DNA of 64,000 nucleotides from an uncultured delta proteobacterium (GTDB taxonomy: Bacteria > Desulfobacterota > Binatia > UBA9968): assembly GCA_963745835.1 (NCBI GenBank), contig CAVUZH010000022.1, forward strand, positions 288,001 through 352,000. The letters are read 5' to 3'. Under the pieces are notes generated by a model, which was not told where the DNA came from, searched no databases, and worked only from the letters and a program-made list of their open reading frames with translations. How positions within the stretch are numbered: the stretch's first letter is position 1; each line of letters starts with the position of its first letter. The translations under genes were made by a program, and so were the position numbers. Of the stretch, positions 1-64,000 are shown piece after piece.

Positions 1-85
1 TGCGAGAAACGATACGGTGGAAAAGAGGAGTTGGCAGGGGATTTAGATCGCGCTCAGCGCTACGTTCTGTCAGGACCTCATACAC
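1..85 (-). CDS. RelE/ParE-family toxin, N-terminal part (runs off window start)
   Basis: Manual translation from GTG at 85: (M)YEVLTERSAERDLNPLPTPLFHRIVSR, a typical RelE N-terminus; overlaps the antitoxin stop (GTGTATGA). Confidence 0.7.
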   Translation of the reverse strand, partial: MYEVLTERSAERDLNPLPTPLFHRIVSR

Positions 86-290
86 CAGCAGAAGCCTTTA
101 GGAAGTCTTCAAGCTTGCGGAATTTGAGCGGTCTCTTCCTCATTGCCTTTAGCGCCTTGAGGTCTTCCGCATCTTCTACTCGTTCAAGCAGTTCACGATA
201 CTCCTCAATGCCCAAAATGACCGCTGTCGGCTTTCCTCCGCGCGTCACTATTTCAGGATCTTTTCTTTTTCGTTTGGCTTTCATCAACAT
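78..290 (-). CDS. Phd/YefM-family antitoxin
   Basis: IVTRGGKPTAVILGIEEYRELLERVEDAED motif; directly upstream of the RelE-like toxin. Confidence 0.8.
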   Translation of the reverse strand: MLMKAKRKRKDPEIVTRGGKPTAVILGIEEYRELLERVEDAEDLKALKAMRKRPLKFRKLEDFLKASAGV

Positions 291-545
291 TCACCCGAGT
301 TTTCACAAGAGGACCATTGTCATGAAATTCCTTCAGATGATTAGTGTGCCACTGGGTCATGAGCGCTCGAAGCCCTGGGTTCAACTGCTTCGTCCGTCAA
401 ATCCGTTAAACTCAAATCAAGCTCGTTCAATCATGCTCCGGTTTGGAATTAGGAGCCTCACTTGTAAATCCTGAGTCGCCCGAGCTAGGCAGCTCGCGGA
501 GTCGTGATGATCTGGGACAGCACGGGATCCACTCGGGATGGTGCT

Positions 546-631
546 GTTCGAAACGTTCAATCGTTCAATCTATGCTCCGCCCGTTCAACCCGATTCACGT
601 CGTTCAACGTTCAACGGTTCAATCGTTCAAC
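546..631. repeat. Degenerate short-period GTTCAA(T/C) repeat array
   Basis: gttcaatcgttcaatc ... cgttcaacgttcaacggttcaatcgttcaac; further copies near 379 and 425. Confidence 0.6.
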
Positions 632-778
632 GAAAGAGCCGAACTTCCACGTTTCGGGAATTCTCGAAATGTCGAATGGCGGCGATGGTCAATTTCTTCC
701 GTAGCGTGAAGCTCGTTCGAGACTTAGGCAACTTGGGCAAGTCAAGCTCGCGGGAATGTTTGATGATCGAACGAGCAA

Positions 779-1114
779 TCACGCCGAGCGCACTCTGCCC
801 TCTTCCGGTACGAAACGAATTTCGACCCGGCATTTCATGGCAGCAGCTATTCGGTTGAGCATAACCAGAGAATGGCCCTCATAGTCGGCATTCTCGAGTC
901 GGCAGATGACGGATGCCGTGGTTCCGACGAGTTTCGCCAACTGCCGTTGTGTAAGCCCTGCTTCAGTCCGTAGAGCGTATATTTTACGTGCTACGTGGTC
1001 ATCAGCTCGAGCCTTTTCCAGATTCGCCAGCCGCTCCGGTTTACCCTCGTAATAACGACGATGGAGAACCTCGACGGCGTCGCTCGTGGGTCTGCGTTTT
1101 TTCCCGGCTTTCAT
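779..1114 (-). CDS. XRE-family HTH antitoxin (HigA-like)
   Basis: IYALRTEAGLTQRQLAKLVGTTASVICRLENADYEGHSL HTH; downstream of a Gp49/HigB-like toxin. Confidence 0.85.
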   Translation of the reverse strand: MKAGKKRRPTSDAVEVLHRRYYEGKPERLANLEKARADDHVARKIYALRTEAGLTQRQLAKLVGTTASVICRLENADYEGHSLVMLNRIAAAMKCRVEIRFVPEEGRVRSA

Positions 1115-1480
1115 CGCGCTCCTTTATAGGTATGCCGCTTTGGATTGGTTTCAACCGACGCTTACGTCCGACCGCTTCCTCAATGTCACGCGACGGCACC
1201 TCACGCTCCTTCACTAAACCATGAGACAACACGGCGATAATTTGCCCGTAAAAGAAGTAAAGAATGCGATAATTCATTCCTGTAAATCCGACACGTAACT
1301 CATAGATACCGTCTCTAAGATAATCAGCCTCGGGTCGGCGCAGCTCATGTCCCAAGTCGCGTAACCGCTCATCCGCACCCGGCACTTGTCTTGGACCTTT
1401 AACGGTAGACGGTCGAGCCACTTAAGTACCGGCACATTATTCGAGTCTTCCTGGTAGAAGACCACAGATGTCTTAACCAT
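1111..1480 (-). pseudogene. Gp49/HigB-like (RelE superfamily) toxin with two frameshifts
   Basis: MVKTSVVFYQED..PVLKWLDRL in one frame, ERLRDLGHELRRPEADYLRDGIYELRV..YRILYFF in another; adding one T near 1150 restores FETNPKRHTYKGAR* ending on an ATGA overlap with the antitoxin. Confidence 0.75.
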
Positions 1481-1743
1481 GTTGCGTTGGTTATGTTCGC
1501 ATTTTTGCGAATGGAGATCAAGGTAAACAGCGGCGGGCAATCGGTGCTAAGCATGAGTTATTGATTGTTTCCCACTGCAACTACCCCTTTGGGATTTCCG
1601 GGACGATCTCCGTCGGGGGGAATCGACAACGGAAAGGGAAATTTGAGCGCTTGAACGTGAATTGAGCCGTAGCGCGACCGAGCGGCTGGGACGTACCTGG
1701 CCCAGGTGGCAAATGCGATATCGATAGGCTAATCATTTAATCC

Positions 1744-2661
1744 ATGCGCATCTGTTCCTTGCTTCCGGGCGCCACCGAGATCGCCTGCGCTCTCGGATTG
1801 GCCGACGAGATCGTCGGCGTCAGCCATGAATGCGATTTCCCGGCGGCAGCTCGAAGCAAACCGGTGATGGTAAGGAGCCGGATCGATCCGACCACAATCG
1901 GCAGCGGCGAAATCGATCGACAAGTGGGCGATCTGCTGCGCTCAAAGCAGAGTCTGTACGCGCTTGATGAAAAACTATTCAAAGACAGTGAACCCGACAT
2001 CATTCTCACCCAAGGCTTATGTGATGTCTGCGCGCTGGATTACAACGACGTGGTCCAAGCGGCGCGCTCGCTTCCAAGAGATCCCTGCATTGTCTCGCTC
2101 GACCCGCATTGTCTGGATGATATTCTGAAAGATGTGTTCCGCATCGGCGAGGCGACCCATAGGTCGCGGCAGGCCGAGTCATTGGTTCAAAAGCTCAAAG
2201 GTCGAATCAAAGCGGTACGCGATCGAACGGCGCGGTCAGCTTCCCGACCACGAGTGGCCTGTTTGGAATGGTTTGAGCCCGTTTACATAGCGGGCCATTG
2301 GGTGCCCGAAATGGTCCAGATCGCCGGCGGCAACGACATCCTGGGAACTGCAGGCGAGCCTTCGGCCAAAGTCGAATGGGACGCGATCATCGCATCCCTG
2401 CCGGAGATCTTCATTTTAATGCCATGCGGCTTTGACCTCGACCGCGCAGTTCGCGAAAGTTCGTTGCTGAAGAATCGCGCGGGTTGGCAAACCTTGCCCG
2501 CGGTTAAAGACGGCCGCGTTTTCGCCGTCAGCGGTGCGGATTATTTTAGCCGGCCAGGGCCGCGTCTAATCGATGGCCTGGAAATACTCAGCCAGCTTTT
2601 CCATCCGCAACTATCTCCGGCGCCGATATCGTCTGATCTAGCTCAAAGGGTTAATCTTTAG
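1744..2661 (+). CDS. BtuF-like cobalamin/Fe-siderophore binding-fold protein
   Basis: MRICSLLPGATEI, VGVSHECDFP, AGHWVPEMV, YFSRPGPRL motifs. Confidence 0.85.
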   Translation: MRICSLLPGATEIACALGLADEIVGVSHECDFPAAARSKPVMVRSRIDPTTIGSGEIDRQVGDLLRSKQSLYALDEKLFKDSEPDIILTQGLCDVCALDYNDVVQAARSLPRDPCIVSLDPHCLDDILKDVFRIGEATHRSRQAESLVQKLKGRIKAVRDRTARSASRPRVACLEWFEPVYIAGHWVPEMVQIAGGNDILGTAGEPSAKVEWDAIIASLPEIFILMPCGFDLDRAVRESSLLKNRAGWQTLPAVKDGRVFAVSGADYFSRPGPRLIDGLEILSQLFHPQLSPAPISSDLAQRVNL

Positions 2662-2663
2662 CC

Positions 2664-3068
2664 ATGCGTCTGGCTCTTCTTTTTATCGGACTGCCTCTGC
2701 TGGAATTGTATATTCTGATCAAAATCGGCAGCTATCTCGGCCCATTTCTAACCATCGCGTTGATAATCTTCAGCGGGCTCTTGGGATTGTTGCTTGCCCG
2801 CTTCGAGGGCCTCAGAACCTTGCATCAGATCAGGCAAAACCTTTCGCAAGGTATTCTGCCGGCGGAAGAGATGCTTGACAGCGTGTTGATCTTTGCCGGT
2901 GGAGTTCTTTTTGTCGTACCCGGAGTAATCACCGACTTCGCCGCTTTGGTGCTCTTGATTCCTTTCACCCGAACCATTTTTAAGCGCTGGCTGCGGCGGC
3001 GATTCGACCGTATGGTCGAGCGCGGGAACGTACGGCTTCAGTATCAAGGAAGAAAACCGGATTTCTAG
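2664..3068 (+). CDS. fxsA: FxsA family membrane protein
   Basis: PLLELYILIKIG...LFVVPGVITDF...LLIPFTR signature. Confidence 0.9.
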   Translation: MRLALLFIGLPLLELYILIKIGSYLGPFLTIALIIFSGLLGLLLARFEGLRTLHQIRQNLSQGILPAEEMLDSVLIFAGGVLFVVPGVITDFAALVLLIPFTRTIFKRWLRRRFDRMVERGNVRLQYQGRKPDF

Positions 3069-3420
3069 CGGGCGAGACGACGGTGTTGGCCCGTACGATT
3101 AATCCAGTCTATCTTGAACTATCGCGAATGGGATTGGGAAGTTAAACCGCATCCCCCGACCGTCGAGAATAGTAGTGATGTATTCCCGGACTCCCGGATT
3201 CTCCTTCTCGCTTTCGAACAGTTGCTCAATACCGGCAAGGAGGCGATCTCCCCATACGTGACGAATTTTACAAATGAGCCAGGTTCTACGCGAGATCGCA
3301 GTGTAGCGTTCGTTCTACGCCTAACGCTTTGCGGTTGAACGGCGTCCCTTTCTGCCAGTCCGCTCCGGCCGTTGGTTAGGAGTCGATCCATCGCTTCTGG
3401 CTCTCTGTCGGGAACCTTTC

Positions 3421-3612
3421 CTAGTATACCTCAAACTTCTTGCGGCTTCCGCGCCTAGCCCGTTCTTGAAGGTACTCCATCGTTAACAGTGTCGCCATCT
3501 TTTCAGCAACAGCTGAGTTAACGAGTTGGTTGATAGAGACTCGCTCACGCCGAGCTAGGTCGCTCAGCTTTTTATGAAGAGAATTTGGAAGTCTCAAACT
3601 TAATGCACTCAT
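3421..3612 (-). pseudogene. Ribbon-helix-helix (HicB-like) antitoxin, C-terminus frameshifted
   Basis: LSLRLPNSLHKKL..LARRERVSINQLVNSAVAEK; the expected tail (ILGKVPDREPEAMDRL) continues in another frame past the stop at 3421. Confidence 0.65.
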
Positions 3613-3770
3613 TACAGCCCTCCTATGCGCTGAAGAAAGTCTCCAGGCGTCAGAATCCGCACATTAAACTTATCTGCTCCTCCAAAATCCCAAAGGTTGT
3701 AGGTGATGATGGCATCGCAGTTTCCGGCCACTGCCGCCTCCAATGAGTTTTGATGCGGTCGCCAGAAGCA
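3612..3770 (-). pseudogene. PIN-domain toxin C-terminal remnant
   Basis: WRP..LEAAVAGNCDAIITYNLWDF..ILTPGDFL matches a PIN toxin C-terminus; N-terminal part absent. Confidence 0.65.
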
Positions 3771-3904
3771 TGATTGCAGCATTCGAGCTACAAAATAGAG
3801 CTGCCACTGAACTTCGCATAATCTCCGCAACAGCGCGCCACGTTGACCAAGCGCAAGCACAAGTGATAGCTTCGGCGAAAAACCGATCGAGGAGATAGAT
3901 CGAT

Positions 3905-4636
3905 ATGAACGAAGTCATTATCGTAACCGGCGGCGCCGGTGGCATTGGTTCCGACTTGTGCCGCGGGCTTGCCAGCGATGGCTTGAAGGTGCTCATCGCC
4001 GATTATGCCAAGGAGGCGGCGGAAAAAGTCGCGGCCGAAATTCGCCAGTCAGGCGGAGAAGCCAGCGCCATTCAGGTCGATGTCGGCAGTCCGCAGAGCG
4101 TCGCCGCCATGATGGATCAAGCCATCGCCAAATACGGCGCGGTGGACTACGTTTTCTGCGGCGCAGGGGTAATGGATCGCATTGCGGTTGTCGACATGCC
4201 CGAAGAAGAATGGGACCGGGTCATGAGAATCAATCTCAAGGGAGTTTTTCTCTGTTCTCAAGCGGCCGCCAGACATATGATACCGAAGAAAAAAGGGCGC
4301 ATTTTGAGCATCGCCTCCGGGCGCGGCGTCGCCGGACAAGCTCGAGCAGCGCACTATGCCGCATCCAAAGCCGGCGTCATCGCCTTTACCAAATCATTGG
4401 CGATGGAATTGGCGCCATACGACGTCACCGTCAACGCGGTGTGCCCGGGAGCAACCGATACGCCGATGTCGAGGATCGGTTTCACACCGGAACAGTTCAA
4501 AAAGCGCGAAGAAGTTCCGCCGCTGCTGGACGGGCTCACGCAAAAGGACGAGATTGTCGGTCTGGTTAGGTATCTGCTGAGCGATGCAACGAGGTTCGTC
4601 ACAGGACAGACATTTTTTTTGCGCACTCCCAGGTAA
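3905..4636 (+). CDS. Short-chain dehydrogenase/reductase
   Basis: TGGAGGIG and YAASK motifs. Confidence 0.92.
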   Translation: MNEVIIVTGGAGGIGSDLCRGLASDGLKVLIADYAKEAAEKVAAEIRQSGGEASAIQVDVGSPQSVAAMMDQAIAKYGAVDYVFCGAGVMDRIAVVDMPEEEWDRVMRINLKGVFLCSQAAARHMIPKKKGRILSIASGRGVAGQARAAHYAASKAGVIAFTKSLAMELAPYDVTVNAVCPGATDTPMSRIGFTPEQFKKREEVPPLLDGLTQKDEIVGLVRYLLSDATRFVTGQTFFLRTPR

Positions 4637-4667
4637 GAAACTGGCGGCAAGAATCTGCAAGAACCTT

Positions 4668-4890
4668 GTTAGCCCTACTCCGACAATAGATGAGCGTTGT
4701 CAGCAGTGAGCGAGGATGGCGAGACTGGAAGCCGTGGGCAATCGAGCACGCAGTTGGCTCTGAGGCCTCGACGTACCAAAATATCACTTTTAGGGGAATG
4801 CGGGGTGGCCTTTAAGGCACTGTCCCATTGCCCACGGCTGCAGGGCTCGCTGGCCTCGTGGGATTCGAATAACATCGGATTAGGGTTAAC
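4668..4890 (+). mobile_element. Non-autonomous inverted-repeat element family A, copy 1 (~220 bp)
   Basis: Terminal inverted repeats gttagccctactccga / tcggattagggttaac; near-identical to 19596-19813 and (reverse) 25432-25650. Confidence 0.85.
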
Positions 4891-5017
4891 TGCCATAAAC
4901 CTATGACCGAGCGTTGGGGTGTGAACCAATCGGAAAATTGATCTCCAAGAAGATTAGATCTCTTGTCGATCCGCGGCAACTAACACAAATCCTCTAGATA
5001 GTAGCAACCCAGACACT

Positions 5018-5983
5018 ATGATCATCAACTGCGCCGCCTACGAGAACGGCCATAAGCTCGCCGACATTTCCGTCGAGGAGATACCTGCCTATATCAACCG
5101 GCCGGCGTGCTTCGTCTGGATTGCCTTGAAAGACCCGGAGCCGAGCGAGCTCGAAACCATGCAGAAAGTATTCGGACTGCACGAGCTTGCTGTCGAAGAT
5201 GCGCAACACGGTCATCAGCGGCCCAAAATCGAGGAGTACGGCGAGTCGCTTTTTGTAGTTTTGCACATGATTGAGTTCGCCGGGGATGAGCTCGTCGTCG
5301 GCGAAACAGAGATCTTCGTCGGCCGGAATTACGTCTTATCTGTTCGCCGGCAGGCGCAGCGCGGCTTCGTCGAGGTGCGCCAGCGTTGCGAGCGCGAGCC
5401 CGAGCTCATGAAGCACGGCACCGGGTACGTGCTCTATGCGCTGATGGATGCGGTAGTAGACCGCTACTTTCCCATCCTCGATGCTTTAGAAACGAATCTC
5501 GAGCGCATCGAAGAGCAAATCTTCGCTAACCAAAGCAGTCGCGCAAATATCGAGGATCTCTACGAACTGAAGCGTAAGCTGACCGTTTTGAAACATGCCA
5601 CCGAGCCTCTGATTGAAGCAATAACCCGTCTGTTCGGCGGCCGGGTGCCGCAACTATGTCTAAGTTTGCAGGATTACTTCCGTGATGTTTACGATCATCT
5701 AATCCGCTTGAATCAATCCATCGATAGCCTGCGCGACATGGTGGTAACGGCGATTTCAGTCAATTTGTCGCTCATCTCGATTCAGGAAAATGAGATTACC
5801 AAACGCTTGGGCTCCTATGCGGCGCTGATTACCGTACCGACCCTGATAGCTGGAATCTACGGCATGAATTTCCACAACATGCCTGAACTTGATTCGCCCT
5901 TCGGGTATCCGCTGGCGCTAATCACAATGGTCGTTATCGACGCTTACCTTTTCATCCGTTTCCGCAAAGCCGGTTGGTTGTAA
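5018..5983 (+). CDS. corA: Magnesium/cobalt transporter CorA
   Basis: HQRPKIEEY, YFRDVYDH, GIYGMNF..MPEL. Confidence 0.95.
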   Translation: MIINCAAYENGHKLADISVEEIPAYINRPACFVWIALKDPEPSELETMQKVFGLHELAVEDAQHGHQRPKIEEYGESLFVVLHMIEFAGDELVVGETEIFVGRNYVLSVRRQAQRGFVEVRQRCEREPELMKHGTGYVLYALMDAVVDRYFPILDALETNLERIEEQIFANQSSRANIEDLYELKRKLTVLKHATEPLIEAITRLFGGRVPQLCLSLQDYFRDVYDHLIRLNQSIDSLRDMVVTAISVNLSLISIQENEITKRLGSYAALITVPTLIAGIYGMNFHNMPELDSPFGYPLALITMVVIDAYLFIRFRKAGWL

Positions 5984-6003
5984 CGGCTTGGCGCGCACGC
6001 TTC

Positions 6004-6160
6004 GCAGGCCGCTGAAAAAGACCCATATAGTTTCGAAAAGATGAAATATGAAAGCTGAAAACTGAATTCCGCTTTCAGATTTCCGCTTTCATCCTTGTAA
6101 TTCACGCGCCTTGCACCTGGATCCTTTTGAGCAGCCTGCAAGAGGCATTTTTCAGCATCC
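6004..6160 (+). mobile_element. Non-autonomous inverted-repeat element family B, copy 1
   Basis: Ends CAGGCCGCTGAAAAA / TTTTTCAGCATCC; core gatgaaatatgaaagctgaaaactgaattccgctttcag shared with 12982-13140 (reverse) and 15646-15799. Confidence 0.8.
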
Positions 6161-6212
6161 GGCGGGATCGATCGTCGTTGACAGATCCGGACCGCCAACC
6201 AGCTAAGCGGCG

Positions 6213-6596
6213 TTAGTCGATATTGCCGGTGACACTATCGAAAGTGAAAGTAGGCTGGGTTCCGCTCGGCTTGGTAGCGCTGATTCTAAACGAAGACGGC
6301 GTGGGAACGGCAATCGTCAGGGCTACGCCGTCTGTTTGATTAAAGCCCGCGCTGACGATGGCGGCAACCGAAGTGGGGTATACCTTATTTTCGGCGAAGT
6401 AGGAGTCCATTGCCAGAGCGGCATTTTTGAGATCGCTTCTCATTTGGCTATCCACGGCGTGCGCCCGGTATGATAGAAATTGAGGGATGGCTATGGCTGC
6501 CAACAAGCCGATGATGGCAACGACCACCAGCAGCTCGATCAGGCTGAAGCCTTTGGCGTTGATAACGGTTTTAGGTTTTGAAGCTCGGAGGTGCAT
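6213..6596 (-). CDS. Type IV pilin (prepilin N-terminal cleavage/methylation domain)
   Basis: KG|FSLIELLVVVAIIGLLAAIAIPQF class III signal. Confidence 0.92.
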   Translation of the reverse strand: MHLRASKPKTVINAKGFSLIELLVVVAIIGLLAAIAIPQFLSYRAHAVDSQMRSDLKNAALAMDSYFAENKVYPTSVAAIVSAGFNQTDGVALTIAVPTPSSFRISATKPSGTQPTFTFDSVTGNID

Positions 6597-6684
6597 GACC
6601 AGTTGAATCGGCAGTCGCCGAGGTAAAACCTCTGTAGTTTAACATACATAACTTACCCGGAACACCAATTTCTTGACGAAGCGT

Positions 6685-7767
6685 CTAAGTTCCAAACATC
6701 GGCATGCGCGCTTGGGCGCCGCGCCGGTCGCACTCCTCGACAAAGATTCTATGCACCGCCGGGTCTTGGTCCTCATACTCGATTTGCGCTCCGCCTTTCT
6801 TCACGTCCTCACCGGTATCCTTCAAATCTTCCACTTTGAATTTAAACCCCCACGGCTTAAGCGCCAGGTAGCGGGCCGGCTCCGCTCCGGGATTGAAATG
6901 CTGGTGCCACCACTGCATCGGCGGCGTGAACATACTCATGCGGCCCCACTCCACGCGCTTCTTGCTTGGGTACCGTCCTTCCTCCCAGAGATACGAATAG
7001 CCGGAACCTGTCAGCATAACGATGTGCGCTCCCGCGCCATGACGATGCGCCTTTTTATACTTGCCGACTGGGAACTCTGATACGTGCGCGCTCATGGTGT
7101 TGTCGACAAATTCGAAGAGGGTCGTGCGGTTATCGCCGCCCCGTTCTTTGTAATCCTTGGGTTCGAAGCCCCACAGATCGGCGATAAAGTTCGACTCCCA
7201 CACCCGGCCTCTTTTAACCTCCGGCAGGTAGCGGCCGCCCTTACCCCACTCATCAGCGCCGCCGCTGTACCGGTCGGAGAAGACAAAAGGATTATTGAAG
7301 ACATAGTCGAGATTGCGGTAGCGGTTGATAACCACCGGAGAATCGGTCAGCGATATCATCCGCACCGGCTCGTTGCCCTGCGCATTGAAATGCTGGTGCC
7401 AGGTATTCAGCGGAGTCGAAAACAGGCTGCCTCTTTGCCACTCGAGTGTGTGTTTTTTGCCGCCTTCGTTCCAGATCGTCGTTGCGCCCTGCCCTTGCAG
7501 GATAAAAACCGCCTTCTCGAACATGTGGCGCTGCGGCTTGAGCTGTTTACCCGGCGCAATCTCCTCAACGACCGCGTCGCACATCCCGCCGGCGCCGTCT
7601 TGATTGACAAACGCGGCTTTACCGCCCGTGCGCTGCCAGTCGCCTAATTGAAGCGACAGGAGATCGTCGACAAAAAATCCTTTGTGCACCGGGATCTCTT
7701 CCCAATCCTGATAAATGTCATAAGGACTCTTTCTGGAAAAAGCCGAAACCTCGTTTAGATTTTTCAT
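6685..7767 (-). CDS. Bicupin protein (gentisate 1,2-dioxygenase-like)
   Basis: Two cupin repeats: QRHMFE..PLNTWHQHFN and AHRHGAGAH..PPMQWWHQHFN. Confidence 0.85.
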   Translation of the reverse strand: MKNLNEVSAFSRKSPYDIYQDWEEIPVHKGFFVDDLLSLQLGDWQRTGGKAAFVNQDGAGGMCDAVVEEIAPGKQLKPQRHMFEKAVFILQGQGATTIWNEGGKKHTLEWQRGSLFSTPLNTWHQHFNAQGNEPVRMISLTDSPVVINRYRNLDYVFNNPFVFSDRYSGGADEWGKGGRYLPEVKRGRVWESNFIADLWGFEPKDYKERGGDNRTTLFEFVDNTMSAHVSEFPVGKYKKAHRHGAGAHIVMLTGSGYSYLWEEGRYPSKKRVEWGRMSMFTPPMQWWHQHFNPGAEPARYLALKPWGFKFKVEDLKDTGEDVKKGGAQIEYEDQDPAVHRIFVEECDRRGAQARMPMFGT

Positions 7768-7816
7768 CTGCTGTCTCCTCCTGCCTAACGTTGCGTCCGC
7801 GAACTGCCGCTCCTAC

Positions 7817-8551
7817 TCAAGCGATCCGCTCCATGTAATAGCCCAGCGCGCCTCGATAAGCGCGATCGATAGCCATTGAATCGCGCGCTCCTTGCAAAAC
7901 CAACTGATGATCCTCGGGAGTCTTGACATAGCGCTCGAACATTTCCGAGATATTCTCCGAATGCTCAGTGTCGGCAACCACGTGCACATCGAGGGAAATC
8001 ATCTTTTTTAGATTGATGCCCAACTCGTTCTCAAATTTTTTGCCGACCCGAAAAGACATCCCGCCGCCCTTGACGATTTTTCCATTATTTCTGCGCTCGA
8101 GCATATGGGAGGCAGTGTAAGCCGTGAGCCAATGACCCCGAAGAGCAATGTGGTGCCAGGCATAAAAACAAGATCTCACCATCGGCGGGATTTCGGCCCG
8201 CTCGAAATCCTCCGGGTTGAGTCCGATGACCTCACCCTGCTTAACCGTGAGAGAGTAGTGATCCATGCCGGCGCGGGGATCGTTGATCAGTTCATCACTC
8301 TCATGCTCCCAGATGACTCTTTTCACTTCCAGAGGCGCGGAACCCTGCACGTATGCCCAGCAGTCGCGGCGATTGCTCGTGTACAGCGCGTTTTGAATGA
8401 TATAGAAGCGGGCGCGATTGATGTTGAGAGGCACGGAAAAAAAGCTATGGAACTCCTGAGAGTCGAACTGATCATTGACCATTGTATCCAATGTGTCCAG
8501 CAACTCATCAACGATAGTCATCGACCCTCCATTAGCGTCAAAAGACCTCAA
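7817..8551 (-). CDS. Heme-oxygenase-like diiron oxidase (PqqC/TenA/CADD superfamily), paralog 2
   Basis: WEHESDE..DH, MLE, HVVADTEH metal-ligand pattern. Confidence 0.7.
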   Translation of the reverse strand: MRSFDANGGSMTIVDELLDTLDTMVNDQFDSQEFHSFFSVPLNINRARFYIIQNALYTSNRRDCWAYVQGSAPLEVKRVIWEHESDELINDPRAGMDHYSLTVKQGEVIGLNPEDFERAEIPPMVRSCFYAWHHIALRGHWLTAYTASHMLERRNNGKIVKGGGMSFRVGKKFENELGINLKKMISLDVHVVADTEHSENISEMFERYVKTPEDHQLVLQGARDSMAIDRAYRGALGYYMERIA

Positions 8552-9264
8552 GGCAAAGCTTCCAGCAGTTCTGCGAGGTGATTACGATAGACGCGATCGA
8601 TCAGCAGACTCTCTTTGGCGCCGTTGATGATCGCCTGTCGGTTCGCTTCGGTTGTGGCGTATTTGCGCGCCACTTTCATCAGCAGGTGCGCATGTTCGAC
8701 GTCCATGACCACATGCTCGGCGTTACTTACTTGTTTTCTGAGCGGAATTCCCAAATCCCGCTCGAAGATCCCGCCAATACGGCGCGACAAAGAGCCGCCC
8801 TTGATCAATTCCGCCGAATTGCGAACTTCTAAAATGGCCGAGGCGGCAATGGCTTCGAGCCACGGCCGTTGCGCCAATCGTATCCACGCGCTGAAGCAAA
8901 CTACGCCGCCTTCAATGCACCAGGTTTGATCAAAAGCCTTGGCCGTTAATCCCAACACTTCGCCTTCTTTAACCGCTAAAGTAATATGATCCTGCTTGCC
9001 TTCACTTTCGTTGCCGATCAATTCATCTCGTTCATGCTCCCAGATAAGTTGCTTCACGTCCAGCGGCGACGAGCCCTGGACGAAGGCCCAGCAGTCGCGC
9101 CGATTCCCGACGTAGTACGCCAACTGAATCGAGTACTGCTGGGCGCGCTCGCGGGAAAATTTCAGGCTCAAAAGACGTTTGAACGGCGCCGATTCGTACT
9201 GACGATTCGCCAGGTCGACCACTTCGTCTCACAATTGTTTCGGGTCCTGCTCAGATAAACTCAC
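8548..9264 (-). CDS. Heme-oxygenase-like diiron oxidase, paralog 1 (in-frame TGA at 9229-9231 near the N-terminus)
   Basis: WEHERDE..DH, ILE, HVVMDVEH; shares NRRDCWA.VQGS.PL.VK with its neighbour; GGAGA-preceded GTG at 9264 lies upstream of the TGA (alternative start 9222). Confidence 0.65.
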
Positions 9265-9452
9265 AAAATGTTCTCCGTCCATGTTAGTTCGCCGCCGGCA
9301 CCGGATTTCCCGGTGTGCTCGCCAGCGGTTGTCCCGGCACTACACGCACTGCCGAGCGTCCGCATCGCTAATCGCACAAGCATCGCCATATTGGGAAGGT
9401 GCCTTGCGGTTACGTTTTCGCTCCTTGGGTCTCTTGACTTAAAACACCGTGC

Positions 9453-10427
9453 CTATGGATAGAGCTCCTTCATGAGACCGCTTTTGTCGAGATTATCGAG
9501 GAAGCGTCGATCGACAAATTGCTCAGGCTTAACGGTTTTGGCGGCAGGCACTGTTTTCGCCAGATCATCGAGCGCGTTCTGCAGCCCGAGCATGTTGATG
9601 TAGGGCGCCTTCTCCAGCACCTTGCCCATGTAGAGCTCGTAAGCCTTCTGTAAAACGGTCTGGTCCTGGATTTTGGTGTACTTGGACATCGACTTATACG
9701 TCAACTCTTTATCGCTGCGGGCGCGCTGAACGCCGCGCGCATAGGCGCGCATGAAGCGGTCGATGACAGCGGGCCTGCTTTTAATGACCGATCCGACCGC
9801 CACCAGAGAAGGGTTGGGGAAAGCAAAGTCCATATCCGTAATATTAATCAATTCTTTGAAGCCGGCCTTTTCCACCGCGAATTGGGTTGGCGGCGAGACC
9901 ACTCCGCCTTCGATCGATCCACCTTGCAGCCCCGCTGCAACAGTCGCCATAAAGCCTAGCTGGATCAACGTGAGATCTCTCTCTGCATTGATGTTGTATT
10001 TTCTAAGCGCGTAACGGACCGAAATATCGGGCGCAGAACCAAAACGGGTGATGCCGATCTTCTTCCCCTTTAACGCTTCGATAGTTTTGATCTCAGGCCT
10101 GACATAGAGAGAAAAGATCATCTTATTGCCGGAATTCCCAATGATCTTTAAATCGGCGCCCTGCAGCGCCGCGGCCATTGCAGAGCTGCCGTTCATCGAG
10201 CCGACATCGATTTCGCCGGCAACGGTCACTTGCGCCAGCTGAGTGCCGCTGGGAATCAGCACGATCTGATCTTCGAGGCCTTCCTTGGCAAAGTAGCCGG
10301 CATCATGCGCAACCCAGATCGGGATGTAAGCGCCGCTGATCGAACTGTAGCCGATCCGGATTCTATCCGCGGCTCCAAGAGAATGCGTCCACATAAGAAG
10401 AACAAGGCAAATTAGGATTCGTTTCAT
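9453..10427 (-). CDS. ABC transporter substrate-binding protein (NMT1/TauA/SsuA-like)
   Basis: Signal peptide; IWVAHDAGYFAKEGL, LKGKKIGITRFGS, FVDRRFL. Confidence 0.88.
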   Translation of the reverse strand: MKRILICLVLLMWTHSLGAADRIRIGYSSISGAYIPIWVAHDAGYFAKEGLEDQIVLIPSGTQLAQVTVAGEIDVGSMNGSSAMAAALQGADLKIIGNSGNKMIFSLYVRPEIKTIEALKGKKIGITRFGSAPDISVRYALRKYNINAERDLTLIQLGFMATVAAGLQGGSIEGGVVSPPTQFAVEKAGFKELINITDMDFAFPNPSLVAVGSVIKSRPAVIDRFMRAYARGVQRARSDKELTYKSMSKYTKIQDQTVLQKAYELYMGKVLEKAPYINMLGLQNALDDLAKTVPAAKTVKPEQFVDRRFLDNLDKSGLMKELYP

Positions 10428-10661
10428 GTTACGTCCTTTCGAAATTGCTCTAGGTCGACGGACCGGGTCATATCATGAAACACCGATCTTTAACCACACG
10501 GGAGTTCTCTGGATCTACCAGCAATAATTCGATTCGGGCCGTGATCTGCCGCTCAACTCAGCTTCTAAATCGTGTTTCGCTTTAGATACGTGATAATATG
10601 TGATAACTCTCTAACTACAGGGACGGGGCTCGTTCCGATTCGAAAGGCGCATTCCTTACAC

Positions 10662-11429
10662 ATGAAGATCATCCAGGTTCCGCTACTGCGGGATAATTAC
10701 GCTTATCTACTGATCTGCGATAAGAGCAAAGAGGCGGCGGTCATCGACCCTTCTGAAGCCGAGCCGGCCTTGAGACGAGCAGAACAGGAAAACATCACTC
10801 TTACGGCGATACTAAACACGCATCATCATCGCGATCACACCGGCGGCAACGAAGGGATTCTTGCGCAGCACAAGCTCGATGTTTACGGTCATAAGAGTGA
10901 TAGCGCGAGAATCTTTGGTTTAACCCGAGGCGTCGAAGAAGGGGATGAGATCAAGATCGGTGATGTGACCGGCAAAGTTCTTTTTGTTCCGGGGCACACC
11001 AGCGGCCATGTCGCTTACCTCTTCGGCAGCAACCTGTTTTGCGGCGATACCTTATTCACCGCCGGCTGCGGCCGGCTGTTCGAGGGCACGCCCGAGCAGA
11101 TGCATGGATCGTTAAAAAAACTACTGGCGCTTCCGGACGATACGAAAGTTTATTGCGGTCACGAGTATACCGAAAGCAATCTCCGTTTTGCCGTGACACT
11201 GGAACCGAAGAACCATAAGCTGGCCTCCAGATTTGAGCGGGTGCAAGGATTAAGAGCACGAGGCGCTTCCACGGTGCCCGCCACCCTGGAAGAAGAAAGG
11301 CAAACCAACCCGTTCTTGCGCTGGGATAGTAAAGAGCTTCAAGCGGCACTCAAATCTCAGGACCCTGATCTTCGTCTAGATCCTGTTTCCGTATTTGCGA
11401 AAGTGCGCCAGCTCAAAGATTCCTTTTAA
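10662..11429 (+). CDS. gloB: Hydroxyacylglutathione hydrolase (glyoxalase II)
   Basis: DNYAY, THHHRDHTGG, PGHTSGH, GDTLF.AGCGR, CGHEYT, TNPFLR; start refined to ATG 10662. Confidence 0.95.
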   Translation: MKIIQVPLLRDNYAYLLICDKSKEAAVIDPSEAEPALRRAEQENITLTAILNTHHHRDHTGGNEGILAQHKLDVYGHKSDSARIFGLTRGVEEGDEIKIGDVTGKVLFVPGHTSGHVAYLFGSNLFCGDTLFTAGCGRLFEGTPEQMHGSLKKLLALPDDTKVYCGHEYTESNLRFAVTLEPKNHKLASRFERVQGLRARGASTVPATLEEERQTNPFLRWDSKELQAALKSQDPDLRLDPVSVFAKVRQLKDSF

Positions 11430-11726
11430 CCGCTTGCTCTGCGAGGCTGGCGCATTACCGAGCGCTCAGGGCATCGCGCCATACTGAAACCATCAACCAC
11501 GCGCGCCCGCTGAGTCTTCACTCAAGTAAGCAGATTGCTGACGGCAACTCTCCAACAAAGAACTTTTCACAAGGAACCTGTCTCTGCTACACTGCTCTGG
11601 CTCGGTCGGCGGCGTTCCCAGATCGGCAGCAATGTTCATGATCGCACCTTTTATGATTTCTCACCATGCAGGCAAAAACTCAGCTTTGGACGGTCTACCA
11701 TTGAGCAGCAAACGTAAAGGATCACG

Positions 11727-12839
11727 ATGATGATCCCCGGCGCAGCGACACTTGCGGGCACGAATCGTTACCGGGAGCGTTTTGCCGACAGAATTCACCG
11801 CGGTCACTTTCGGCAATCTCAAGGGTTGTGGATGTCTTCGATTGGGATCGGCACTTATCTCGGAGATTACGACACGGAGACCGACCGTCAGTACTGCCAG
11901 GCTATCAGCCGCGCGGTTCAGTGCGGCTGTAACGTGATCGACAGCGCGATAAATTATCGCCTGCAAAGAAGCGAGCGCGCAGTCGGCGCAGCCTTGCAGG
12001 ATCTTGCGGCCAAGGGATTTCAACGGGATGAAATCATTGTCGCTACCAAGGGAGGGTTCATCCCTTATGACAGCGCGCCGCCAGTCGATGTCCGGCGCTA
12101 TTTTGAAGAAACCTTCTTTCAGCCCGGCATCGCCAGCGCTTCCGACATCGTCAGCAACTCTCATTGCATTAGCCCGGCCTATCTCTTGAATCAGCTCGAC
12201 TGCAGCTTGAAGAATCTGTCTCTCGAGTGCCTCGATATCTATTACGTCCACAATCCGGAAAGCCAGTTAGGCAAAATATCCCGTGAGGAATTCAATAGTC
12301 GGTTGCTGAAAGCGTTTGACGCGATGGAGCAGGCAGTCTCGGCGGGAAAAATCCGCATGTACGGGACCGCAACATGGAACGGATACCGCAATGATCCGCA
12401 GGCAAAGGATTACCTATCGCTGGCCGAGATCATTGGTCTAGCGACAAAAGCCGGCGGCAAAGATCATCACTTTAAAGTGATACAAGTGCCGTTCAATCTT
12501 GGCATGAATGAAGCGTTGTCCGTATCAAACCAAATAGTGGAAGGCAAAACCCTTACCATTTTAGAAGCGGCGCAAGCCTTCGGCATTACGGTTATGTGCA
12601 GCGCCTCCATCCTACAGGGCCAGCTCGCCGCCCATCTTCCGTCAATGATCGGCGCCGCATTAAGCGGGCTTGAAACCGACAGCCAAAGATCGATTCAATT
12701 CGTGCGTTCGACCGCGGGAGTCACCACCGCCCTGGTGGGCATGAAACAGCTCAAGCATGTCGAAGAGAATTTGCGTACCGCCCGAGTCGCACCCGCGCCA
12801 TGGGAACAATACTCAAAGTTGTTTGAGTCGAATTCCTAA
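11727..12839 (+). CDS. Aldo/keto reductase
   Basis: SSIGIGTY, DSAINY, ATKGG, DIYYVHNPE. Confidence 0.9.
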   Translation: MMIPGAATLAGTNRYRERFADRIHRGHFRQSQGLWMSSIGIGTYLGDYDTETDRQYCQAISRAVQCGCNVIDSAINYRLQRSERAVGAALQDLAAKGFQRDEIIVATKGGFIPYDSAPPVDVRRYFEETFFQPGIASASDIVSNSHCISPAYLLNQLDCSLKNLSLECLDIYYVHNPESQLGKISREEFNSRLLKAFDAMEQAVSAGKIRMYGTATWNGYRNDPQAKDYLSLAEIIGLATKAGGKDHHFKVIQVPFNLGMNEALSVSNQIVEGKTLTILEAAQAFGITVMCSASILQGQLAAHLPSMIGAALSGLETDSQRSIQFVRSTAGVTTALVGMKQLKHVEENLRTARVAPAPWEQYSKLFESNS

Positions 12840-12981
12840 TAGCATCAGGAATTGATGATTTCGCACCGGGCTGACACGCGACCAGAGGCTGCCTGAGATA
12901 TCACAGAGAAGAGCTACTTCGGAATAAGAAGTGATAGGAACCAAAAAATTTAAGCTCGAAGAATCACTCTTTCTAGCCCTA

Positions 12982-13140
12982 GCAGGTTGCTGAAAAACTC
13001 TGGTTGCGGGCTGCTCAAGAAGATCCAGGTGCGAGGCGAGCGAATTACAAGGGTGAAAGCGGAAATCTGAAAGCGGAATTCAGTTTTCAGCTTTCATAAT
13101 TCATCTTTTCGAAACCATATGGGTCTTTTTCAGCAGCCTG
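12982..13140 (-). mobile_element. Element family B, copy 2
   Basis: GCAGGTTGCTGAAAAA ... TTTTTCAGCAGCCTG, flanked by CTAG/TTAG; reverse complement of copy 1; abuts the stop of the gene at 13141. Confidence 0.82.
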
Positions 13141-14085
13141 TTAGTTCGCGGTGAGTGAATCTAGCTCACCGAACAATTTTTCCAATCGTTCGAGTGCCGG
13201 TGCGGGCAGGGGCGGCTTCAGAATAGCTTCGATATTGGCTTTAAGATGCTCCGGGTTGCCGGTGCCGGTGAGGACAACATTGACGGCGGGTTCATGCCGG
13301 CAGAAACGATAGGCCGCTTCCGGAATTGTCGCGGCAACCCCTTCCTTGAGAAGAAACCCAAGCGGATCATCCGCGTTGACCGCGCCACGCGGAAGCACTC
13401 CCTTTTGCATCAATTCGCCGCACAGGCTTTTTAAACGATTCGACTGGCTCAAAGCCCTGCGAACGGCGAACATGTCCAAGACCCCGACCTTTTTTGCGGC
13501 CGTCAATGGAAAGACGGTTCTGCGCGCCGACGGATTGAGAAGGTTAAAACCGACCATCACCACATCCCACAGATCTTCTCTCAAACTTTCTTGCAGCATC
13601 TGATGCGAGGTATCCGTGGCAAACCCCTCGGTCACACCGATAAAGCGAATCTTGCCTTGATCGCGCAGGCGCCGCATGGCCGGCATTAATTTCTCTTTGG
13701 CGAAGACGTAATCTTTCGGCTCGACGCCATGAAGGTGATAGATATCGATATAGTCCGTGCCGATTGATTTCAGACTCTGCTCCAGACCCTTGATGACCTG
13801 CTCCGCGGGGTTGCTGTGATCGACCGGCGGTAAGGTCTTTTTGGTTGAGATAATCAAGTGCTCCCGCGGTAGTCCGGCAATCGCTTTGCCGACGACGGGC
13901 TCGGTTCCATACGACTGAGCGGTATCGAGAAAATTGATACCCAAGTCGATGGCCTGTCGAACCAGCGAAACGGCGCCGGCTTCGGCGGCGACGTTGTCGC
14001 GCAGCCCGAGGCGGCTCGGCCCGCCGCAGCCTAGACCGGCAACGCTTACCTTCAGAGCCGTGCGACCTAAGATAGTGTATTCCAT
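13141..14085 (-). CDS. Aldo/keto reductase
   Basis: LGRTALKVS..GLG, DTAQSYG, DYIDIYHLH. Confidence 0.92.
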   Translation of the reverse strand: MEYTILGRTALKVSVAGLGCGGPSRLGLRDNVAAEAGAVSLVRQAIDLGINFLDTAQSYGTEPVVGKAIAGLPREHLIISTKKTLPPVDHSNPAEQVIKGLEQSLKSIGTDYIDIYHLHGVEPKDYVFAKEKLMPAMRRLRDQGKIRFIGVTEGFATDTSHQMLQESLREDLWDVVMVGFNLLNPSARRTVFPLTAAKKVGVLDMFAVRRALSQSNRLKSLCGELMQKGVLPRGAVNADDPLGFLLKEGVAATIPEAAYRFCRHEPAVNVVLTGTGNPEHLKANIEAILKPPLPAPALERLEKLFGELDSLTAN

Positions 14086-14103
14086 AACTTCAATAAAAAC
14101 GCT

Positions 14104-14230
14104 GTTCCAGTCGTTCCAACCGTTCCTGTAGTTCCATTTCGTAAACCCGTTTGCTTACCGATAAACTCAGCGCACCCAGAAGTTGCTTTGACACGGTTGG
14201 AACCATTGGAACTTCTGGAACCATTGGAAC
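14104..14230. repeat. Inverted pair of 4x 9-bp-period arrays (GTTCC.. / ..GGAAC)
   Basis: GTTCC at 14104, 14113, 14122, 14131; GGAAC at 14199, 14208, 14217, 14226. Confidence 0.8.
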
Positions 14231-14237
14231 ACGCTTT

Positions 14238-14690
14238 TTACCATTCGACTCTGATCCCCAGCACCTCCCCGGTCGCTCGCAGTTCACCGGCGGCGGTCAA
14301 CGCGCAATGAACCAAAGCCTTGCGGCCCTCGATTTTGATGATACGCGCACGCAAATGGATCAGTTCCGCAAGCGGCGTAGGCTTTAGATAGGACACATTT
14401 AAATTCGCGGTGACGTAGCCGATGCGCGGCGTACTACCCAGCGGACGTTGCTCCTGTTTGTAGGCGTGCGCTATAGCAAGATTCAAGCTGTGGCAATCGA
14501 TGAGCGAAGCAATGATGCCGCCATTGAGGTTTTGTTTCGTCCCGCCACAATGGTGCGGCTGAGCAAGCCAGCTTGCTATCGCTTCATCGCCATCCCAGTA
14601 GCTTTTGATCCGTAAACCTTGTTCGTTGTCGGCGCCGCAGCCGTGGCAGTAGCGCACCGTGCCCTGATCCTGAAATGCTTGCCCATCCAT
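14238..14690 (-). CDS. PaaI-family hotdog thioesterase
   Basis: CHGCG..N..GL, LNGGIIASLIDCH, VTANLNVSYLKPTP. Confidence 0.88.
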   Translation of the reverse strand: MDGQAFQDQGTVRYCHGCGADNEQGLRIKSYWDGDEAIASWLAQPHHCGGTKQNLNGGIIASLIDCHSLNLAIAHAYKQEQRPLGSTPRIGYVTANLNVSYLKPTPLAELIHLRARIIKIEGRKALVHCALTAAGELRATGEVLGIRVEW

Positions 14691-14703
14691 CGGAAGGCAG
14701 GGT

Positions 14704-15108
14704 CTACTTCTTTTCCAGCTTCAATGAGGCCGAATTGATGCAGTAGCGCAAGTGAGTCGGCGCAGGCCCGTCATCAAACACATGGCCTAGATGAGCATTG
14801 CATCGGCCGCAGAGCACTTCCGTGCGGCGCATAAGAAAGCTGTTGTCGCTTTCGGTTTCGACCTTGTCCTCGGCAATCGGCTGGTAAAAACTCGGCCACC
14901 CGGTGCCGGAATCGAATTTGGTGTCGGAGCTGAATAGCTCGTTGCCGCAACAGGAACAGTGATAAGTTCCCTGGTCGTGACAGTCCCAGTATTTTCCGGT
15001 GAAAGCCCGTTCGGTGCCTTTCTGGCGGCACACCTCGTACTGCTCCGGCGACAGCTCTTTGCGCCACTCTTCATCGGACTTTTCGATCTTTTCCTTTGCT
15101 TCACTCAT
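14704..15108 (-). CDS. msrB: Peptide-methionine (R)-S-oxide reductase
   Basis: [33 protein letters not shown] (Cys form). Confidence 0.97.
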
Positions 15109-15135
15109 GGTTTCCTCCTGAACGACCCTGCTCGC

Positions 15136-15627
15136 TCAGCTCTGCATATTGATGAACTGCAGGGGAATCGGCAGATTCGACGACCTTAGCAGTTTGATGA
15201 CAGCCTGCAGATCGTCAATCTTTTTGGCCGTGACTCGTACCTGCTTTTCCTGTATAGCCGCTTGAACCTTCATCTTCTGATCCTTGATCATTTTGACAAT
15301 CGCCCGGGCAGTATCGGAATCCACCCCTTCCTTGATCGTGATCGCCTTCTGAATCATCCCCTGTGCTGCCATTTCGCTTGGCTTGTATTCCAAGCACCGA
15401 GTGTCGACTTTTCGCTTGACCAGATTTTCCACCAATGTTTCCTGCACCGCCCGCATCTTCATTTCGTCTTCCGTCGTAACGTTGATCTTCTTGTCTTTCT
15501 TATCCAGCACGATCTCCGTTTTGGATTCGCGAAAATCGTAGCGCGATTGAATTGTCTTTTTGGTGATATTCACCGCGTTATCGACTTCCTGCAGGTCGAT
15601 ACGGTTAACAACATCGAAAGACGCCAT
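15136..15627 (-). CDS. yajQ: YajQ nucleotide/c-di-GMP-binding protein
   Basis: SFDVV..DLQEVDNAV, RYDF, KVQAAIQ..VRVT.KK.DDLQ. Confidence 0.95.
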   Translation of the reverse strand: MASFDVVNRIDLQEVDNAVNITKKTIQSRYDFRESKTEIVLDKKDKKINVTTEDEMKMRAVQETLVENLVKRKVDTRCLEYKPSEMAAQGMIQKAITIKEGVDSDTARAIVKMIKDQKMKVQAAIQEKQVRVTAKKIDDLQAVIKLLRSSNLPIPLQFINMQS

Positions 15628-15645
15628 GAATTTTCTCCTGCTTTA

Positions 15646-15799
15646 GCCAGCTGCTGAAAAAATTCGTATGCTCTGGAAAAGATGAAATTATGAAAGCTGA
15701 AAATTGAATTCCGCTTTCAGACTTCCGCTTTCATCCTTGTACTTCGCGAGCCTCGCCTCTAGTTCTTCTGCATAGCTTGCAAGGTTTTTCGACAATCTG
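15646..15799 (+). mobile_element. Element family B, copy 3 (diverged)
   Basis: CAGCTGCTGAAAAA ... TTTTTCGACAATCTG with the same TGAAA/TTTCA core; abuts the stop of the CBS gene. Confidence 0.75.
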
Positions 15800-16339
15800 T
15801 CAGAGAACCTTACTGGCTCTGCGGACCCTGGCGGTCTTGGAACGTTTACCCTTTTTTGCCGCTGGCGATTTCTTGCGCGCCTTTTTGCGCGCGCCTGAGT
15901 CCTTGATACCGGCCCCGCTCAACACGAAGTCCAAAATATCGCTGCGCGTGATTATTCCCACCAGCTGCTTTTCTTTGACCACCGGTAGCGAGCCGATACG
16001 ATGATGGCGCAACAACGCCACTGCGGTGGCTAACGGCGTTTCGGGTTCGACCGTAAAAACATCATGCGTCATCACTTCCTCAACGGTATAGGACTCGGCG
16101 AATTTGTCGATCTCTTTAGTGCGTCCGATCAACATGCTGGTCGGATACGCATCACGGATGTCTCGATCGGTGACAATCCCCATCAAACGGTCATGATCGA
16201 GCACCGGCAACTGATTGACGCGGTGTTTGGCCATGAGCTGGCGGGCGACGGAAATACTATCGTAGATCTCAACCGCCAAAACCGTCTCCGTCATCCAGTC
16301 TGCCACCTTGATCTCGTTGGAGTTCTTTACAGCTTCCAT
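15800..16339 (-). CDS. CBS-domain protein with Lys/Arg-rich tail
   Basis: Two CBS repeats (LPVLD..GIVTDRD; LPVV..GIITRSD). Confidence 0.9.
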   Translation of the reverse strand: MEAVKNSNEIKVADWMTETVLAVEIYDSISVARQLMAKHRVNQLPVLDHDRLMGIVTDRDIRDAYPTSMLIGRTKEIDKFAESYTVEEVMTHDVFTVEPETPLATAVALLRHHRIGSLPVVKEKQLVGIITRSDILDFVLSGAGIKDSGARKKARKKSPAAKKGKRSKTARVRRASKVL

Positions 16340-17259
16340 TATTCTTGCTCCACCCTATAGCCTCGGCCCTTCAATAACTGGATGACGCCATTTTTGCCAA
16401 CCAGATGAGCCGCGCCGACGACGATCAACGCGTTCTCGCCTCTCGATAACAGGCCTTCGATCTGCGGTAGCCAGCGCCGGTTGCGATCATCAATCACTTT
16501 TCGATGGATCTCCGGATAATCGCGCATGCCCGCCAGGAGATGTCTTTCCAATGAGTCGACGTCGCCACTTTTCCACGCGCGCACAATTTCCGTGACATTT
16601 CGTTCCAAATGGTCCATCTCATTCATACTCTGGCGCAGCAAGAGTTCTTGATCCTTTGCCGAAAATTGATCGAACAAATTGAGCTGAAATTCAGCAGTTT
16701 CTAAGCCGCCAGTGGGCTTGTTGGATTGAATGGCGCGCCCGGCAAAGTATCGATCGATACCCAATCTCGGATCAAATCCCAGCTGTTGCAGCTTCATGGC
16801 CGCCATGGTCGTGGCGACAATCCAGGGCTTAAAAGAATTCAACAGCCGAATATCGATACCCAGCTCTTTGGCCCTCGTCGCGACACTTTCGTAGGTTTCG
16901 TTGGAGACATTCTGATGCAACCCGGTGCCATTGGTACTGGCACCTTTCTGCAGCATCAGCTGCTGAACCTTTTCGGCGTTTACGCTGAGCAAGTCGATCT
17001 CCAGAACCAATTTTTTCGCCTGCTCAAATGCGTTTTCAATGCTCTGCTTGAGTGGGTAGGCCTCCTTATTCAGCAAATGAATCGAGCCGAGGATATAAAG
17101 ATTGTTCTGGCCAGAATCCACTTTCCAGAGGAAGCTCTTTTCTTGCGCGCTTAGCTGACCGGCCAGAGCAACAGACAAAAATCCGAGCCCGAGCAGAGTC
17201 AGCAAACGTAATTTTCTCTGAGGTGTCATGAAGTTCTGCGCTTCAACAGCCTGATCCAA
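16339..17259 (-). CDS. TraB/GumN family protein
   Basis: YILGSIHLL, GID, GLET, RNRRW, VVGAAHLVG. Confidence 0.9.
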   Translation of the reverse strand: MDQAVEAQNFMTPQRKLRLLTLLGLGFLSVALAGQLSAQEKSFLWKVDSGQNNLYILGSIHLLNKEAYPLKQSIENAFEQAKKLVLEIDLLSVNAEKVQQLMLQKGASTNGTGLHQNVSNETYESVATRAKELGIDIRLLNSFKPWIVATTMAAMKLQQLGFDPRLGIDRYFAGRAIQSNKPTGGLETAEFQLNLFDQFSAKDQELLLRQSMNEMDHLERNVTEIVRAWKSGDVDSLERHLLAGMRDYPEIHRKVIDDRNRRWLPQIEGLLSRGENALIVVGAAHLVGKNGVIQLLKGRGYRVEQE

Positions 17260-17422
17260 CGAGCAGGCTATGCAAGCGCATGTAGAAATTTACCTTTTCT
17301 CACGAAAGTTGACCAGAGCTGCAGTTAGAAGGTTGTAAATTCCCTATCGGCAGTCTTGGGAGCGTGAAACGGAACCGCGGAGGGGCCTCAGAAGCAATCC
17401 CGCGGCAAAAAGATGGGCTTAC

Positions 17423-17746
17423 TTACCATTCGAGGCGAATGCACACATCTTCGCCTTTTTCCTCGGCCGGGAGCACCGTCAGCGGCGGTCCTCCTTGAGG
17501 CAGCATGCACTCGCCGGTTTTGAGATCAAAACAATAGCCATGATTGTTGCAACGCAACTTGGCTCCGTTCAGCAGTTGTCCGGCGGATTGCAAGTCGGCC
17601 TCTTCATGAGGACACTGCCTCGAGAACGCAAAGTATTTCCCCTCGGCGAACGTCAACAGCACCTGACGTCCGCCGAGGTCGACTTCTTTCATGACACCCG
17701 GCGCCAACTCGCCAATACGGGCAACCGGTATATAGCTCACTCCCAT
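17423..17746 (-). CDS. Rieske [2Fe-2S] ferredoxin
   Basis: CPH...CNNHGYCFDLKTGEC. Confidence 0.88.
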   Translation of the reverse strand: MGVSYIPVARIGELAPGVMKEVDLGGRQVLLTFAEGKYFAFSRQCPHEEADLQSAGQLLNGAKLRCNNHGYCFDLKTGECMLPQGGPPLTVLPAEEKGEDVCIRLEW

Positions 17747-17750
17747 TCGA

Positions 17751-19454
17751 TTAGGCCGCGACCTTTTGCTCTCTGTAGAGAGGCCCGCGTAGGACCTGGC
17801 CTGGCAGGTCCCCGCTCATGCGGCTGTCTTCATGGATCACCGTGCCATTGACGATGGTATAGTGCATTCCAACCGAACGCTGGATCAAACGCTTGCTTCC
17901 CGCCGGATAGTCATGGGCCCATTCCGGTTCATGAGAATTGACGGTTTTGGGATCGAAGATCGCCAGGTCCGCGGCATAACCCGGCCGTAACAAACCGCGA
18001 TCCTGCAAGCCGAAGATCGATGCCACATGGAATGTCAGTTTATGGACGGCCTGTTCGAGACTCATTACCTGACGCTCGCGCACCCACATACCCAGAAGGA
18101 TGGTGCAATAACCAAAATCGGCGCCAAACTGCACATGGGCCCCTGCATCGGAAGTTCCGATTAATACATACGGGCTGCGCAGGATCTCGCCCATTGCATC
18201 GATGTCGCCGCCGTTATTAGCATTCCAGAAAACCGTGCCGAGATCTTCCTCGAGCGCGAGATCCAGGAAGGCATCGAGCGGATCTTGATTGCGCATCGCC
18301 CCCAGCTCAGCGATTGTCTTGCCGTTGTATTTCTCGTTCTCGGGTTTCACCACTTTTTCGACCCGGACGATGTTCCAGTTTCGGTGAAAGTTGGTGGGCG
18401 CCGGATTGGCGAGATCGGCTCGCAGCTTTTGTCTGGTTTCGCCATCGGCAAAAGCCTGCTTGCGCACCTCAACGGGAAGGAACATGAGGTTTTTCCAGGT
18501 CGGGAATTCATCGAAAACCTGGCAGTTCTTAAGCTCGAAGTGGCGCACGAGCGGCACGGTATGGGACAAGCCATACGCTTGATAACCTTCGCGGAAAATC
18601 GGTTCTACGGCGTCGAGCTGTTCACGCCATAGGGTGGGCTCTGCCCATCGATGTTGCAGGCTCTGCCAGAGGACCGGTCGCTGCGTACGTTTTGCCAGCT
18701 CATGGTAAAATTTGAAATGTTCGATCTTGTTGCGGCCCAAAATGGTTTCGATAACGCCGCCGTTGCGCTCCGCCAAAACATCGCACAGCGCGAACAGCTC
18801 ATCATCATCGGCCAAACGACTCGCCACCGGCTTGCCGTCCTCGCGCATATGACGCTCGTTGCGGTTGGTCGATAATCCCAAGGCGCCGCCTTCCATCGCC
18901 TCCAAGACCAAGCCGCGCATCTGCTGGACTTCTTTGACGGTAGCCGTGCGCTCCACGGCCTCCTCACCCATGACGTTGTGGCGCATCGCGATATGACCGA
19001 CCAGCCCGCCGACATTGATACCGAGTTTCCCTTCCAGCGCATCGAGGTATTCGCCGTAGGTGTTCCATCCCCATTTCACGCCTTGCTCCAGAGCGAACCG
19101 CGGAATTGCCTCGACTCGAACGAAACTTTTAACAATCGCGTCCTCATCGCCCTTCTTGACTGGGGCAAGCGATAAGCCGCAGTTACCCATGACCACGCTG
19201 GTAACACCATGCTGCGGTTCACAAGTTCCATAGGGATCCCACAACATCTGCGCGTCCAAATGCGTATGATGATCAATAAAGCCGGGAGACACAGCCAACC
19301 CGCCGGCATCGATCGTCCGCGCCGCTGTGCCGGTTAACCGTCCAACTTCCACGATCTTGCCATCTTTTACGCCGACATCGGCCACATAAGAGGGCAAGCC
19401 CGAGCCATCGACGACGCGCCCACCGCGAATTAACAGATCATAAGCCATTTGCAC
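17751..19454 (-). CDS. N-acyl-D-amino-acid deacylase-family amidohydrolase
   Basis: PGFIDHHTHLD, GVTSVVMGNCG, SDAGAH, RGLLRPGYAADL. Confidence 0.9.
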   Translation of the reverse strand: MQMAYDLLIRGGRVVDGSGLPSYVADVGVKDGKIVEVGRLTGTAARTIDAGGLAVSPGFIDHHTHLDAQMLWDPYGTCEPQHGVTSVVMGNCGLSLAPVKKGDEDAIVKSFVRVEAIPRFALEQGVKWGWNTYGEYLDALEGKLGINVGGLVGHIAMRHNVMGEEAVERTATVKEVQQMRGLVLEAMEGGALGLSTNRNERHMREDGKPVASRLADDDELFALCDVLAERNGGVIETILGRNKIEHFKFYHELAKRTQRPVLWQSLQHRWAEPTLWREQLDAVEPIFREGYQAYGLSHTVPLVRHFELKNCQVFDEFPTWKNLMFLPVEVRKQAFADGETRQKLRADLANPAPTNFHRNWNIVRVEKVVKPENEKYNGKTIAELGAMRNQDPLDAFLDLALEEDLGTVFWNANNGGDIDAMGEILRSPYVLIGTSDAGAHVQFGADFGYCTILLGMWVRERQVMSLEQAVHKLTFHVASIFGLQDRGLLRPGYAADLAIFDPKTVNSHEPEWAHDYPAGSKRLIQRSVGMHYTIVNGTVIHEDSRMSGDLPGQVLRGPLYREQKVAA

Positions 19455-19595
19455 CTCCTGAGTTGAACGAGGAAAACGTCAATATCCGAAGCGACACTTT
19501 GCATGCTATTGCGATACAGTCGGCAACGAATTCTCCACTAATGAAGCACACCATCTTTTATGCCTTATCAATTGCGCCTCACTTTGTCCATCAAC

Positions 19596-19813
19596 TAACC
19601 CTAATCCAACAATAGTTGAGCGTTGTCAGCAGTGAGCGAGGATGGCGAGACTGGAAGTCGTGGGCAGTCGAGCACGCAGTTGGCTCTGAGGCCCCGACGT
19701 ACCAAACATCACGTTTAGGGGAATGCGGGGGTGGCCTTTAAGGCACTGTCCCATTGCCCACGACTGTAGGGCTCGCTGGCCTCGCGGGATCCGAATAATG
19801 TCGGATTAGGGTA
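19596..19813 (+). mobile_element. Element family A, copy 2
   Basis: taaccctaatccaaca ... tgtcggattagggta; near-identical to 4668-4890. Confidence 0.85.
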
Positions 19814-19850
19814 AAGCTTACCTTCAACCGCTCGAGGCAGCTTCAACCTG

Positions 19851-20252
19851 TCACTGCTCCAATGATCGAACCGCGAGATCGGCGCCGTGTGCCTCCCAAT
19901 TTTTGCCATCGAAGGAGCTGACGTTCACATGCCCAACGGTCGCGGGGTCGAGGCAGCGAACGTTGACACTATAGCCGTCGGGATTAGAACGAGGAACATA
20001 AAAAGGTTTGATGCCACATGTTTTACAGAATAGATGCTTGGCGACGCCGGTGTTGAATGTATATGTTGTTAGATCTGCGGAACCCTGGAGTAACCGGAAT
20101 CGTGATCGCGGCACGATCAGGTGAAGAAAACCGCTTTTGCTGCAGATTGAACAGTTGCATTCCAGCGCATCGATGTCGAGCGCTGCATCGACTTCGAACC
20201 GCACGCGCCCGCAGTGGCAAGCGCCCCTGTGTTGAACAAAATTTTCTTCCAT
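19851..20252 (-). CDS. GFA/CENP-V family protein
   Basis: GACHCGRVRF, CNCSIC, HLFCKTCG, VNVRCLD. Confidence 0.93.
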   Translation of the reverse strand: MEENFVQHRGACHCGRVRFEVDAALDIDALECNCSICSKSGFLHLIVPRSRFRLLQGSADLTTYTFNTGVAKHLFCKTCGIKPFYVPRSNPDGYSVNVRCLDPATVGHVNVSSFDGKNWEAHGADLAVRSLEQ

Positions 20253-20284
20253 GAATGACCTGCGGAGCTGCCCGGACCGGCGCC

Positions 20285-22567
20285 TCAACTCGGATATCGG
20301 CCTGAACCTTTACTGGCTTTCAACGACACGCCTGAAGTCTGAGCCAATGATTGCAGCAGCTCGGTCACCTCGGCGTCGCTGCGCAGGTTGTGTTGCGCCT
20401 GGGTCCCGGCCACGCCGACTCTAATGGAGACTGCCCATTCCGGTAGAACCCTGAATAGATCCTCGTCAGTGAGATCATCGCCGATAGCCATAATGAAGTC
20501 GTAATCTTTTTCGATGATCCATTTTAATGCCGCGGTTCCCTTATCGACCCCGGCGTTAGTGATTTCGACCACTTTGCTCCCCTGGCGGACATGAAGATCA
20601 GTCTTGGAGATCAGGCTCAACAGATGATCTGTCAGCTCGGCCGCGAGAAAATGGGCCTGTTCAGGATCCGCCGAACGATAGTGCCATGCCACGGAATTCT
20701 CCTTTTCCTCAACAAAAGCGCCGGGCAATCGGTCTGCGTAGATCTCCAGTATCGGCAATAGCTGGCGCATCCATGCCACCGAGAATGGTTTGAAAAGCTG
20801 CCATGTCTCGGCCGCCTTTCTGAACCATGCGCCATGCTCGGCAACCAGGCCGACCCTGAGGTCGCCGAACCACTGCTGCAGAGTCTGGCGATCGCGTCCG
20901 CTTGTGATGATCACGTCATTGATCGGATCGGCGGTTAAAGACCGCAATAGCGCGAGCCTGCTCTCATCCGGTTTCGCCATTTCCGGCGATTTTACCAAAG
21001 GGGTCAGGGTACCGTCATAATCGAGAAACAACGCTCTCCGGCAACTCTTTCGATACTGTTCGACAACCGCCCGCCGCGCCTGTGGCGAAAGCAGTTTGGC
21101 TTCGGTCCGATCTTGGACTTCGCGTAAGGCGACAAGGTTGTTGAGAAAGTCATTCGCCCAGCGCGTGACATGGTACCGTTTCAGGCGCCGCTGCATCACC
21201 TTGTTGCGCCGCTTCTGCTCCTCCAGCGGTGTTTCCAACGCCTCTTTAATGGCGCTGGCAATTTCCGACCGGTTATTTGGATTGATGATGATTGCTTCGG
21301 GCAACTCTTTGGCCGAACCTGCCATCTCGCTAAGGATCAAGACCCCGGTGCCATCGGTCCGCGTAGCCACATATTCCTTGGCGACGAGATTCATTCCGTC
21401 ACGCAGTGGTGTAACCAGACAGACATCGCTTACCGAGTAGAACGCCACCAATGATGAGAACGGCACATGGCGGTACTGATACACCACCGGTGTCCAACCG
21501 ACTCGTCCAAAATGTCCATTAATTTTGCCGACCCGTTCCTCAACTTGTCGCTTCATGCGGTCGTATTGCACGACTCCGATGCGCGAAGGCACGACAATCA
21601 TCAGCAGGACGACCTTTCCGTGGAACTGGGGATTACTTTCCAAGAAAAGCTCATATCCTTGCAGACGGTTCAAAATCCCCTTGGAGTAGTCGAGCCGATC
21701 GACCGACAAGACCACCTTGAACTCGGAAAGCGTGCTACGCAGGGCCTGTACTTCGTGCTGAGTATCAGGCTCAGCGGGCGCACTGGAGTATTTGTCGAAA
21801 TCGATTCCCATCGGGAAGGTGTCGATCCTGACGAGGTGATCGGGTGTCAAGAGTTGGGCCATCTGATGCTCGTAGCCCAAGATGCGCAGAACGCACTGGA
21901 GAAAATGGTGCGTGTACTCGTAAGTATGGAATCCAATCAAGTCAGCGCCCAGCAAGCCTTCCAGAATCTCGCGACGCCATTCTCCCGGGAGAAGACGAAA
22001 CACCTCGAATGAGGGGAATGGGATATGCAAGAAAAAGCCTACAGAAGCTTGAGGCCGCCGGGCTTTGATCAGCCGCGGCAACAACATCAGGTGATAATCA
22101 TGAATCCACAAGATGTCATTGGGCCTGACGACGTCTACCAGCGCATCGCAGAAGGTTTGATTGATCTGTTTGTACTCCGCCCAGTAATTGGACTGATATT
22201 CGGTGAACGTAGGAAAGTAGTGAAACAGCGGCCAAATGGTCGAGTTACAAAATCCGAGGTAGAACTTCTCCATCTGTTCTTCACTGAGAAACACCGGGTA
22301 AGACTGAAAGGAACTGAGCGCCTCTCGGATCAGCTGTCCCTGGAGAGAGACCTCGACCGTGCTTCCCGGCCAGCCGACCCAAAGATGCTCCATACTCAAA
22401 GCCGGCGTTCGCCTGCGGGATTGCATGAATGACGCCAATCCCGTGACGAGGCCACCGGCGCTTTCATGGAAAGTTATCTTTCCGTTCTCGACCTTGACAT
22501 TAAAGGGCAAGCGATTGGAGACAATAACCAGTCGTCGCTCGGACAGTGTCGAATGTATCAAACTCAT
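20285..22567 (-). CDS. Bifunctional trehalose-6-phosphate synthase/phosphatase (OtsA-OtsB fusion)
   Basis: VSNRLP, WIHDYHL, FLHIPFP, DRLDYSKG, RDGMNLVAKEY, then HAD FLDYDGTL and GDDLTDED; start could be up to 22645. Confidence 0.95.
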   Translation of the reverse strand: MSLIHSTLSERRLVIVSNRLPFNVKVENGKITFHESAGGLVTGLASFMQSRRRTPALSMEHLWVGWPGSTVEVSLQGQLIREALSSFQSYPVFLSEEQMEKFYLGFCNSTIWPLFHYFPTFTEYQSNYWAEYKQINQTFCDALVDVVRPNDILWIHDYHLMLLPRLIKARRPQASVGFFLHIPFPSFEVFRLLPGEWRREILEGLLGADLIGFHTYEYTHHFLQCVLRILGYEHQMAQLLTPDHLVRIDTFPMGIDFDKYSSAPAEPDTQHEVQALRSTLSEFKVVLSVDRLDYSKGILNRLQGYELFLESNPQFHGKVVLLMIVVPSRIGVVQYDRMKRQVEERVGKINGHFGRVGWTPVVYQYRHVPFSSLVAFYSVSDVCLVTPLRDGMNLVAKEYVATRTDGTGVLILSEMAGSAKELPEAIIINPNNRSEIASAIKEALETPLEEQKRRNKVMQRRLKRYHVTRWANDFLNNLVALREVQDRTEAKLLSPQARRAVVEQYRKSCRRALFLDYDGTLTPLVKSPEMAKPDESRLALLRSLTADPINDVIITSGRDRQTLQQWFGDLRVGLVAEHGAWFRKAAETWQLFKPFSVAWMRQLLPILEIYADRLPGAFVEEKENSVAWHYRSADPEQAHFLAAELTDHLLSLISKTDLHVRQGSKVVEITNAGVDKGTAALKWIIEKDYDFIMAIGDDLTDEDLFRVLPEWAVSIRVGVAGTQAQHNLRSDAEVTELLQSLAQTSGVSLKASKGSGRYPS

Positions 22568-22899
22568 TTGCGGCTTGTTTTGAATCACCAGTGACTCATG
22601 CTCAGACCAGAGAGGTTGCTGAAAGAGCTGCGCGCAAGGTTGCACTAGAACAATATCATTTCAGTAGCGCTTGTCACGCACATAAACGCCTAATCTTCTG
22701 AACGGCGTTCAAGTTAAAAGCCCGGAGCCACAGTCAATGAGAAGTCCCATGAGTCTCGCCCGAAGATTGCATCGGCATGAGCTTTCTAAATCGCAAAGAA
22801 ATCGACTGAAAAAACCTTCGGTTCTTTTTCGTTCGTGTTATGCTGGAGCAAAAAATTTCCCCTTTAAATCTAAGAAGATAGATCGGTCCTCCCGGCCGA

Positions 22900-22915
22900 T
22901 GGCATATCCGTTGCG
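22900..22915 (+). promoter_or_regulatory. Putative sigma54 -24/-12 promoter
   Basis: TGGCAT-ATCCG-TTGCG, 70 bp upstream of ATG 22985. Confidence 0.55.
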
Positions 22916-22984
22916 TTGAGATTTTTGCTTTATTCACCACCTATCCTGGAACTCTGGTAGACTGGTGAAGAGAGGAGGCACCAT

Positions 22985-23779
22985 ATGCGCACACAAAAGA
23001 ATACCGAGATCACGTTAGGTGATCTCGTGGCTGCAGTGACCGAGGAAGTTAAGCCGCTGTCCGGCAACAAGCGTCGGGTGAACCTGCTGGTCTCATACAT
23101 TTTGCAGGATCTGTTTCTCAGCTGTCGCGTAAAGTTCAAAAATAGATTTGTCGACCGGCATGCCGTTAGAGGTCCGAGATGGCCAGCTGTGGCGCTCGGT
23201 ATCCTTCTACTTGTCGCGCCCAGCTCAAGTTTCGCCGGTGCGGCAAGCGATCAGCTAAAACAATCCGTAGAAAAAATCCAGGCTATTTTGTCTGACCCAT
23301 CGCTAAAAGGGGAAGCCAACAGCGCGAGTCGGCGGCAAAAGCTTAAGGAAGCCGTCAATGAAAGATTCGCTTTTGATGAAATGGCGAAGCGCTCATTGGG
23401 CGCCCAGTGGCAGAAGCGCACCCCATCAGAGCAGCAGGAGTTTGTCCGGCTGTTCACGGATCTGCTCGAAGGCGCCTACTTGAGCAAATTGGAAGAGTAC
23501 AGCGGCGAAAAAATACAGTTCCTCAACGAGCGACAGGAAAAAGACTTTGCTGAAGTCAAGACAAAACTAATCAACAAAAAGGGTGAAGAATTCGCACTTG
23601 ATTACCGGCTTCTTAGCGTCAATGGCGACTGGAAGGTTATCGATGTCGTAATTGAAAACATTAGTTTAGTTAATAACTACCGCTCACAATTCAATCGCGT
23701 GCTGTCGAGGTCATCTTTCGAGGATTTGGTTCAGGCGATGAAAGAAAAGAAAATAAGCGCTCCGGTAGCGAGCAAGTAG
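22985..23779 (+). CDS. MlaC/Ttg2D-family phospholipid-binding protein with N-terminal extension
   Basis: FAFDEMAKRSLG..W, WKVIDVVIENISLVNNYRSQF. Confidence 0.85.
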   Translation: MRTQKNTEITLGDLVAAVTEEVKPLSGNKRRVNLLVSYILQDLFLSCRVKFKNRFVDRHAVRGPRWPAVALGILLLVAPSSSFAGAASDQLKQSVEKIQAILSDPSLKGEANSASRRQKLKEAVNERFAFDEMAKRSLGAQWQKRTPSEQQEFVRLFTDLLEGAYLSKLEEYSGEKIQFLNERQEKDFAEVKTKLINKKGEEFALDYRLLSVNGDWKVIDVVIENISLVNNYRSQFNRVLSRSSFEDLVQAMKEKKISAPVASK

Positions 23780-23871
23780 CCGACGCAAGACTACGATCAC
23801 TGATTCTGTGGCTTCGCAGAGTTCGCGATAGCTTGCAGCAATCTCGTAAGTCTAAAATCAGGAAGGTTCCG

Positions 23872-24099
23872 ATGAAAAAACTTGTCTTGGTAGCGCTGCT
23901 CATAACAGGTCTCACGCAATCGGGATGCGAGTTTCTCGCGGGAACCGTCGTAGGAGCCGGCGCCGCTGGAGGCGGTTACGAATATCAGGCCTACCGTCAG
24001 ATGCAGCAGTTGGAAGAAGATTATAAAAACAGGAGAATATCTCGCGAAGAATATGAAGACCGCAAAAAACAGATTGAGAAGGGCTCGATCATTTACTAA
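23872..24099 (+). CDS. Small lipoprotein
   Basis: MKKLVLVALL..QSGC lipobox; ISREEYEDRKKQI SHOCT-like end. Confidence 0.7.
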   Translation: MKKLVLVALLITGLTQSGCEFLAGTVVGAGAAGGGYEYQAYRQMQQLEEDYKNRRISREEYEDRKKQIEKGSIIY

Positions 24100-24493
24100 C
24101 CGCCGCGATCCTTAAGTTATCTATAGGGTCTGTGGCCTGCTCTCGGGAGCGCCTGTTCGCAGCCCGGCAGACGATGTCAATCCGCCAGCGTTAAACTACT
24201 AATAAACAGCTTCGTTCCTCGTCACCTTCGCGATCTCAAATCAGCTATCTTTTCGGCTGGATCGCGGTCTTTGCCTGACAGATGTTTGATAGTCCGTATC
24301 TTATCCGAGCCAGAGGTGGTAGGATCACATCCTGCTGCTATCTGAAAAACATTCTGTGTTGGTTCCTATTTGCAGCCACAGCGACACGCTTTCATTATAA
24401 CCGCCGGTTGCTCGAGGTAGCAATTTGCTTCGAGAACTGTGGATCCACTGGGTAATCATTCCCTCGGTTAAGTTCCAGAATGGAGAATTCTAA

Positions 24494-25006
24494 ATGATGT
24501 TCACTGTTGGAGCTAAAGTCGTTTACCCGAGCCGTGGCCCCTGTCTAATCGGCGAAGTCGTTAAAAAGGTGGTCGGCGGGCAAACCATGAAATTCTATCC
24601 TCTGGCACTACTGGATGATAGCAAAGGCGAGTTGTTCGTGCCCGTGGAAAATATTGCCGATTCACATTTGCGCGCCTTGCTTGATCGTTCGGAAATTCCC
24701 CAACTGCTGCGGCGACTCGAGAAGATACCGATAACGACAAAGAAGCCTGGCCCCGTCAAGAATTGGCGTCAGCGCAATACCGACAATGCAAAGTTACTGA
24801 ACTCAGGTTCGGCGTTCGACCTGGCTGCCGTCATCGAATCATTGACCAGCCTGAACGAGGCTAAATCGCTATCGCCGTACGAGCGGGAGATGATGGCACG
24901 AGCCCGGAAGCTGTTGGTTTGCGAGATCTCCGAAGTGACTGGCGAGAGTAAAAGTGTGGTGGAAGAACAGATTACCGATGCCCTTCACCTCGGCAAAACG
25001 GTTTGA
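24494..25006 (+). CDS. CarD-family transcriptional regulator
   Basis: FTVGAKVVYP..G, WRQR, ARKLLVCEIS. Confidence 0.85.
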   Translation: MMFTVGAKVVYPSRGPCLIGEVVKKVVGGQTMKFYPLALLDDSKGELFVPVENIADSHLRALLDRSEIPQLLRRLEKIPITTKKPGPVKNWRQRNTDNAKLLNSGSAFDLAAVIESLTSLNEAKSLSPYEREMMARARKLLVCEISEVTGESKSVVEEQITDALHLGKTV

Positions 25007-25121
25007 GGCCGGATTTGAAGCTCGCCCGATTTCGTTCCGGCGCGCAACGCAGAAAGACTGAGCGCATGCCCAAAGCGAAAGGCGTCGATCGCTCCAACGA
25101 TGGCAAGGAAGGTCTTTAAGG

Positions 25122-25385
25122 TTGGATCTCCTCACGCGGATGTTTTTGGGTGCTATTGCCGGTTGGTTGACCGGAATAGCCGCTGACGGAGAACGGGCCG
25201 GCAGAGCCAGCCCAGGCAACAACCGGCTGCGCGATATTATTTTTGGTGTGATCGGCGCGCTGGTTGGCCACTCATTGTTTTTCTGGGTCATCATTGGGAG
25301 CAGTTCTTTCGGCACCTATGCAACCGCGGTTCTTGGCGCCATCGCTGTGGTCGGAGCGGCTCGCCTGATTGGAGCACGGCTGTAA
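25122..25385 (+). CDS. GlsB/YeaQ/YmgE-family stress membrane protein
   Basis: GAIAGWL..DIIFGVIGALVG..AVLGAI. Confidence 0.75.
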   Translation: MDLLTRMFLGAIAGWLTGIAADGERAGRASPGNNRLRDIIFGVIGALVGHSLFFWVIIGSSSFGTYATAVLGAIAVVGAARLIGARL

Positions 25386-25431
25386 CGTGCTCGCCGCACC
25401 GTCGATTAGACGTTTCCCAACTGTAAGCAGC

Positions 25432-25650
25432 TAACCTAATCCGACATTATTCGAACCCCGCGAGGACGGCGAGCCCTACAGCCGTGGGCAATGGGACAGT
25501 GCCTTGAAGGCCACCCCGCATTCCCCTAAACGTGATGTTTGGTACGTCGGGGCCTTAGAGCCAACTGCGTGCTCGACTGCCCACGGCTTGCAGTCTCGCC
25601 GTCCTCGCTCACTGCTGACAACGCTCAACTATTGTTGTCGGATTAGGCTA
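25432..25650 (-). mobile_element. Element family A, copy 3 (reverse orientation)
   Basis: taacctaatccgaca ... tgtcggattaggcta; its end overlaps the TAG stop of the ABC permease. Confidence 0.85.
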
Positions 25651-26415
25651 ATTGGTCAGACGTTGGCGCACGGCGCGTCTTGCCCACATCAGCAGCAAGC
25701 ACGAGCCCGCTAGCGAGTAGGCAATATCCCACAGGGCCACCACACTAAAATTTCCGCTGAAGGCGGCACGCGCAAGTCGTACCGGGTGAAGCAGCGGCAA
25801 CGCCTCGGCAATCCACAGCCAGCCTGGCGATAATCTCTCTTCCAACGGGAAAAACACATCCGAGAACAAAAAGAGCGGCGTTAAAAATAGAGTAAAGTAA
25901 AAGCTGAAGGAATCTATATTGGGAATGCGCAGCGAGAATGTTATGCCGATTGCGGCAAAGAGCAACCCGGTAAGCGGGATCACCAGTAACGCCCATAGAG
26001 AAGACGGAAAGGGCGTCAGGCCAAACAGCGCTAGAACGATGAAGAAGCAACCGCCGTAGATGCATGCGCGGGTCATCGCCCACAAGACTTCCCCGGTGAG
26101 AATGTCGTCGGGTTCTATGGGAGTTGTCAGCATCGCGTCGTAAGCCTTTTCGAATGTCAGCCGCACATAGATATTGTAAGTGACTTCGTAGCTCGCGCCA
26201 TTCATGGCCGCTACACAAACTAGGCCCGGCGCGATGAACCCAACATAGGAAAGCCCTTCCATTTGCGAGATGTAAGCGCCTACTCCAACGCCAATGGAAA
26301 AAAGATAGAACACCGGCTCAAAAAAATTGGGCAGCAGATTCCACATCCAGGTGCGCCGGTACATGGCTGCGTTTCGCAACCAAACCGCCAATGCATATGC
26401 AGGTGAAAGGTTCAT
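25648..26415 (-). CDS. ABC-2 exporter permease (NodJ-like)
   Basis: EPVFYL, YVGFIAPGL, PLFLFSDVFFP, LPLLHPV. Confidence 0.88.
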   Translation of the reverse strand: MNLSPAYALAVWLRNAAMYRRTWMWNLLPNFFEPVFYLFSIGVGVGAYISQMEGLSYVGFIAPGLVCVAAMNGASYEVTYNIYVRLTFEKAYDAMLTTPIEPDDILTGEVLWAMTRACIYGGCFFIVLALFGLTPFPSSLWALLVIPLTGLLFAAIGITFSLRIPNIDSFSFYFTLFLTPLFLFSDVFFPLEERLSPGWLWIAEALPLLHPVRLARAAFSGNFSVVALWDIAYSLAGSCLLLMWARRAVRQRLTN

Positions 26416-27350
26416 GAGCCTCCCTCGAGCCGAGTACCGGTGAGTGACAAATAGACGTCTTCCAAATTTGTCGGTCGCACGATGATTGGCCGGCGATCGC
26501 CGTGATCGCTATGACGTATGTGCTCAATCAGGCCGCTGGTGTTTTCCAGGTAAATCATCAACCGCTGGCCGATCCGCAGGCACTGTGCATTGGCGGCAAA
26601 ACCATCTAACAGCGCCGCTTCTTCTTCGATTGAACAATCGAGCTCGATCGTTTCTGCCGCCAGCGCCGCAATGAGTTCTGCCGGCGCGCCCGAGCGAATG
26701 ACTTTTCCGGCAGAAATCACGGCGACCCGATCACACAGACGCTGCGCCTCGTCCATATAATGCGTCGTGACCAGTACGGTGGTGCCGGATGCGCGCAGCT
26801 CACGGATTCGCGACCATAAAGCGAGCCGAACTGCCGGATCGAGGCCTGTCGTCGGTTCATCGAGAATCAGCAGTTCAGGACCGTTGATCAGAGACAAAGC
26901 AATCGCCAGGCGGCGCTGAAAGCCGCCGGACAGGCGTTTCACTGGAACATCGGCATGGGAACGCAGCTCGAGAAAGTCGATCAATTCTTCGGCCCGGCGC
27001 GACAGCTCCGGCTCGTGCAACAGGTGATACCGGCCGAATACCCGCAGGTTCTCTTTCGGCGATAGCGCCTCGATCAAGACGTTTTGTTGCAACGTGACGC
27101 CAAGCCGGGCGCGCACAGCTCGGGAATTCCGACCGATATCCATGCCGAAAACCACGATGGTCCCGCTGGAAGGCTGGGTGACGCCGTAGATCATCCGCAA
27201 TGTGGTGGTTTTCCCGGCGCCATTGGGTCCGAGCAAACCGAAACAAGTCCGAGCCGGTACTTCCAGATCGAGATTATCGACCGCCATACGATCGCCGAAC
27301 TGTTTGGAAACGGAGTGAATCTCTATAACGGGTGCGTTTGAAGGGATCAT
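26412..27350 (-). CDS. ABC transporter ATP-binding protein (NodI-like)
   Basis: GPNGAGKTT, LSGG, LDEPTTGLDP, TTHYMDEA. Confidence 0.92.
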   Translation of the reverse strand: MIPSNAPVIEIHSVSKQFGDRMAVDNLDLEVPARTCFGLLGPNGAGKTTTLRMIYGVTQPSSGTIVVFGMDIGRNSRAVRARLGVTLQQNVLIEALSPKENLRVFGRYHLLHEPELSRRAEELIDFLELRSHADVPVKRLSGGFQRRLAIALSLINGPELLILDEPTTGLDPAVRLALWSRIRELRASGTTVLVTTHYMDEAQRLCDRVAVISAGKVIRSGAPAELIAALAAETIELDCSIEEEAALLDGFAANAQCLRIGQRLMIYLENTSGLIEHIRHSDHGDRRPIIVRPTNLEDVYLSLTGTRLEGGS

Positions 27351-27518
27351 GCAGAACCATCGCTGCTGAAAATATCTCTTAAAATCTGACCTATCTTCGC
27401 TCGAACCACAAGGTGCCCACTATCGAGGACGGCCCAGAATATCAATCAACTACGGAACAGTTCTGAGAGAAATGTCGCAAGGCGGAGACTAAGGTATTGA
27501 CCCAAGACGTTTTTGTAC

Positions 27519-27534
27519 TGGCACCTCGCTTGCA
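27519..27534 (+). promoter_or_regulatory. Putative sigma54 -24/-12 promoter
   Basis: TGGCAC-CTCGC-TTGCA upstream of the ferritin-like pair. Confidence 0.7.
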
Positions 27535-27647
27535 CAAATTACTTCGCACATCTTCTGCTTCGAAATTTCTGTACAACTTAAATTTTGTTACGCCGCCGTA
27601 AAGCGGCTGACTAACACTGTAACTGTTCCAGACGAAAGGAGAGCGGT

Positions 27648-28847
27648 ATGAGTTTAGACTTGATGAAGGAAAAAGGAGTGGGCTTGGAGGAACAAAAATT
27701 CAACTGGCGCGATATCGCCGGGGTGCCGACCAGCAAACTAGACAGCGATGCTTTTACTCGGGTGCGGATTATCCTGATGAACGGCATCGAATCCGAGGCG
27801 CTGCGGTTTCAACACGCCTGCGCCCGCATGAATAAAGAATTGCAGCTTGCCTTGGCGCGGGTGCGGCGCATCGAACAACATCAACAAACCATGGTCAATT
27901 GGCTGTTGCCGGCCGATCTTTCGCCGCTGGAAACAACCATCGGTTTTGAGCAGGTCGCTATTGAAGTGACCGCGAGCGTAGCGGAACACGAACCCGATCC
28001 GTACCTGGCCCAGGTTTACCGCTTCGGGCTGCTCGAAGATTTCGATCATATGTATCGCTTCTCAGCCTTGATGGACCGAGTTACGGGTTGTGATGCCAAT
28101 AATATTCTCCAGAGTTATTCCGACATCTTGCCTGGGCGCCCCACCGCGGTGGAACACCGCGCGCCGGAAGACGATTTACGCGAACCTTACGACCGCACGA
28201 AGGCGGCGCCGATCAGCAAGCTTAACGCGGCGACGATTATGGCCGGCGAACATCAAACGCATGACTATTACATGACCATCGGGCCTATGTTTGCCGACCC
28301 CATAGCCCGGCAACTCTATGCCGAAATCGCTTCTATTGAAGAACAACATGTCACTCAGTACGAATCGATCATCGACCCGGAGGAGACTTGGCTCGAGAAG
28401 TGGCTGATGCACGAAGCCAGCGAAATCTATAATTACTACAGCTGCCTGCAGTATGAGAGCCATCCCAAGGTGAAGGCAATCTGGCAACGCTTCCTCGACT
28501 ACGAGCTAGGTCACTTCCATTATGTGCTCGATTTATTCAAAAAATTCGAAAAGCGTGACCCAGCCGAGATTATCCCGCAATCACTGCCCGAGCCGATCGA
28601 ATACCGAAGCCATCGCGAATTCGTGCGCAAGACGCTGAGCGAGGAAGTCGATTTACGCGCGCGCAAGACCCAGTTTATCGACAAAGATGACGAAGGCGCC
28701 GACTCGCCGTCGGTGGTTTACCGCGAACAAATGAATTCAAAAGGCTCGCCGTCCGAAACCGTTGCCGCCGGCTACCAGTGGAAGCCAGGCACCGAGTTGG
28801 CGGAAGAAACTCCCGATATCAAAAAGTTGCAAACCAAAGTCGCGTAA
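27648..28847 (+). CDS. Ferritin-like protein with repeated ExxH motifs
   Basis: IEQHQQ, EDFDH, EEQH, ELGH carboxylate/His motifs; RBS GGAGA. Confidence 0.7.
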   Translation: MSLDLMKEKGVGLEEQKFNWRDIAGVPTSKLDSDAFTRVRIILMNGIESEALRFQHACARMNKELQLALARVRRIEQHQQTMVNWLLPADLSPLETTIGFEQVAIEVTASVAEHEPDPYLAQVYRFGLLEDFDHMYRFSALMDRVTGCDANNILQSYSDILPGRPTAVEHRAPEDDLREPYDRTKAAPISKLNAATIMAGEHQTHDYYMTIGPMFADPIARQLYAEIASIEEQHVTQYESIIDPEETWLEKWLMHEASEIYNYYSCLQYESHPKVKAIWQRFLDYELGHFHYVLDLFKKFEKRDPAEIIPQSLPEPIEYRSHREFVRKTLSEEVDLRARKTQFIDKDDEGADSPSVVYREQMNSKGSPSETVAAGYQWKPGTELAEETPDIKKLQTKVA

Positions 28848-28866
28848 ATAAACCAGGAGACCATCT

Positions 28867-29745
28867 ATGGAAACACATGAAATGGACGTTCTGTCAGATT
28901 CGAAACACGAAATTCTCGGTAATCGCACCGGAATTATGACCAATCCAGAACTCAGCATAGAAATGATCGAGGGAGCAAAACAGACGAGTCCAAGCTCACA
29001 AGGTGATGCCACAGAGCTGGCATCGGTTAAGGCCGAATATATAGAGGAGGCGGTGCCGATCGGCTCAGCACCGGTTATGGTGGAAGTTTCTGAAAATGGT
29101 GAGAGTGTCGGACAATTCGATGGACTAGCCGTTTTACTCGACAAGTTAGGCGAACGACTGGCGTTTGAAAGGCAAGGCACTCGCCTCTATGAGGCGTTCC
29201 TACAGAAATGCGAGTCGCTTAAGCTGGATACCGCGTCGGGGCCTTCTGCCGAAGAACTGCGCCACATCTGCGCCGAAGAACTGGAGCATTTTCACCTGCT
29301 GCAAAATGCCATCACCGCTTTGGGCGGGGATGCCACGGTACAGACGCCGTCGGCGGATGTCGCCGGGGTATTGAGTCATGGCGTCATGCAGGTGGTCAGT
29401 GATCCCCGGACCACAATTCCGCAGACCTTGCAGGCGATGCTCACGGCAGAGCTAGTCGATAACGATGGGTGGCAAATGCTTCAAGATCTTGCCGCAGAGC
29501 TGGGGCAGGACGATCTCGAAGAACAGTGCCGCAGAGCGTACGAGGAGGAACAAGAGCATCTGGAGAAAGTTCGCGATTGGCTGACAGGCATGACGATGGA
29601 CGAAGTTTCAGGATCGACCGAAGTGCTCGATGCTTCAGAAGAGGAAGAAGATACCCAACAGAAGCGATCAGCCAAAGCGTCGACACGGTCGCGCAAGACC
29701 AAGAGCTCCAGTTCATCTAAAAGCAAGAAGAAGAAAAAAAGATAG
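28867..29745 (+). CDS. Ferritin-like domain protein with acidic then basic tail
   Basis: ERLAFER.GTRLY, EELEH, AELVDNDGW, EEQEH; ends KSKKKKKR. Confidence 0.8.
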   Translation: METHEMDVLSDSKHEILGNRTGIMTNPELSIEMIEGAKQTSPSSQGDATELASVKAEYIEEAVPIGSAPVMVEVSENGESVGQFDGLAVLLDKLGERLAFERQGTRLYEAFLQKCESLKLDTASGPSAEELRHICAEELEHFHLLQNAITALGGDATVQTPSADVAGVLSHGVMQVVSDPRTTIPQTLQAMLTAELVDNDGWQMLQDLAAELGQDDLEEQCRRAYEEEQEHLEKVRDWLTGMTMDEVSGSTEVLDASEEEEDTQQKRSAKASTRSRKTKSSSSSKSKKKKKR

Positions 29746-29766
29746 CTCTAGCTCAGAGCGCGGCTA

Positions 29767-30403
29767 TCATAGAGTTGTTGCAACGGACGGTTGCACTGCT
29801 TCCGAGCCGACCTGTGTGCGTAAGCAGCGCTCGGAAGCAGCCGCAACCGTGATATAATTCAACTCCCGCTGTTCTTTCACGCAGCGAAGCAAAAGCGCGC
29901 CGCGGCTCATATCACCCAGACCGACAAACTCGGCCGGAACCCTCAGTTGATGGCCGAGCGCTTGATTGAGTATGTCCAGGTACTTTCCGGTGGCGATGCT
30001 GCCCAGCAGAACCACTTCACAATCGCGGCCGATTTCACGGGCCAGTTGCTTGACGTCTCGCAGGAGAGCGCTTCGGTAGCGACGACTCTTTACACTAATC
30101 GGAACGCGGCTAAAACCACGCAATGTCGACATCCGCACCAACGCGCCGTCGGGCATCAAACCCGCGGTCGGAGTAATCAATCAGAACTCCCGAAGATGGC
30201 ACCGGCGGGTGAGCAAAGGCCCGCGCATAGGCAAGCTTGCCGCGAAAATAAAGCGCGCTAAGAAAACTGAAGACTTCGGCGAGAGACGCTCCTTCGGGAT
30301 TGCGCAAGCGCTGGGCGAGCTCGGAACGGGCCTCAGGACGGAGAATCCAGCCGGCCCGCACTCCATTACAATTGGCAGGCGAAAGTAGAAAAATCCGATT
30401 CAC
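29767..30403 (-). pseudogene. Uncharacterised protein coupled to polX, split by one frameshift near 30180
   Basis: MNRIFLLSPAN..LYFRGKLAYA..GVLI then ITPTAGL..VVLLGSIATGKY..GDMSRGALLLR in the next frame; start overlaps the polX stop. Confidence 0.65.
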
Positions 30404-32112
30404 GGCCGGACCGCATCCATAAACTCGTCAACCGGCAAGGTATTCAAAATATCATCACGCGACAACCAGCCCCGGCGGGCCATCGCCACGCCGTACGGTA
30501 GGTTCTCTAGATTTTTAAGCGAATGCGCATCTGTGGATACGACGAATCTGATTCCACGCTGCCGCGCGGCACGAATCCAGCGCGGCTCGAGATCCAGTCG
30601 GCGCGGGTCGCCGTTAACTTCTATCGCCGCGCGGGAAGCAGCAACCGCATCCAGCACTTCATCCATATGACATTCAAACGGCGGGCGCGACTCAATCAAC
30701 CGGCCGAGCGGGTGTCCCCAGATTTTAAATAGCGGCAGTTTCAGCGCGCGCAACAAACGAGTGGTCATCTGATCGGCGTTCATCTTGTGCCGTGTGTGGA
30801 TGCTGGCGATGATGATATGAAACTTTTCCAGAATGTAGTCCGGATAATCGAGCAAACCATCTTCGAGAATGTCCGATTCGGTTCCTTTTAACAACTTGAT
30901 CCGAACCCGCTCTTGAACTCGATCGATTTCCTCCCACTGCGCCCGCAAGCGATCGATCTTGACTCCGCCCGCGTAGGACGCGGTCGGCGAATGATCCGTG
31001 AAAGTGATGTACCGCATGCCCAGGGCTTCGGCGGCTCGGGCCATTTCTTCAACCGTGTTTTGCCCATCGGAATAGGTCGTGTGGCAGTGAACCATGCCTT
31101 GAATGTCCTCAGCGACAACCGCCTTCGGCAAGCTGCCGGTGGCAACAGCCTCGATCTCGCCTAGATTCTCGCGCAGCTCCGGCGCTATGTATTCGAGTCC
31201 TAATCGCCGGTAAATATCGCCTTCGGTTTCAACCTTCAACGCTTTACCCTTGGGACCGCGCAAACCCTCCGCGCTCAGCATAAGCCCTTGCGACCGCGCG
31301 CGATCTACCAGAGCCGCGTAATGATCTTTTGAGCCGGTCCAATAATGCAGAGCAGCGGCGTACTGCGCCGGCGCCACGATGTGGAGCTCGATCTCCAAAC
31401 CTCTGGCGAGACGCCCAATGCAGCGCCCGGCGCCGGTTTCATCGGATTGCGCAAATAACGGATAGCGCAGGAAACGTTCGATTGTGGTTTTCGGATCTGC
31501 GCTAGCGGCAACTATACAGATCCGCCGCACTGTTTCTTTGCAGCGTCGCAGCGAGCCGGCAATCTCACAATGAGCAATTTCCGAAGAGGCTCGTAAATAT
31601 TGAAGCAGCGGCTCGGCGTCTGCCAACGCATGCGAAATTAGAGTGCGGTCCTCCCGATGCTGCAACTTCTCGATGCCCGCGAGAATGTTCGCTTCAGCCT
31701 TTTGGCCAAAGCCTTTGACAGCCCGCACCAGCCCCTTCTCGCAAGCGGTTTTCAGATCATCAACGCTCTTGATAGCCAAACTTTCGTGCAGCGCGACGAT
31801 CTTCTTGAGAGTTAACCCGGGAACTTGGTTGAGGTCGACGGCACCAGTAGGCAGCTGCTCGCTTAACTGCTGCAACAGAGCGCTCTCACCGGTGTGGTAG
31901 ATTTCTTCGATGACGGCTGCCAAAGCCTTGCCGATTCCATCGATCTCGGTTAAGCGTCCCTCTTTGACCCGCGCATCGAAGTCGCCCGCCGCGTTTTCCA
32001 ACGCCCGCGCGGCCCGTTCATAGGCTCGTATTTTGAACGGGTTCTCGCCCATGACGCTGAGCAACCGACCGACCTGCCTCAATTGTCCGGCTATATAAAA
32101 TCTATCCTGCAT
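30400..32112 (-). CDS. polX: Family X DNA polymerase/PHP exonuclease (altered polymerase active site)
   Basis: ENPFKIRAY, HhH motifs, AGSLRR, PELRE; PHP motifs HCHT..SDG, TDHS, GHP, TDAH. Confidence 0.93.
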   Translation of the reverse strand: MQDRFYIAGQLRQVGRLLSVMGENPFKIRAYERAARALENAAGDFDARVKEGRLTEIDGIGKALAAVIEEIYHTGESALLQQLSEQLPTGAVDLNQVPGLTLKKIVALHESLAIKSVDDLKTACEKGLVRAVKGFGQKAEANILAGIEKLQHREDRTLISHALADAEPLLQYLRASSEIAHCEIAGSLRRCKETVRRICIVAASADPKTTIERFLRYPLFAQSDETGAGRCIGRLARGLEIELHIVAPAQYAAALHYWTGSKDHYAALVDRARSQGLMLSAEGLRGPKGKALKVETEGDIYRRLGLEYIAPELRENLGEIEAVATGSLPKAVVAEDIQGMVHCHTTYSDGQNTVEEMARAAEALGMRYITFTDHSPTASYAGGVKIDRLRAQWEEIDRVQERVRIKLLKGTESDILEDGLLDYPDYILEKFHIIIASIHTRHKMNADQMTTRLLRALKLPLFKIWGHPLGRLIESRPPFECHMDEVLDAVAASRAAIEVNGDPRRLDLEPRWIRAARQRGIRFVVSTDAHSLKNLENLPYGVAMARRGWLSRDDILNTLPVDEFMDAVRP

Positions 32113-32185
32113 TGGAAGGACTGCTCCAGATTTCCATACAGATTAACCGCCGCGCTCTGACGGGGCAATAGGGCTTCGACTACGA

Positions 32186-32653
32186 TTAAGCTTTAGACGG
32201 CATTTTGGGTAGCAGCTTAGCGAGCACCTCCAGGGTGGAGGCGACTTCCCCTAAGCCTAAAGCATTGGTAGGGTGACTCGCTAGAACGGGTGGCGCGGCT
32301 TTTTGTCTGAGTTCCGGTAGTCTGCGCAGCATCTCTTCGCGGAGTATCAGCACCTCGGCTTTATATTTGTCCTCGTATTGAGCAAGCAGATGTTGCGTGG
32401 CTTTGAGCGATTCATCATTGCACGATTGCCGGAGTTGATTTTTGGCTTGTTCAGTTTTAGCCAATTCGTTTTCTCTATCGCAGCGGCTTCGAAGCTTTTC
32501 ATCCGTAGCCATCATTTCTCTGGCGAGAACGCGTAACGCGCGCGCCGTTGTTAATCCTTTTTCGGACAGATCCTCATTGGAAAGATCACGATAGCCCATA
32601 GGCCCTGACCGAGCGGTCGGGCGCCAGCTCGTAAGAATCGCACCGACGAGCAC
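32186..32653 (-). CDS. Hypothetical membrane-anchored helical protein
   Basis: Long open frame preceded in frame by a hydrophobic stretch; start uncertain. Confidence 0.5.
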   Translation of the reverse strand: MLVGAILTSWRPTARSGPMGYRDLSNEDLSEKGLTTARALRVLAREMMATDEKLRSRCDRENELAKTEQAKNQLRQSCNDESLKATQHLLAQYEDKYKAEVLILREEMLRRLPELRQKAAPPVLASHPTNALGLGEVASTLEVLAKLLPKMPSKA

Positions 32654-32894
32654 TCCGAGAGCGAAAAATAAACCGAGCAGGAACGGATGCTGTCGGATGG
32701 TTTTTATTTGACTCGTTAGATTGATAACGCGCTTCTCCGCGACACCTCCTTTTTACCCGTCATTGGCAGGGAGTCAATGGATGTCACACGGCAGCGCCGG
32801 AATTTCTGACAATATATTCAGTCAGATCCAGAGACGTGGATCGGGAAGCTTCAAAGCCAAGTAAGCCTGAGAAAGATTATATGGCTTTTCACGC

Positions 32895-32925
32895 AAAAGG
32901 CGGACGATGGTGCCACCGCCCGCCT
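32895..32925 (-). terminator. Intrinsic terminator after the BON gene
   Basis: Minus strand AGGCGGGCGGTG-gcac-CATCGTCCGCCT followed by a T run. Confidence 0.6.
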
Positions 32926-32953
32926 CTCGTTCTTTGAAGATAAACGTCGAAAG

Positions 32954-33355
32954 CTAATTGCTGGCAATCTCAAGTTGGTTCTCGACGTTCTTCACGCCGG
33001 CTACTTGTTTTGCCTTGCTCTCGATCGCTTTTTTCTCCTCCTGAGTCTTCACCGGGCCACGCAAGGTCACCTGACCGTCGTTGGTGATGATCTTCACGTT
33101 CTGGGCGTTGGTGGAAAGCTTGTCGTCATCGACAATGGATTTCCGTACTTCCTGCGTGATCTTTCGGTCGGCTTCGTTCTCCGATTGATCTCCCGCGGTC
33201 TTTGTTGCATCGTTGCGATCCCGCTCGTTTTTGGCGGTATTATCAGCCGCGACCGATGGCGAAGATTTAGATCCGGTTTGACCCGCTCGATCTTGCTCTT
33301 TAGAACAACCGAGCATTACAAAACCTGAAAAGAAAACGATCAGCAATAATTTCAT
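32954..33355 (-). CDS. BON-domain (OsmY-like) lipoprotein
   Basis: MLGC lipobox; NVKIIT..GQVTLRGPV..GVKNVENQL. Confidence 0.92.
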   Translation of the reverse strand: MKLLLIVFFSGFVMLGCSKEQDRAGQTGSKSSPSVAADNTAKNERDRNDATKTAGDQSENEADRKITQEVRKSIVDDDKLSTNAQNVKIITNDGQVTLRGPVKTQEEKKAIESKAKQVAGVKNVENQLEIASN

Positions 33356-33391
33356 GACGCCTCCTGAAAAAAATATTTCAGCGATACTACG

Positions 33392-33407
33392 CGCAACTGT
33401 TGTGCCA
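33392..33407 (-). promoter_or_regulatory. Putative sigma54 -24/-12 promoter
   Basis: Minus strand TGGCAC-AACAG-TTGCG, ~36 bp upstream of the BON ATG. Confidence 0.7.
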
Positions 33408-33533
33408 AGGGCGTTGAGAGGCTGCTCTTCAAAGTCTGCGAGGCTTTGCTGTTTCAGCCGTGGGACTTTTTCTCAAAACCGAGACGCATTTTTGGCGCCT
33501 GGGTTGGATGGAAAGGTTGTCAGATCACCGTAG

Positions 33534-34031
33534 CTAAAAGCTCATCAGCCGTTGAAATAGCCAGCCCAGCCCGACAAGCACAGCGATCAACAATAATAAA
33601 AGACCGCCGATTACCGCCAAAACAAACAGCCAATCCGCAGCCGCCGCGCCTTGACGGGGTTGGGTTGCGTAGCGCTCCAGCAACTGAGCATTTCTGACGT
33701 TGCTGCGGAACCAAATCGAAAAGAGATCTCCGACGAACGGAATAGCGCCGACAAGCGTATTCAACGCTATATTCAAAGCCATACGTAATAGGACTACTTT
33801 AGGCAGATTGAATTTCGCGCCAATGAAAAGAATCGCTGACCCCGCGAGATTGGCGAGGGTATCGCCGATGCCGGGTATTAGCCCGATAAGCGGATCGAGC
33901 CCAATCCGGATCGAGGTCCCAGGAATGGTAAAACGCTGATCGAGAAGCTCAGCGAGAAAGCGCGCAAAAAGTTGCGGCGCCGCATCCGAAGACGGCGCCG
34001 GCTGTTTTGCTTTAGGACGAGCCGCGCACAA
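33534..34031 (-). CDS. DUF4112 membrane protein
   Basis: LLD..F.IPGT.IRIGLDPLIGLIPGIGD..GAIPFVGDLF..FRSN.RN. Confidence 0.88.
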   Translation of the reverse strand: MCAARPKAKQPAPSSDAAPQLFARFLAELLDQRFTIPGTSIRIGLDPLIGLIPGIGDTLANLAGSAILFIGAKFNLPKVVLLRMALNIALNTLVGAIPFVGDLFSIWFRSNVRNAQLLERYATQPRQGAAAADWLFVLAVIGGLLLLLIAVLVGLGWLFQRLMSF

Positions 34032-34224
34032 TTATCGCTGCAACAGCTGTTCGCCGGTCACTTCCAGTTGGCTATTTTTCCAGGCGGCATACTCCTCGGC
34101 TCGTTGCTTTGCGTCCGGGCCGCAGAACAGCGCGGAAAATATTTCGTTGTGACTGGCTTCATTGACTCGCAATCGCAAGGAATTCCCCCGATCGCTCCTT
34201 GGATTCTTTGACTTCGTATTTCAT
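34032..34224 (-). pseudogene. Small hypothetical protein with one frameshift (absent from ORF track)
   Basis: AGGAGG RBS, MKYEVKESKERSGEFLAIA, then VNEASHNEIFSALFCGPDAKQRAEEYAAWKN..* in the next frame. Confidence 0.45.
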
Positions 34225-34522
34225 GCTTTTAACCTCCTGAATTCATACTGCGTCGGTGAAGCGCGCTCATCAAGACACCGCCGAGCGCTTTTTAGCGATT
34301 CTGGTCGGTTGCGCATGCAGCCGGATGAATGCGCTGCAATAAATCCTCGAAAAAAGATTTCGGCTGAAATGACGATCTCACGGTCGAGCACATATCTATC
34401 CGCATCGAGCTGCATAATAGAGACAACGACTCGGAAATAGCGATTGCATGATTCGCCCTTCGAATTGTATTTCGGTTCGGGATCTTGAGCAGGCACGAGG
34501 CTTCATGGGCGGAAACGACGGG

Positions 34523-35551
34523 CTAACCGGTAGCGTCATACAGGGTTTCCAATCTGGCGCGTCCGGTTTGCGCCAGCAAAGGCGCCCACAAATCACCTAG
34601 CTTGTGAATCCGCGCACGAACATTGCCGATGTGGAAGTCTTCGATACGCGGTCCCTTCTTCAGCTCCTTCCAGGTAATCGGAGTCGAAACGGTTGCTTTA
34701 GGCTGTGGTCTCACCGAGTAAATCGAGGATAAGGTTTGGCCCCAGGCGTTTTGATTATAATCAACCAGAACTCGCTTGTTCGGCCTCTTGGCGATTCGGT
34801 ATTCGGCGGTGATTAAATCCGGACGCAGAGCTGCCATGGTATTGGCAAACTTTTTAGCGACCGCCCAAACCTGCTTCTGGGTTGGCCCGCGCATGATCGG
34901 CACGTAGACATGAAAGCCCCTCGAGCCGGTAGTTTTAATCAGGGAGGGTAACTTCAAACTCTCCAAGGCGTCATGCACTACCGAGGCGGTCTCCAACATC
35001 TGCTCCCAGGTTGCACCTTTCACCGGATCGAGGTCGAAATGTAAATAATCCGGCCGATCGACATCATCGCAGCGAGCATACCAAGGATTTAGATCGATGC
35101 ATCCAAGATTGATAACCCATAGGAGCGAGGCGAGATCCCGAATCACCGGAAAGTCGATAACGTTCCCGGACGAATGCTCAATCGCGCAGGTCTCAATCCA
35201 CTCTGGGCGCGGCGATGGCGCGCGTTTCATGAAAAAGAATTCACCGGCGATGCCATGAGGATAGCGCTTCATAACCATCGCGCGATTGACCAGGTGGGGC
35301 AACAACACCGGCGCGACATCGGCATAGAACTGAAGCAGATCGCCTTTGGTTATTCCCAGATCAGGCCAAAATACTTTACGCAAATTGGTTAGCGTAATAT
35401 TTTTCTCTTCCAAATCGATTTCAACGCTGTCCCTGTCTTTGGGAATCTGCAACGGACTGGAGGCAGGGGTGCTCGGCCTCCGCGGTTTCGCACGATGCGT
35501 TGCCCGACGACGATCTCTCGTTGCCGTTTTGGAAGTTGGTTGTTGCCGCAT
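34523..35551 (-). CDS. Stand-alone LigD primase-polymerase (POL) domain
   Basis: LTNLRKVFWP, RYPHG, FFMK, FDLDP, KTTGSRGFH, VDYNQN, YSVRP..ATVSTP; no ligase domain; start uncertain. Confidence 0.92.
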   Translation of the reverse strand: MRQQPTSKTATRDRRRATHRAKPRRPSTPASSPLQIPKDRDSVEIDLEEKNITLTNLRKVFWPDLGITKGDLLQFYADVAPVLLPHLVNRAMVMKRYPHGIAGEFFFMKRAPSPRPEWIETCAIEHSSGNVIDFPVIRDLASLLWVINLGCIDLNPWYARCDDVDRPDYLHFDLDPVKGATWEQMLETASVVHDALESLKLPSLIKTTGSRGFHVYVPIMRGPTQKQVWAVAKKFANTMAALRPDLITAEYRIAKRPNKRVLVDYNQNAWGQTLSSIYSVRPQPKATVSTPITWKELKKGPRIEDFHIGNVRARIHKLGDLWAPLLAQTGRARLETLYDATG

Positions 35552-35733
35552 CAACGTAGCCAAAAGCAAAGCCTGAGCCAGCAGATCTTCATGCACCCGA
35601 GGGCTGACGGTTATAAGATGCGCGCAGAAATCATTGACAGAAGTTACGATAGCGGAACCGACTTCGTGTCCCAATAGCGAGAATAAAGAAATCGACCTTG
35701 CTTCAACGCAATTCGACCTTTACCCTAAATGAA

Positions 35734-36480
35734 ATGGGAGAAGCAGCTAAAGGGATTCCGGATGAGAGCGAAGTCGAAACCGCTGAGAAAACTCGCGGCC
35801 CGCTGCTGAAATGTCTCCTGCTTGTTGCTCTGCTACTCGGGTTATCCATCGCCTGGCGCTGGACGCCGATCAGTGAATGGATCAATTTCAGAACTATCGT
35901 TGAATGGCAAAACTCCGTGCGCGCTCATCCGGCGGCGCTTTTATTCGTGGTCGGCACCTATTTAGTGGGAGGTCTGGTTCTCTTTCCGGTAACCATTCTC
36001 AACGTCGCCACGGTTTTTACCTTCGGCCCGATCCGGGGCAACGCCTATGGACTCGCAGGATGGCTTGCCAGTGCCGCACTGGGCTATGCTATAGGCCGGG
36101 CTTTCAAGCACAAGCTTTTTCACCGATTCGCCGGTCCGCGAATCGACCGGCTTCTCGAACAGGCGGCCGGCCATGGCTTTTTGGCTGTGCTTACTATGCG
36201 CCTCTTACCGGTAGCGCCGTTCACTCTGGTTAATATTTTTATCGGCACCATTCCGATTCGCTTCCGACACTTCATTATGGCCAGCATCGTCGGCAGAATA
36301 CCCGGTATAATCGTACTGACGTTTGCCGGACTTCAGCTCGAACAGGTTCTGCGCAATCCAGGGGTGGGCAGCTTCGTTGCTTTGATAGTGGTTTTAGCGT
36401 TGCTTCTCATCGCTGCGTCATGGTTCTTGAAACGCTTCAAAGAGCGCCATGAGCAGTCGACAAAATCTTCCCGGCCATGA
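35734..36480 (+). CDS. TVP38/TMEM64 (DedA/VTT) membrane protein
   Basis: FPVT, FGP, MRLLPVAPFTLVN, GRIPG. Confidence 0.9.
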   Translation: MGEAAKGIPDESEVETAEKTRGPLLKCLLLVALLLGLSIAWRWTPISEWINFRTIVEWQNSVRAHPAALLFVVGTYLVGGLVLFPVTILNVATVFTFGPIRGNAYGLAGWLASAALGYAIGRAFKHKLFHRFAGPRIDRLLEQAAGHGFLAVLTMRLLPVAPFTLVNIFIGTIPIRFRHFIMASIVGRIPGIIVLTFAGLQLEQVLRNPGVGSFVALIVVLALLLIAASWFLKRFKERHEQSTKSSRP

Positions 36481-36494
36481 ACCTTCGCGAGATA

Positions 36495-37316
36495 CTATTT
36501 GTTCAGATAAAGTTTTCGCGCAGCGCGGAAATGTGCCACCGCTTCGGCTTTCTCATTTAACGACTCGCACAACAAAGCTAAGTTATAGTGGGCATCGGCG
36601 AAGCTCGGATCGAGCTCGACTGCTTCCTGGTAAGCGCGGCGGGCGGCTTGGATTTGCCGCGCATCTTCAAGCAACACACCGAGATTGAATTTCGGCGCCG
36701 GGTCCTTCGGTGCGCTTTCGGCGGCAGCACGGTAGTGAGCTTCGGCTTTCTTGAGCTCACCGAGGTCATGATAAAGCTTTCCCAAATTTAGGTGCGCATC
36801 CGCCATTTTCGCATCTTGCTCTAGCGCCATGTGGTAAGCCCGTTGAGCTTCCTTGACTGAACTCTCCTCCAACTCCACGGCCACATCGAACCAATGTTGA
36901 GCGCTCAGTTTGCTGGCTTGCGGCTTTGCCGGAATTATCGGCGCGTTAAGCTTCTGCACCACGGCCTGGGCATCGAAGTTGAACAAAAATTGTCCGGAGT
37001 CGGGCTGCCAGCGAGCCTTGCCGTCCCACGCGATCACTCGTCGATTATCGGCATATATTTTCACGCTGGACAGATGTTGATCGCCGGGAAGCTGGCGCTT
37101 CAACGACAACAGCATGCGGATGATGTTTTTAGATGGAACGCGGGAGTCGAGGAGACCTTTGGCTGTCTTGAGAAAGAGAACGTCTTGAAACGTAAATTGC
37201 AGCGATTTCTTCTTGCCGCGGCCGGGCTTGAGAAATCCGGCGCGAACAAAAGAGCGGATGCGACTGCCTGGAAGGTTGAGAATCTTCGCCACCTCGCCGG
37301 TGGTGAACAGTTTCAT
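36495..37316 (-). CDS. MerR-like HTH plus TPR-repeat protein
   Basis: FTTGEVAKIL..IRSFVRAGFLKP..FTFQDV; DAHLNLG, FNLGVLLED, DAHYNLA TPRs; ATGA overlap with ku. Confidence 0.85.
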   Translation of the reverse strand: MKLFTTGEVAKILNLPGSRIRSFVRAGFLKPGRGKKKSLQFTFQDVLFLKTAKGLLDSRVPSKNIIRMLLSLKRQLPGDQHLSSVKIYADNRRVIAWDGKARWQPDSGQFLFNFDAQAVVQKLNAPIIPAKPQASKLSAQHWFDVAVELEESSVKEAQRAYHMALEQDAKMADAHLNLGKLYHDLGELKKAEAHYRAAAESAPKDPAPKFNLGVLLEDARQIQAARRAYQEAVELDPSFADAHYNLALLCESLNEKAEAVAHFRAARKLYLNK

Positions 37317-38170
37317 TTCTTACCGGATTGAGCTCTCTTTTTGGCCTTCTCGGGCTGAGCCGCCTTCGCCCGAACTGCCGGCTTCTTTTCCTGCGGAACT
37401 TTTTTGCCGAGACTTTCCTTGAGCGCGGCCACCAAGTCGATGACCTGAGCCCGCGGCGCCGGGGGCGCGGCGATGGTGATTTGTTTTCCCTCCGCCTTGC
37501 TGTTGATCAGCTCCAGAACACGGTCGCGGTATTCGTCCTCATATTTTTCCGGGCTGAACTGCTCGCTCGAAAGCTCCTCGATAAGCCTGAGCGCCAGGTT
37601 GGTTTCCGCATCCGTGACCTTGGCCGATTCGCCTTTACCTATCTCACCAAAATTACGCACCTCGTCGGCGAAATACATCGCGTGAAGCATCAGGCCATTC
37701 TGCGCCGAGCGCACCAGCACTAAATTTTCTTTGCCGCGCATGACGAACTTGGCTAAGGCAACCTTGCCGGCTTGCGCCATCGCATCGGACAACAAACGAT
37801 AAGGTTTTTCGCCCCCCTTGTCGGGGCCCAGATAATAACTCTTTTCGAAGTAAACAGGATCAACCTGTGAAAGCGGCACAAATTCGGCAATCTGGATGGC
37901 ATTGGACGCCTCGTCCTCAAGCGCTTTCAACTCCTCGTCCTGGATCTTGACGTATTGATCCTTGGCAAACTCGTAGCCTTTAACCAGATCATCGCGCTCG
38001 ACCACCTCATTACAGACCGGACAAAAGCGCTGTTGCCGGATCCGATTGCCGCATCTGGCGTGAAGCAAATTGAAGCTCACCGACTGCGAGGAGGCGGCTG
38101 AGTAAAGTCTAACGGGAATTGATACTAAACCGAAGGAAATCGTACCGGAACCAATAGAATGCGGGGGCAT
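37313..38170 (-). CDS. ku: NHEJ DNA end-binding protein Ku
   Basis: GTISFGLVSIPV, VKGYE, YFEKSYYL, Y.DEYR, VIDLVAALKESL, basic tail. Confidence 0.97.
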   Translation of the reverse strand: MPPHSIGSGTISFGLVSIPVRLYSAASSQSVSFNLLHARCGNRIRQQRFCPVCNEVVERDDLVKGYEFAKDQYVKIQDEELKALEDEASNAIQIAEFVPLSQVDPVYFEKSYYLGPDKGGEKPYRLLSDAMAQAGKVALAKFVMRGKENLVLVRSAQNGLMLHAMYFADEVRNFGEIGKGESAKVTDAETNLALRLIEELSSEQFSPEKYEDEYRDRVLELINSKAEGKQITIAAPPAPRAQVIDLVAALKESLGKKVPQEKKPAVRAKAAQPEKAKKRAQSGKK

Positions 38171-38345
38171 GATGCTTCCTCCTTCAAGTCTAACCCAGGC
38201 TCAGGCAAAACCACGAGCGAACAAGAACCTTGTCCTCTATTATAACAGGCGCGGCAAATTTGAAATAGCTGCTGAGTTATGATTTAGTGAGTGAAATTTG
38301 TCCCGCCTAACGCGCTGACGCGCAGAACGAGGAGAGAAAGACCCG

Positions 38346-39035
38346 ATGAGACGTCCTCTGGCTGTTATCTTCAACCTAGTGATCTGCCTATCAATCTCGG
38401 CACTACCTCCCCTTGCATGGTCTTTGCCGCTACCTTCCGAGTCTTCTCTCCGGGAACTTATTCCTCTGGCCAGCTGGCAGAAAGAATTTAAGATCACCGA
38501 GGGCAAAGACCGCGGCAAAGTGGTCCCGCTCACGTCCGAACCCGACCTTGCCAATGGAAAACGATGGAAGCTCATTTTCGGCAACTACGCTGCCGTCCAT
38601 GTGGTTCGAGAACCCGGCGGCGCATTGACGATGAAGCGACTCGACTTGCCAAACAGCCGGAGTTTTATCATCTATGATTCGGCTCTGCCGGTGATGCCCA
38701 GCGACGTCAAATCCTCCGACCTTATTCATCGGGAGACCGGTTACAAGATGTACAGTCTTGCCACCGGCAAGCTCAAGCGCGCCGGGCGGGTGACGCACCA
38801 GGTAAAGCCCGCCTCATCGTCGCAGTTCGACACTCCCGCCGGCCGCCTCGACGGCTACTATGTGGAGATCGATCACCGCATGGATATGGAATACTACAGC
38901 CAATTGCATCTGACACTCGGGCTCGGATGCCAATTGGACCAGGGACCGGTTTACGGCTCGGGGCAGTACACATTGACTAAACTGGGTGTTTTTAGCGAAA
39001 GTAAAACCGCCGGAGCCGTGCTGGTTGCGCAATGA
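38346..39035 (+). CDS. Hypothetical exported protein
   Basis: GGAGA RBS, signal peptide, 229-aa ORF. Confidence 0.65.
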   Translation: MRRPLAVIFNLVICLSISALPPLAWSLPLPSESSLRELIPLASWQKEFKITEGKDRGKVVPLTSEPDLANGKRWKLIFGNYAAVHVVREPGGALTMKRLDLPNSRSFIIYDSALPVMPSDVKSSDLIHRETGYKMYSLATGKLKRAGRVTHQVKPASSSQFDTPAGRLDGYYVEIDHRMDMEYYSQLHLTLGLGCQLDQGPVYGSGQYTLTKLGVFSESKTAGAVLVAQ

Positions 39036-39334
39036 CCGACAGCTTTTTTGATTAGACACAGCGCAACACCCGGGGTCACCCGATACCAAACAACTACCGT
39101 TCTACCGGATCAAACCATAACCAAAATTATTGCTGCACGGTCGTGCGTCACCTGCTGAGGATTCTGTGAGCACGAGGTCGTGAAGGCTTAGTGGCACTTC
39201 GAGTCGCCGCGATTAGAGTTGTCTCGGCTGGCTGTCGCCGAATCCCGCCATACCTTGATAAATCGCGCGCCACCTGCGCGCGGCTTCTTGCACCATCAAA
39301 CGGCACATACTATTGAATATTGTCAAACCTGAGT

Positions 39335-39946
39335 ATGAGGACCGCCTTTCTCCTACTGACAATTCTTTTCGTCCTCAGCCATGCTGCTTGCAAAAGACCG
39401 ATGACCGCAATAACTGAAGTACACAAAGGCAGACAAGCTCTCATCGCCGGCAAAGCGCAGGCCGCCCTCGCTCATTTCCAACGCGCCACCGAGCTCGACC
39501 CTGACTTCTTGTATTTCAGCACGCTTCCACAATCCGCGGTCACCTATAGCGGTCGCGCTCTTTACCAGTTGGGAAGGTTTTCGGAAGCGCGCCAAGCCTT
39601 CGAGCAGGCGACGTTACGATTTGTCGACGATGCGATGGCGCGACTCTATCTTGGTATCACATTAGTGCGTCAGGACCATCGGGAACGTGGTCTTCAGGAG
39701 ACTACGGCCGGACTAAAAGCCATTTACCAATGGCTGGACTATATCGAAGCCAATTTGCCCCAGGGAATTTACTGGGATAGTAATCGAGAAGTTAGATCTG
39801 AGATCGAGCGCGTTTTGAAGCAGATCACCGATCGTCGATTGAGCATCGAGCAACTGATCGAAACCGCCGAATGGGTCGGCAATCGGCTAGAATGGGAGAT
39901 CGACGCTGCGCGACGAGACGAGCAAATGAGCCGAAATAGGGAGTAA
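39335..39946 (+). CDS. TPR-repeat (lipo)protein
   Basis: Hydrophobic leader ending AAC; ALAHFQRATELDP, GRALYQLGRFSEA, ARLYLG. Confidence 0.75.
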   Translation: MRTAFLLLTILFVLSHAACKRPMTAITEVHKGRQALIAGKAQAALAHFQRATELDPDFLYFSTLPQSAVTYSGRALYQLGRFSEARQAFEQATLRFVDDAMARLYLGITLVRQDHRERGLQETTAGLKAIYQWLDYIEANLPQGIYWDSNREVRSEIERVLKQITDRRLSIEQLIETAEWVGNRLEWEIDAARRDEQMSRNRE

Positions 39947-40152
39947 TGCGCATGAACTTCAAGCCGCTCGATGAATCCGTTGACCCGGTGGTGCGAAGAC
40001 CTCAGCTCTGTTTCAGCACCATGTGAGTTTATGATTCGCGAATGTTTTATGTTTGACGCTCCTCTGCGGCTGCCTTATTTGTTCAAACAAATTTTGACTT
40101 CGCTTGAGTGACGAACACAGAATGAATCGATCCAGAAAAGAAGCACATCCTA

Positions 40153-40278
40153 GCAGACTGCTGAAAAAGACCCGTATACTTCGTTGCCGCTCAATCGCCT
40201 CGCTGCGACGCAATGTAAGTACGCCTCCGCTCGTCGATTTTTCGCGCGCCTCGCCTCTGGATCTTTTTCAGCAGCCTC
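40153..40278 (+). mobile_element. Element family B-related copy 4 (same ends, different core)
   Basis: GCAGACTGCTGAAAAAGACCC ... GGATCTTTTTCAGCAGCCTC with CTAG on both sides. Confidence 0.75.
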
Positions 40279-40376
40279 CTAGAACAGGTCGAACCACGAT
40301 CAGGCTGCCTTGCGGGTTGCGCGCTTCAGTTTTTTCACGGCATCGGCTCATTGGCAATGCCTTGTTGCTGATCGGC

Positions 40377-41372
40377 ATGGCCGTCCGAATGCTATTCGGC
40401 GCTCAAGCCGGCGCGGCCTCTTTGCAATCGCCGCCATCTTCAATGACTCAGGCGGAAGTCATCCTCGCGCAAGCATCTCCTCGTGCGAGCCGGCCCCTGA
40501 GGGTCGCTTATCTCAGCACATCGGCGACAATGGCGTCGCTGTGGATGGCTAAAGAGATCGGCGGCTTTGCCAAAGTGGGCGTCGAAGTCGAAGTTTTGTC
40601 GATGGCGTCGAGTGTCGCCATACCGGCGCTCATCGCCAACGAAATCGATGCGGTTCAAGTCTCGGCGGCACCGGTAATTACCGCTTCCTTGCGCGGTCAC
40701 GACGTCGTCTTTGTCGCCGGACTGCTCAATACGATGATCTGGGACTTTTATGCGCGACCGGAAATAAAAAGCCCGGAACAAATCAAGGGCAAGCTGGTCG
40801 GCACCGACCGGCCGGCCACACCGGTGGCTTACGGCACCCTGGTAGCTCTCAAAAAAATGGGGCTCACGCCGAAAGACGTGCAACTGTTTCCTCTCGGCAG
40901 CAGTGCCCAGGTCGTTGCCGCTCTCCACAGCGGTCAGATTATCGGCGGCCTGGGCGCGCCTCCCGCCAGCTTTGTCCTGGAGCGTGCCGGCTTTCGTTCC
41001 ATGGTGAATTTACTGGATGTTCCCTATCAGAATGTCGGGATTGTCGTGCGGCGCAGTCGCATGGACGAGCTCGGCTCGCGCTTGGTGCCGCTCTTGCGCT
41101 CGGTGCGCGCCGGTATCGATCGATATTACAGCGACAAACCCTTCGCCATGAAGGTCATCGGCAAATACACCAAAGAAGCCGATGCCGACGTGCTCGACAA
41201 GACCTATGAGTTTTATCGGCGCGCGGGCTTCAGACGCGAGCTGGTAATTTCCGAGCCCGGTGTTCAGGGCATTCTCGATTTCCTGTCGGAAACCATCCCC
41301 GAAGCAAAGAAAGCGGCACCGGGGCAGTTTTTCGATGACCGGTTCGTGCGTCAAGTTAACAGCGCCAAATGA
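40377..41372 (+). CDS. ABC transporter substrate-binding protein (NMT1/TauA-like)
   Basis: LWMAKEIGGFAKVGVEV, IKGKLVG, FFDDRFV; the upstream ORF extension runs through the repeat element and is discounted. Confidence 0.85.
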   Translation: MAVRMLFGAQAGAASLQSPPSSMTQAEVILAQASPRASRPLRVAYLSTSATMASLWMAKEIGGFAKVGVEVEVLSMASSVAIPALIANEIDAVQVSAAPVITASLRGHDVVFVAGLLNTMIWDFYARPEIKSPEQIKGKLVGTDRPATPVAYGTLVALKKMGLTPKDVQLFPLGSSAQVVAALHSGQIIGGLGAPPASFVLERAGFRSMVNLLDVPYQNVGIVVRRSRMDELGSRLVPLLRSVRAGIDRYYSDKPFAMKVIGKYTKEADADVLDKTYEFYRRAGFRRELVISEPGVQGILDFLSETIPEAKKAAPGQFFDDRFVRQVNSAK

Positions 41373-41461
41373 TCTTGCTTGCAGTCACAGTGTGCTATTC
41401 TCAAATCGACAACAACACTCTCCGTCTCAAGCGCTAGTTACCAGCGGCTATTGGAGGTCAG

Positions 41462-42052
41462 ATGACAACTTCAACACGACTTCCGGCATTCGAAAAGTTT
41501 ATTCAGGAACTGCGCGCTGCCTGGTCCGAGTTGCCGGACATGCACGCTCGTATGAAAAAGGGCGCGAGCCTGCTGGAAGAGTTTGTCAAGGATCCTAGCG
41601 TTAAGGATGCCGCGAAATCCTGGCCTTCCACTGAAGGACGCAAGAATCTACTCTTCTACGAAGATCCGGACTTCAATTTTGCAATCAACGGTGTCGTCCG
41701 CGTCCCAGGTCGCAAAGGGAGTATCCACGATCATGCGCATGCCTGGACGGCGTACGGTATTTTGGAGGGCACTGAAAGACTCGAACGATACCGCCGCGCC
41801 GATGATCGGAGCAAAGAAGGTTATGCGAAATTGGAATTGGAAAGCGTCACCGAAGGGAATGCAGGCAAAGTAGATCTGGTTCATCCGTTCGATATCCATG
41901 CCGAACAGGGCGGCCCCACCAGATCAGTGGCTATCATCCTGCGCTCGGAACGGGTCGCCGGAAAGACCACGCAGGGAAGTTATGATCTGGAGAAGCAAAC
42001 CATCTGGCAGATAGACGGCCCGATTCAAGTGCCGTACGAGATGACCGCCTGA
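41462..42052 (+). CDS. Cysteine-dioxygenase-like cupin
   Basis: IHDHAHAWTAYG ... DIH 3-His pattern. Confidence 0.7.
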   Translation: MTTSTRLPAFEKFIQELRAAWSELPDMHARMKKGASLLEEFVKDPSVKDAAKSWPSTEGRKNLLFYEDPDFNFAINGVVRVPGRKGSIHDHAHAWTAYGILEGTERLERYRRADDRSKEGYAKLELESVTEGNAGKVDLVHPFDIHAEQGGPTRSVAIILRSERVAGKTTQGSYDLEKQTIWQIDGPIQVPYEMTA

Positions 42053-42145
42053 GCGCAAGCGCTCTGGCCGCATTCATGCCAAGCAGAGTTCTACTCTTCT
42101 CGCGCCGCCAAGCTACGAGCTTGAACGGTTCCTCTATCACCGCAC

Positions 42146-42331
42146 TCAATCACTTGTGTATTCGCGCCAGTTGATCGGCCGGCGCGGTTGGTTCTGATAA
42201 AAGTTCACGCTGTTGTTTAATACCGCGCAGCCGGAAATCAAATAGACGGACAAGAAGAGCAAGCAACCAGCTTTTCTCCTGGTAAGTTCCTGTCTGGCGA
42301 CCAGTGCAAGAACGGCAGTTGCGATTTTCAT
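42146..42331 (-). CDS. Possible small lipoprotein
   Basis: AGGAGA RBS; hydrophobic stretch ending ISGC. Confidence 0.35.
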   Translation of the reverse strand: MKIATAVLALVARQELTRRKAGCLLFLSVYLISGCAVLNNSVNFYQNQPRRPINWREYTSD

Positions 42332-42513
42332 GATTCGTCTCCTGTGGCAGTTCTGACCTCGTCTAGGTAAGGCTGCTCTAGCCGTTCAGTCGAATCAACT
42401 TCTTCACCCAGCAGGAAAACTCTGGATGCAAAGGCTGCTCGCGCAATAACCGACCGCGTGGCAAACACCGTAGGCGCGCAACCATCAAGCTGCGCCCGCA
42501 ATAAACGTTAGGC

Positions 42514-43221
42514 CTAGGTTCTTTTGGAAATGTAACTGAGCGCGCTTCGGACGTGGCGGTTGAGATCGGCTCGCAGAGCAAACACCTCTTCGACAGTACA
42601 CTGACCTCGGCGGCAGGCTAGCGCCCTCTCGATGGACTCGAGATCAAGGCCAGGAGGTCGGACCTGGTGCAGATATTCGACCGCGCGATCGTTCGAGTCC
42701 ACCCTAAGTTTGTCCCAGGTGAAAATCAGGCGCGCCGCATACAGGATTGCCCGCACATAGGGCTTGCGGTCTTTTGCTTCGAGCCGGGTTAACGCCTGGA
42801 GCTCAGGAATACGCGGCTGCCAACTTTTTTCTATGCTTTCACGCAGCGCTTGATGAACTTCAACCCGCGTCGGCCGGGGAAAGTCCGCTTTGTGATCGCC
42901 GATTATCGGAATCCCATGATCCAGCAGATCCAAACGATCGATTATCGGCAGGCGACCCCAGCTGAACGCGGGATTGCCCCAAAACACCGAGAGCTTTTTG
43001 CCTAACTCGGGGTGCAAACTCTTGGCTTGAATCACGAGCGCCGCGAAGTCCGATGGCGGCTCTTGGCAATTGAGCAGAAGACCCACATCGATGTCGCTGT
43101 AAATGGCGCTGAAGCCGCCGTGGGCGAGGCTGCCAAGTTGATAGACTTCTACCAGCGAAGACCCAAGTTCAGAGTGGAAGCGCTCGGCAACGCGCGCAAC
43201 GTATTCGCTGATTTCGTTCAT
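42514..43221 (-). CDS. Pol-beta-like nucleotidyltransferase domain protein
   Basis: YQLGSLAHGGFS..SDIDV. Confidence 0.75.
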   Translation of the reverse strand: MNEISEYVARVAERFHSELGSSLVEVYQLGSLAHGGFSAIYSDIDVGLLLNCQEPPSDFAALVIQAKSLHPELGKKLSVFWGNPAFSWGRLPIIDRLDLLDHGIPIIGDHKADFPRPTRVEVHQALRESIEKSWQPRIPELQALTRLEAKDRKPYVRAILYAARLIFTWDKLRVDSNDRAVEYLHQVRPPGLDLESIERALACRRGQCTVEEVFALRADLNRHVRSALSYISKRT

Positions 43222-43278
43222 CGAGCTTGTAAAATCGATATCTGAACGCTGCTACTTGGCCATGCTAAAACAGAGCGG

Positions 43279-45357
43279 CTACGAACCGGCTTCGAGATCC
43301 TGATCTGGAATGTTCTTTATCTCTTCTAACCAGACCGTCGCTTCGCTGTCGCTGGGCGCCCGGTAGTCGCCGCGCGGCGACAAAGACCCCCCTGAGCCGA
43401 CCTTCGGCGCATTGGGTATGCAACTCCGCTTGTACTGGCTGAGCTGAAAAAAACGCCAGGCAAAGACCGAAAGCCAGTGCTTTATTTCGCCGACGGTGTA
43501 TTGGTTGCGCTTAAGCTCCGGAACATCGGGCCAGCGGCCCTGAGCCCGATCTCTCCAGGAGCAATACGATAGAAAGGCGATTTTCGAAGGCGCGTATCCG
43601 AAGCGGAGGGTGTAATACAGAGTGAAATCCTGAAGCTCGTACGGACCAATGATGTCTTCTGTTTTCTGGGCAAACGGCTCTCCATCATTCTTGGCCGGAA
43701 TCAGCTCGGGGCTGAAGTCGGTATCGAGAATCGCCCGCAGAAGCTGGCTCGATTGTTCACCGAGCTGGTTTGTATCAGCAACCCAGCGAATCAGAAACTG
43801 CACCAGAGTTTTCGGCACACTGGCATTGATGGCGTAATGGGACATGTGATCTCCCACGCCATAGGTGCACCAGCCCAGCGCCAGCTCGCTCAGATCACTG
43901 GTGCCAAGCACCAATGCTTGATGAAGGTTGGCGAGCCGGAAAAGATGGCTGGTGCGCTCTCCCGCCTGAACGTTTTCGAAGGTAACATCGTAAACCGGTT
44001 CCCCGCTCGCATAGGGATGGCCGATATCTCGCAGCATCTGCTCGCAGCTCGGGCGAATGTCCAGTTCATGGGATTCACAACCTATGGTCGCCATCAGCGC
44101 GTTGGCGTTGTCCAAGGTATGCTGGCTGGTGGCGAAGCCGGGCATGGTATAGGCCAAAATGTTAGAACGAGGCAGTTGCAGCACATCCATCGCTCGCGCA
44201 GCGACCACGAGCGCGTGAGTTGAATCAAGCCCGCCGGAAATGCCGATAGCGATTTTGGATATTTTAGAATTCTTGAGCCGCTTGACCAATCCCTGCACCT
44301 GAATGTTGTACGCCTCATAGCAGCGGCGGTCGCGCACCGCCGGGTCGGACGGAACGTAAGGAAATCGATCAATCTTTCGGCTGCACAACAGACGCCCCGT
44401 TTTCGGCGTCTCGAGATTAAACGGAACTTTGCGAAAGCGGCGCAACTCTTCGCGGTGTAGCTGCATGCTCTGGCCGAAGGTGTTCTGACGCATGCGCTCG
44501 AGCGCCAGCCGCTCTAAATCGAGTTCCGCCAGCACCAGCTGGGAGTCGTAACGGAACCGTTCCGACTCGCCGACAAGAACGCCGCTGTCATAGACGATCG
44601 CATGGCCATCCCATGCAAGGTCAGTGGTCGATTCGCCGGTGCCTGCTGCGGTATAGAGGTAAGCGGCGATACATCGGGCCGACTGGTTGGCGACTAGGTT
44701 GTGCCGATACTCGTCCTTCGCAATCGTTATATTCGAAGCTGAAAGATTTAAGATAACAGTGGCACCGGCTAAGGCGGCATAAGAAGAAGGCGGAATCGGT
44801 ACCCAAAGATCTTCACAAATTTCCACGCAGAACGTAAAGTCGCGCTGCTTGTCGGCCTGGAAAAGCAGGTGCGATCCAAACGGAATGGCGCTGTGGTCGA
44901 AGATCTCCACTTCGGTACTGCAAGCTGCAGCCGCCGGAGCAAACTGTCGGTACTCGTAATATTCCCGATAATTGGGCAGGAACGACTTAGGAATGATGCC
45001 AAGAATCTTCCCGCGAAAGAGGACAACAGCGCAATTGAACAATAGGTGATCGACTTGCAGCGGCATGCCGACTACGGCTACGAGGTTCAAAGCCTGCGAC
45101 GCTTTCAAGATCATCCGCAGGGAATCCAACGAGCCATCCAGCAGGGCCTGCTGGTGAAACAAATCGTCGCAAGAGTAGGCCGAGAGCCCAAGTTCCGGAA
45201 ACAGCGCTAGAACCGCCTTCTCACGCTCCGCCTTTTCCAAAAGCTCAATGGTGCGGCTCCCGTTGAACGCCGGATCCGCGACTTGCACCTCCGGAATACC
45301 GACCGCGACCCGGATGAGGCCATGATTGTATAGATTGAAAAATTCGGCGTTTTCCAT
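43279..45357 (-). CDS. nadE: Glutamine-dependent NAD+ synthetase
   Basis: Nitrilase domain (FPEL, PK..LPNY.E, EICEDLW) plus GISGGLDS, ENVQAGER, KR...P..PK. Confidence 0.96.
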   Translation of the reverse strand: MENAEFFNLYNHGLIRVAVGIPEVQVADPAFNGSRTIELLEKAEREKAVLALFPELGLSAYSCDDLFHQQALLDGSLDSLRMILKASQALNLVAVVGMPLQVDHLLFNCAVVLFRGKILGIIPKSFLPNYREYYEYRQFAPAAAACSTEVEIFDHSAIPFGSHLLFQADKQRDFTFCVEICEDLWVPIPPSSYAALAGATVILNLSASNITIAKDEYRHNLVANQSARCIAAYLYTAAGTGESTTDLAWDGHAIVYDSGVLVGESERFRYDSQLVLAELDLERLALERMRQNTFGQSMQLHREELRRFRKVPFNLETPKTGRLLCSRKIDRFPYVPSDPAVRDRRCYEAYNIQVQGLVKRLKNSKISKIAIGISGGLDSTHALVVAARAMDVLQLPRSNILAYTMPGFATSQHTLDNANALMATIGCESHELDIRPSCEQMLRDIGHPYASGEPVYDVTFENVQAGERTSHLFRLANLHQALVLGTSDLSELALGWCTYGVGDHMSHYAINASVPKTLVQFLIRWVADTNQLGEQSSQLLRAILDTDFSPELIPAKNDGEPFAQKTEDIIGPYELQDFTLYYTLRFGYAPSKIAFLSYCSWRDRAQGRWPDVPELKRNQYTVGEIKHWLSVFAWRFFQLSQYKRSCIPNAPKVGSGGSLSPRGDYRAPSDSEATVWLEEIKNIPDQDLEAGS

Positions 45358-45562
45358 GGCTATATATTCTGGTGATGGAAGATGTCTGATTTTTCCTCAA
45401 TGAGCAAACGAATGGCGGAGTTGGTTTTTCCCAACCCACCAGACATCTTACGGTAAGATCATCAAGGCGGATGTGGAAGCGACCGGATTTGGCACCTGGC
45501 TTAAATATCCGCGCTGCCGACAGCAGGAGATCTGACCGGCAAATTCCGATGCACATTCTCAC

Positions 45563-46651
45563 TCAGTCACGGATATCCTGTAAAAACCATTCGGTCGGTA
45601 GCTCGCGGCCGACCTTCTTTTGCTTGGCTAATTCGACGACCTTGCCGGCGCAGGCGGCGAACTGAAGTCCTTGCGTGCCGGCATTGATGAAAAAGGTCAC
45701 TTGGTCGCTACCGGTTCGTCCAGGCGCCTTTCCGCTGCGAACATCCATAAAGTACTTGAAGTAATCGCCTTTGTAATTGTCTACTGTCGGATTGGGAATG
45801 CGACTCCGCTCTTCGGGCTGTCCGGCGATGTAGCCGACATTGCCATGCAGGCGGATCATGCCTTCGTCCATCGCTTCGATCGTGTTCTTGCCAAGCTTGA
45901 CCGACAGATCACATTTTTTGATCACCTTGGGGCCGATCTCGCAGGCGCGCACGCAAGTGATATGCGCGCCTGCTTTCAGCCACTCCGGCTCATCGAAAAC
46001 TGTTCGGGTTGAATCGGTGCAGGTGGCAACGATATCGGCGCCGCGCACGACCTTTTCCGGCGAGTCCACGGCAACCACTTCTAAATCCAATTTGCCGGTC
46101 ATCTCCCGCGCAAAGCTTTCTCGATTTGCTTTCGTCGGACTGTAGACCCTGACTGTTTTTAGTTTACGCACTTCATAAAAGGCCTCCAGGTAGCTGCGCG
46201 CCATGCCGCCTGAACCGAAGATGCCGACATCGGAGGCATCCTCGCGAGCTAAATACTTCACCCCCAGCCCGGCGCACCCGCCCACCCGCATATGCTGCAT
46301 CAAACCGTCATTGATTATCGCCAGCGGCTCGCCGTTGCGCACGCTGAAAACCATAACCAGCCCGCACCAGGTCCCCGGCTGCATGCAGTATTTTTCTTCG
46401 GTGTCGCCGTTGGGCCAGTAAACCACATCGGACTTCATCCGAATCGCGAACACGCCGATCTTCCGGCTGGCGCCTTCCATCGTTCCCCAACGCCAATAGC
46501 CGTCCGGGCGATCGCACGGCATCCAGAGATCCAAGCGCGGGCGATAAACCGCGTCGCCGATGAGCAGATCGTCGTAGGCGTCTTCCAGAGCCGCAAGACA
46601 CGCCTTCATATCGAAGAGCTTTTCCACTTCCTGGTTGTTAATGAGCAACAT
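45563..46651 (-). CDS. Ornithine cyclodeaminase/mu-crystallin family protein
   Basis: GEPLAI.ND..QHMRVG, GIFGSGGMA, ADIVATCT, G.QFAA. Confidence 0.9.
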   Translation of the reverse strand: MLLINNQEVEKLFDMKACLAALEDAYDDLLIGDAVYRPRLDLWMPCDRPDGYWRWGTMEGASRKIGVFAIRMKSDVVYWPNGDTEEKYCMQPGTWCGLVMVFSVRNGEPLAIINDGLMQHMRVGGCAGLGVKYLAREDASDVGIFGSGGMARSYLEAFYEVRKLKTVRVYSPTKANRESFAREMTGKLDLEVVAVDSPEKVVRGADIVATCTDSTRTVFDEPEWLKAGAHITCVRACEIGPKVIKKCDLSVKLGKNTIEAMDEGMIRLHGNVGYIAGQPEERSRIPNPTVDNYKGDYFKYFMDVRSGKAPGRTGSDQVTFFINAGTQGLQFAACAGKVVELAKQKKVGRELPTEWFLQDIRD

Positions 46652-46979
46652 AGCGTCCTCCTGCTGGTTGCTTATATCAATGCCAGACATTTGAAAAGAC
46701 GAAGCCGGAATTGATCAATCACAAAGAACGCGAGGCAGAGAAAGCGATTGCACTTGACTGGCATGAACGGTGAAGCTGATCACCAACGAAAATATTTCCA
46801 AATACTTCCTTAGCACAAAGTTCCAAATACTTCTTAGGGAGGATTGACGCGGGCTCACCGGAAGGTTAAAGATTACTAGTTAGTCTCTGAGTGAGATTCG
46901 GCGGTGCTCGGCTTCGGCAAAACCATAGTTGAGAGCGACCTAAAAAGCTCTCGTAACCGTTTTTGAGGAGGGAAGACCG

Positions 46980-47643
46980 ATGACGTTAAGACGATTCAGA
47001 GGACTTTTTTTGGACACAACTCGCGACTCCTTCAACGCCGCTGAGAACAATGCCGATTATTATGGCCGCCGCAATAATGTTTGCCGGAATAGCAGCGGCC
47101 CAAAACTCCGACAATGATGCCCTAAAAAGACAACCTTTTTTTTCAGCCAAGCTCTCCGGGTTCAACGAGGTTATTTTCGTTGCCGGAAGCAGGGCCGCCG
47201 TGGTACCACCTGCGCTCCGCGGTGCAATTTCAACTCCTGCCAAGGGGCGGTTCACCGCTATCCTCGATGACCCTGCGGACATGATTCAATACGAGCTTAG
47301 CTATGAGGGGCTTAGAGCGCCAGTGACTCAGGGTCACATCCATTTCGGCCAACGCCATACCGTCGGCGGCATCATCGTCTGGCTGTGCCAGACCGTACGA
47401 ATCCGGCGCCTGCGGCTGTCGCCTCATCAACGCCAGTCTGTCCGTCGGAAGGGACTGTGACCGGAACGATTACTCCTGCCCAAGTCCTTGCCCAAGATGC
47501 ACAAGGGTTCGCGGCGGGAGACTTTGACGAGCTCGTTCGCGCCATCCGCAACAGAGCGGCTTACGCCAACGTCCACTCTGCGCTGTTCCCTCAACGGAGA
47601 AATCCGGGGTCATATCAGGGAGCGCCGCAAGAGAAACCATTAG
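46980..47643 (+). pseudogene. CHRD-domain exported protein with up to three frameshifts
   Basis: LSGFNEV, VTQGHIHFG, WLCQT | AYANVHS..FP | NGEIRGHI lie in successive frames. Confidence 0.75.
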
Positions 47644-47675
47644 CTATGCGATTGTTAAATAAGCCGATGCCGCAT

Positions 47676-47700
47676 GAAAAGCCCCGCACACGGGGCTTTC
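47676..47700. terminator. Hairpin terminator
   Basis: GAAAAGCCCCG-caca-CGGGGCTTTC. Confidence 0.65.
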
Positions 47701-47890
47701 GATTAGAGCCTCGCAGACGCTGCGCCAACGGGGCATCTTCAGACATTTTGCTGGGAAATCCGCCAGCTGGGTAGTACTCGGATGATCCTAAGGGAGTTTG
47801 AGCTTCGACGACAGAACGGTCAATGAATTGAAGGGTACGGCATTGAGAATCTCTAGTGACGATAGCGAGCCGAAAGGAAAAACTACTCGA

Positions 47891-48265
47891 ATGGTGATCC
47901 GTATCGCATCGGCCGTTCTGACATTGGCTGGGCTGCTCGCTTTGATCTCGGGAGTGCTGTTCTGGACCGGGACCGCTCTGAATCTCATGGCTTTGCACAT
48001 GCTGCTCGGCTTCTTGGCCGTAGGCGCGCTCTGGGTAATTGGAGTCGCGCAGGCCTTTGCTCCGCGCGGAAGTTGGGTTATCGCAGCCTGCGCGTTGATC
48101 GTTGGGGCGGTCATGATCGTCATCGGCATGATGCAGTCATCGCTTTTACCCGGAGAGTTTCACTGGATCATTCAAATCATCCACTTGGCGCTCGGACTTT
48201 TGACGATCGGCATAGGCCACATGGCCACTGCTAGAAGTCATCGTGATCGTGTCCGTGAAACGTGA
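47891..48265 (+). CDS. Hypothetical four-helix membrane protein
   Basis: Four hydrophobic segments with His in LHMLLG and IHLALG. Confidence 0.65.
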   Translation: MVIRIASAVLTLAGLLALISGVLFWTGTALNLMALHMLLGFLAVGALWVIGVAQAFAPRGSWVIAACALIVGAVMIVIGMMQSSLLPGEFHWIIQIIHLALGLLTIGIGHMATARSHRDRVRET

Positions 48266-48306
48266 CCGGCACGAACACGTTAACACGAACACGCGTTTCT
48301 CTTCCG

Positions 48307-48978
48307 CTAGATCGGCCACTGCTCCAATCGATACGCCTGCTCCCAGAACATAAACTCATATCGGCTGCTGAGGATGAAATGATCGAGGAGAAGCTTTTTT
48401 TCTCCAGGTTTTGCCGCGCCGCCCAGTGCGTCCATCAGTTGAATTTGCTCCCGTACGGGCTTCCAAAAATCTTCGGAAGCATAGGTTTCGATCCACTCCC
48501 GGTAAATCTTTGGCTTGCTCGGCGCTCCCTTTTGTAGGCGGCGGCCGGCTTCACCATAGATCCAGTAGCAGGGAAGAACAGCCGCGACGATCTCGCTGAG
48601 ACTGCCGCTACGCGCGACCGACTGTAGATGACCGATATATGCTTGCGTGATTGGCCCCTTGCGCACCCTGTCCAACTGTTCGCCCGATAGGCCGAGCGTT
48701 TTGCCGAAACTCGCGTGAAAACTGCGCTCAACTTCGACCGCCCCCAATGCATGGCGGGCAAACAACTCGAGCGTTTCGAGGTCAGGCGACTTGGCCGCGC
48801 CTTGGCAAAGAACTTGAGCGAAGTCGAGCAGGTAAACGTAATCCTGAAGGATGAAATAGGTGAACCGATCCATCGGCAAGGTTCCGGCGTGCAATTCACG
48901 CAGAAACGAGTGACGCTCAATCGCTTGCCATATTCGCTGGCTGCGATGTCTTAATACCGCGCTGAATTTTTCTGCCAT
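48307..48978 (-). CDS. tenA: Thiaminase II
   Basis: F..ELHAGTL..F..FILQDY.YL, LPCYWIY, Y.EWIETY, E.MFW. Confidence 0.93.
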   Translation of the reverse strand: MAEKFSAVLRHRSQRIWQAIERHSFLRELHAGTLPMDRFTYFILQDYVYLLDFAQVLCQGAAKSPDLETLELFARHALGAVEVERSFHASFGKTLGLSGEQLDRVRKGPITQAYIGHLQSVARSGSLSEIVAAVLPCYWIYGEAGRRLQKGAPSKPKIYREWIETYASEDFWKPVREQIQLMDALGGAAKPGEKKLLLDHFILSSRYEFMFWEQAYRLEQWPI

Positions 48979-49125
48979 GGGCCAGGGTTAGCGGAAAACT
49001 GTTTGCAAGAAAAGAGGCGAAGTCTTTCGCTCAAACCGATAACATCGCTGACCCCATTGCTCGCTAACCGGCTAATCAAGTGTATGGCTGCGGCCCGCTG
49101 TGAGAGAGCGTATTTGCCGCGAATT

Positions 49126-50043
49126 TTATTTTTTTGATTGAGTTGCTTCGGCACTTGCGGCGCTTCTAAACGCGTTGAGAATGGTCTTGCTGATCGCTTC
49201 TGCTGACTTGTCAGTAGTATTCACAACCAAATCGGCTTGAGCGTAATGAGGCGTTCTGCGATCCAGAATGGCCTTCAGCTGCTTGCGGACATCGGGATGC
49301 GCGCTCAGGCGCCTTCTGTCTTTTCCCGTCTGAACGCGGTCGATCAACGTTTCGGGGGCGGCCTGAAGCCAGACCACAAAAGTATGCAGCTTCAGGCGAA
49401 GCAGGCTGTTTGGGTTCATCACCAGTCCGCCGCCGGCTGCGATCACCCCTGGGGTTTTCTTCAGTATTCGCTCGAGGATCCTTTCCTCGACCGCGCGGTA
49501 ATAATTCTCCCCTTCCAAATCGAAAATCTCGGGGAGCGAAAGTCCTGTGTCTTTAACGATCAGCGCATCCAATTCGTAAAACGGCACTTTGAGGCGCCGC
49601 GCCAGGATATTGCCGACCGTAGTTTTTCCGGCGCCGCGCATTCCGATGAGCGAGATATGGGGGCCCTCTGAGCCGTCCAGATAGGACGACAAACAGCTCA
49701 GGATTCGAGAGATTTGCTCATCCGGCCGGTTTTTTAAAAGCGCCATAACCTGCTTCACAGACGTGCTTGAATCCTGCGTGTTAGCTTGATTATCACTGGG
49801 CAGAAGATCCGTCAGCGAAGTCTGCAGGGCATCGGCTAGGTTAATCACGCTCGCCAATGACGGATTGGCGTTGCCTTTTTCGACCTCGATAAGGAAGCGA
49901 TCGCTCAACCCGGAGAGCTGCGCCACCCGTTTGAGAGTTATACCCCGTCGTTGGCGCAACTTCCGGACCTCCTGGCCCAGCTTTGCCAAGTAAAGCCGGC
50001 TAGGATCAGCGGTATTTGATTCGCCGGCGCTTCGTTTTGCCAT
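49126..50043 (-). CDS. XRE-HTH/shikimate-kinase-like regulator (BzdR/BoxR family)
   Basis: N-terminal HTH (LSGLSDRFLIEVEKG.ANPS) fused to LIGMRGAGKTTVG kinase-like domain. Confidence 0.88.
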   Translation of the reverse strand: MAKRSAGESNTADPSRLYLAKLGQEVRKLRQRRGITLKRVAQLSGLSDRFLIEVEKGNANPSLASVINLADALQTSLTDLLPSDNQANTQDSSTSVKQVMALLKNRPDEQISRILSCLSSYLDGSEGPHISLIGMRGAGKTTVGNILARRLKVPFYELDALIVKDTGLSLPEIFDLEGENYYRAVEERILERILKKTPGVIAAGGGLVMNPNSLLRLKLHTFVVWLQAAPETLIDRVQTGKDRRRLSAHPDVRKQLKAILDRRTPHYAQADLVVNTTDKSAEAISKTILNAFRSAASAEATQSKK

Positions 50044-50765
50044 TATTGATGCAATCGGTTTTTCTCCACACTAGGTATCTGGAGTCCTAGCTTTATAATT
50101 AGTGGATTCACTTCTTTAATGTACTCGTTGCGCGCCTGCTCGTTACTGCGGCGCTTGAGCCCCCAATACCGGTACCGCTCGGAACGCTTCGAGTCGGAGC
50201 GTCCAAACATATCCAACGCTTTGGGGTACCAGAAGTCGACGGCTTTTTGCAATCGCTCCCTGCTCTCGTCCCCTTTGGCCACCAGTTCTGCCGCCTTACT
50301 TCCTCCGTAACCTACATGGCCGATCTCCTCTTTGATAATGTGAGGCAGAATCTGGGCTAATGGTTGATAACTGCAGCCGACGAATTCCTCGAGTTGGTAA
50401 CGGCCGACGCGATCGATGAGATAGCCGAAAATGGCGAAATCCTCCCACGTGTTGATCTTCCCCCGAAACGCTTCCACGTAGCGTTTCTGATTCGGCCAGC
50501 TGAGCACATACGACACGTCCTGCCCGATATCACCCGCCAACCGGGCAATCTTCCGAAAGTGATCCATTTCTTCAGCAGCAGTCTTCGCCACCATGATTTG
50601 GTCCGCCTTGGTCGGCGCATTGGGTAATATGTCTTTCACGTACAGGTGCGGCCCACCGATCTCGCAATCGGCCTGAATCGCTAGAACCCGCTTGAGCAAA
50701 TCCTGAAATTCAGGATCCATCTTTACAACGTCTTTCAGAGCTACTTTATCGTTAAACATACGCAC
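50043..50765 (-). CDS. PaaA/BoxB-like diiron aryl-CoA epoxidase subunit
   Basis: QADCE, EEMDH, LIDRVG..QL, CSY.PL, EEIGH, W.P.ALDMFG, WGLK. Confidence 0.8.
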   Translation of the reverse strand: MRMFNDKVALKDVVKMDPEFQDLLKRVLAIQADCEIGGPHLYVKDILPNAPTKADQIMVAKTAAEEMDHFRKIARLAGDIGQDVSYVLSWPNQKRYVEAFRGKINTWEDFAIFGYLIDRVGRYQLEEFVGCSYQPLAQILPHIIKEEIGHVGYGGSKAAELVAKGDESRERLQKAVDFWYPKALDMFGRSDSKRSERYRYWGLKRRSNEQARNEYIKEVNPLIIKLGLQIPSVEKNRLHQ

Positions 50766-50798
50766 CTCCGTTTCTTGCTAACTAAAGCTAGCAAGATG

Positions 50799-50847
50799 CG
50801 AACTATAAGGCAACATACAGTAAGATTTTAGCACGAACTATATTTCA
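50799..50847. promoter_or_regulatory. Repeated candidate operator (CGAACTATA x2) upstream of the epoxidase-regulator pair
   Basis: CGAACTATAAGGCA and CGAACTATATTTCA; the second is near-palindromic. Confidence 0.35.
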
Positions 50848-51201
50848 GTTATCGACGTTCTTCACGTGACCCGAGCTCGGGCAGCTGCCGCAGTTATGAT
50901 CGTGAGCGGACAGCCCCAGTAACGGCTGATTTTGGAGACTCGTTTATCGCGTGAGCTCGTGTTCGCGTGCGTTGTTCCTGCTCGTTTGGAAATCTGTCGA
51001 TGACTTTGACAAAACACGATTACGAACCGTTGGATCGACTCGGTCGGGCTTAGCGGGCGCGATTCTGGCGATGACGAGTTTGAGGAGCAAACTTTTTGCC
51101 CCGGTCAAAGCAAAAATTTTGAGAGTCGGAAGTTAGGCAGCGCTCGCTAAACCAAGGTTGGCTATTGTACCGGTGGGAAGCTTAGTCTGAATCGCGCAAT
51201 T

Positions 51202-52047
51202 TCACATACGGTCTTGAGAAGATCGGAGCCCTCTGAACACCCGCTCGTCTTGGTGGCAGACGATACAGGAAGCTTGCCCGCGCTCTTCCAAATTGGAGAC
51301 AAGCGCATACGTCAATCCATTGTCCGACCATGTGAGCACTTTCCAACCATTTACAGATTGAAAATGAAACCGCAGCCCTTCCCAAAGGATCTCTTCACCA
51401 CCTGATGGTCGCGCCACCGCATCCGAGGTCACCACCAAAGAGATCGGGTGACCCTTTAGGCGATAAACAATATAGGCTGCATAATCTTCCTTGAACCCGA
51501 CCAAACGTCCGCCTTCGACGTGGTAAGGCTTCGGTTCCGCCGCCTGCGGATAATCAGGCAGTTTCAAATTGAAGCCGAGCTTTCCGGCGAACCAGGTGGA
51601 AATCTTTTCAGGCGATTCGCTGAACACTTCTAGGGGTAACTGTCCCTTGAGGTACCGCACATGATTGTTGACGGCCATGGTAACAAACGAGCCGCGGTCT
51701 TCTTGGAGAGAGTTTGGCACAGCCAGCCAAAAAGCAGCGAACGCGAGCAGCAAAAGAGCGCAGGCCGCAATGATTGGCCGCGAACAAACAAATTTGGTTC
51801 GCCTGCCTGAGCTCTGCACCAGCTGGGCAACGTTTGCCTGCAATGATGCCGGAGCCGTATAAACCGGACGCGCGCTGCGTATCGCCGAAACCAACTCACG
51901 CTCGGCCTCCAAAGCGGCACGGCAGTCGGGGCAGCTCTTGATGTGTGTTTCCACAGCCAAGCGCTCGCCGTTCTGGAGCTCGTCGTCCAGATACAACGGG
52001 ATATGTTCTAGAATGTGATTATCCACTTCCACGCTTTCGCCGCACAA
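51202..52047 (-). CDS. Zinc-finger anti-sigma factor with C-terminal CxxCH
   Basis: YLDDEL..HIKSCPDC ZAS motif, one TM, periplasmic GGRL..W....YALVS domain, terminal CIVCH. Confidence 0.88.
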   Translation of the reverse strand: MCGESVEVDNHILEHIPLYLDDELQNGERLAVETHIKSCPDCRAALEAERELVSAIRSARPVYTAPASLQANVAQLVQSSGRRTKFVCSRPIIAACALLLLAFAAFWLAVPNSLQEDRGSFVTMAVNNHVRYLKGQLPLEVFSESPEKISTWFAGKLGFNLKLPDYPQAAEPKPYHVEGGRLVGFKEDYAAYIVYRLKGHPISLVVTSDAVARPSGGEEILWEGLRFHFQSVNGWKVLTWSDNGLTYALVSNLEERGQASCIVCHQDERVFRGLRSSQDRM

Positions 52048-52603
52048 CCATTAAGGCATTGGTTTTCTCAGCCAACATACTGCGAAGTTCCGCCCGCGCG
52101 CGATTCAAACGGGACATGACGGTTCCGGCGGGGCATCCCAAGATCGATGCGATTTGCCGGTAGCTGAATCCTTCGAAATAACGGAGCACCACGACTTCAC
52201 GAAACATTTCCGGCAAGCCTGAAATCGCCAGACGAATCTTTCCGGAGATCACGTTGCGCTCAAAATGATCCTCCGGGCGCTCTCGCTCATCGGACAACCA
52301 TGGTTGCAGCGGACCGCCGTCGATTCGATGTTTTCCCAGCAGAACAAACTCCGGCCCGTTGGCACGCCGGCGCCATTCATTGATCCAGATGTTGCGCAGA
52401 ATAGTAAAAAGCCACACTTTGGGATCGCTCTTAATGGCGGTGTGGGTCATTCCTTTGATGGCGCGGAGGCAGGCCTCTTGGACTAAGTCCTCGGCGTCCG
52501 TGCGATTGCTAGTCAAAGTCATGGCGAATCCGTAGAGCGCGCCAAGGTTTTCGAGAATAGCGTGCTCACCGTTGCCAGACGCTGTTTTCCGGAATCGGAT
52601 CAC
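52019..52603 (-). CDS. ECF RNA polymerase sigma factor
   Basis: DAEDLVQE, WLFTILRN, FSY.QIA.ILGCPAGTVMSRL.RAR. Confidence 0.95.
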   Translation of the reverse strand: MIRFRKTASGNGEHAILENLGALYGFAMTLTSNRTDAEDLVQEACLRAIKGMTHTAIKSDPKVWLFTILRNIWINEWRRRANGPEFVLLGKHRIDGGPLQPWLSDERERPEDHFERNVISGKIRLAISGLPEMFREVVVLRYFEGFSYRQIASILGCPAGTVMSRLNRARAELRSMLAEKTNALMVVRRKRGSG

Positions 52604-52774
52604 AGCAGATACTCCTTGCCAGAGAATCCGTCGCCGACTTTTTTATTTCAACCCAATCACGCTGCTTAATTAAACCTCTCTCGTTTTCATGTCAATCACA
52701 AACCGCGACCCGCGCGAGAACGAAAATTAGGAGAACTGACGCTGGTAATCTATTTGCTCCCTACGGAAAACCCG

Positions 52775-52801
52775 GGAATAAATTTCCCCCTCGGTTGTCT
52801 T
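52775..52801 (+). promoter_or_regulatory. Putative ECF-sigma promoter for the downstream cluster
   Basis: GGAATAAA-N14-GTCT, ~67 bp before ATG 52868. Confidence 0.55.
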
Positions 52802-52867
52802 TATCTAATAGCAGCTCAAAACAGCTCTGGCCGTGAGATCGAAGCGCTCGATTGTGGGAGGCAAGCT

Positions 52868-53623
52868 ATGTCCCATCGCTGTGTATTTTCCTTCGCCTTT
52901 TCTAAGCGCGTGTGGCTCTCGCTCGCGCTTGCAGCGATCCCCCCTTCTGGCGCCTGGTCTTATGAAGAAATTAAGGTTGCCGACGGCGGCACGATCGAGG
53001 GAAAGGTCGTGTTCCGAGGCACCGTGCCGAGTCCCCGGAAGGTGATTCCGACGCAGGATCAAGAGGTTTGCGGCGGGCCAAGAGACGAGCCGCGGCTCGT
53101 TCTTGGATCCGATAACACCGTCCCGGGAGCCGTTGTTTTCTTGAAGGGAGTCGAGAAAGGCAAAGCGTTCGAAAAGCCCAAGAAGCCTCCGGTTGTTGAT
53201 AACGCGAAGTGCAAGTTCGAGCCTGAGATTCAGGTCGTCCCGGCCGGGACGGAAATCCTGATCCTCAACTCGGACCCCGTGCTCCATAACACCCATGGTT
53301 ATCTCTTGACCGATAGCCGCAGGGGACGCACGGTTTTCAATCAGGCGTTGCCGCAAAAGGGACAACAGGTAAAATCGACCCTCAAATCGCCGGGGGTAGT
53401 GGACGTCGCATGCGACGTCCACGGTTGGATGCAGGGCTGGATCGTGGTGGCGGACAACCCGTATTTCGCGGTGACCGAAAAAAACGGCACCTTTGCGATC
53501 AAAGACATCCCGCCGGGAAAATACACCTTGGCTACTTTTCAACCTTATGTCGGAGTCAGAGAAACGCCGGTTACCGTTGAGTCGAAGAAAACCAACAACA
53601 TCAACGTCGAGCTAAAAAAATAG
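52868..53623 (+). CDS. Exported cupredoxin-like / carboxypeptidase-regulatory-domain protein
   Basis: Signal peptide; NSDPVLHNTH ... CDVHGWM (His/Cys/His/Met); G.F.IKDIPPGKYTL; start refined to ATG 52868 after GGGAGG. Confidence 0.8.
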   Translation: MSHRCVFSFAFSKRVWLSLALAAIPPSGAWSYEEIKVADGGTIEGKVVFRGTVPSPRKVIPTQDQEVCGGPRDEPRLVLGSDNTVPGAVVFLKGVEKGKAFEKPKKPPVVDNAKCKFEPEIQVVPAGTEILILNSDPVLHNTHGYLLTDSRRGRTVFNQALPQKGQQVKSTLKSPGVVDVACDVHGWMQGWIVVADNPYFAVTEKNGTFAIKDIPPGKYTLATFQPYVGVRETPVTVESKKTNNINVELKK

Positions 53624-53667
53624 CGGCAAAGACGCCGCAGGGCTCCTGTTTCAGGAAGGAGGAAGCA

Positions 53668-54807
53668 ATGAGCGACTTTGACCGTGAACGGCGCGAGGCT
53701 CAACGTGAATTGCACAACCCTGATCGGAGGCCCGATCCATCTCTCAGTATAACGCGGCGAACTTTCCTTCATAAGTCGTTAGTAGCGGGAGCTGTAACCG
53801 GAGCGGCGACGTATGGATGGTTTCCGTTGATCAATACGCTGACTCTGGCTCATGGGGCGCAAGCCGCGTTTAGCTTTGCCTGGCTTTCCGATACACACCT
53901 CTACCCCAAGAACGTCAATACGCGCTTTGTCGAGAAAGCCGTACGGGCGGTGAAAGAAATCCAGGCCATGAAGCCGGCGGCGGATTTTCTTATGTTCGGT
54001 GGCGATCTGGCCCAACTTGCCGACCCTGTAGAGCTGCGCCTCGGCAACGACATTCTCAAGGAAATAACCATCAAAAAGCATTTTATTCCCGGCGAGCACG
54101 ATTGGTATCTGGACATGGGGAAAACCTGGAATAGTCTATTCGGCAATTCACCTTGGACCTTTGAACATAAAGGCGTCCAGTTCATAGGCCTGGATACAGT
54201 GAGTCGAGCGCCTGACTATTGGTCAGCGACCAAGATGACCCCGAAAGAGAGGATGGGTCACATGGCTGGGCTGGACGGAACAGTGGCTGGACCATGGGCC
54301 GGGGTAGGCGGCGACCAGCTGCAGTGGCTGAACAAAACGCTTTCGCCTTTACCCAAAGACAGAGCGATCGTAATTTTCAGTCATAATCCTCTCTACGAGT
54401 ACTATCCTCCATGGAATTTCTGGGTCCGTGATTGGCGCCAAGTTCATGAGGTTCTCAAGCCCTATACCAATGTCACGAATATCCACGGTCATACACATCA
54501 GGTCCTCTACAACGAAATCGGTACGATGAGATCGATCGGCATGCTAGCGACTTCATGGCCATGGCCCTATGCGCCGGAAGGAGTTCCCACGCTGACCAAG
54601 CCGATGATCCGAGTAAATCCCGGAGATCACTTTGACGGCGTCGGCTGGGGGAAAATTACCGTGAGCGCGGCGCCAAAGGTCGATTACGAATACATGATGT
54701 GGCGTAAAGCCGTTTATGCAGAAGCGGAAGTTGATTCGGGTACCGGCGACAACAACAACCAGAGATTGAGACCGCGGATCGCCGATCAAATGTGGCCTTA
54801 TAAATGA
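53668..54807 (+). CDS. Tat-exported calcineurin-like metallophosphoesterase
   Basis: TRRTFL Tat motif; DTH, GD, GEHD, H, GHTH metal motifs. Confidence 0.9.
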   Translation: MSDFDRERREAQRELHNPDRRPDPSLSITRRTFLHKSLVAGAVTGAATYGWFPLINTLTLAHGAQAAFSFAWLSDTHLYPKNVNTRFVEKAVRAVKEIQAMKPAADFLMFGGDLAQLADPVELRLGNDILKEITIKKHFIPGEHDWYLDMGKTWNSLFGNSPWTFEHKGVQFIGLDTVSRAPDYWSATKMTPKERMGHMAGLDGTVAGPWAGVGGDQLQWLNKTLSPLPKDRAIVIFSHNPLYEYYPPWNFWVRDWRQVHEVLKPYTNVTNIHGHTHQVLYNEIGTMRSIGMLATSWPWPYAPEGVPTLTKPMIRVNPGDHFDGVGWGKITVSAAPKVDYEYMMWRKAVYAEAEVDSGTGDNNNQRLRPRIADQMWPYK

Positions 54808-54839
54808 TAACGAGGTGACGAAAGGAAAGGTTAGTCGTC

Positions 54840-55298
54840 ATGAGAAAGATTCTCCCGTGGCACGCTGGACTGCTTCTCATAGCAGTATTTCTTTTCGTTT
54901 TTGCTTCTCGAATGGATCATGTCCTGGCGCACAAGGAAAAACATACCCCGGAACAACTCAAAGCATTCTTTGACGTTTTCATGGAGCAGGTGCGGGTCGG
55001 GGATCTCTTGTTTCACGGCGATGGCGAGATGGAAAAAAAGCTCGGAACAAATTTATCTCGGACCGGTATGGCCTGCGCCATGTGTCACCCCTTTGCATCG
55101 GACACACACCCGCACGAATTTCCTAAGTTTGGGGAACAGACTCAGGAGTTCGCGACCTTGCGGGATATGATCAACTGGTGCATCGAGAATCCAAACGAGG
55201 GCGAAAGAATCGACGTCAACGGCCCTGCCATGAAAGCAATGGAAGCGTATATTTACTGGTCTAACAAAGGCTCAGTGTTGGATGCGGGGAAACACTAG
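54840..55298 (+). CDS. Monoheme c-type cytochrome, TsdA/SoxA-like domain
   Basis: Signal peptide; CAMCH; TLRDMINWC...G...MKAMEAYIYW. Confidence 0.75.
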   Translation: MRKILPWHAGLLLIAVFLFVFASRMDHVLAHKEKHTPEQLKAFFDVFMEQVRVGDLLFHGDGEMEKKLGTNLSRTGMACAMCHPFASDTHPHEFPKFGEQTQEFATLRDMINWCIENPNEGERIDVNGPAMKAMEAYIYWSNKGSVLDAGKH

Positions 55299-55554
55299 CG
55301 GCCAGCTCAAAAGCCTCATATGCTTCGTTGCCCTCAATTGACTAGCTGCAACGTACTGTCTGAGTATGCTTCCGCTCGTCGATATTTCGCACGCTTGGTC
55401 TCTGAGATCATTTTGAGCAGCCTGCAATCGCAGTTTTCAGCTACTGGTTGACTAAATTGGTCTCTGGGAAAAGGGATAAGCCAAGGTGAGGGTGCATGCT
55501 GATCACACATAACCCGCTGATCAAAGTAGGGAAATATTGCAGGCAACATCTAAG

Positions 55555-56385
55555 ATGAATTCTCCGGATATTTCCCGAAGAAGTTTCTGCAGGTGGAGTT
55601 CTTCACTTGTGTTGGCGGGAATCTTTACAGGTCTGAAGAATCGGCTGGGGCTGGCGCTTGATCCGGAATCGCCGGACGGCATGCTGACGGATATGCATAC
55701 GCCCAGGCTGATTCTGCCGACTATGACACGAAATGGAAATCAAGTTCCTGTCGTCGTCAAGATGAACCATCCGATGGAATTGGGCCATTACATCCGACGA
55801 GTTGAGTTCCGTAACGAAACCGACCCGATTCCCTCCAAAGGGATTTTCCACCCCACCGCCGCTAATGGTGAGACCTACTTGGCTTTCCAAGCCCGAATGG
55901 ACAGCGGCACCTCGACAGTCCTCGCTATCGCCGAATGCAGTTTACACGGGACTTGGATCGCCCGCCGCCAGATTACGATTCCCGATGGGCAAGGCGGCTG
56001 CGCCACGGTCGGCGTGCCCAAAGACGCTGCGGCCACAGAAGAGATTGTCCCGCCCGTGATCAGGATTCCTGAATTGGTCCGCAGGAACCGCCTGACTAAA
56101 GGAGAAATGGCCGAGGTCCAGGTCCAATTCAAACACCCAAGCAAGACCGGTCTTGCTTATGATGATAAAAAATTCGTCCAGATCGAAGAGCCTTTCTACA
56201 TCACATCGATGCAGGTTCTGTACGGGGAGCGCTTGGTCAGCCGCTACGAAATGACCGCAGGTTTGAGCGACAATCCCTTTTTGAAGTTCAAGCTCAAGTT
56301 CACAGAAGAAAAACCCATTCGGGTTGTTTTTACCAACAGTAGGGGCCGGCAATTCAGCGCCAGCGCGCCGGTGGTTCTATCTTAA
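55555..56385 (+). CDS. Tat-exported SoxY-SoxZ-like fusion protein
   Basis: SRRSF Tat motif; NG..VPV.V and GGC arm (SoxY-like); HP..TGL, FYI, LSDNPFLKF, V.FTNSRG (SoxZ-like). Confidence 0.82.
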   Translation: MNSPDISRRSFCRWSSSLVLAGIFTGLKNRLGLALDPESPDGMLTDMHTPRLILPTMTRNGNQVPVVVKMNHPMELGHYIRRVEFRNETDPIPSKGIFHPTAANGETYLAFQARMDSGTSTVLAIAECSLHGTWIARRQITIPDGQGGCATVGVPKDAAATEEIVPPVIRIPELVRRNRLTKGEMAEVQVQFKHPSKTGLAYDDKKFVQIEEPFYITSMQVLYGERLVSRYEMTAGLSDNPFLKFKLKFTEEKPIRVVFTNSRGRQFSASAPVVLS

Positions 56386-56390
56386 ACTTC

Positions 56391-57602
56391 ATGGGCCGGC
56401 TCTCGCTGACAGCGGCGGTTATCCTGATCGGCATACTTTGGAAGCTCGTCCCAGGAAAGACATTATCGGAGATGTTGGGATCGACAGGAGCGGACGGTGT
56501 TGTTGCGGGCAGCGCCGAACCGGCGGCCAGCTTTCATAACAAGCCGCTTCCAGCTGCCCAGTGCGGCTTTTGCCACCCCAGACACTATGACGAATGGCGC
56601 CGCTCATCTCACGCGAGCTCTCTGAGGTCCGATGATTTTGTCAGGACATTCTCGCAATATCTCGACTCGGTCGGCGAGCAGGCGCGAGAAGATTCGCAAT
56701 CATCCATGGCTTGTCTTTCGTGCCATGCCCCTCTTCTGAAACATGCCGAGCCGGGAATCGTTGGTCAGGTCGCCGGTTTTGTGCTGGCCCGGGAAACAGA
56801 AAAACTAGCCGGCTTCGAAGTTGGTTGTGTCGCTTGTCACGTTGCTGGAAACCGCGTCTTTGCCGGCCCGATCGAAAAGCCGCAGAACAATCCGTTCCAC
56901 CTTTCAAAATTTTCCCCGTCCTACAGAGAAGCGTCGTTTTGCGCCGATTGCCACACCTGGACTGCCTCTACGATTCCCTGCTCCAACGTCTACACGGACT
57001 GGAAGCTAAGCCGAGCGGCCAAAGCAGGGACAACCTGCCAGTCCTGCCACATGGCTGAGACCAGCGGCAGCGCCGCTGCCGGAGGACCCGAGAGAAAAAT
57101 ACACGACCATGGTTTTCCGGGCGCAGGTTCGGCCGCCATGCTGCAAAAAACAGTGGTGCTTGGTCTGAAAGCCAACTTTCCGAAGAATCGTCTCGAAGTG
57201 ACCGCCACGATCCGCAATCTTACTCCTCATCGGGTGCCCGATGGCTGACCGTGGAACAGCTACGCGGTCCTGGAGGTGACCGTAGCGGATGAAACCGGAT
57301 GGGAATTCGAGACCATAAAACGGACCTACGCCAATTTCGGCATCGATAAAAATGGCGAGAGTACTGGGATCGCTTGGAAGATTGTCAGGCAATCGCCGGA
57401 TTCAACGGCATTGAGAGCGGAGGAAGTTCGCATAGAAAAAATCAGTTTTAACGTCGAGCCGCGGGACGGCAAGCGATTCACGATCCAGGCGAGGATGCGT
57501 TACCAGTACGCGCCCGCGCCACAGGATGGCTCCCGTCAAGAGAGTGACGGCAGGCAAATGGCGCAGGCAACCTTAACGCTACCGGGCAAGCGCCCGTCTT
57601 AG
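56391..57602 (+). CDS. Pentaheme c-type cytochrome, probable selenoprotein (UGA at 57246-57248 = Sec286; 403 aa)
   Basis: Five CxxCH motifs; ORFs 56391-57248 and 57276-57602 are in frame and separated only by TGA in HRVPDG-U-PW; SECIS-like hairpin follows. Confidence 0.85.
57259..57286 (+). other. Bacterial SECIS-like hairpin
   Basis: GCTAC/GTAGC and GGTC/GACC stems with a small G-containing apical loop (UGGA) starting ~23 nt after the UGA. Confidence 0.75.
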
Positions 57603-57620
57603 TTTGCAAGAGCAAATCGC

Positions 57621-59027
57621 ATGGCAGATCACGTGATTGAAAACGGCAACGAGGTCATCAACCCAGAGCTGATCAAGGGTTGGCTGCTTTGGGGGTTCGT
57701 CTGGGTGCTTTTAGCGCCGACCCTCGGCGTTATCATCTCGACCAAGTTCACCTATCCCGAATTTTTGGAGGGAGTCCCGGCGCTGACGTTCGGCAGGTTA
57801 CGGCCGATTCACGTCAATGGCGTGATCTTCGGGACTTTTTCGACTCTCTTCATCGGGCTTTGCTACTACATTGTGCCCAAGCTGGCGCAGGTCCGGATCT
57901 ACAAAGAGGAATGGGGCTATCCCATGCTTTGGATCTGGAACCTGGCTCTGATCGCCGGCTTCGTCTCGCTCGCTCTGGGATACAATCAAGGCCTTGAAGC
58001 CGCCGAGTTTCCTCTTGTCATCGACATCATCATCTGGATTGCCTTGCTCGCCGTTACAGTCCAATTTCTCGTTACCGTGGCGCGGCGCAAGGAGCCGGGA
58101 CTTTACGTGAGCCTCTGGTATCTGATTGCCGCTCTGGTTTGGATGGATATCAACTGGCCGTTCGGCAACTTTATTATTCCGTACGCGATCCCCGGCATAA
58201 ACAATGCCGCGCTCCATGGTCTCTACATCCATTACATCGTGGGGCTCTGGATCACGCCCGCTGGCTATGTGCTGATCTATTATTTCCTGCCGGCAAGCGT
58301 TAGAAATCCGATCTACAGTCATAAGCTTTCGCTGATCGGCTTCTGGTCTCTCGCGCTCTTTTATCCATTCGTCGGCATTCATCACTATCTATTCAGTCCG
58401 ATCGCCGACTGGGCGGAGACGATTTCGATTATGATGAGCGTTTTGCTGATTTTGCCCGTGTGGACGGTGCTGCAAAATTTTTTCGGCACGATGATTGGGC
58501 GCTGGCAAGGCTTCGCCGGTAATCTCACCGCCAAATTCCTCATCACGGGCGCCCTCATGTACATTATCGGTTGTTTTCAAGGATCGACCGAGGCGCTGCA
58601 GGCCTTGCAGCGGCCCACCCATTTTACCGACTTCGTCATCGCGCACTCACACCTGACGATCTTCGGCACGTTCGTGCTTTGGGCTCTCGCAGGAGTCGTC
58701 TATGTCTGGCCGCGCGTGACCGGCCGCGAGCTCTATAGTTTCCGGATGGCCAACTGGGGCTATTGGCTGATCACCATGGGCATCTCCGCCATGGGTGTGA
58801 TTCTGACAGCACAAGGATTACAGCAAGGTTTCATGCTGATTGCCGGCGCAGAGTGGCTCGACTCGCTTGTCTCCATGCACCCCTTCTGGTGGTTCAGAAC
58901 GTTTTCGGGGATCTCCATGGACGTGGGTATGAGTCTTCTCCTGCTTAGCTTGTTGTGGGGACCGAAGTCGCCGGCGGCGGAATCATCTCTGGCACGCCAC
59001 CCGCAAACCGCGCCTGCGGCCGTTTAG
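57621..59027 (+). CDS. ccoN: cbb3-type (C-family) heme-copper oxidase subunit I, divergent
   Basis: FGRLRPIHVNGVIFG, HYIVG, YYFLP, YSHKL, YPFVGIHH, HFTDFVIAHSH: six His ligands and the helix VII Tyr. Confidence 0.85.
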   Translation: MADHVIENGNEVINPELIKGWLLWGFVWVLLAPTLGVIISTKFTYPEFLEGVPALTFGRLRPIHVNGVIFGTFSTLFIGLCYYIVPKLAQVRIYKEEWGYPMLWIWNLALIAGFVSLALGYNQGLEAAEFPLVIDIIIWIALLAVTVQFLVTVARRKEPGLYVSLWYLIAALVWMDINWPFGNFIIPYAIPGINNAALHGLYIHYIVGLWITPAGYVLIYYFLPASVRNPIYSHKLSLIGFWSLALFYPFVGIHHYLFSPIADWAETISIMMSVLLILPVWTVLQNFFGTMIGRWQGFAGNLTAKFLITGALMYIIGCFQGSTEALQALQRPTHFTDFVIAHSHLTIFGTFVLWALAGVVYVWPRVTGRELYSFRMANWGYWLITMGISAMGVILTAQGLQQGFMLIAGAEWLDSLVSMHPFWWFRTFSGISMDVGMSLLLLSLLWGPKSPAAESSLARHPQTAPAAV

Positions 59028-59040
59028 GAAAGAAAACAGA

Positions 59041-60696
59041 ATGCGATACGCAAAAACAGTAGCTGTCATTGCCGGCTTTGGCTTCATAACCCTGGCGCTT
59101 TTTGTCCAGGGACTTCTCCCCGCCCTGCTCCCGGAATCGCGCTCGGAGACAGTCTCACGGGCGGTCAGGACCCGTCTCACCGAGCTCAAATGGATCGAGT
59201 ACCCGGCTGAGAACTACACGGAGCTGGAGCAATTAGGAAGGCAAGTCTATATTCGAGAAGGCTGTTGGTATTGTCACTCTCAATATATCCGCCCGGTCAC
59301 CGGCGAAGATCAACGCTGGGGGCCGGTTTCCCAGGCGGGAGAATACGCCTTCGATGTGCCCCACCTGTTTAGCACCCGCAGGATCGGACCCGACCTCACT
59401 CGCGTCGGGCTGAAATACAGCGACCACTGGCATTTCGCCCATCACTGGAATCCGCGCTTGGTGGTGCCTGACTCGAACATGCCCTCTTTCCCTTGGCTGT
59501 ACGAGCAGATCACGGTCGGATTGGTGGAAAAAGATGGAAAGCTCGCCTTTAAAGACGATTCCGCGCTGCGCAAGATTTTTACCTTCAAAGAAGGAAGCGA
59601 AATCCAGATCCTGCCCAATATCGATGGGCTCGCTTTCGCTCGGGAGCGCGATGGAGTTCCGGTATTAAACTTCGATCCGTTGCCTGACCCGCCAAAGACA
59701 AAAACAATCACCATCGTCACGCCGACGCGAGAGGCGGAGGGATTGGTCGCTTATATTCAGAAGCTCGGCATGAATCGCGGCCAGTGGCGCGACCTCTTCG
59801 AACCTCAACGGGTTTTTGTCAGCCAGTTCTCCATTCCGGAGTCCCAGGACTGGATAGCTCACGGCAAGGAAGTTTACCTCCGGCGCTGCGTCGGTTGCCA
59901 TGGCGAGAAAGGAGACGGCAACGGTCCGGCAGCGACGTTTCTCAGTCCGCGACCACGCGACTTCAGGGACGCGGTCTTCAAATTTCGCATCACCCCGTCA
60001 GGCGCCCTGCCAACCGAAGGCGATCTTTACCGGACGATTACGCGCGGCATCCGCGGCACGGCGATGCCGCCCTGGCACGAGATTCCGGAAAAACAGCGCC
60101 TGGCGGTGATTCTATTTATCAAGACTTTCTCACCGGCCTGGAAAGACAAAAATTTGAAGGAAGCGCCGGTTAATCTTCCCGATCCTCCCGCGCCCAGCGA
60201 AGAGCTCATCGCTCAGGGCGAGAAACTTTATATCAACGAAGGAAAGTGCTGGAACTGCCATGGCGGTCCCGGGATAAAGGACAACCAACCGTTCAACTAT
60301 CCCTGGGGCCGGGGCCCATCGGCGCCGACTTTGAAAGACGATTGGGGCTTCCCCTTGCTCGCGAGCGATTTCACGACAGGAATATTTAAGTCGGGATCCG
60401 ACGTGACCGATATTTTTCGGACCATGAGCACGGGTCTGAACGGCGCAGCCATGCCGTCTTTCGCTACCAACCTGACCGATGAACAGCGCTGGGCCATCTC
60501 CTACTACGTGCTGAGCCTTTCCGCTTATCTCGATCCGCTGCATCAAAAGAAGCTCCAGATCCCGGAGCAGGTGAAGGCCGCGCTCGACGATCCGAATTTA
60601 AAGACGCCGACATGGCGAGCGGCGTTCGATCCGACAAAAGCGGAAACAGCGGTAGCCGGTGAAAGACCCAAGAACTATCTTAGGATCTCGGAATGA
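59041..60696 (+). CDS. ccoO: CcoO fused to two further cytochrome c domains (triheme)
   Basis: YIREGCWYCHSQYIRP, RRIGPDL, S.MPSF (CcoO), then CVGCH..GTAMP and CWNCH..GAAMP. Confidence 0.85.
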   Translation: MRYAKTVAVIAGFGFITLALFVQGLLPALLPESRSETVSRAVRTRLTELKWIEYPAENYTELEQLGRQVYIREGCWYCHSQYIRPVTGEDQRWGPVSQAGEYAFDVPHLFSTRRIGPDLTRVGLKYSDHWHFAHHWNPRLVVPDSNMPSFPWLYEQITVGLVEKDGKLAFKDDSALRKIFTFKEGSEIQILPNIDGLAFARERDGVPVLNFDPLPDPPKTKTITIVTPTREAEGLVAYIQKLGMNRGQWRDLFEPQRVFVSQFSIPESQDWIAHGKEVYLRRCVGCHGEKGDGNGPAATFLSPRPRDFRDAVFKFRITPSGALPTEGDLYRTITRGIRGTAMPPWHEIPEKQRLAVILFIKTFSPAWKDKNLKEAPVNLPDPPAPSEELIAQGEKLYINEGKCWNCHGGPGIKDNQPFNYPWGRGPSAPTLKDDWGFPLLASDFTTGIFKSGSDVTDIFRTMSTGLNGAAMPSFATNLTDEQRWAISYYVLSLSAYLDPLHQKKLQIPEQVKAALDDPNLKTPTWRAAFDPTKAETAVAGERPKNYLRISE

Positions 60697-60771
60697 GAAA
60701 AGTGAATTTTAGCGCCGAAGAAAATGGTTTCGGCCAACGCCGAAGAGTGACATCCCAATGAGGTCAGAGCC

Positions 60772-60927
60772 ATGCTCGAGCTAATCACGTTGATAGAATT
60801 CATTGTTGCCTTTCTGATGGGACTTGCGGCTTGCTGCTTTCTCTTCTGGGGAATTCTCGATGGCGCCTTCGACAATCTCGAAGATATCAAGCACCGGATT
60901 CTGGAGATTGAAAAAGATGAACCATGA
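60772..60927 (+). CDS. ccoS: cbb3 oxidase maturation protein CcoS (51 aa, below ORF-track cutoff)
   Basis: MLELITLIEFIVAFLMGLAACCFLFWGILDGAFDNLEDIKHRILEIEKDEP; TM followed by W...G.FD.LE. Confidence 0.75.
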   Translation: MLELITLIEFIVAFLMGLAACCFLFWGILDGAFDNLEDIKHRILEIEKDEP

Positions 60928-61246
60928 ACATCGCAGCTCGGACGAGCTTGAACACTACGCCGGTGGCGAGATCCAGGCGCGCCACGGGATCGTCAACAGA
61001 TGGCTGCTGGGACTGTATGCCGTGCTCTTTCTCTGGTCGATTCACTACCTGATTGGGCCGTTCGATGGACTGCGGCCGACGTTTGAATTTTGGGGCTGGG
61101 GAGGGTTAGGGGCGGGATTATCCAGCAAGGGCGCAGAACAAGGAGTCGAAGGACTCCAAGTCATCGGTGTGATCGCCCTTTCGATCGTCATGATTTCGGT
61201 CGCCGGCTTCTTTATTTGGGTTGTGATTCTAGCGCGGAAGAAATAA
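60917..61246 (+). CDS. Small membrane protein resembling the CcoP N-terminal segment
   Basis: HYAGGEIQARHGIVNRWLL.LY..L..W...Y; two TM segments; no heme motif. Confidence 0.55.
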   Translation: MNHEHRSSDELEHYAGGEIQARHGIVNRWLLGLYAVLFLWSIHYLIGPFDGLRPTFEFWGWGGLGAGLSSKGAEQGVEGLQVIGVIALSIVMISVAGFFIWVVILARKK

Positions 61247-61432
61247 TTTGTTCGACGCTGTTTGCCGGTCGACACCGCTCGGGAGAGAAGGCGAACGACC
61301 AGCAATTTGGTCCATGGTAGACCCGTCAAAGTACTCCTGATTAACTTATTAGTTCAAGGGACGTAGCGCCTGATGGAGCTCGCTGAGAAAATCGTTTTGG
61401 CGCTTATCTGGGTTGCATTGGCGCTGCTCGCA

Positions 61433-62392
61433 TCAGATGCGGCCTTCAACCTTTTCAGCGCCGTCACTCAAGGCTCGTTTCGTTGATCGTTTGCGTCGTC
61501 CCTCACCGAGCAGGGCGTTGACCAGAATCAAAATCGCGATCGCATACGTGGTACTCCCCACCGCGAACATGACAATGCCGCCGCCGATTTGATCTTCCTG
61601 GGGCGTCAAACCCCACAGCCGCAGAGCCGTTTGGTAGTGCGGGTAGAGAACTTCGCTCGAAAGCGCGATGACACCGGCTAGGATCGTATCTTGAGTGGCG
61701 GCGAAAAAAAGATAGACGATCGACATTCCGTGTTGGATCGGTGCGGGGTGCGACGCAGGCTGAATCACCGGCCACCAGAATACCAGCGCGGTGAGAAAGA
61801 AAAGCACATGCTCGAGATCGTGGATCCACGGCACACGCAAAGCCGTGTCATAGAGAGCCGGATAATGCCAGGCCCACAGATTGATGACATAGAGGCCCCA
61901 AGCCACGGGCATCCAGCCTAAGATATCGCGTGCCCGGCGTATCGCCGAATGACGAGTCAGAAGATGGCCCGCCCGCAATCGCGAATTCCCACGCAGGCCC
62001 CACAACAGGACGGGAACCGGATTAGCCAGCAGGATAAATGGCGGCGCAACCATGATCAGTAGCTCGTGCTGCACCATATGGGCGATGAGCAAGTAAGAGG
62101 CAAGATCGTCGAGGGGCGACAACAGCGCGGCGCCGATGGCAAGCAAACCGATTTCATAAATAACCAGTTGAGAGAGGTTCGCCACTCCACCGATCTCTCT
62201 TAGGCGAAACCAGCCACGCATATAAAGCGCTGCAAAAATGGCCAAGACCGCAATAACATCCCAGCGCCAATGCCAATCGGTGAGCACCCTATTGCCATCG
62301 GCGATATGGGCGGGAGCCGGCGCGGTCCAGCCCATCAAAAAAAACGTTGCAATGAAAAAGACCGCCCAGTGGGTATCTTCTTGACTGGCCAT
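61433..62392 (-). CDS. Cytochrome c oxidase assembly factor (Caa3_CtaG family)
   Basis: SPLD, AHMVQH.LL..VAPP, WH.P.LY, H.LEH, FWWP, DQ..GG..M. Confidence 0.9.
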   Translation of the reverse strand: MASQEDTHWAVFFIATFFLMGWTAPAPAHIADGNRVLTDWHWRWDVIAVLAIFAALYMRGWFRLREIGGVANLSQLVIYEIGLLAIGAALLSPLDDLASYLLIAHMVQHELLIMVAPPFILLANPVPVLLWGLRGNSRLRAGHLLTRHSAIRRARDILGWMPVAWGLYVINLWAWHYPALYDTALRVPWIHDLEHVLFFLTALVFWWPVIQPASHPAPIQHGMSIVYLFFAATQDTILAGVIALSSEVLYPHYQTALRLWGLTPQEDQIGGGIVMFAVGSTTYAIAILILVNALLGEGRRKRSTKRALSDGAEKVEGRI

Positions 62393-62622
62393 CTACAGAC
62401 TGCGCCGAATCATTTGAATTCATGCATACCACAGAAATGCCGCATGTCAGAAGTTAGAAGTTGTTCGTTCGGCACCTCCGTCCAGAGAACTCATAGCTCG
62501 ATTGTCTCGCACTCATTTGTGCTCAGTCTTAATCGCGACAAAGTGGACGCCGCCATTGCCTGCAACCGATTGCGCGCGGATCGTCTTGGAGTTTCACCCC
62601 GATCCTTGATACAACCAGGACC

Positions 62623-63915
62623 GTGCCATTCTCTGCTCCCGCGAAGCACGCAACCAACGAGTCTAAGTTTTTTTATGGCTGGGTCATTGTCGCCGTCGGC
62701 TTCCTCGCGCACATCGCATCTGCATTTTCGATATCGAGCACGCTGAGCGTTTTTCTTAAACCACTGTCGCAGGACTTAGGAATTTCCCGGGGAGTTTTCT
62801 CCTTGATCCGATCCGGAGAAATACTCGTTGGCGCGGTGGCAGCGCCATTGGTCGGTTCTCTATTGGATCGGCATGGAGCAAGGTGGCTTATAGCCGCAGG
62901 GGGGTTGGTGTCGGGAGCGGGCTTTTTACTGCTGGGTCAGGCGCGGGATTTTTGGCAGTTTGCAATCGTTCGCTGGCTTCTTATCAGCCCAGGCGACATG
63001 CTCATGGGCTCCATGGTCGTGAATGTTTCAATCTCCCAATGGTTCGTGCGCATGCGCGGCCGCGCTCTCGCCCTTGCCGGCATGGGACACGGCTTAGCCA
63101 AAGTCTGTATGCCGTTGCTGGCGGCCTCGCTCATCCTCTACGTCGGCTGGCGCGGCGTATGGGTGGTCTTCGGCGCGCTAACGCTCGCGCTGGTGGTCGG
63201 TCCTTCGTTACTGCTCATGCGGCGGCGCCCGGAAGACATGGGTCTTTTGCCAGATGGCAGATCCACCGGTGAAAGCGACAGCGTGACCGCAGAGCAATCA
63301 AACAAGTTGAAATCGCGACGGCGCCCGGCTGAGGAGGTATTTTGGAGTCGTGGTGAAGCATTACGCACTCGCGCCTTCTGGCTCATTGTCACCACGTTCG
63401 GAGTTGCCCACGTGGGCGTGACCGGCCTCAACCTTCACGTCTTTTCCTATGTCAGCGATCAAGGTCATCCGGATATGGTGGCAGCGCTGGTAATGAGCAT
63501 CATTGCTGTGATGCAGTTTAGTACACCGATGGTCTGGGGAGTGCTCGCCGAACGCGCAAACGTCGCTAGGCTGATCATGGCGAAGTTTTTGATTCAAGCG
63601 TTCGGCATTCTGTTGGCGCTTTCCGATCCCGGAGTTGTTTCCCTCTACGCCGGCTTTTTTCTTTACGGCATCGGCATGGGTGGGACCTCGATCTTGGCGG
63701 AGATGATTTGGGCCAACTACTTCGGGCGCATCTCGCTGGGCCGAATCCGCGGCATGGGCTCCTTGATCACCAGCGCATTTTCCGCCGGCGGCCCGCCGTT
63801 CTTCGGTCTGTTGTTCGACGCCACCCAGAGCTATTCCCTCTCCTTCAGCATCTTCATCGCCATGCTGTTCGCCTCGGCGTTCCTAAGCCTTTTCCTAAGA
63901 GCGCCGGCAAAGTAA
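62623..63915 (+). CDS. Major facilitator superfamily transporter
   Basis: FFYGW.IV, G.LLDRHGAR, WF...RGRA, YFGR..LG.I.G. Confidence 0.92.
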   Translation: MPFSAPAKHATNESKFFYGWVIVAVGFLAHIASAFSISSTLSVFLKPLSQDLGISRGVFSLIRSGEILVGAVAAPLVGSLLDRHGARWLIAAGGLVSGAGFLLLGQARDFWQFAIVRWLLISPGDMLMGSMVVNVSISQWFVRMRGRALALAGMGHGLAKVCMPLLAASLILYVGWRGVWVVFGALTLALVVGPSLLLMRRRPEDMGLLPDGRSTGESDSVTAEQSNKLKSRRRPAEEVFWSRGEALRTRAFWLIVTTFGVAHVGVTGLNLHVFSYVSDQGHPDMVAALVMSIIAVMQFSTPMVWGVLAERANVARLIMAKFLIQAFGILLALSDPGVVSLYAGFFLYGIGMGGTSILAEMIWANYFGRISLGRIRGMGSLITSAFSAGGPPFFGLLFDATQSYSLSFSIFIAMLFASAFLSLFLRAPAK

Positions 63916-64000
63916 CCCTCATTTTTGCTTCGGCTCGCTTACTTGTGCGCGATAGCAATTCTGTCTATCTTTCATGTTTCGGAGCCGCGAACACATGAAG

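Follow-up and report, generated by a model that had tools for sequence, protein, structure and literature searches.

A syntenic, ECF-linked gene unit of an uncultured delta proteobacterium encodes a SoxY/superoxide reductase-like carrier, a pentaheme selenoprotein and a cbb3-type oxidase

The MccSep/ExtKL superfamily comprises selenocysteine (Sec)/His-Cys-heme enzymes, for which polysulfide reductase activity was demonstrated in 2026 (PMC13510729). As described there, the Geobacter enzyme MccSep reduces polysulfide, with selenite reduction as a weaker side activity, and requires both Sec and the heme-ligating Cys; its authors relate the mechanism to the reverse of TsdA/SoxAX. This activity gives a biochemical anchor to the guess, made in a first-pass annotation of the locus described here, that sulfane sulfur or selenium is the target of a Sec-containing multiheme protein.

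The locus occupies positions 51202-62392 of the window, that is, of the whole 64,000-nt stretch of DNA that was analyzed. All genes named in the first-pass annotation were confirmed, each at or near the position assigned to it, and their expected co-occurrence in other genomes and metagenomes takes the form of one strictly syntenic unit. The 13-gene order recurs in 29 of 29 related contigs as far as each contig extends, even where the selenoprotein retains only about 43% identity; no adjacency is broken in these 29 loci where the contig has room for it, which far exceeds what chance would produce. The carrier gene is followed by the pentaheme cytochrome gene in 21/21 loci, and the latter by ccoN in 16/16, with short intergenic spacers (5 nt between carrier and selenoprotein genes, 13 nt between ccoN and ccoO). 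The flanks, including the region past the ctaG-type gene, vary between lineages and represent at least three distinct genomic neighborhoods, which fixes the borders of the unit. The suspected break in the gap at 55299-55554 was not borne out as a conserved feature: it comes from an insertion of some 200 nt that is specific to the lineage, the spacer elsewhere being 47-100 nt. No excess of terminators was found on the + strand.

Two genes on the - strand are divergent from the redox operon. One encodes an ECF-type sigma-70 factor (52019-52603; Sigma70_r2 and r4_2 domains; TIGR02937, 107.8 bits) with conserved synteny in 8/8 loci, and the other a membrane anti-sigma factor (51202-52047) with an N-terminal zinc-finger domain of the ZAS type (PF13490 zf-HC2, 41.9 bits), which shows the H-x3-C-x2-C motif and adjoins the sigma gene in all seven loci with room for it. 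On the upstream side of the sigma gene lies a conserved block containing TTGACA (52686-52699). The proposed ECF control is strengthened by a promoter-like motif, GGGAATAAA-N-TTGTCTT (52774-52801, + strand), that precedes the first + strand gene, encoding the cupredoxin, is conserved in 7/7 aligned loci, and in its strict form occurs a single time in the 7.28-Mb genome. The motif is consistent with the usual ECF -35/-10 layout.

The carrier gene of the unit (55537/55555-56385, + strand) encodes a Tat-exported fusion of a SoxY/superoxide reductase (SOR) hybrid domain, bearing a GGC arm, to a SoxZ domain. The protein matches SoxY (PF13501, 60.8 bits), SoxZ (PF08770, 66.5 bits) and desulfoferrodoxin (PF01880, 46.3 bits), and Foldseek groups its C-terminal half with SoxZ/SoxY. 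Of the SoxY-SoxZ fusion annotated previously, both domains and the arm cysteine stand, but the SoxY half holds a complete SOR ligand set: among PDB sequences it matches superoxide reductases best, and every ligand motif lines up with theirs. In 21 sequences at 25-45% identity, residues H54, H84, C134, H137, G154 and C155 do not vary, and H78 hardly does; the conservation of the GGC arm cysteine extends to these distant homologs, and few residues of the protein are as well conserved as the five SOR ligand positions. Judged by such alignments, the five putative iron-ligand positions are beyond what Sox chemistry explains, and a SoxY/SOR hybrid combining them with an arm cysteine appears to be an undescribed family.

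Directly downstream, the MccSep/ExtKL-superfamily pentaheme selenoprotein (56391-57602, + strand; NF040886, 122.8 bits against a cut-off of 250) contains five CxxCH motifs and an HRVPDG-U-PW loop, with Sec at codon 286 corresponding to the in-frame TGA at 57246-57248. The earlier proposal of a UGA/SECIS-encoded selenoprotein is upheld: TGA occupies this site in 25/25 foreign loci, five homologs in the family are Cys forms, a SECIS-like hairpin lies 15 nt downstream of the UGA (57264-57283, + strand), and a search of the genome for Sec machinery recovered selB and tRNA-Sec, which together identify the UGA as a real Sec codon. The hairpin consensus of 13 sequences includes one pair with compensatory changes and three changes that wobble pairing tolerates, and the single-sequence fold is no better than shuffles (z -0.43). 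In the PDB the protein matches MccSep (9wt8, E 4e-25) and the c552 structure 5ze8 (E 3.8e-34) with a profile. Alignment with MccSep over 363 profile positions places U286 on Sec and C197 on the heme-ligating Cys; no clear counterpart of the anion-binding Arg of MccSep was found in the window protein.

The operon begins with a secreted, amicyanin-like type-1 copper protein with flanking beta-sandwich (CarboxypepD_reg-like, below cut-off) domains (52868-53623, + strand), whose H...C-x2-H-x2-M positions align with those of amicyanin 3ply (E 8.5e-5) and whose predicted copper-ligand positions are invariant among seven homologs. It is followed by a very highly conserved Tat-exported metallophosphoesterase (53668-54807, + strand; PF00149, 38.8 bits) with a visible TRRTFLH twin-arginine motif; the best 120 listed homologs have 71-90% identity, and the few of them with a named source span six named lineages. 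A natural fusion (P0464) joins this phosphoesterase to the C-terminal domain type of the copper protein. The next gene encodes a SoxA/TsdA-like monoheme cytochrome c (54840-55298, + strand; PF21342, 36.8 bits, cut-off 27), for which 10 sequences share CAMCH and INWCIENPNEG without change; its conserved candidate heme-ligand Cys falls on the Cys of both SoxA 1h31 and TsdA 4wq7. The phosphoesterase gene precedes the cytochrome gene in 11/11 close loci and 4/4 more distant genomes, and in all four of the latter the pair occurs without any SoxYZ. The suggestion that the phosphoesterase was recruited as a SoxB stand-in for the carrier is thus abandoned; the protein has no SoxB match, and its pairing with the cytochrome is widespread.

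The remaining genes specify a cbb3-type (C-family) heme-copper oxidase. The ccoN gene (57621-59027, + strand; COX1, 237 bits) is the sole ccoN-like gene, and its product the sole C-type oxidase, of a genome that also encodes aerobic A-type oxidase homologs; it matches CcoN of 3mk7 (E 1.8e-53), with which it shares the residues at all aligned positions of conserved His and Tyr. The adjoining gene (59041-60696, + strand) encodes a fusion of CcoO with a CcoP-like, dihaem cytochrome c domain that has three CxxCH motifs in total; the protein scores 149.9 bits for FixO, contains two cytochrome c domains and, at 178 bits, stays below the PRK14486 cut-off. A CcoS/FixS-type maturation peptide (60772-60927, + strand; PF03597, 27 bits, cut-off 23.1) is syntenic in 6/6 loci, and a 109-aa membrane protein (60917-61246, + strand) is present at 61-91% identity in all six loci reaching that point; no Pfam family matches the latter at E<=0.1, and its former label of a CcoP-N-like peptide is dropped. 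A convergent gene for a Caa3_CtaG-type oxidase assembly factor (61433-62392, - strand; PF09678, 183 bits) is present in 5/5 loci with room for it.

We tentatively prefer, at a little short of an even chance, an explanation in which the encoded proteins form a periplasmic chain under ECF control: sulfane sulfur bound to the carrier would be turned over, and the blue copper protein would hand the electrons to the cbb3 oxidase that belongs to the unit. The whole unit would be one self-contained, ECF-sigma-controlled electron-transfer chain of three modules. The first (M1) would pair the Tat-exported binuclear-metal phosphoesterase with the SoxA/TsdA-like His/Cys monoheme cytochrome; the second (M2) would consist of the Tat-exported carrier, with its swinging-arm cysteine, predicted SOR-type iron site and fused SoxZ, and of the MccSep-family selenoenzyme encoded directly after it, with Sec presumably adjacent to a His/Cys-ligated heme; the third (M3) would comprise the oxidase with its fused dihaem entry domain, CcoS, the small membrane protein and the CtaG-type factor. 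The amicyanin-like protein probably carries electrons from one module to another. The most likely substrate would be sulfane-type sulfur (persulfide, polysulfide or thiosulfate-derived) on the carrier cysteine, where the Sec/Cys-heme enzyme would make or break S-S bonds, presumably in the oxidative direction, and the electrons would finish on O2 at the private oxidase. The combination of a selenoenzyme, an SOR-like carrier and a private high-affinity oxidase under one stress-type sigma factor is undescribed. From the earlier interpretation, the synteny, Sec codon and arm cysteine are retained, the phosphoesterase as SoxB substitute is not, and the SOR ligand set is left unexplained by classical Sox chemistry.

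In favor of carrier-bound sulfur turnover we count the conserved adjacencies and ECF-like motif, the MccSep alignment, the invariant arm Cys, the cbb3 residues of the sole C-type oxidase, selB and tRNA-Sec, the alignment of the SoxA-like Cys with the catalytic Cys of SoxA/TsdA, and the only two of 151 genomes in a class sample with Sec-type homologs (G401 and G429): in both, the homolog lies at most one gene away from a carrier of the same hybrid type, and in G429 the intervening gene encodes a YeeE-type sulfur-transport protein (PF04143, 178 bits). Against it we count the absence of PF04143 from the studied genome, the lack of a dedicated sulfide- or thiosulfate-specific enzyme within the cluster, the low score against the ExtKL model and missing Arg counterpart, the far wider occurrence of the phosphoesterase family than of M2, and the fact that the only characterized family member, MccSep, is reductive and comes from an anaerobe (PMC13510729). 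Also in its favor, a search of the genome for canonical sox and dsr genes brought up nothing above cut-off for SoxB, SoxC or DsrA, nor any SoxY or SoxA/TsdA besides those of the unit.

The SOR ligand positions also count against this preferred explanation and favor its main rival, in our view unlikely, that the unit protects the periplasm from oxygen and reactive oxygen species. The carrier iron site would then reduce superoxide, the Sec/heme enzyme and the phosphoesterase-cytochrome pair would handle peroxide or its products, and the oxidase would scavenge O2, the ZAS-type anti-sigma factor inducing the unit under oxidative stress. The near-complete conservation of ligand positions aligned with solved SORs in 21 diverse homologs is consistent with such a role, as are the H-x3-C-x2-C motif of the anti-sigma factor and the context of relatives: in three of the four distant genomes (G204, G385 and G203) a dihaem cytochrome c peroxidase gene comes just before the phosphoesterase-cytochrome pair. 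In anaerobic relatives the pair stands beside this peroxidase and a Fur-type regulator, and the Fur-type gene adjoining it in G385 and the peroxiredoxin and ferritin-like genes near it in G204 likewise count against sulfur turnover. So does the G385 operon in which a pentaheme relative, downstream of a Fur-type gene, lies between rubrerythrin and a true Tat-SOR (P0390), with desulfoferrodoxin, ferritin and flavodiiron protein genes next in line. However, this relative has Ser at the Sec site and lacks the heme-ligand Cys, and therefore differs from the catalytic type, while its Tat-SOR neighbor has neither GGC arm nor SoxZ. Moreover, defense leaves the invariant arm Cys, the SoxZ domain and the SoxA/TsdA-type Cys-heme without a role, the independent G429 context contains a sulfur transporter and no stress genes, and no peroxide activity of MccSep is reported in the accessible part of its description (PMC13510729).

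Still less probable is a Geobacter-like reductive detoxification or respiration, with free or carrier-bound polysulfide or selenite reduced by the Sec cytochrome at the expense of the quinol pool and the adjoining oxidase merely co-regulated. The window protein has both the Sec and the heme-ligating Cys that MccSep needs (PMC13510729), and ExtI from the same Geobacter cluster was linked to selenite and tellurite reduction (PMC5877670). Yet the rhodanese-like ExtH, the porin ExtI and the Rieske/cytochrome b pair are not among the cluster genes scanned, the unit has no quinol-oxidizing donor module, the terminal oxidase is a fixed partner by its 16/16 adjacency, and the genome has its aerobic A-type oxidase homologs. 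That two or three operons with no relation to one another (for phosphoesterase and cytochrome, for carrier and selenoprotein, and for the oxidase) are chance neighbors in one lineage is highly improbable: M1 and M2 are found apart elsewhere and the modules have evolved unequally (mean identity of 91-93% for CcoN/CcoO, but 67% where the selenoprotein is compared over its N-terminal part), but the perfect gene order at low selenoprotein identity, the short spacers, the single conserved ECF-type promoter and the variety of neighborhoods argue for one unit.

Among known systems, the selenoprotein is close to MccSep (ExtKL, GSU2937-2936) of G. sulfurreducens, likewise a periplasmic pentaheme protein with five CxxCH motifs (PMC13510729). 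Both have a UGA-encoded Sec in a P-D-G-U-P loop, a C-terminal domain after Sec and Cys at the distal ligand position of heme 2, and the family holds Sec and Cys forms; however, the window protein is nearer to pentaheme c552 5ze8 by profile, falls short of the ExtKL cut-off, and is accompanied by a SoxYZ-like carrier and a cbb3 oxidase instead of a porin, rhodanese and Rieske/cytochrome b. The Sox system (SoxYZ, SoxAX, SoxB, SoxCD) shares with the window a Tat-exported SoxY and SoxZ in which a Gly-rich arm carries a cysteine, a SoxA-type cytochrome whose catalytic position is occupied by Cys, and a Tat-exported binuclear-metal hydrolase fold. In contrast to Sox, the Y and Z parts are fused, the GGC of the arm runs on into a linker where Sox has a C-terminal GGCGG, the SoxY domain carries SOR iron-ligand positions, the SoxA-like protein is monoheme, the hydrolase does not match SoxB, SoxC is missing from the genome and a separate SoxX-like gene from the window, and none of the window genes reaches a true-Sox NCBIfam cut-off. 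The carrier resembles the Tat-SOR class of SORGOdb (PMC3116461) in its twin-arginine signal and centre-II-type His, His, His, Cys, His set, a predicted iron site, whereas true Tat-SORs such as that of G385 stop after the domain and lack the NG-x-VP SoxY motif, the GGC arm and SoxZ. The oxidase agrees with cbb3 oxidases (ccoNOQP and ccoGHIS) in the CcoN His/Tyr residues, as in 3mk7, the CcoO domain and the CcoS peptide, and differs in that CcoP is replaced by the dihaem domain on CcoO, no CcoQ is recognizable, a caa3-type CtaG factor is attached, scores lie below equivalog cut-offs, and the oxidase is placed inside a donor-enzyme operon under an ECF sigma factor. Finally, the window cytochrome shares with thiosulfate dehydrogenase TsdA a Cys aligned to the active-site Cys region, but unlike the dihaem TsdA it is a single heme domain of 152 aa that is always paired with the phosphoesterase.

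The 13-gene redox cluster, putatively under ECF control, occupies positions 51202-62392 of the window, and every gene listed for it by the first-pass annotation was recovered by an ORF map and family scans. On the minus strand lie the genes for a zf-HC2 anti-sigma factor (51202-52047) and an ECF sigma factor (52019-52603). The plus strand encodes a secreted blue-copper protein of the cupredoxin type (52868-53623), a twin-arginine metallophosphoesterase (53668-54807), a 152-aa SoxA/TsdA-like monoheme cytochrome (54840-55298), a twin-arginine SoxY-SoxZ fusion, here called the carrier (55555-56385), a pentaheme cytochrome with an in-frame TGA (56391-57602), CcoN (57621-59027), CcoO fused to a dihaem domain (59041-60696), a FixS/CcoS peptide (60772-60927), and a 109-aa membrane protein (60917-61246); a minus-strand gene for a Caa3_CtaG-type factor (61433-62392) converges on them. 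For the 109-aa protein the family scan gave no match and did not bear out its earlier description as a CcoP-N-like peptide. Genes unrelated to the cluster flank it: those upstream code for a PaaA-like protein, an HTH-containing shikimate kinase and TenA, and the one downstream for an MFS transporter.

The arrangement was compared across 46 pentaheme loci, 3 from genome contigs and 43 from metagenome contigs, the genome-contig scan being limited to three loci since one of its two patterns demanded a Cys codon at the selenocysteine (Sec) site. A close pentaheme homologue (43-85% identity) is encoded in 29 of these loci; the remaining 17 are distant (25-31% identity), and none of the other cluster genes was found in them. 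Some of the 29 close loci are not independent of one another (near-duplicate pairs L024/L025, L035/L036 and L026/L041; L010 and L011 from the same assembly). Among the 29, no adjacency is broken where the contig extends for another 350 nt or more: anti-sigma to sigma (7/7), sigma to cupredoxin (8/8), cupredoxin to phosphoesterase (9/9), phosphoesterase to SoxA-like cytochrome (11/11), SoxA-like cytochrome to carrier (13/13), carrier to pentaheme (21/21), pentaheme to ccoN (16/16), ccoN to ccoO (9/9), ccoO to ccoS (6/6), ccoS to the 109-aa gene (6/6), and the latter to CtaG (5/5). Outside the anti-sigma and CtaG genes the neighbourhoods differ: an MFS gene is common to the window and L010, other flanks are shared by L025 and L026, and those of L035 are different again. 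Thus, the 13 genes have fixed borders. In G036, a Sec homologue of 42% identity likewise lacks the other cluster genes around it. Rates of change within the operon are unequal in related loci, CcoN, CcoO, and the phosphoesterase averaging 89-93% identity, the carrier 75%, and the N-terminal haem domain of the selenoprotein 67%.

The sigma protein comprises sigma regions 2 and 4 only, and the gene for its cognate anti-sigma factor overlaps it downstream by 29 nt. A motif, GGGAATAAA-N-TTGTCTT, at 52774-52801 (67-94 nt upstream of the cupredoxin start) is kept in 7 of 7 aligned loci while the rest of the spacer varies, and its strict form occurs a single time in the 7.28-Mb genome; its layout resembles what we take to be that of ECF promoters, making it a putative promoter. 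The sigma gene also has its own conserved TTGACA-containing block upstream. Between the SoxA-like and carrier genes, the 256-nt gap at 55299-55554 reflects a non-coding insertion of about 200 nt that is common only to the window and its two closest relatives, L009 (4636-4898) and L011 (4505-4760); 47-100 nt separate these genes in the other loci. Terminator-like sites are not in excess (16 found against 13.6 expected). An operon break at this gap is rejected in favour of a lineage-limited insertion.

The in-frame TGA of the pentaheme gene, at codon 286, lies in a PDG-U-PW context that corresponds to the D-G-U-P loop of MccSep/ExtKL. The same codon is TGA in all 25 foreign loci that cover the position, and it is replaced by a Cys codon in five full-length homologues (P0002-P0006, 63-68% identical) with an identical context, HRVPDG-C-PWNSYAVLEVTV; most other close database entries, of about 285 aa, are gene calls ending at the UGA. 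The genome possesses selB (394 bits, cut-off 242) and tRNA-Sec. Thirteen aligned sequences share a hairpin at 57264-57283, in which one pair is compensatory and three changes are wobble-compatible; this evidence comes solely from the alignment, and it is weakened because the same bases also encode constrained amino acids. When the segment downstream of the UGA was folded as a single sequence, its energy was no better than that of shuffled sequences.

The five CxxCH haem-binding motifs (C58, C108, C146, C184, and C216) are invariant in the alignments. Profile matches to solved structures were obtained for pentaheme cytochrome c552 (5ze8, E 3.8e-34) and for MccSep (9wt8/9wt9, E 4e-25). According to the accessible text of its description, MccSep, the product of ExtKL in Geobacter sulfurreducens, is a homotetramer located in the periplasm; each subunit has five haems, of which haem 2 is ligated by His and Cys239, and Sec325 lies inside the D-G-U-P loop (Mihara et al., Sci Adv 2026; PMC13510729). 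In the profile alignment, U286 of the window protein coincides with the Sec of MccSep (X in 9wt8) and with the Ala of the U325A chain 9wt9, and C197 (IPCSNVY) with the first Cys of QCCTSY, i.e., Cys239. C197 is invariant in 37 homologues and is predicted to be a haem-2 ligand. The protein scores 122.8 bits against the ExtKL model NF040886 (cut-off 250), and we assign it, by sequence comparison, as a relative within the MccSep/ExtKL superfamily and not as an equivalog.

The carrier combines two protein families. It matches the Pfam models for SoxY (60.8 bits, cut-off 28.4), SoxZ (66.5 bits, cut-off 25) and Desulfoferrodoxin (PF01880, 46.3 bits, cut-off 22.2), and among the sequences of solved structures it matches, at E<=1, superoxide reductases (SORs) only, with which its His, His, His, and Cys-x2-His motifs all align (4bk8). 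The four His and one Cys positions of the Desulfoferrodoxin domain are presumably the SOR iron ligands. On the other side, the first domain contains a SoxY-like NG-x-VP motif and terminates in ITIPDGQGGC. The GGC cysteine singled out by the first-pass annotation proved to be conserved, since G154 and C155 of the arm are invariant in 21 sequences of 25-45% identity; apart from these two, invariance in this set is essentially confined to the ligand positions (H54, H84, C134, and H137, with H78 nearly invariant). The more stringent models are not reached: true SoxY TIGR04488 gives 30.8 bits against a cut-off of 125, TIGR04557 90.6 against 140, and the SOR model TIGR00332 26.1 against 61.9. The arm reads GGCAT and runs on into a linker, where true SoxY has GGCGG at its C-terminus, and the iron site is a prediction. 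In the structural model (pLDDT 71.2), the SoxZ half is well resolved and Foldseek retrieves SoxZ/SoxY structures 2oxh, 2ox5, and 2oxg with target TM-scores of 0.83-0.86; for the N-terminal half SOR and SoxY were not told apart.

A search of 1.84 billion representatives returned 257 carrier-related clusters, and 80 of the 149 listed besides the window's own cover the domain. Among these 80, all five ligand positions are found in 29 (arm Cys in 25 of them, 9 of the 29 ending in GC), four positions in 16 (arm Cys in 10), and two or fewer in 30 (arm Cys in 28); the last group looks, from sequence, like ordinary SoxY-like carriers. The family with five SOR ligand positions and a SoxY-type arm includes the window carrier and the homologous proteins P0276, P0280, P0286, P0288, and P0292. 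Several stand-alone hybrids are Tat proteins, 155-170 aa long, whose last three residues are GGC. The family has the look of an evolutionary intermediate between SOR and SoxY. A true Tat-SOR (genome G385) is devoid of the arm, whereas canonical SoxY (genome G291) has the arm and lacks the ligands. Tat-SORs are described only as SOR plus signal peptide in the accessible text of SORGOdb (PMC3116461), and no published description of an SOR/SoxY hybrid carrier was found in literature searches.

The monoheme cytochrome matches the SoxA-TsdA domain PF21342 (36.8 bits, cut-off 27). It has a single haem motif, CAMCH, which is invariant in 10 sequences together with INWCIENPNEG, and alignment places its Cys on that of the catalytic region in SoxA 1h31 and TsdA 4wq7; the score for SoxA proper (TIGR04484) is 30.2 bits against a cut-off of 110. 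The only SoxX signal (TIGR04485) among ten proteins scanned, 24.8 bits with a cut-off of 61, falls inside CcoO. The phosphoesterase gives no match to the SoxB model TIGR04486. It has 1972 relatives, the best 120 listed being 71-90% identical; the few source-named ones among these come from Binatia, Entotheonellaceae, Tectimicrobiota, Rokuibacteriota, Methylomirabilota, and Myxococcales, and one listed protein has a fused CarboxypepD_reg-type domain resembling the C-terminus of the copper protein. Relatives in the window's own phylum and class are only 37-48% identical, and a SoxA-like cytochrome directly follows the phosphoesterase in 4 of 4 such relatives examined. In three genomes the pair is preceded by a dihaem cytochrome c peroxidase, forming triads at L104 4634-7972 (G204), L105 9035-12322 (G385), and L106 8655-11302 (G203), with a Fur-type gene beside the triad in G385 and peroxiredoxin and ferritin-like genes near it in G204; in G143, a sigma/anti-sigma pair precedes the phosphoesterase. 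Thus, the pair is an older, independent module, and in the window its acceptor-side neighbour, the peroxidase, is replaced by the copper protein and the oxidase. The proposed role of the phosphoesterase as a SoxB counterpart specific to this carrier is rejected, since the family is widespread and, in the four relatives examined, paired with a SoxA-like cytochrome. The predicted complex of phosphoesterase and carrier with the SoxA-like cytochrome as partner gave a median of 0.21 (mark 0.32), a value that speaks neither for nor against binding, and the AlphaFold2 model of the phosphoesterase is poor (pLDDT 54.8). Residues 142-145 of the phosphoesterase form an invariant G-E-H-D, E143 being invariant in 28 sequences; the family consensus at this site is G-N-H-D/E, and with Glu in this metal-ligand position the two metals might be different ones or redox-active. 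No published description of the triad was found in the full-text literature.

CcoN aligns with its Pseudomonas stutzeri counterpart (3mk7, E 1.8e-53) and has the same His and Tyr residues, which we take to be the haem and CuB ligands and the cross-link Tyr. It is the sole C-type subunit I in the genome, which contains two other haem-copper oxidase homologues. CcoO has a FixO match of 149.9 bits, and the equivalog scores stay below their cut-offs (216 against 583 bits for ccoN, 143 against 200.65 for ccoO, and 45.8 against 179.95 for ccoP). In the cbb3-type oxidase CcoP is a separate subunit, whereas here a CcoP-like dihaem domain is fused to CcoO. Three distant pentaheme relatives (L058 1441-3321, L059 9101-10981, and L060 1726-3603) are fused in frame to a cytochrome c region that resembles this dihaem part.

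Canonical sox and dsr genes, which the first-pass annotation had left to a genome-wide check, were sought in the assembly (97.1% complete, 9.33% contamination): SoxB and DsrA gave no match above cut-off, and the best SoxC match is 23.8 bits with a cut-off of 420. The search found no second SoxY, SoxA/TsdA, or ExtKL-like gene and no PF04143 transporter; one weak FCSD-like match and one CCP are present elsewhere in the genome. The window NadE (43279-45357) is 97% identical to that of G401, a close relative, 97-98% identical to that of the assembly behind L009, and only 31% identical to the best match in G291, the sole other genome of the same family. This mismatch and the contamination level mean that the taxonomic placement of the contig (C22) deserves a check. 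G291, which represents a sister genus, has genes for canonical SoxY and SoxZ and for a PF04143 transporter at L090 9530-12447, divergent from those for flavocytochrome c sulfide dehydrogenase and a dihaem cytochrome; therefore, relatives of the organism do carry ordinary sulfur-oxidation genes.

The carrier and the pentaheme protein also have relatives in other contexts. Sec-type homologues occur in 2 of 151 sampled genomes of the class, G401 and the GC-rich relative G429, in both cases near a hybrid carrier. The G429 selenoprotein is 37% identical and has PDT-U-PW and VCSLTY, its carrier is a SoxY/SOR-SoxZ fusion keeping four ligand positions and GGC, and a PF04143 'sulphur transport' gene (178 bits) lies between the two genes (L131 9796-13143); no phosphoesterase, SoxA-like cytochrome, or oxidase was found within 10 kb. 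In G385, a 509-aa pentaheme relative of non-catalytic type, with Ser at the Sec site and without the ligand Cys, adjoins the true Tat-SOR in an oxidative-stress operon (L063 7534-14171) encoding a Fur-type regulator, rubrerythrin, the pentaheme protein, Tat-SOR, desulfoferrodoxin, ferritin, and a flavodiiron protein. This operon suggests a pentaheme protein with such a fold as the electron donor of a periplasmic SOR. We infer that the phosphoesterase-cytochrome and carrier-selenoprotein pairs are periplasmic donor modules with Cys/Sec chemistry that feed the oxidant reducer of their host, which would be a peroxidase or SOR in anaerobes and the copper protein with the cbb3-type oxidase here.

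As to function, turnover of sulfane sulfur coupled to the oxidase is a reading that we hold tentatively, at somewhat less than an even chance. It accounts for the Sec/Cys-haem enzyme, the SoxA-type Cys-haem, and the invariant arm Cys, as well as for the SoxZ domain and the transporter context in G429. Defence against reactive oxygen species or O2, which we consider unlikely while giving it real weight, would account for the SOR ligand set of the carrier, the occurrence of relatives beside peroxidase and SOR genes, the ZAS-type anti-sigma factor, and the oxidase. The substrates given for MccSep are polysulfide and, less well, selenite, and the protein is required for sulfur respiration, according to the accessible text (PMC13510729); reductive detoxification of polysulfide or selenite by the cluster appears improbable to us. 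Mere adjacency of the genes, all of whose assessable junctions are kept, is a very improbable explanation.

Sulfane-sulfur turnover coupled to the oxidase has a more specific form, which as a whole strikes us as rather doubtful: a new sulfur-to-oxygen respiratory unit, in which a Sec/Cys-haem enzyme of the MccSep family would oxidise the persulfide of the SoxY arm beside an SOR-type iron centre, replacing SoxCD/SoxB chemistry and feeding a private cbb3 oxidase via the blue copper protein, and the hybrid carriers would be an evolutionary link, SoxY having descended from SOR-like iron proteins. If it works oxidatively, the cluster would link sulfane sulfur to oxygen by a route free of molybdenum and SoxB, and selenium would have a new use in aerobes. 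The carrier joins superoxide reductases and SoxY, families studied in separate fields, and yields a testable hypothesis on the origin of SoxY and on an iron-assisted carrier.

Full-text literature searches found no published description of the whole gene combination. In the accessible text on Geobacter, the ExtKL neighbours are a rhodanese-like protein, a porin, further multiheme cytochromes, and a Rieske/cytochrome b pair (PMC5877670), none of which is present in the window cluster. The accessible main text on MccSep mentions neither SoxY nor an oxidase nor gene-cluster analysis, and its supplementary tables, which give the taxonomy of 637 homologues, may list the window clade (PMC13510729). 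First characterised in 2026, MccSep is known solely as a reductase from anaerobes that respire sulfur. Here, a clade of its superfamily goes together with a terminal oxidase, both in a large genome of aerobic type and in numerous environmental contigs; the phosphoesterase-cytochrome pair is conserved in several phyla at more than 70% identity and adjoins a peroxidase in anaerobes. The parts of the cluster belong to known kinds, and it is their assembly that is new.

Follow-up and report, generated by a model that had tools for sequence, protein, structure and literature searches.

The closest described system is MccSep, the product of gsu2937-2936 (extKL) in Geobacter sulfurreducens, which a study of 2026 identified as the polysulfide reductase long sought in sulfur respiration (PMC13510729). 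MccSep is a periplasmic homotetramer with five hemes. It reduces polysulfide and, less well, selenite, and it is required for sulfur respiration. Its heme 2 is His/Cys-ligated by C239, and its selenocysteine (Sec), U325 in the sequence HSIPDGUP, extends from a C-terminal immunoglobulin-like (Ig-like) domain; the heme-ligating Cys and the Sec are both essential, and Arg83 and Lys372 are catalytically important (PMC13510729). The authors of that work suggest that the chemistry of MccSep may be the reverse of the reaction of TsdA and SoxAX. In Geobacter the ext gene cluster comprises genes for presumed c-type cytochromes and for ExtI, a putative porin of the outer membrane (PMC5877670). The family is counted as a selenoprotein family in a 2026 review (PMC13188914), and the MccSep report, which covers 637 homologs, gives Desulfobacterota and Nitrospirota in its main text as the main hosts (PMC13510729). 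A term search of the same main text returned no mention of Binatia, of SoxY or of a SoxYZ-oxidase context, and in the paper library that we searched there was no publication connecting SoxYZ to a multiheme selenoprotein or selenocysteine to Binatia.

We examined a window of 64,000 nucleotides (positions 288001-352000 of contig C22) from a 7.28-Mb assembly that is 97.1% complete with 9.33% estimated contamination. An earlier sequence-only reading of this window had claimed that an in-frame TGA joins two open reading frames (ORFs) into one gene for a selenoprotein of 403 aa, and the sequence confirms the arrangement. An ATG-started ORF (56391-57248, 285 aa) is followed in the same frame by a second one, for which the earliest start codon is GTG 57276 and which ends at 57602; TGA 57246-57248 lies between them. 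The gene as a whole occupies 56391-57602 on the + strand, and its assignment as a pentaheme selenoprotein draws on a family match, homologs and a structure-sequence alignment. In the read-through product of 403 aa the putative Sec is residue 286 and the site reads HRVPDG-U-PWNSYAVLEVTV. The five CxxCH motifs that had been noticed earlier are present and start at C58, C108, C146, C184 and C216 (residues 58-62, 108-112, 146-150, 184-188 and 216-220, encoded within 56562-57050), and the extra cysteine, in the sequence IPCS, is residue 197 (codon 56979-56981). Taking all evidence into account, the explanation that we consider very likely is that UGA 57246 encodes Sec and that the product is a five-heme enzyme of the MccSep/ExtKL type.

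The likeness to Geobacter ExtKL that had been pointed out earlier was borne out by the family searches. The match to the NCBIfam model NF040886 (multiheme (seleno)protein ExtKL) spans the UGA, extending over residues 56-379 with an E-value of 1.3e-35. In a comparison of the single protein with the MccSep structure 9wt9 (E 2.2e-7), U325 falls on Sec286 and C239 falls on Cys197, and HRVPDGUPW is aligned to HSIPDGUPT of 9wt8. A profile built from 24 Sec/Cys-type sequences, all 24 of which retain the five CxxCH motifs and Cys197, matches the sequences of structures 9wt8/9wt9 at E 6e-76. Judged by sequence, the protein almost certainly belongs to the MccSep/ExtKL superfamily. By analogy with C239, heme 2 is expected to have Cys197 as its distal ligand. 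The presence of this cysteine follows the state of position 286: in 129 of 268 homologs Cys197 occurs together with either truncation at the TGA (114) or Cys (15) at 286, and homologs that lack Cys197 mostly carry hydrophobic or small residues there. Exceptions are few: four proteins combine C197 with E, D or N at position 286, Ala197 occurs in one truncated protein, and Leu197 together with Cys286 in one further protein; a second truncated protein does not span position 197.

In the AlphaFold2 model, computed with 80 sequences (pLDDT 88.3, pTM 0.81), a beta-sandwich comes after a helical domain. The protein is thus predicted to consist of an N-terminal helical five-heme domain and a C-terminal Ig-like domain that holds Sec286 in the PDGU loop. 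Among solved folds the model is closest to 5ze8, the pentaheme cytochrome c552 of Thermochromatium tepidum (Foldseek E 6.2e-17, TM 0.62), which is likewise the best PDB match of the single sequence (E 5.2e-12). The library used for the fold search covered the PDB to April 2026, and its matches consisted of 5ze8 and generic beta-sandwiches, with no 9wt8/9wt9 entry. Cytochrome c552 shares the H-x-x-P-x-G motif with the protein studied here but has Ala at the Sec position, and therefore it lacks the Sec/Cys catalytic pair.

In common with MccSep/ExtKL (GSU2937-2936; 9wt8, 9wt9), the protein has five CxxCH motifs, the sequence H-x-x-P-D-G-U in a predicted Ig-like domain, a conserved Cys in the place of the distal heme-2 ligand and a putative selenocysteine insertion (SECIS) hairpin at the same spacing. 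It is nevertheless only about 21-25% identical to the canonical members of the family, and its motif is UPW, whereas the canonical members have UPS, UPT or ULW. Arg83 of MccSep may not be conserved here: the profile alignment places Asp81 at Arg83 and Ile331 at Lys372, with Arg85 nearby and Lys330 adjoining Ile331. The NF040886 score of 122.8 bits is under the 250-bit cut-off of the model, as are those of a Cys-type sister (P0003, 137.7 bits) and of two deeper U-P-W relatives (181 and 173.6 bits), whereas scores of 414-467 bits were obtained for all seven canonical Sec-type genes taken from other genomes. In a quick maximum-likelihood tree of 47 rows (SH-aLRT support only, midpoint root for drawing only) the window's protein and its group (9 rows, support 100) fall apart from the canonical group (16 rows, support 99), both within a 30-row Sec/Cys-type set (support 99), and the close Cys forms branch from within the Sec forms. 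L078, a related locus truncated at the 5' end, was set aside. As far as samples of genomes rather than censuses show, the gene is not common within its own lineage: we found matches at E 1e-30 or better in 3 of 201 sampled genomes of its class, and matches at E 1e-10 or better, mostly to canonical or non-Sec relatives, in 80 of 401 sampled genomes of its phylum.

We analyzed the region downstream of the UGA, for which a hairpin at 57259-57286 had been proposed as the SECIS element. In a comparative alignment the inner part of this hairpin is conserved, at 57264-57283 on the + strand, with a stem formed by 57264-57269 and 57278-57283. RNAalifold extends it inward by the pairs 57270-57276 and 57271-57275, with a bulge at 57277 and the apical loop GGA at 57272-57274. 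The outer arm GCTAC/GTAGC did not survive the comparison; it carries uncompensated changes in relatives (L021 and L022, for instance), is specific to the window and was rejected as a part of the SECIS. We also rejected the minimum-energy alternative, in which the UGA region pairs with the 5' arm, as synonymous changes in relatives break its pairing. The alignment comprised 48 nt from the UGA in 27 Sec-type genes (26 distinct rows), namely that of the window, those of 10 close relatives, and 16 from other genomes within the phylum, with proteins 21-42% identical to that of the window; across the whole set this identity was 21-80%. Two close loci identical to L024 in that stretch were omitted.

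Stem positions are paired in all 156 cells of the alignment, as opposed to 26-67% after the partner has been shifted by 1-3 columns. The innermost stem pair is C-G in 23, G-C in 2 and U-A in 1 of the sequences, which corresponds to two-sided compensatory change in 3 sequences, while four stem pairs vary one-sidedly between G-C or C-G and G-U or U-G. The shuffle control overstates the case for the stem because the rows are related by descent and the stem sequence encodes a conserved strand, and part of the stem conservation is due to the protein since the stem lies within this (A/V)VLE(V/A)T strand. Synonymous sites at invariant residues with four- or six-fold degenerate codons are frozen in 4 of 4 cases within the hairpin and in 5 of 54 elsewhere (Fisher p 3e-4, for a close family in one alignment).

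The candidate hairpin fits the bacterial SECIS consensus described in section 5 of PMC13188914, in agreement with the sequence-only reading. The consensus has a loop of 3-9 nt on an upper stem of 4-16 bp (here 3 nt and 8 pairs with one bulge), G then G or U at the start of the loop (here GGA, with a flanking U-G pair), a distance of 16-37 nt from the UGA to the apical loop, and a free energy of -7.5 kcal/mol or below (here -8.0 kcal/mol for the 20-nt hairpin). The hairpin itself starts 15 nt downstream of the UGA and its apical loop starts 23 nt past it, which is the distance given earlier. It becomes the minimum-energy fold when the first 15 nt are kept single-stranded. Folding of the single sequence over 45 and 60 nt is not better than that of shuffled sequences (z -0.29 and -1.15), and therefore the support for the hairpin is comparative, not thermodynamic. 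An Rfam scan of 57150-57400 with E-values up to 10 matched no family.

The genome encodes selA, selB, selD and a tRNA-Sec, all of which the sequence-only reading had led us to look for. The genes selA (608.6 bits, cut-off 267.9), selB (394.3 bits, cut-off 242.25) and selD (383.4 bits, cut-off 125) lie side by side on the window's own contig, and selD itself contains one in-frame TGA in the motif AG-U-AAKLG. The single tRNA-Sec (74.2 bits, anticodon TCA) is on contig 13; a second Rfam tRNA-Sec match (47.3 bits) is a tRNA-Leu according to ARAGORN and was discarded. The contamination estimate for the bin is 9.33%, yet selA, selB and selD share the contig of the window.

We next describe the genomic neighborhood, in which all genes from the cupredoxin to a 140-aa ORF are encoded on the + strand with short gaps. 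The first (52754-53623) encodes a cupredoxin-like protein, with a His followed by Cys-x2-His-x2-Met, and a carboxypeptidase-regulatory-like domain. It is followed by a metallophosphoesterase with a twin-arginine signal (53668-54807), which belongs to the SoxB superfamily but is not SoxB, and by a monoheme SoxA/TsdA-type cytochrome c with a CAMCH motif (54840-55298), two genes upstream of the selenoprotein. With 30.2 bits the SoxA-like protein stays below the cut-off of 110, and in an alignment the Cys of its INWC sequence corresponds to the one that ligates heme in SoxA and TsdA. The gene at 55537-56385, which probably starts at ATG 55555, encodes a carrier-like fusion of SoxY and SoxZ that has a twin-arginine signal and the GGC carrier-Cys motif. 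Downstream, only 18 nt past the stop codon of the selenoprotein gene, starts the gene for a CcoN-like subunit I of a cbb3-type heme-copper oxidase (57621-59027), then one for a CcoO-like (FixO) subunit fused to two further cytochrome c domains (59041-60696; FixO domain E 9.6e-44), and finally the 140-aa conserved ORF with hydrophobic stretches and without a family match (60824-61246), which is syntenic in relatives. Divergent from the cluster and syntenic with it, at 51202-52603 on the - strand, are genes for an ECF sigma factor (52019-52603) and a zf-HC2 anti-sigma factor (51202-52047). A CtaG-type assembly factor is encoded downstream of the cluster.

The CcoN-like protein matches CcoN of Pseudomonas stutzeri (3mk7) at E 1.8e-53 vs 4.3e-10 for the nitric oxide reductase NorB, and it retains the aligned CuB histidines of 3mk7 (His, His-His) and the cross-link Tyr of helix VII. 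We assign the oxidase by its sequence to the cbb3-type (C-family) heme-copper oxygen reductases, with a CcoN-like subunit that scores under the NCBIfam ccoN cut-off (216 vs 583).

The 14 close loci all share one gene order up to the ends of their contigs. The placement of the selenoprotein gene between SoxYZ and the oxidase, which had been put forward as a new context, is kept in every related locus that is long enough; the neighbors in Geobacter belong to the ext gene cluster instead. Across the close loci the selenoprotein is the least conserved member (61-85% identity), as compared with 84-97% for CcoN. Searches with the fused SoxYZ protein returned many close copies among its relatives. 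A more remote relative of the protein from another family of the class (G417, 37% identity) has a YeeE/YedE-type sulfur transporter downstream (E 4.7e-52), and also a fused SoxYZ of the same architecture. Another relative (G036, 42% identity) has no SoxYZ, oxidase or YeeE/YedE-type transporter within 12 kb, and canonical genes have no SoxYZ or oxidase within about 1.5 kb, their flanks being short.

The cluster resembles the canonical Sox system (SoxAX, SoxYZ, SoxB, SoxCD) in having SoxY and SoxZ domains with the GGC carrier motif, a domain of the SoxA type and a secreted metallophosphoesterase from the superfamily of SoxB. It differs from that system in that SoxY and SoxZ are fused and the SoxA-like protein has a single domain. 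SoxX and SoxCD were not found in the cluster, and SoxB has no match in the genome (97.1% complete); genome-wide there is one SoxY match and one weak SoxA-type match, both in the selenoprotein cluster. SoxAX and TsdA resemble MccSep-type enzymes in having a Cys-ligated heme that acts on sulfur-sulfur bonds, but neither contains Sec and neither has a sequence relationship to the selenoprotein.

How the UGA is decoded can be judged from the relatives of the gene. If it were an ordinary stop, the locus would consist of a truncated 285-aa cytochrome and a separate 108-aa gene, or of a pseudogene, and public gene calls do split it into 285-aa and 108-aa pieces instead of one gene: there are many 285-aa clusters, the C-terminal piece is called separately as 108-aa proteins (clusters P0125 and P0131, among others), and both pieces are named as hypothetical or partial cytochromes. 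Against this reading, the homologous codon is TGA in every close locus that covers it. The close relatives comprise 14 loci, of which 8 come from metagenomes and 6 from species genomes, the latter being MAGs labelled Candidatus Binatia or Deltaproteobacteria; 2 of the 14 stop short of the site and 12 cover it. The 117 codons 3' of the TGA show 72-84% protein identity in the close loci that hold all of them, and TGA also occupies the homologous codon in 16 more distant genome loci. Of the 110 protein-database clusters with matches at E 4e-58 or better, residue 285 is the very last in 101, 6 continue past the site with Cys at position 286 (PDGCPW), and the remaining 3 are shorter fragments. The Cys-type homologs are single uninterrupted proteins with similarity on both sides of residue 286, and thus homologs with TGA or Cys at this position exist as the sequence-only reading had anticipated. 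Its statement that the downstream ORF lacks a convincing ribosome-binding site also holds: GGAG abuts GTG 57276 with zero spacer, and in the relatives' loci the nine codons from the TGA to the GTG conserve their amino acids while showing synonymous changes, which means that there is no separate downstream gene. TGA conservation, Cys forms and a protein conserved past the site together form the classic signature of a Sec/Cys pair and all but exclude sequencing error, a pseudogene or two genes, so that we regard an ordinary stop as hardly credible. Nor has TGA been globally reassigned, since of the 33 non-overlapping ORFs of at least 250 aa in the window 12 end in TGA, the selenoprotein ORF being one of these and 11 being other long ORFs. 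The UGA might still be read through with no selenium involved, for example by near-cognate insertion of Cys or Trp, and Cys is in fact tolerated at position 286 in the 6 close homologs. This is very improbable, given that the Sec pathway is complete and includes a SelD that is itself a selenoprotein, that a SECIS-type hairpin is conserved at fixed spacing, and that the U325C variant of MccSep lost most of its activity (PMC13510729). Judged from these comparisons of sequence, it is highly probable that UGA 57246-57248 is decoded as Sec, in the motif HRVPDG-U-PW that aligns with U325 of MccSep.

Whereas the decoding of the codon can be stated with such assurance, the role of the enzyme is a matter of weighing its family against its neighborhood. 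The only characterized family member works as a reductase. A Geobacter-like role, that of a periplasmic reductase or detoxifier of polysulfide (or selenite), would agree with the activities of that sole member on polysulfide and selenite (PMC13510729), and the Sec and the heme-ligating Cys that are essential in MccSep are both conserved here. Adjacency to the oxidase would then reflect shared regulation or electron supply and not sulfur oxidation. This role seems somewhat less likely to us when set against the order with SoxYZ, the SoxA/TsdA-type cytochrome and the cbb3-type oxidase that is conserved in all close loci, the gap of only 18 nt between the selenoprotein gene and ccoN, and the fact that we saw no reductase-type electron input module in the cluster. 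The conserved operon with SoxYZ, a SoxA/TsdA-like cytochrome and a cbb3-type oxidase makes the oxidizing direction the one that we consider most likely, albeit tentatively and from the gene context only.

As to mechanism, it is highly probable that SelB and tRNA-Sec insert selenocysteine at UGA 57246, directed by the short downstream hairpin, to give one periplasm-facing protein of 403 aa with five c-type hemes. By analogy with MccSep, Sec286 should attack a sulfur-sulfur or selenium bond beside heme 2 and form a Sec-S-Cys intermediate there, while the remaining hemes would carry the electrons. The selenoprotein is the product of the fifth gene of a conserved operon that runs from the cupredoxin through the metallophosphoesterase, the SoxA/TsdA-like cytochrome and the fused SoxYZ to the selenoprotein itself and the cbb3-type oxidase. 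In the oxidizing direction that we favor, electrons from sulfide, polysulfide or the sulfane sulfur of SoxY-cysteine would pass through the hemes towards the oxidase. It seems possible, at a somewhat lower level of confidence than the oxidative direction as such, that we are dealing with an O2-respiring, reverse-running branch of the family, that is, with a previously undescribed selenium-dependent, SoxB/SoxCD-independent module for sulfur oxidation with a dedicated cbb3-type oxidase.

The claim of novelty made in the sequence-only reading stands in part. The family itself is already known, its biochemistry and structure having been described in 2026 (PMC13510729); the divergent branch and its setting with SoxYZ and a cbb3-type oxidase appear to be new. 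Because public calls split the gene and the NCBIfam model scores it below threshold, the entire selenoprotein branch has probably been overlooked in these genomes. That the gene shares an operon with those for a sulfur carrier and an oxygen reductase suggests that selenium-sulfur-heme chemistry may also serve sulfur oxidation.

The genes for the selenocysteine machinery selA, selB and selD lie on the same contig as the window, approximately 220 kb upstream of it, and are mutually adjacent (C22:65479-70161; loci L009, L001 and L010). An in-frame TGA is located at C22:69265 within selD, in the motif AG-U-AAKLG, and the selD product is itself a selenoprotein.

Across the loci of close relatives (L021-L046), the pentaheme selenoprotein gene (window 56391-57602) evolves faster than any other in the operon, with 61-85% identity, and the neighboring oxidase subunits (57621-60696) are 84-98% identical in those same genomes. 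A conserved ORF of 140 amino acids with hydrophobic stretches is encoded 3' of the oxidase genes (60824-61246); no Pfam family matches its product, which may be an assembly factor or a small subunit of the oxidase. Elsewhere in the window, on the minus strand, a helix-turn-helix domain is fused to a shikimate kinase domain in a single protein (49126-50043).

The fused SoxYZ (window 55537-56385) and its relatives also match the Pfam Desulfoferrodoxin domain, and many fused SoxYZ proteins are labeled by JGI as "desulfoferrodoxin (superoxide reductase-like protein)". This match probably reflects a common beta-sandwich fold, and the JGI name is probably misleading.

In locus L081 (genome G417, contig C36), at 7296-10547 on the minus strand, a more distant Sec-type relative (37% identity, motif PDT-U-PW) is followed by genes for a YeeE/YedE-type sulfur transporter and for a fused SoxYZ, whose three-domain signature matches that of SoxYZ from the window. 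A SoxYZ-like match is also present within two 3.8-kb loci (L050 and L064), whose pentaheme cytochromes belong to the wider family, carry neither the Cys (residue 197) nor the Sec (residue 286) and have the motif GHxIPSGS; therefore, the association between this cytochrome fold and a SoxYZ-like carrier may extend beyond selenoproteins.
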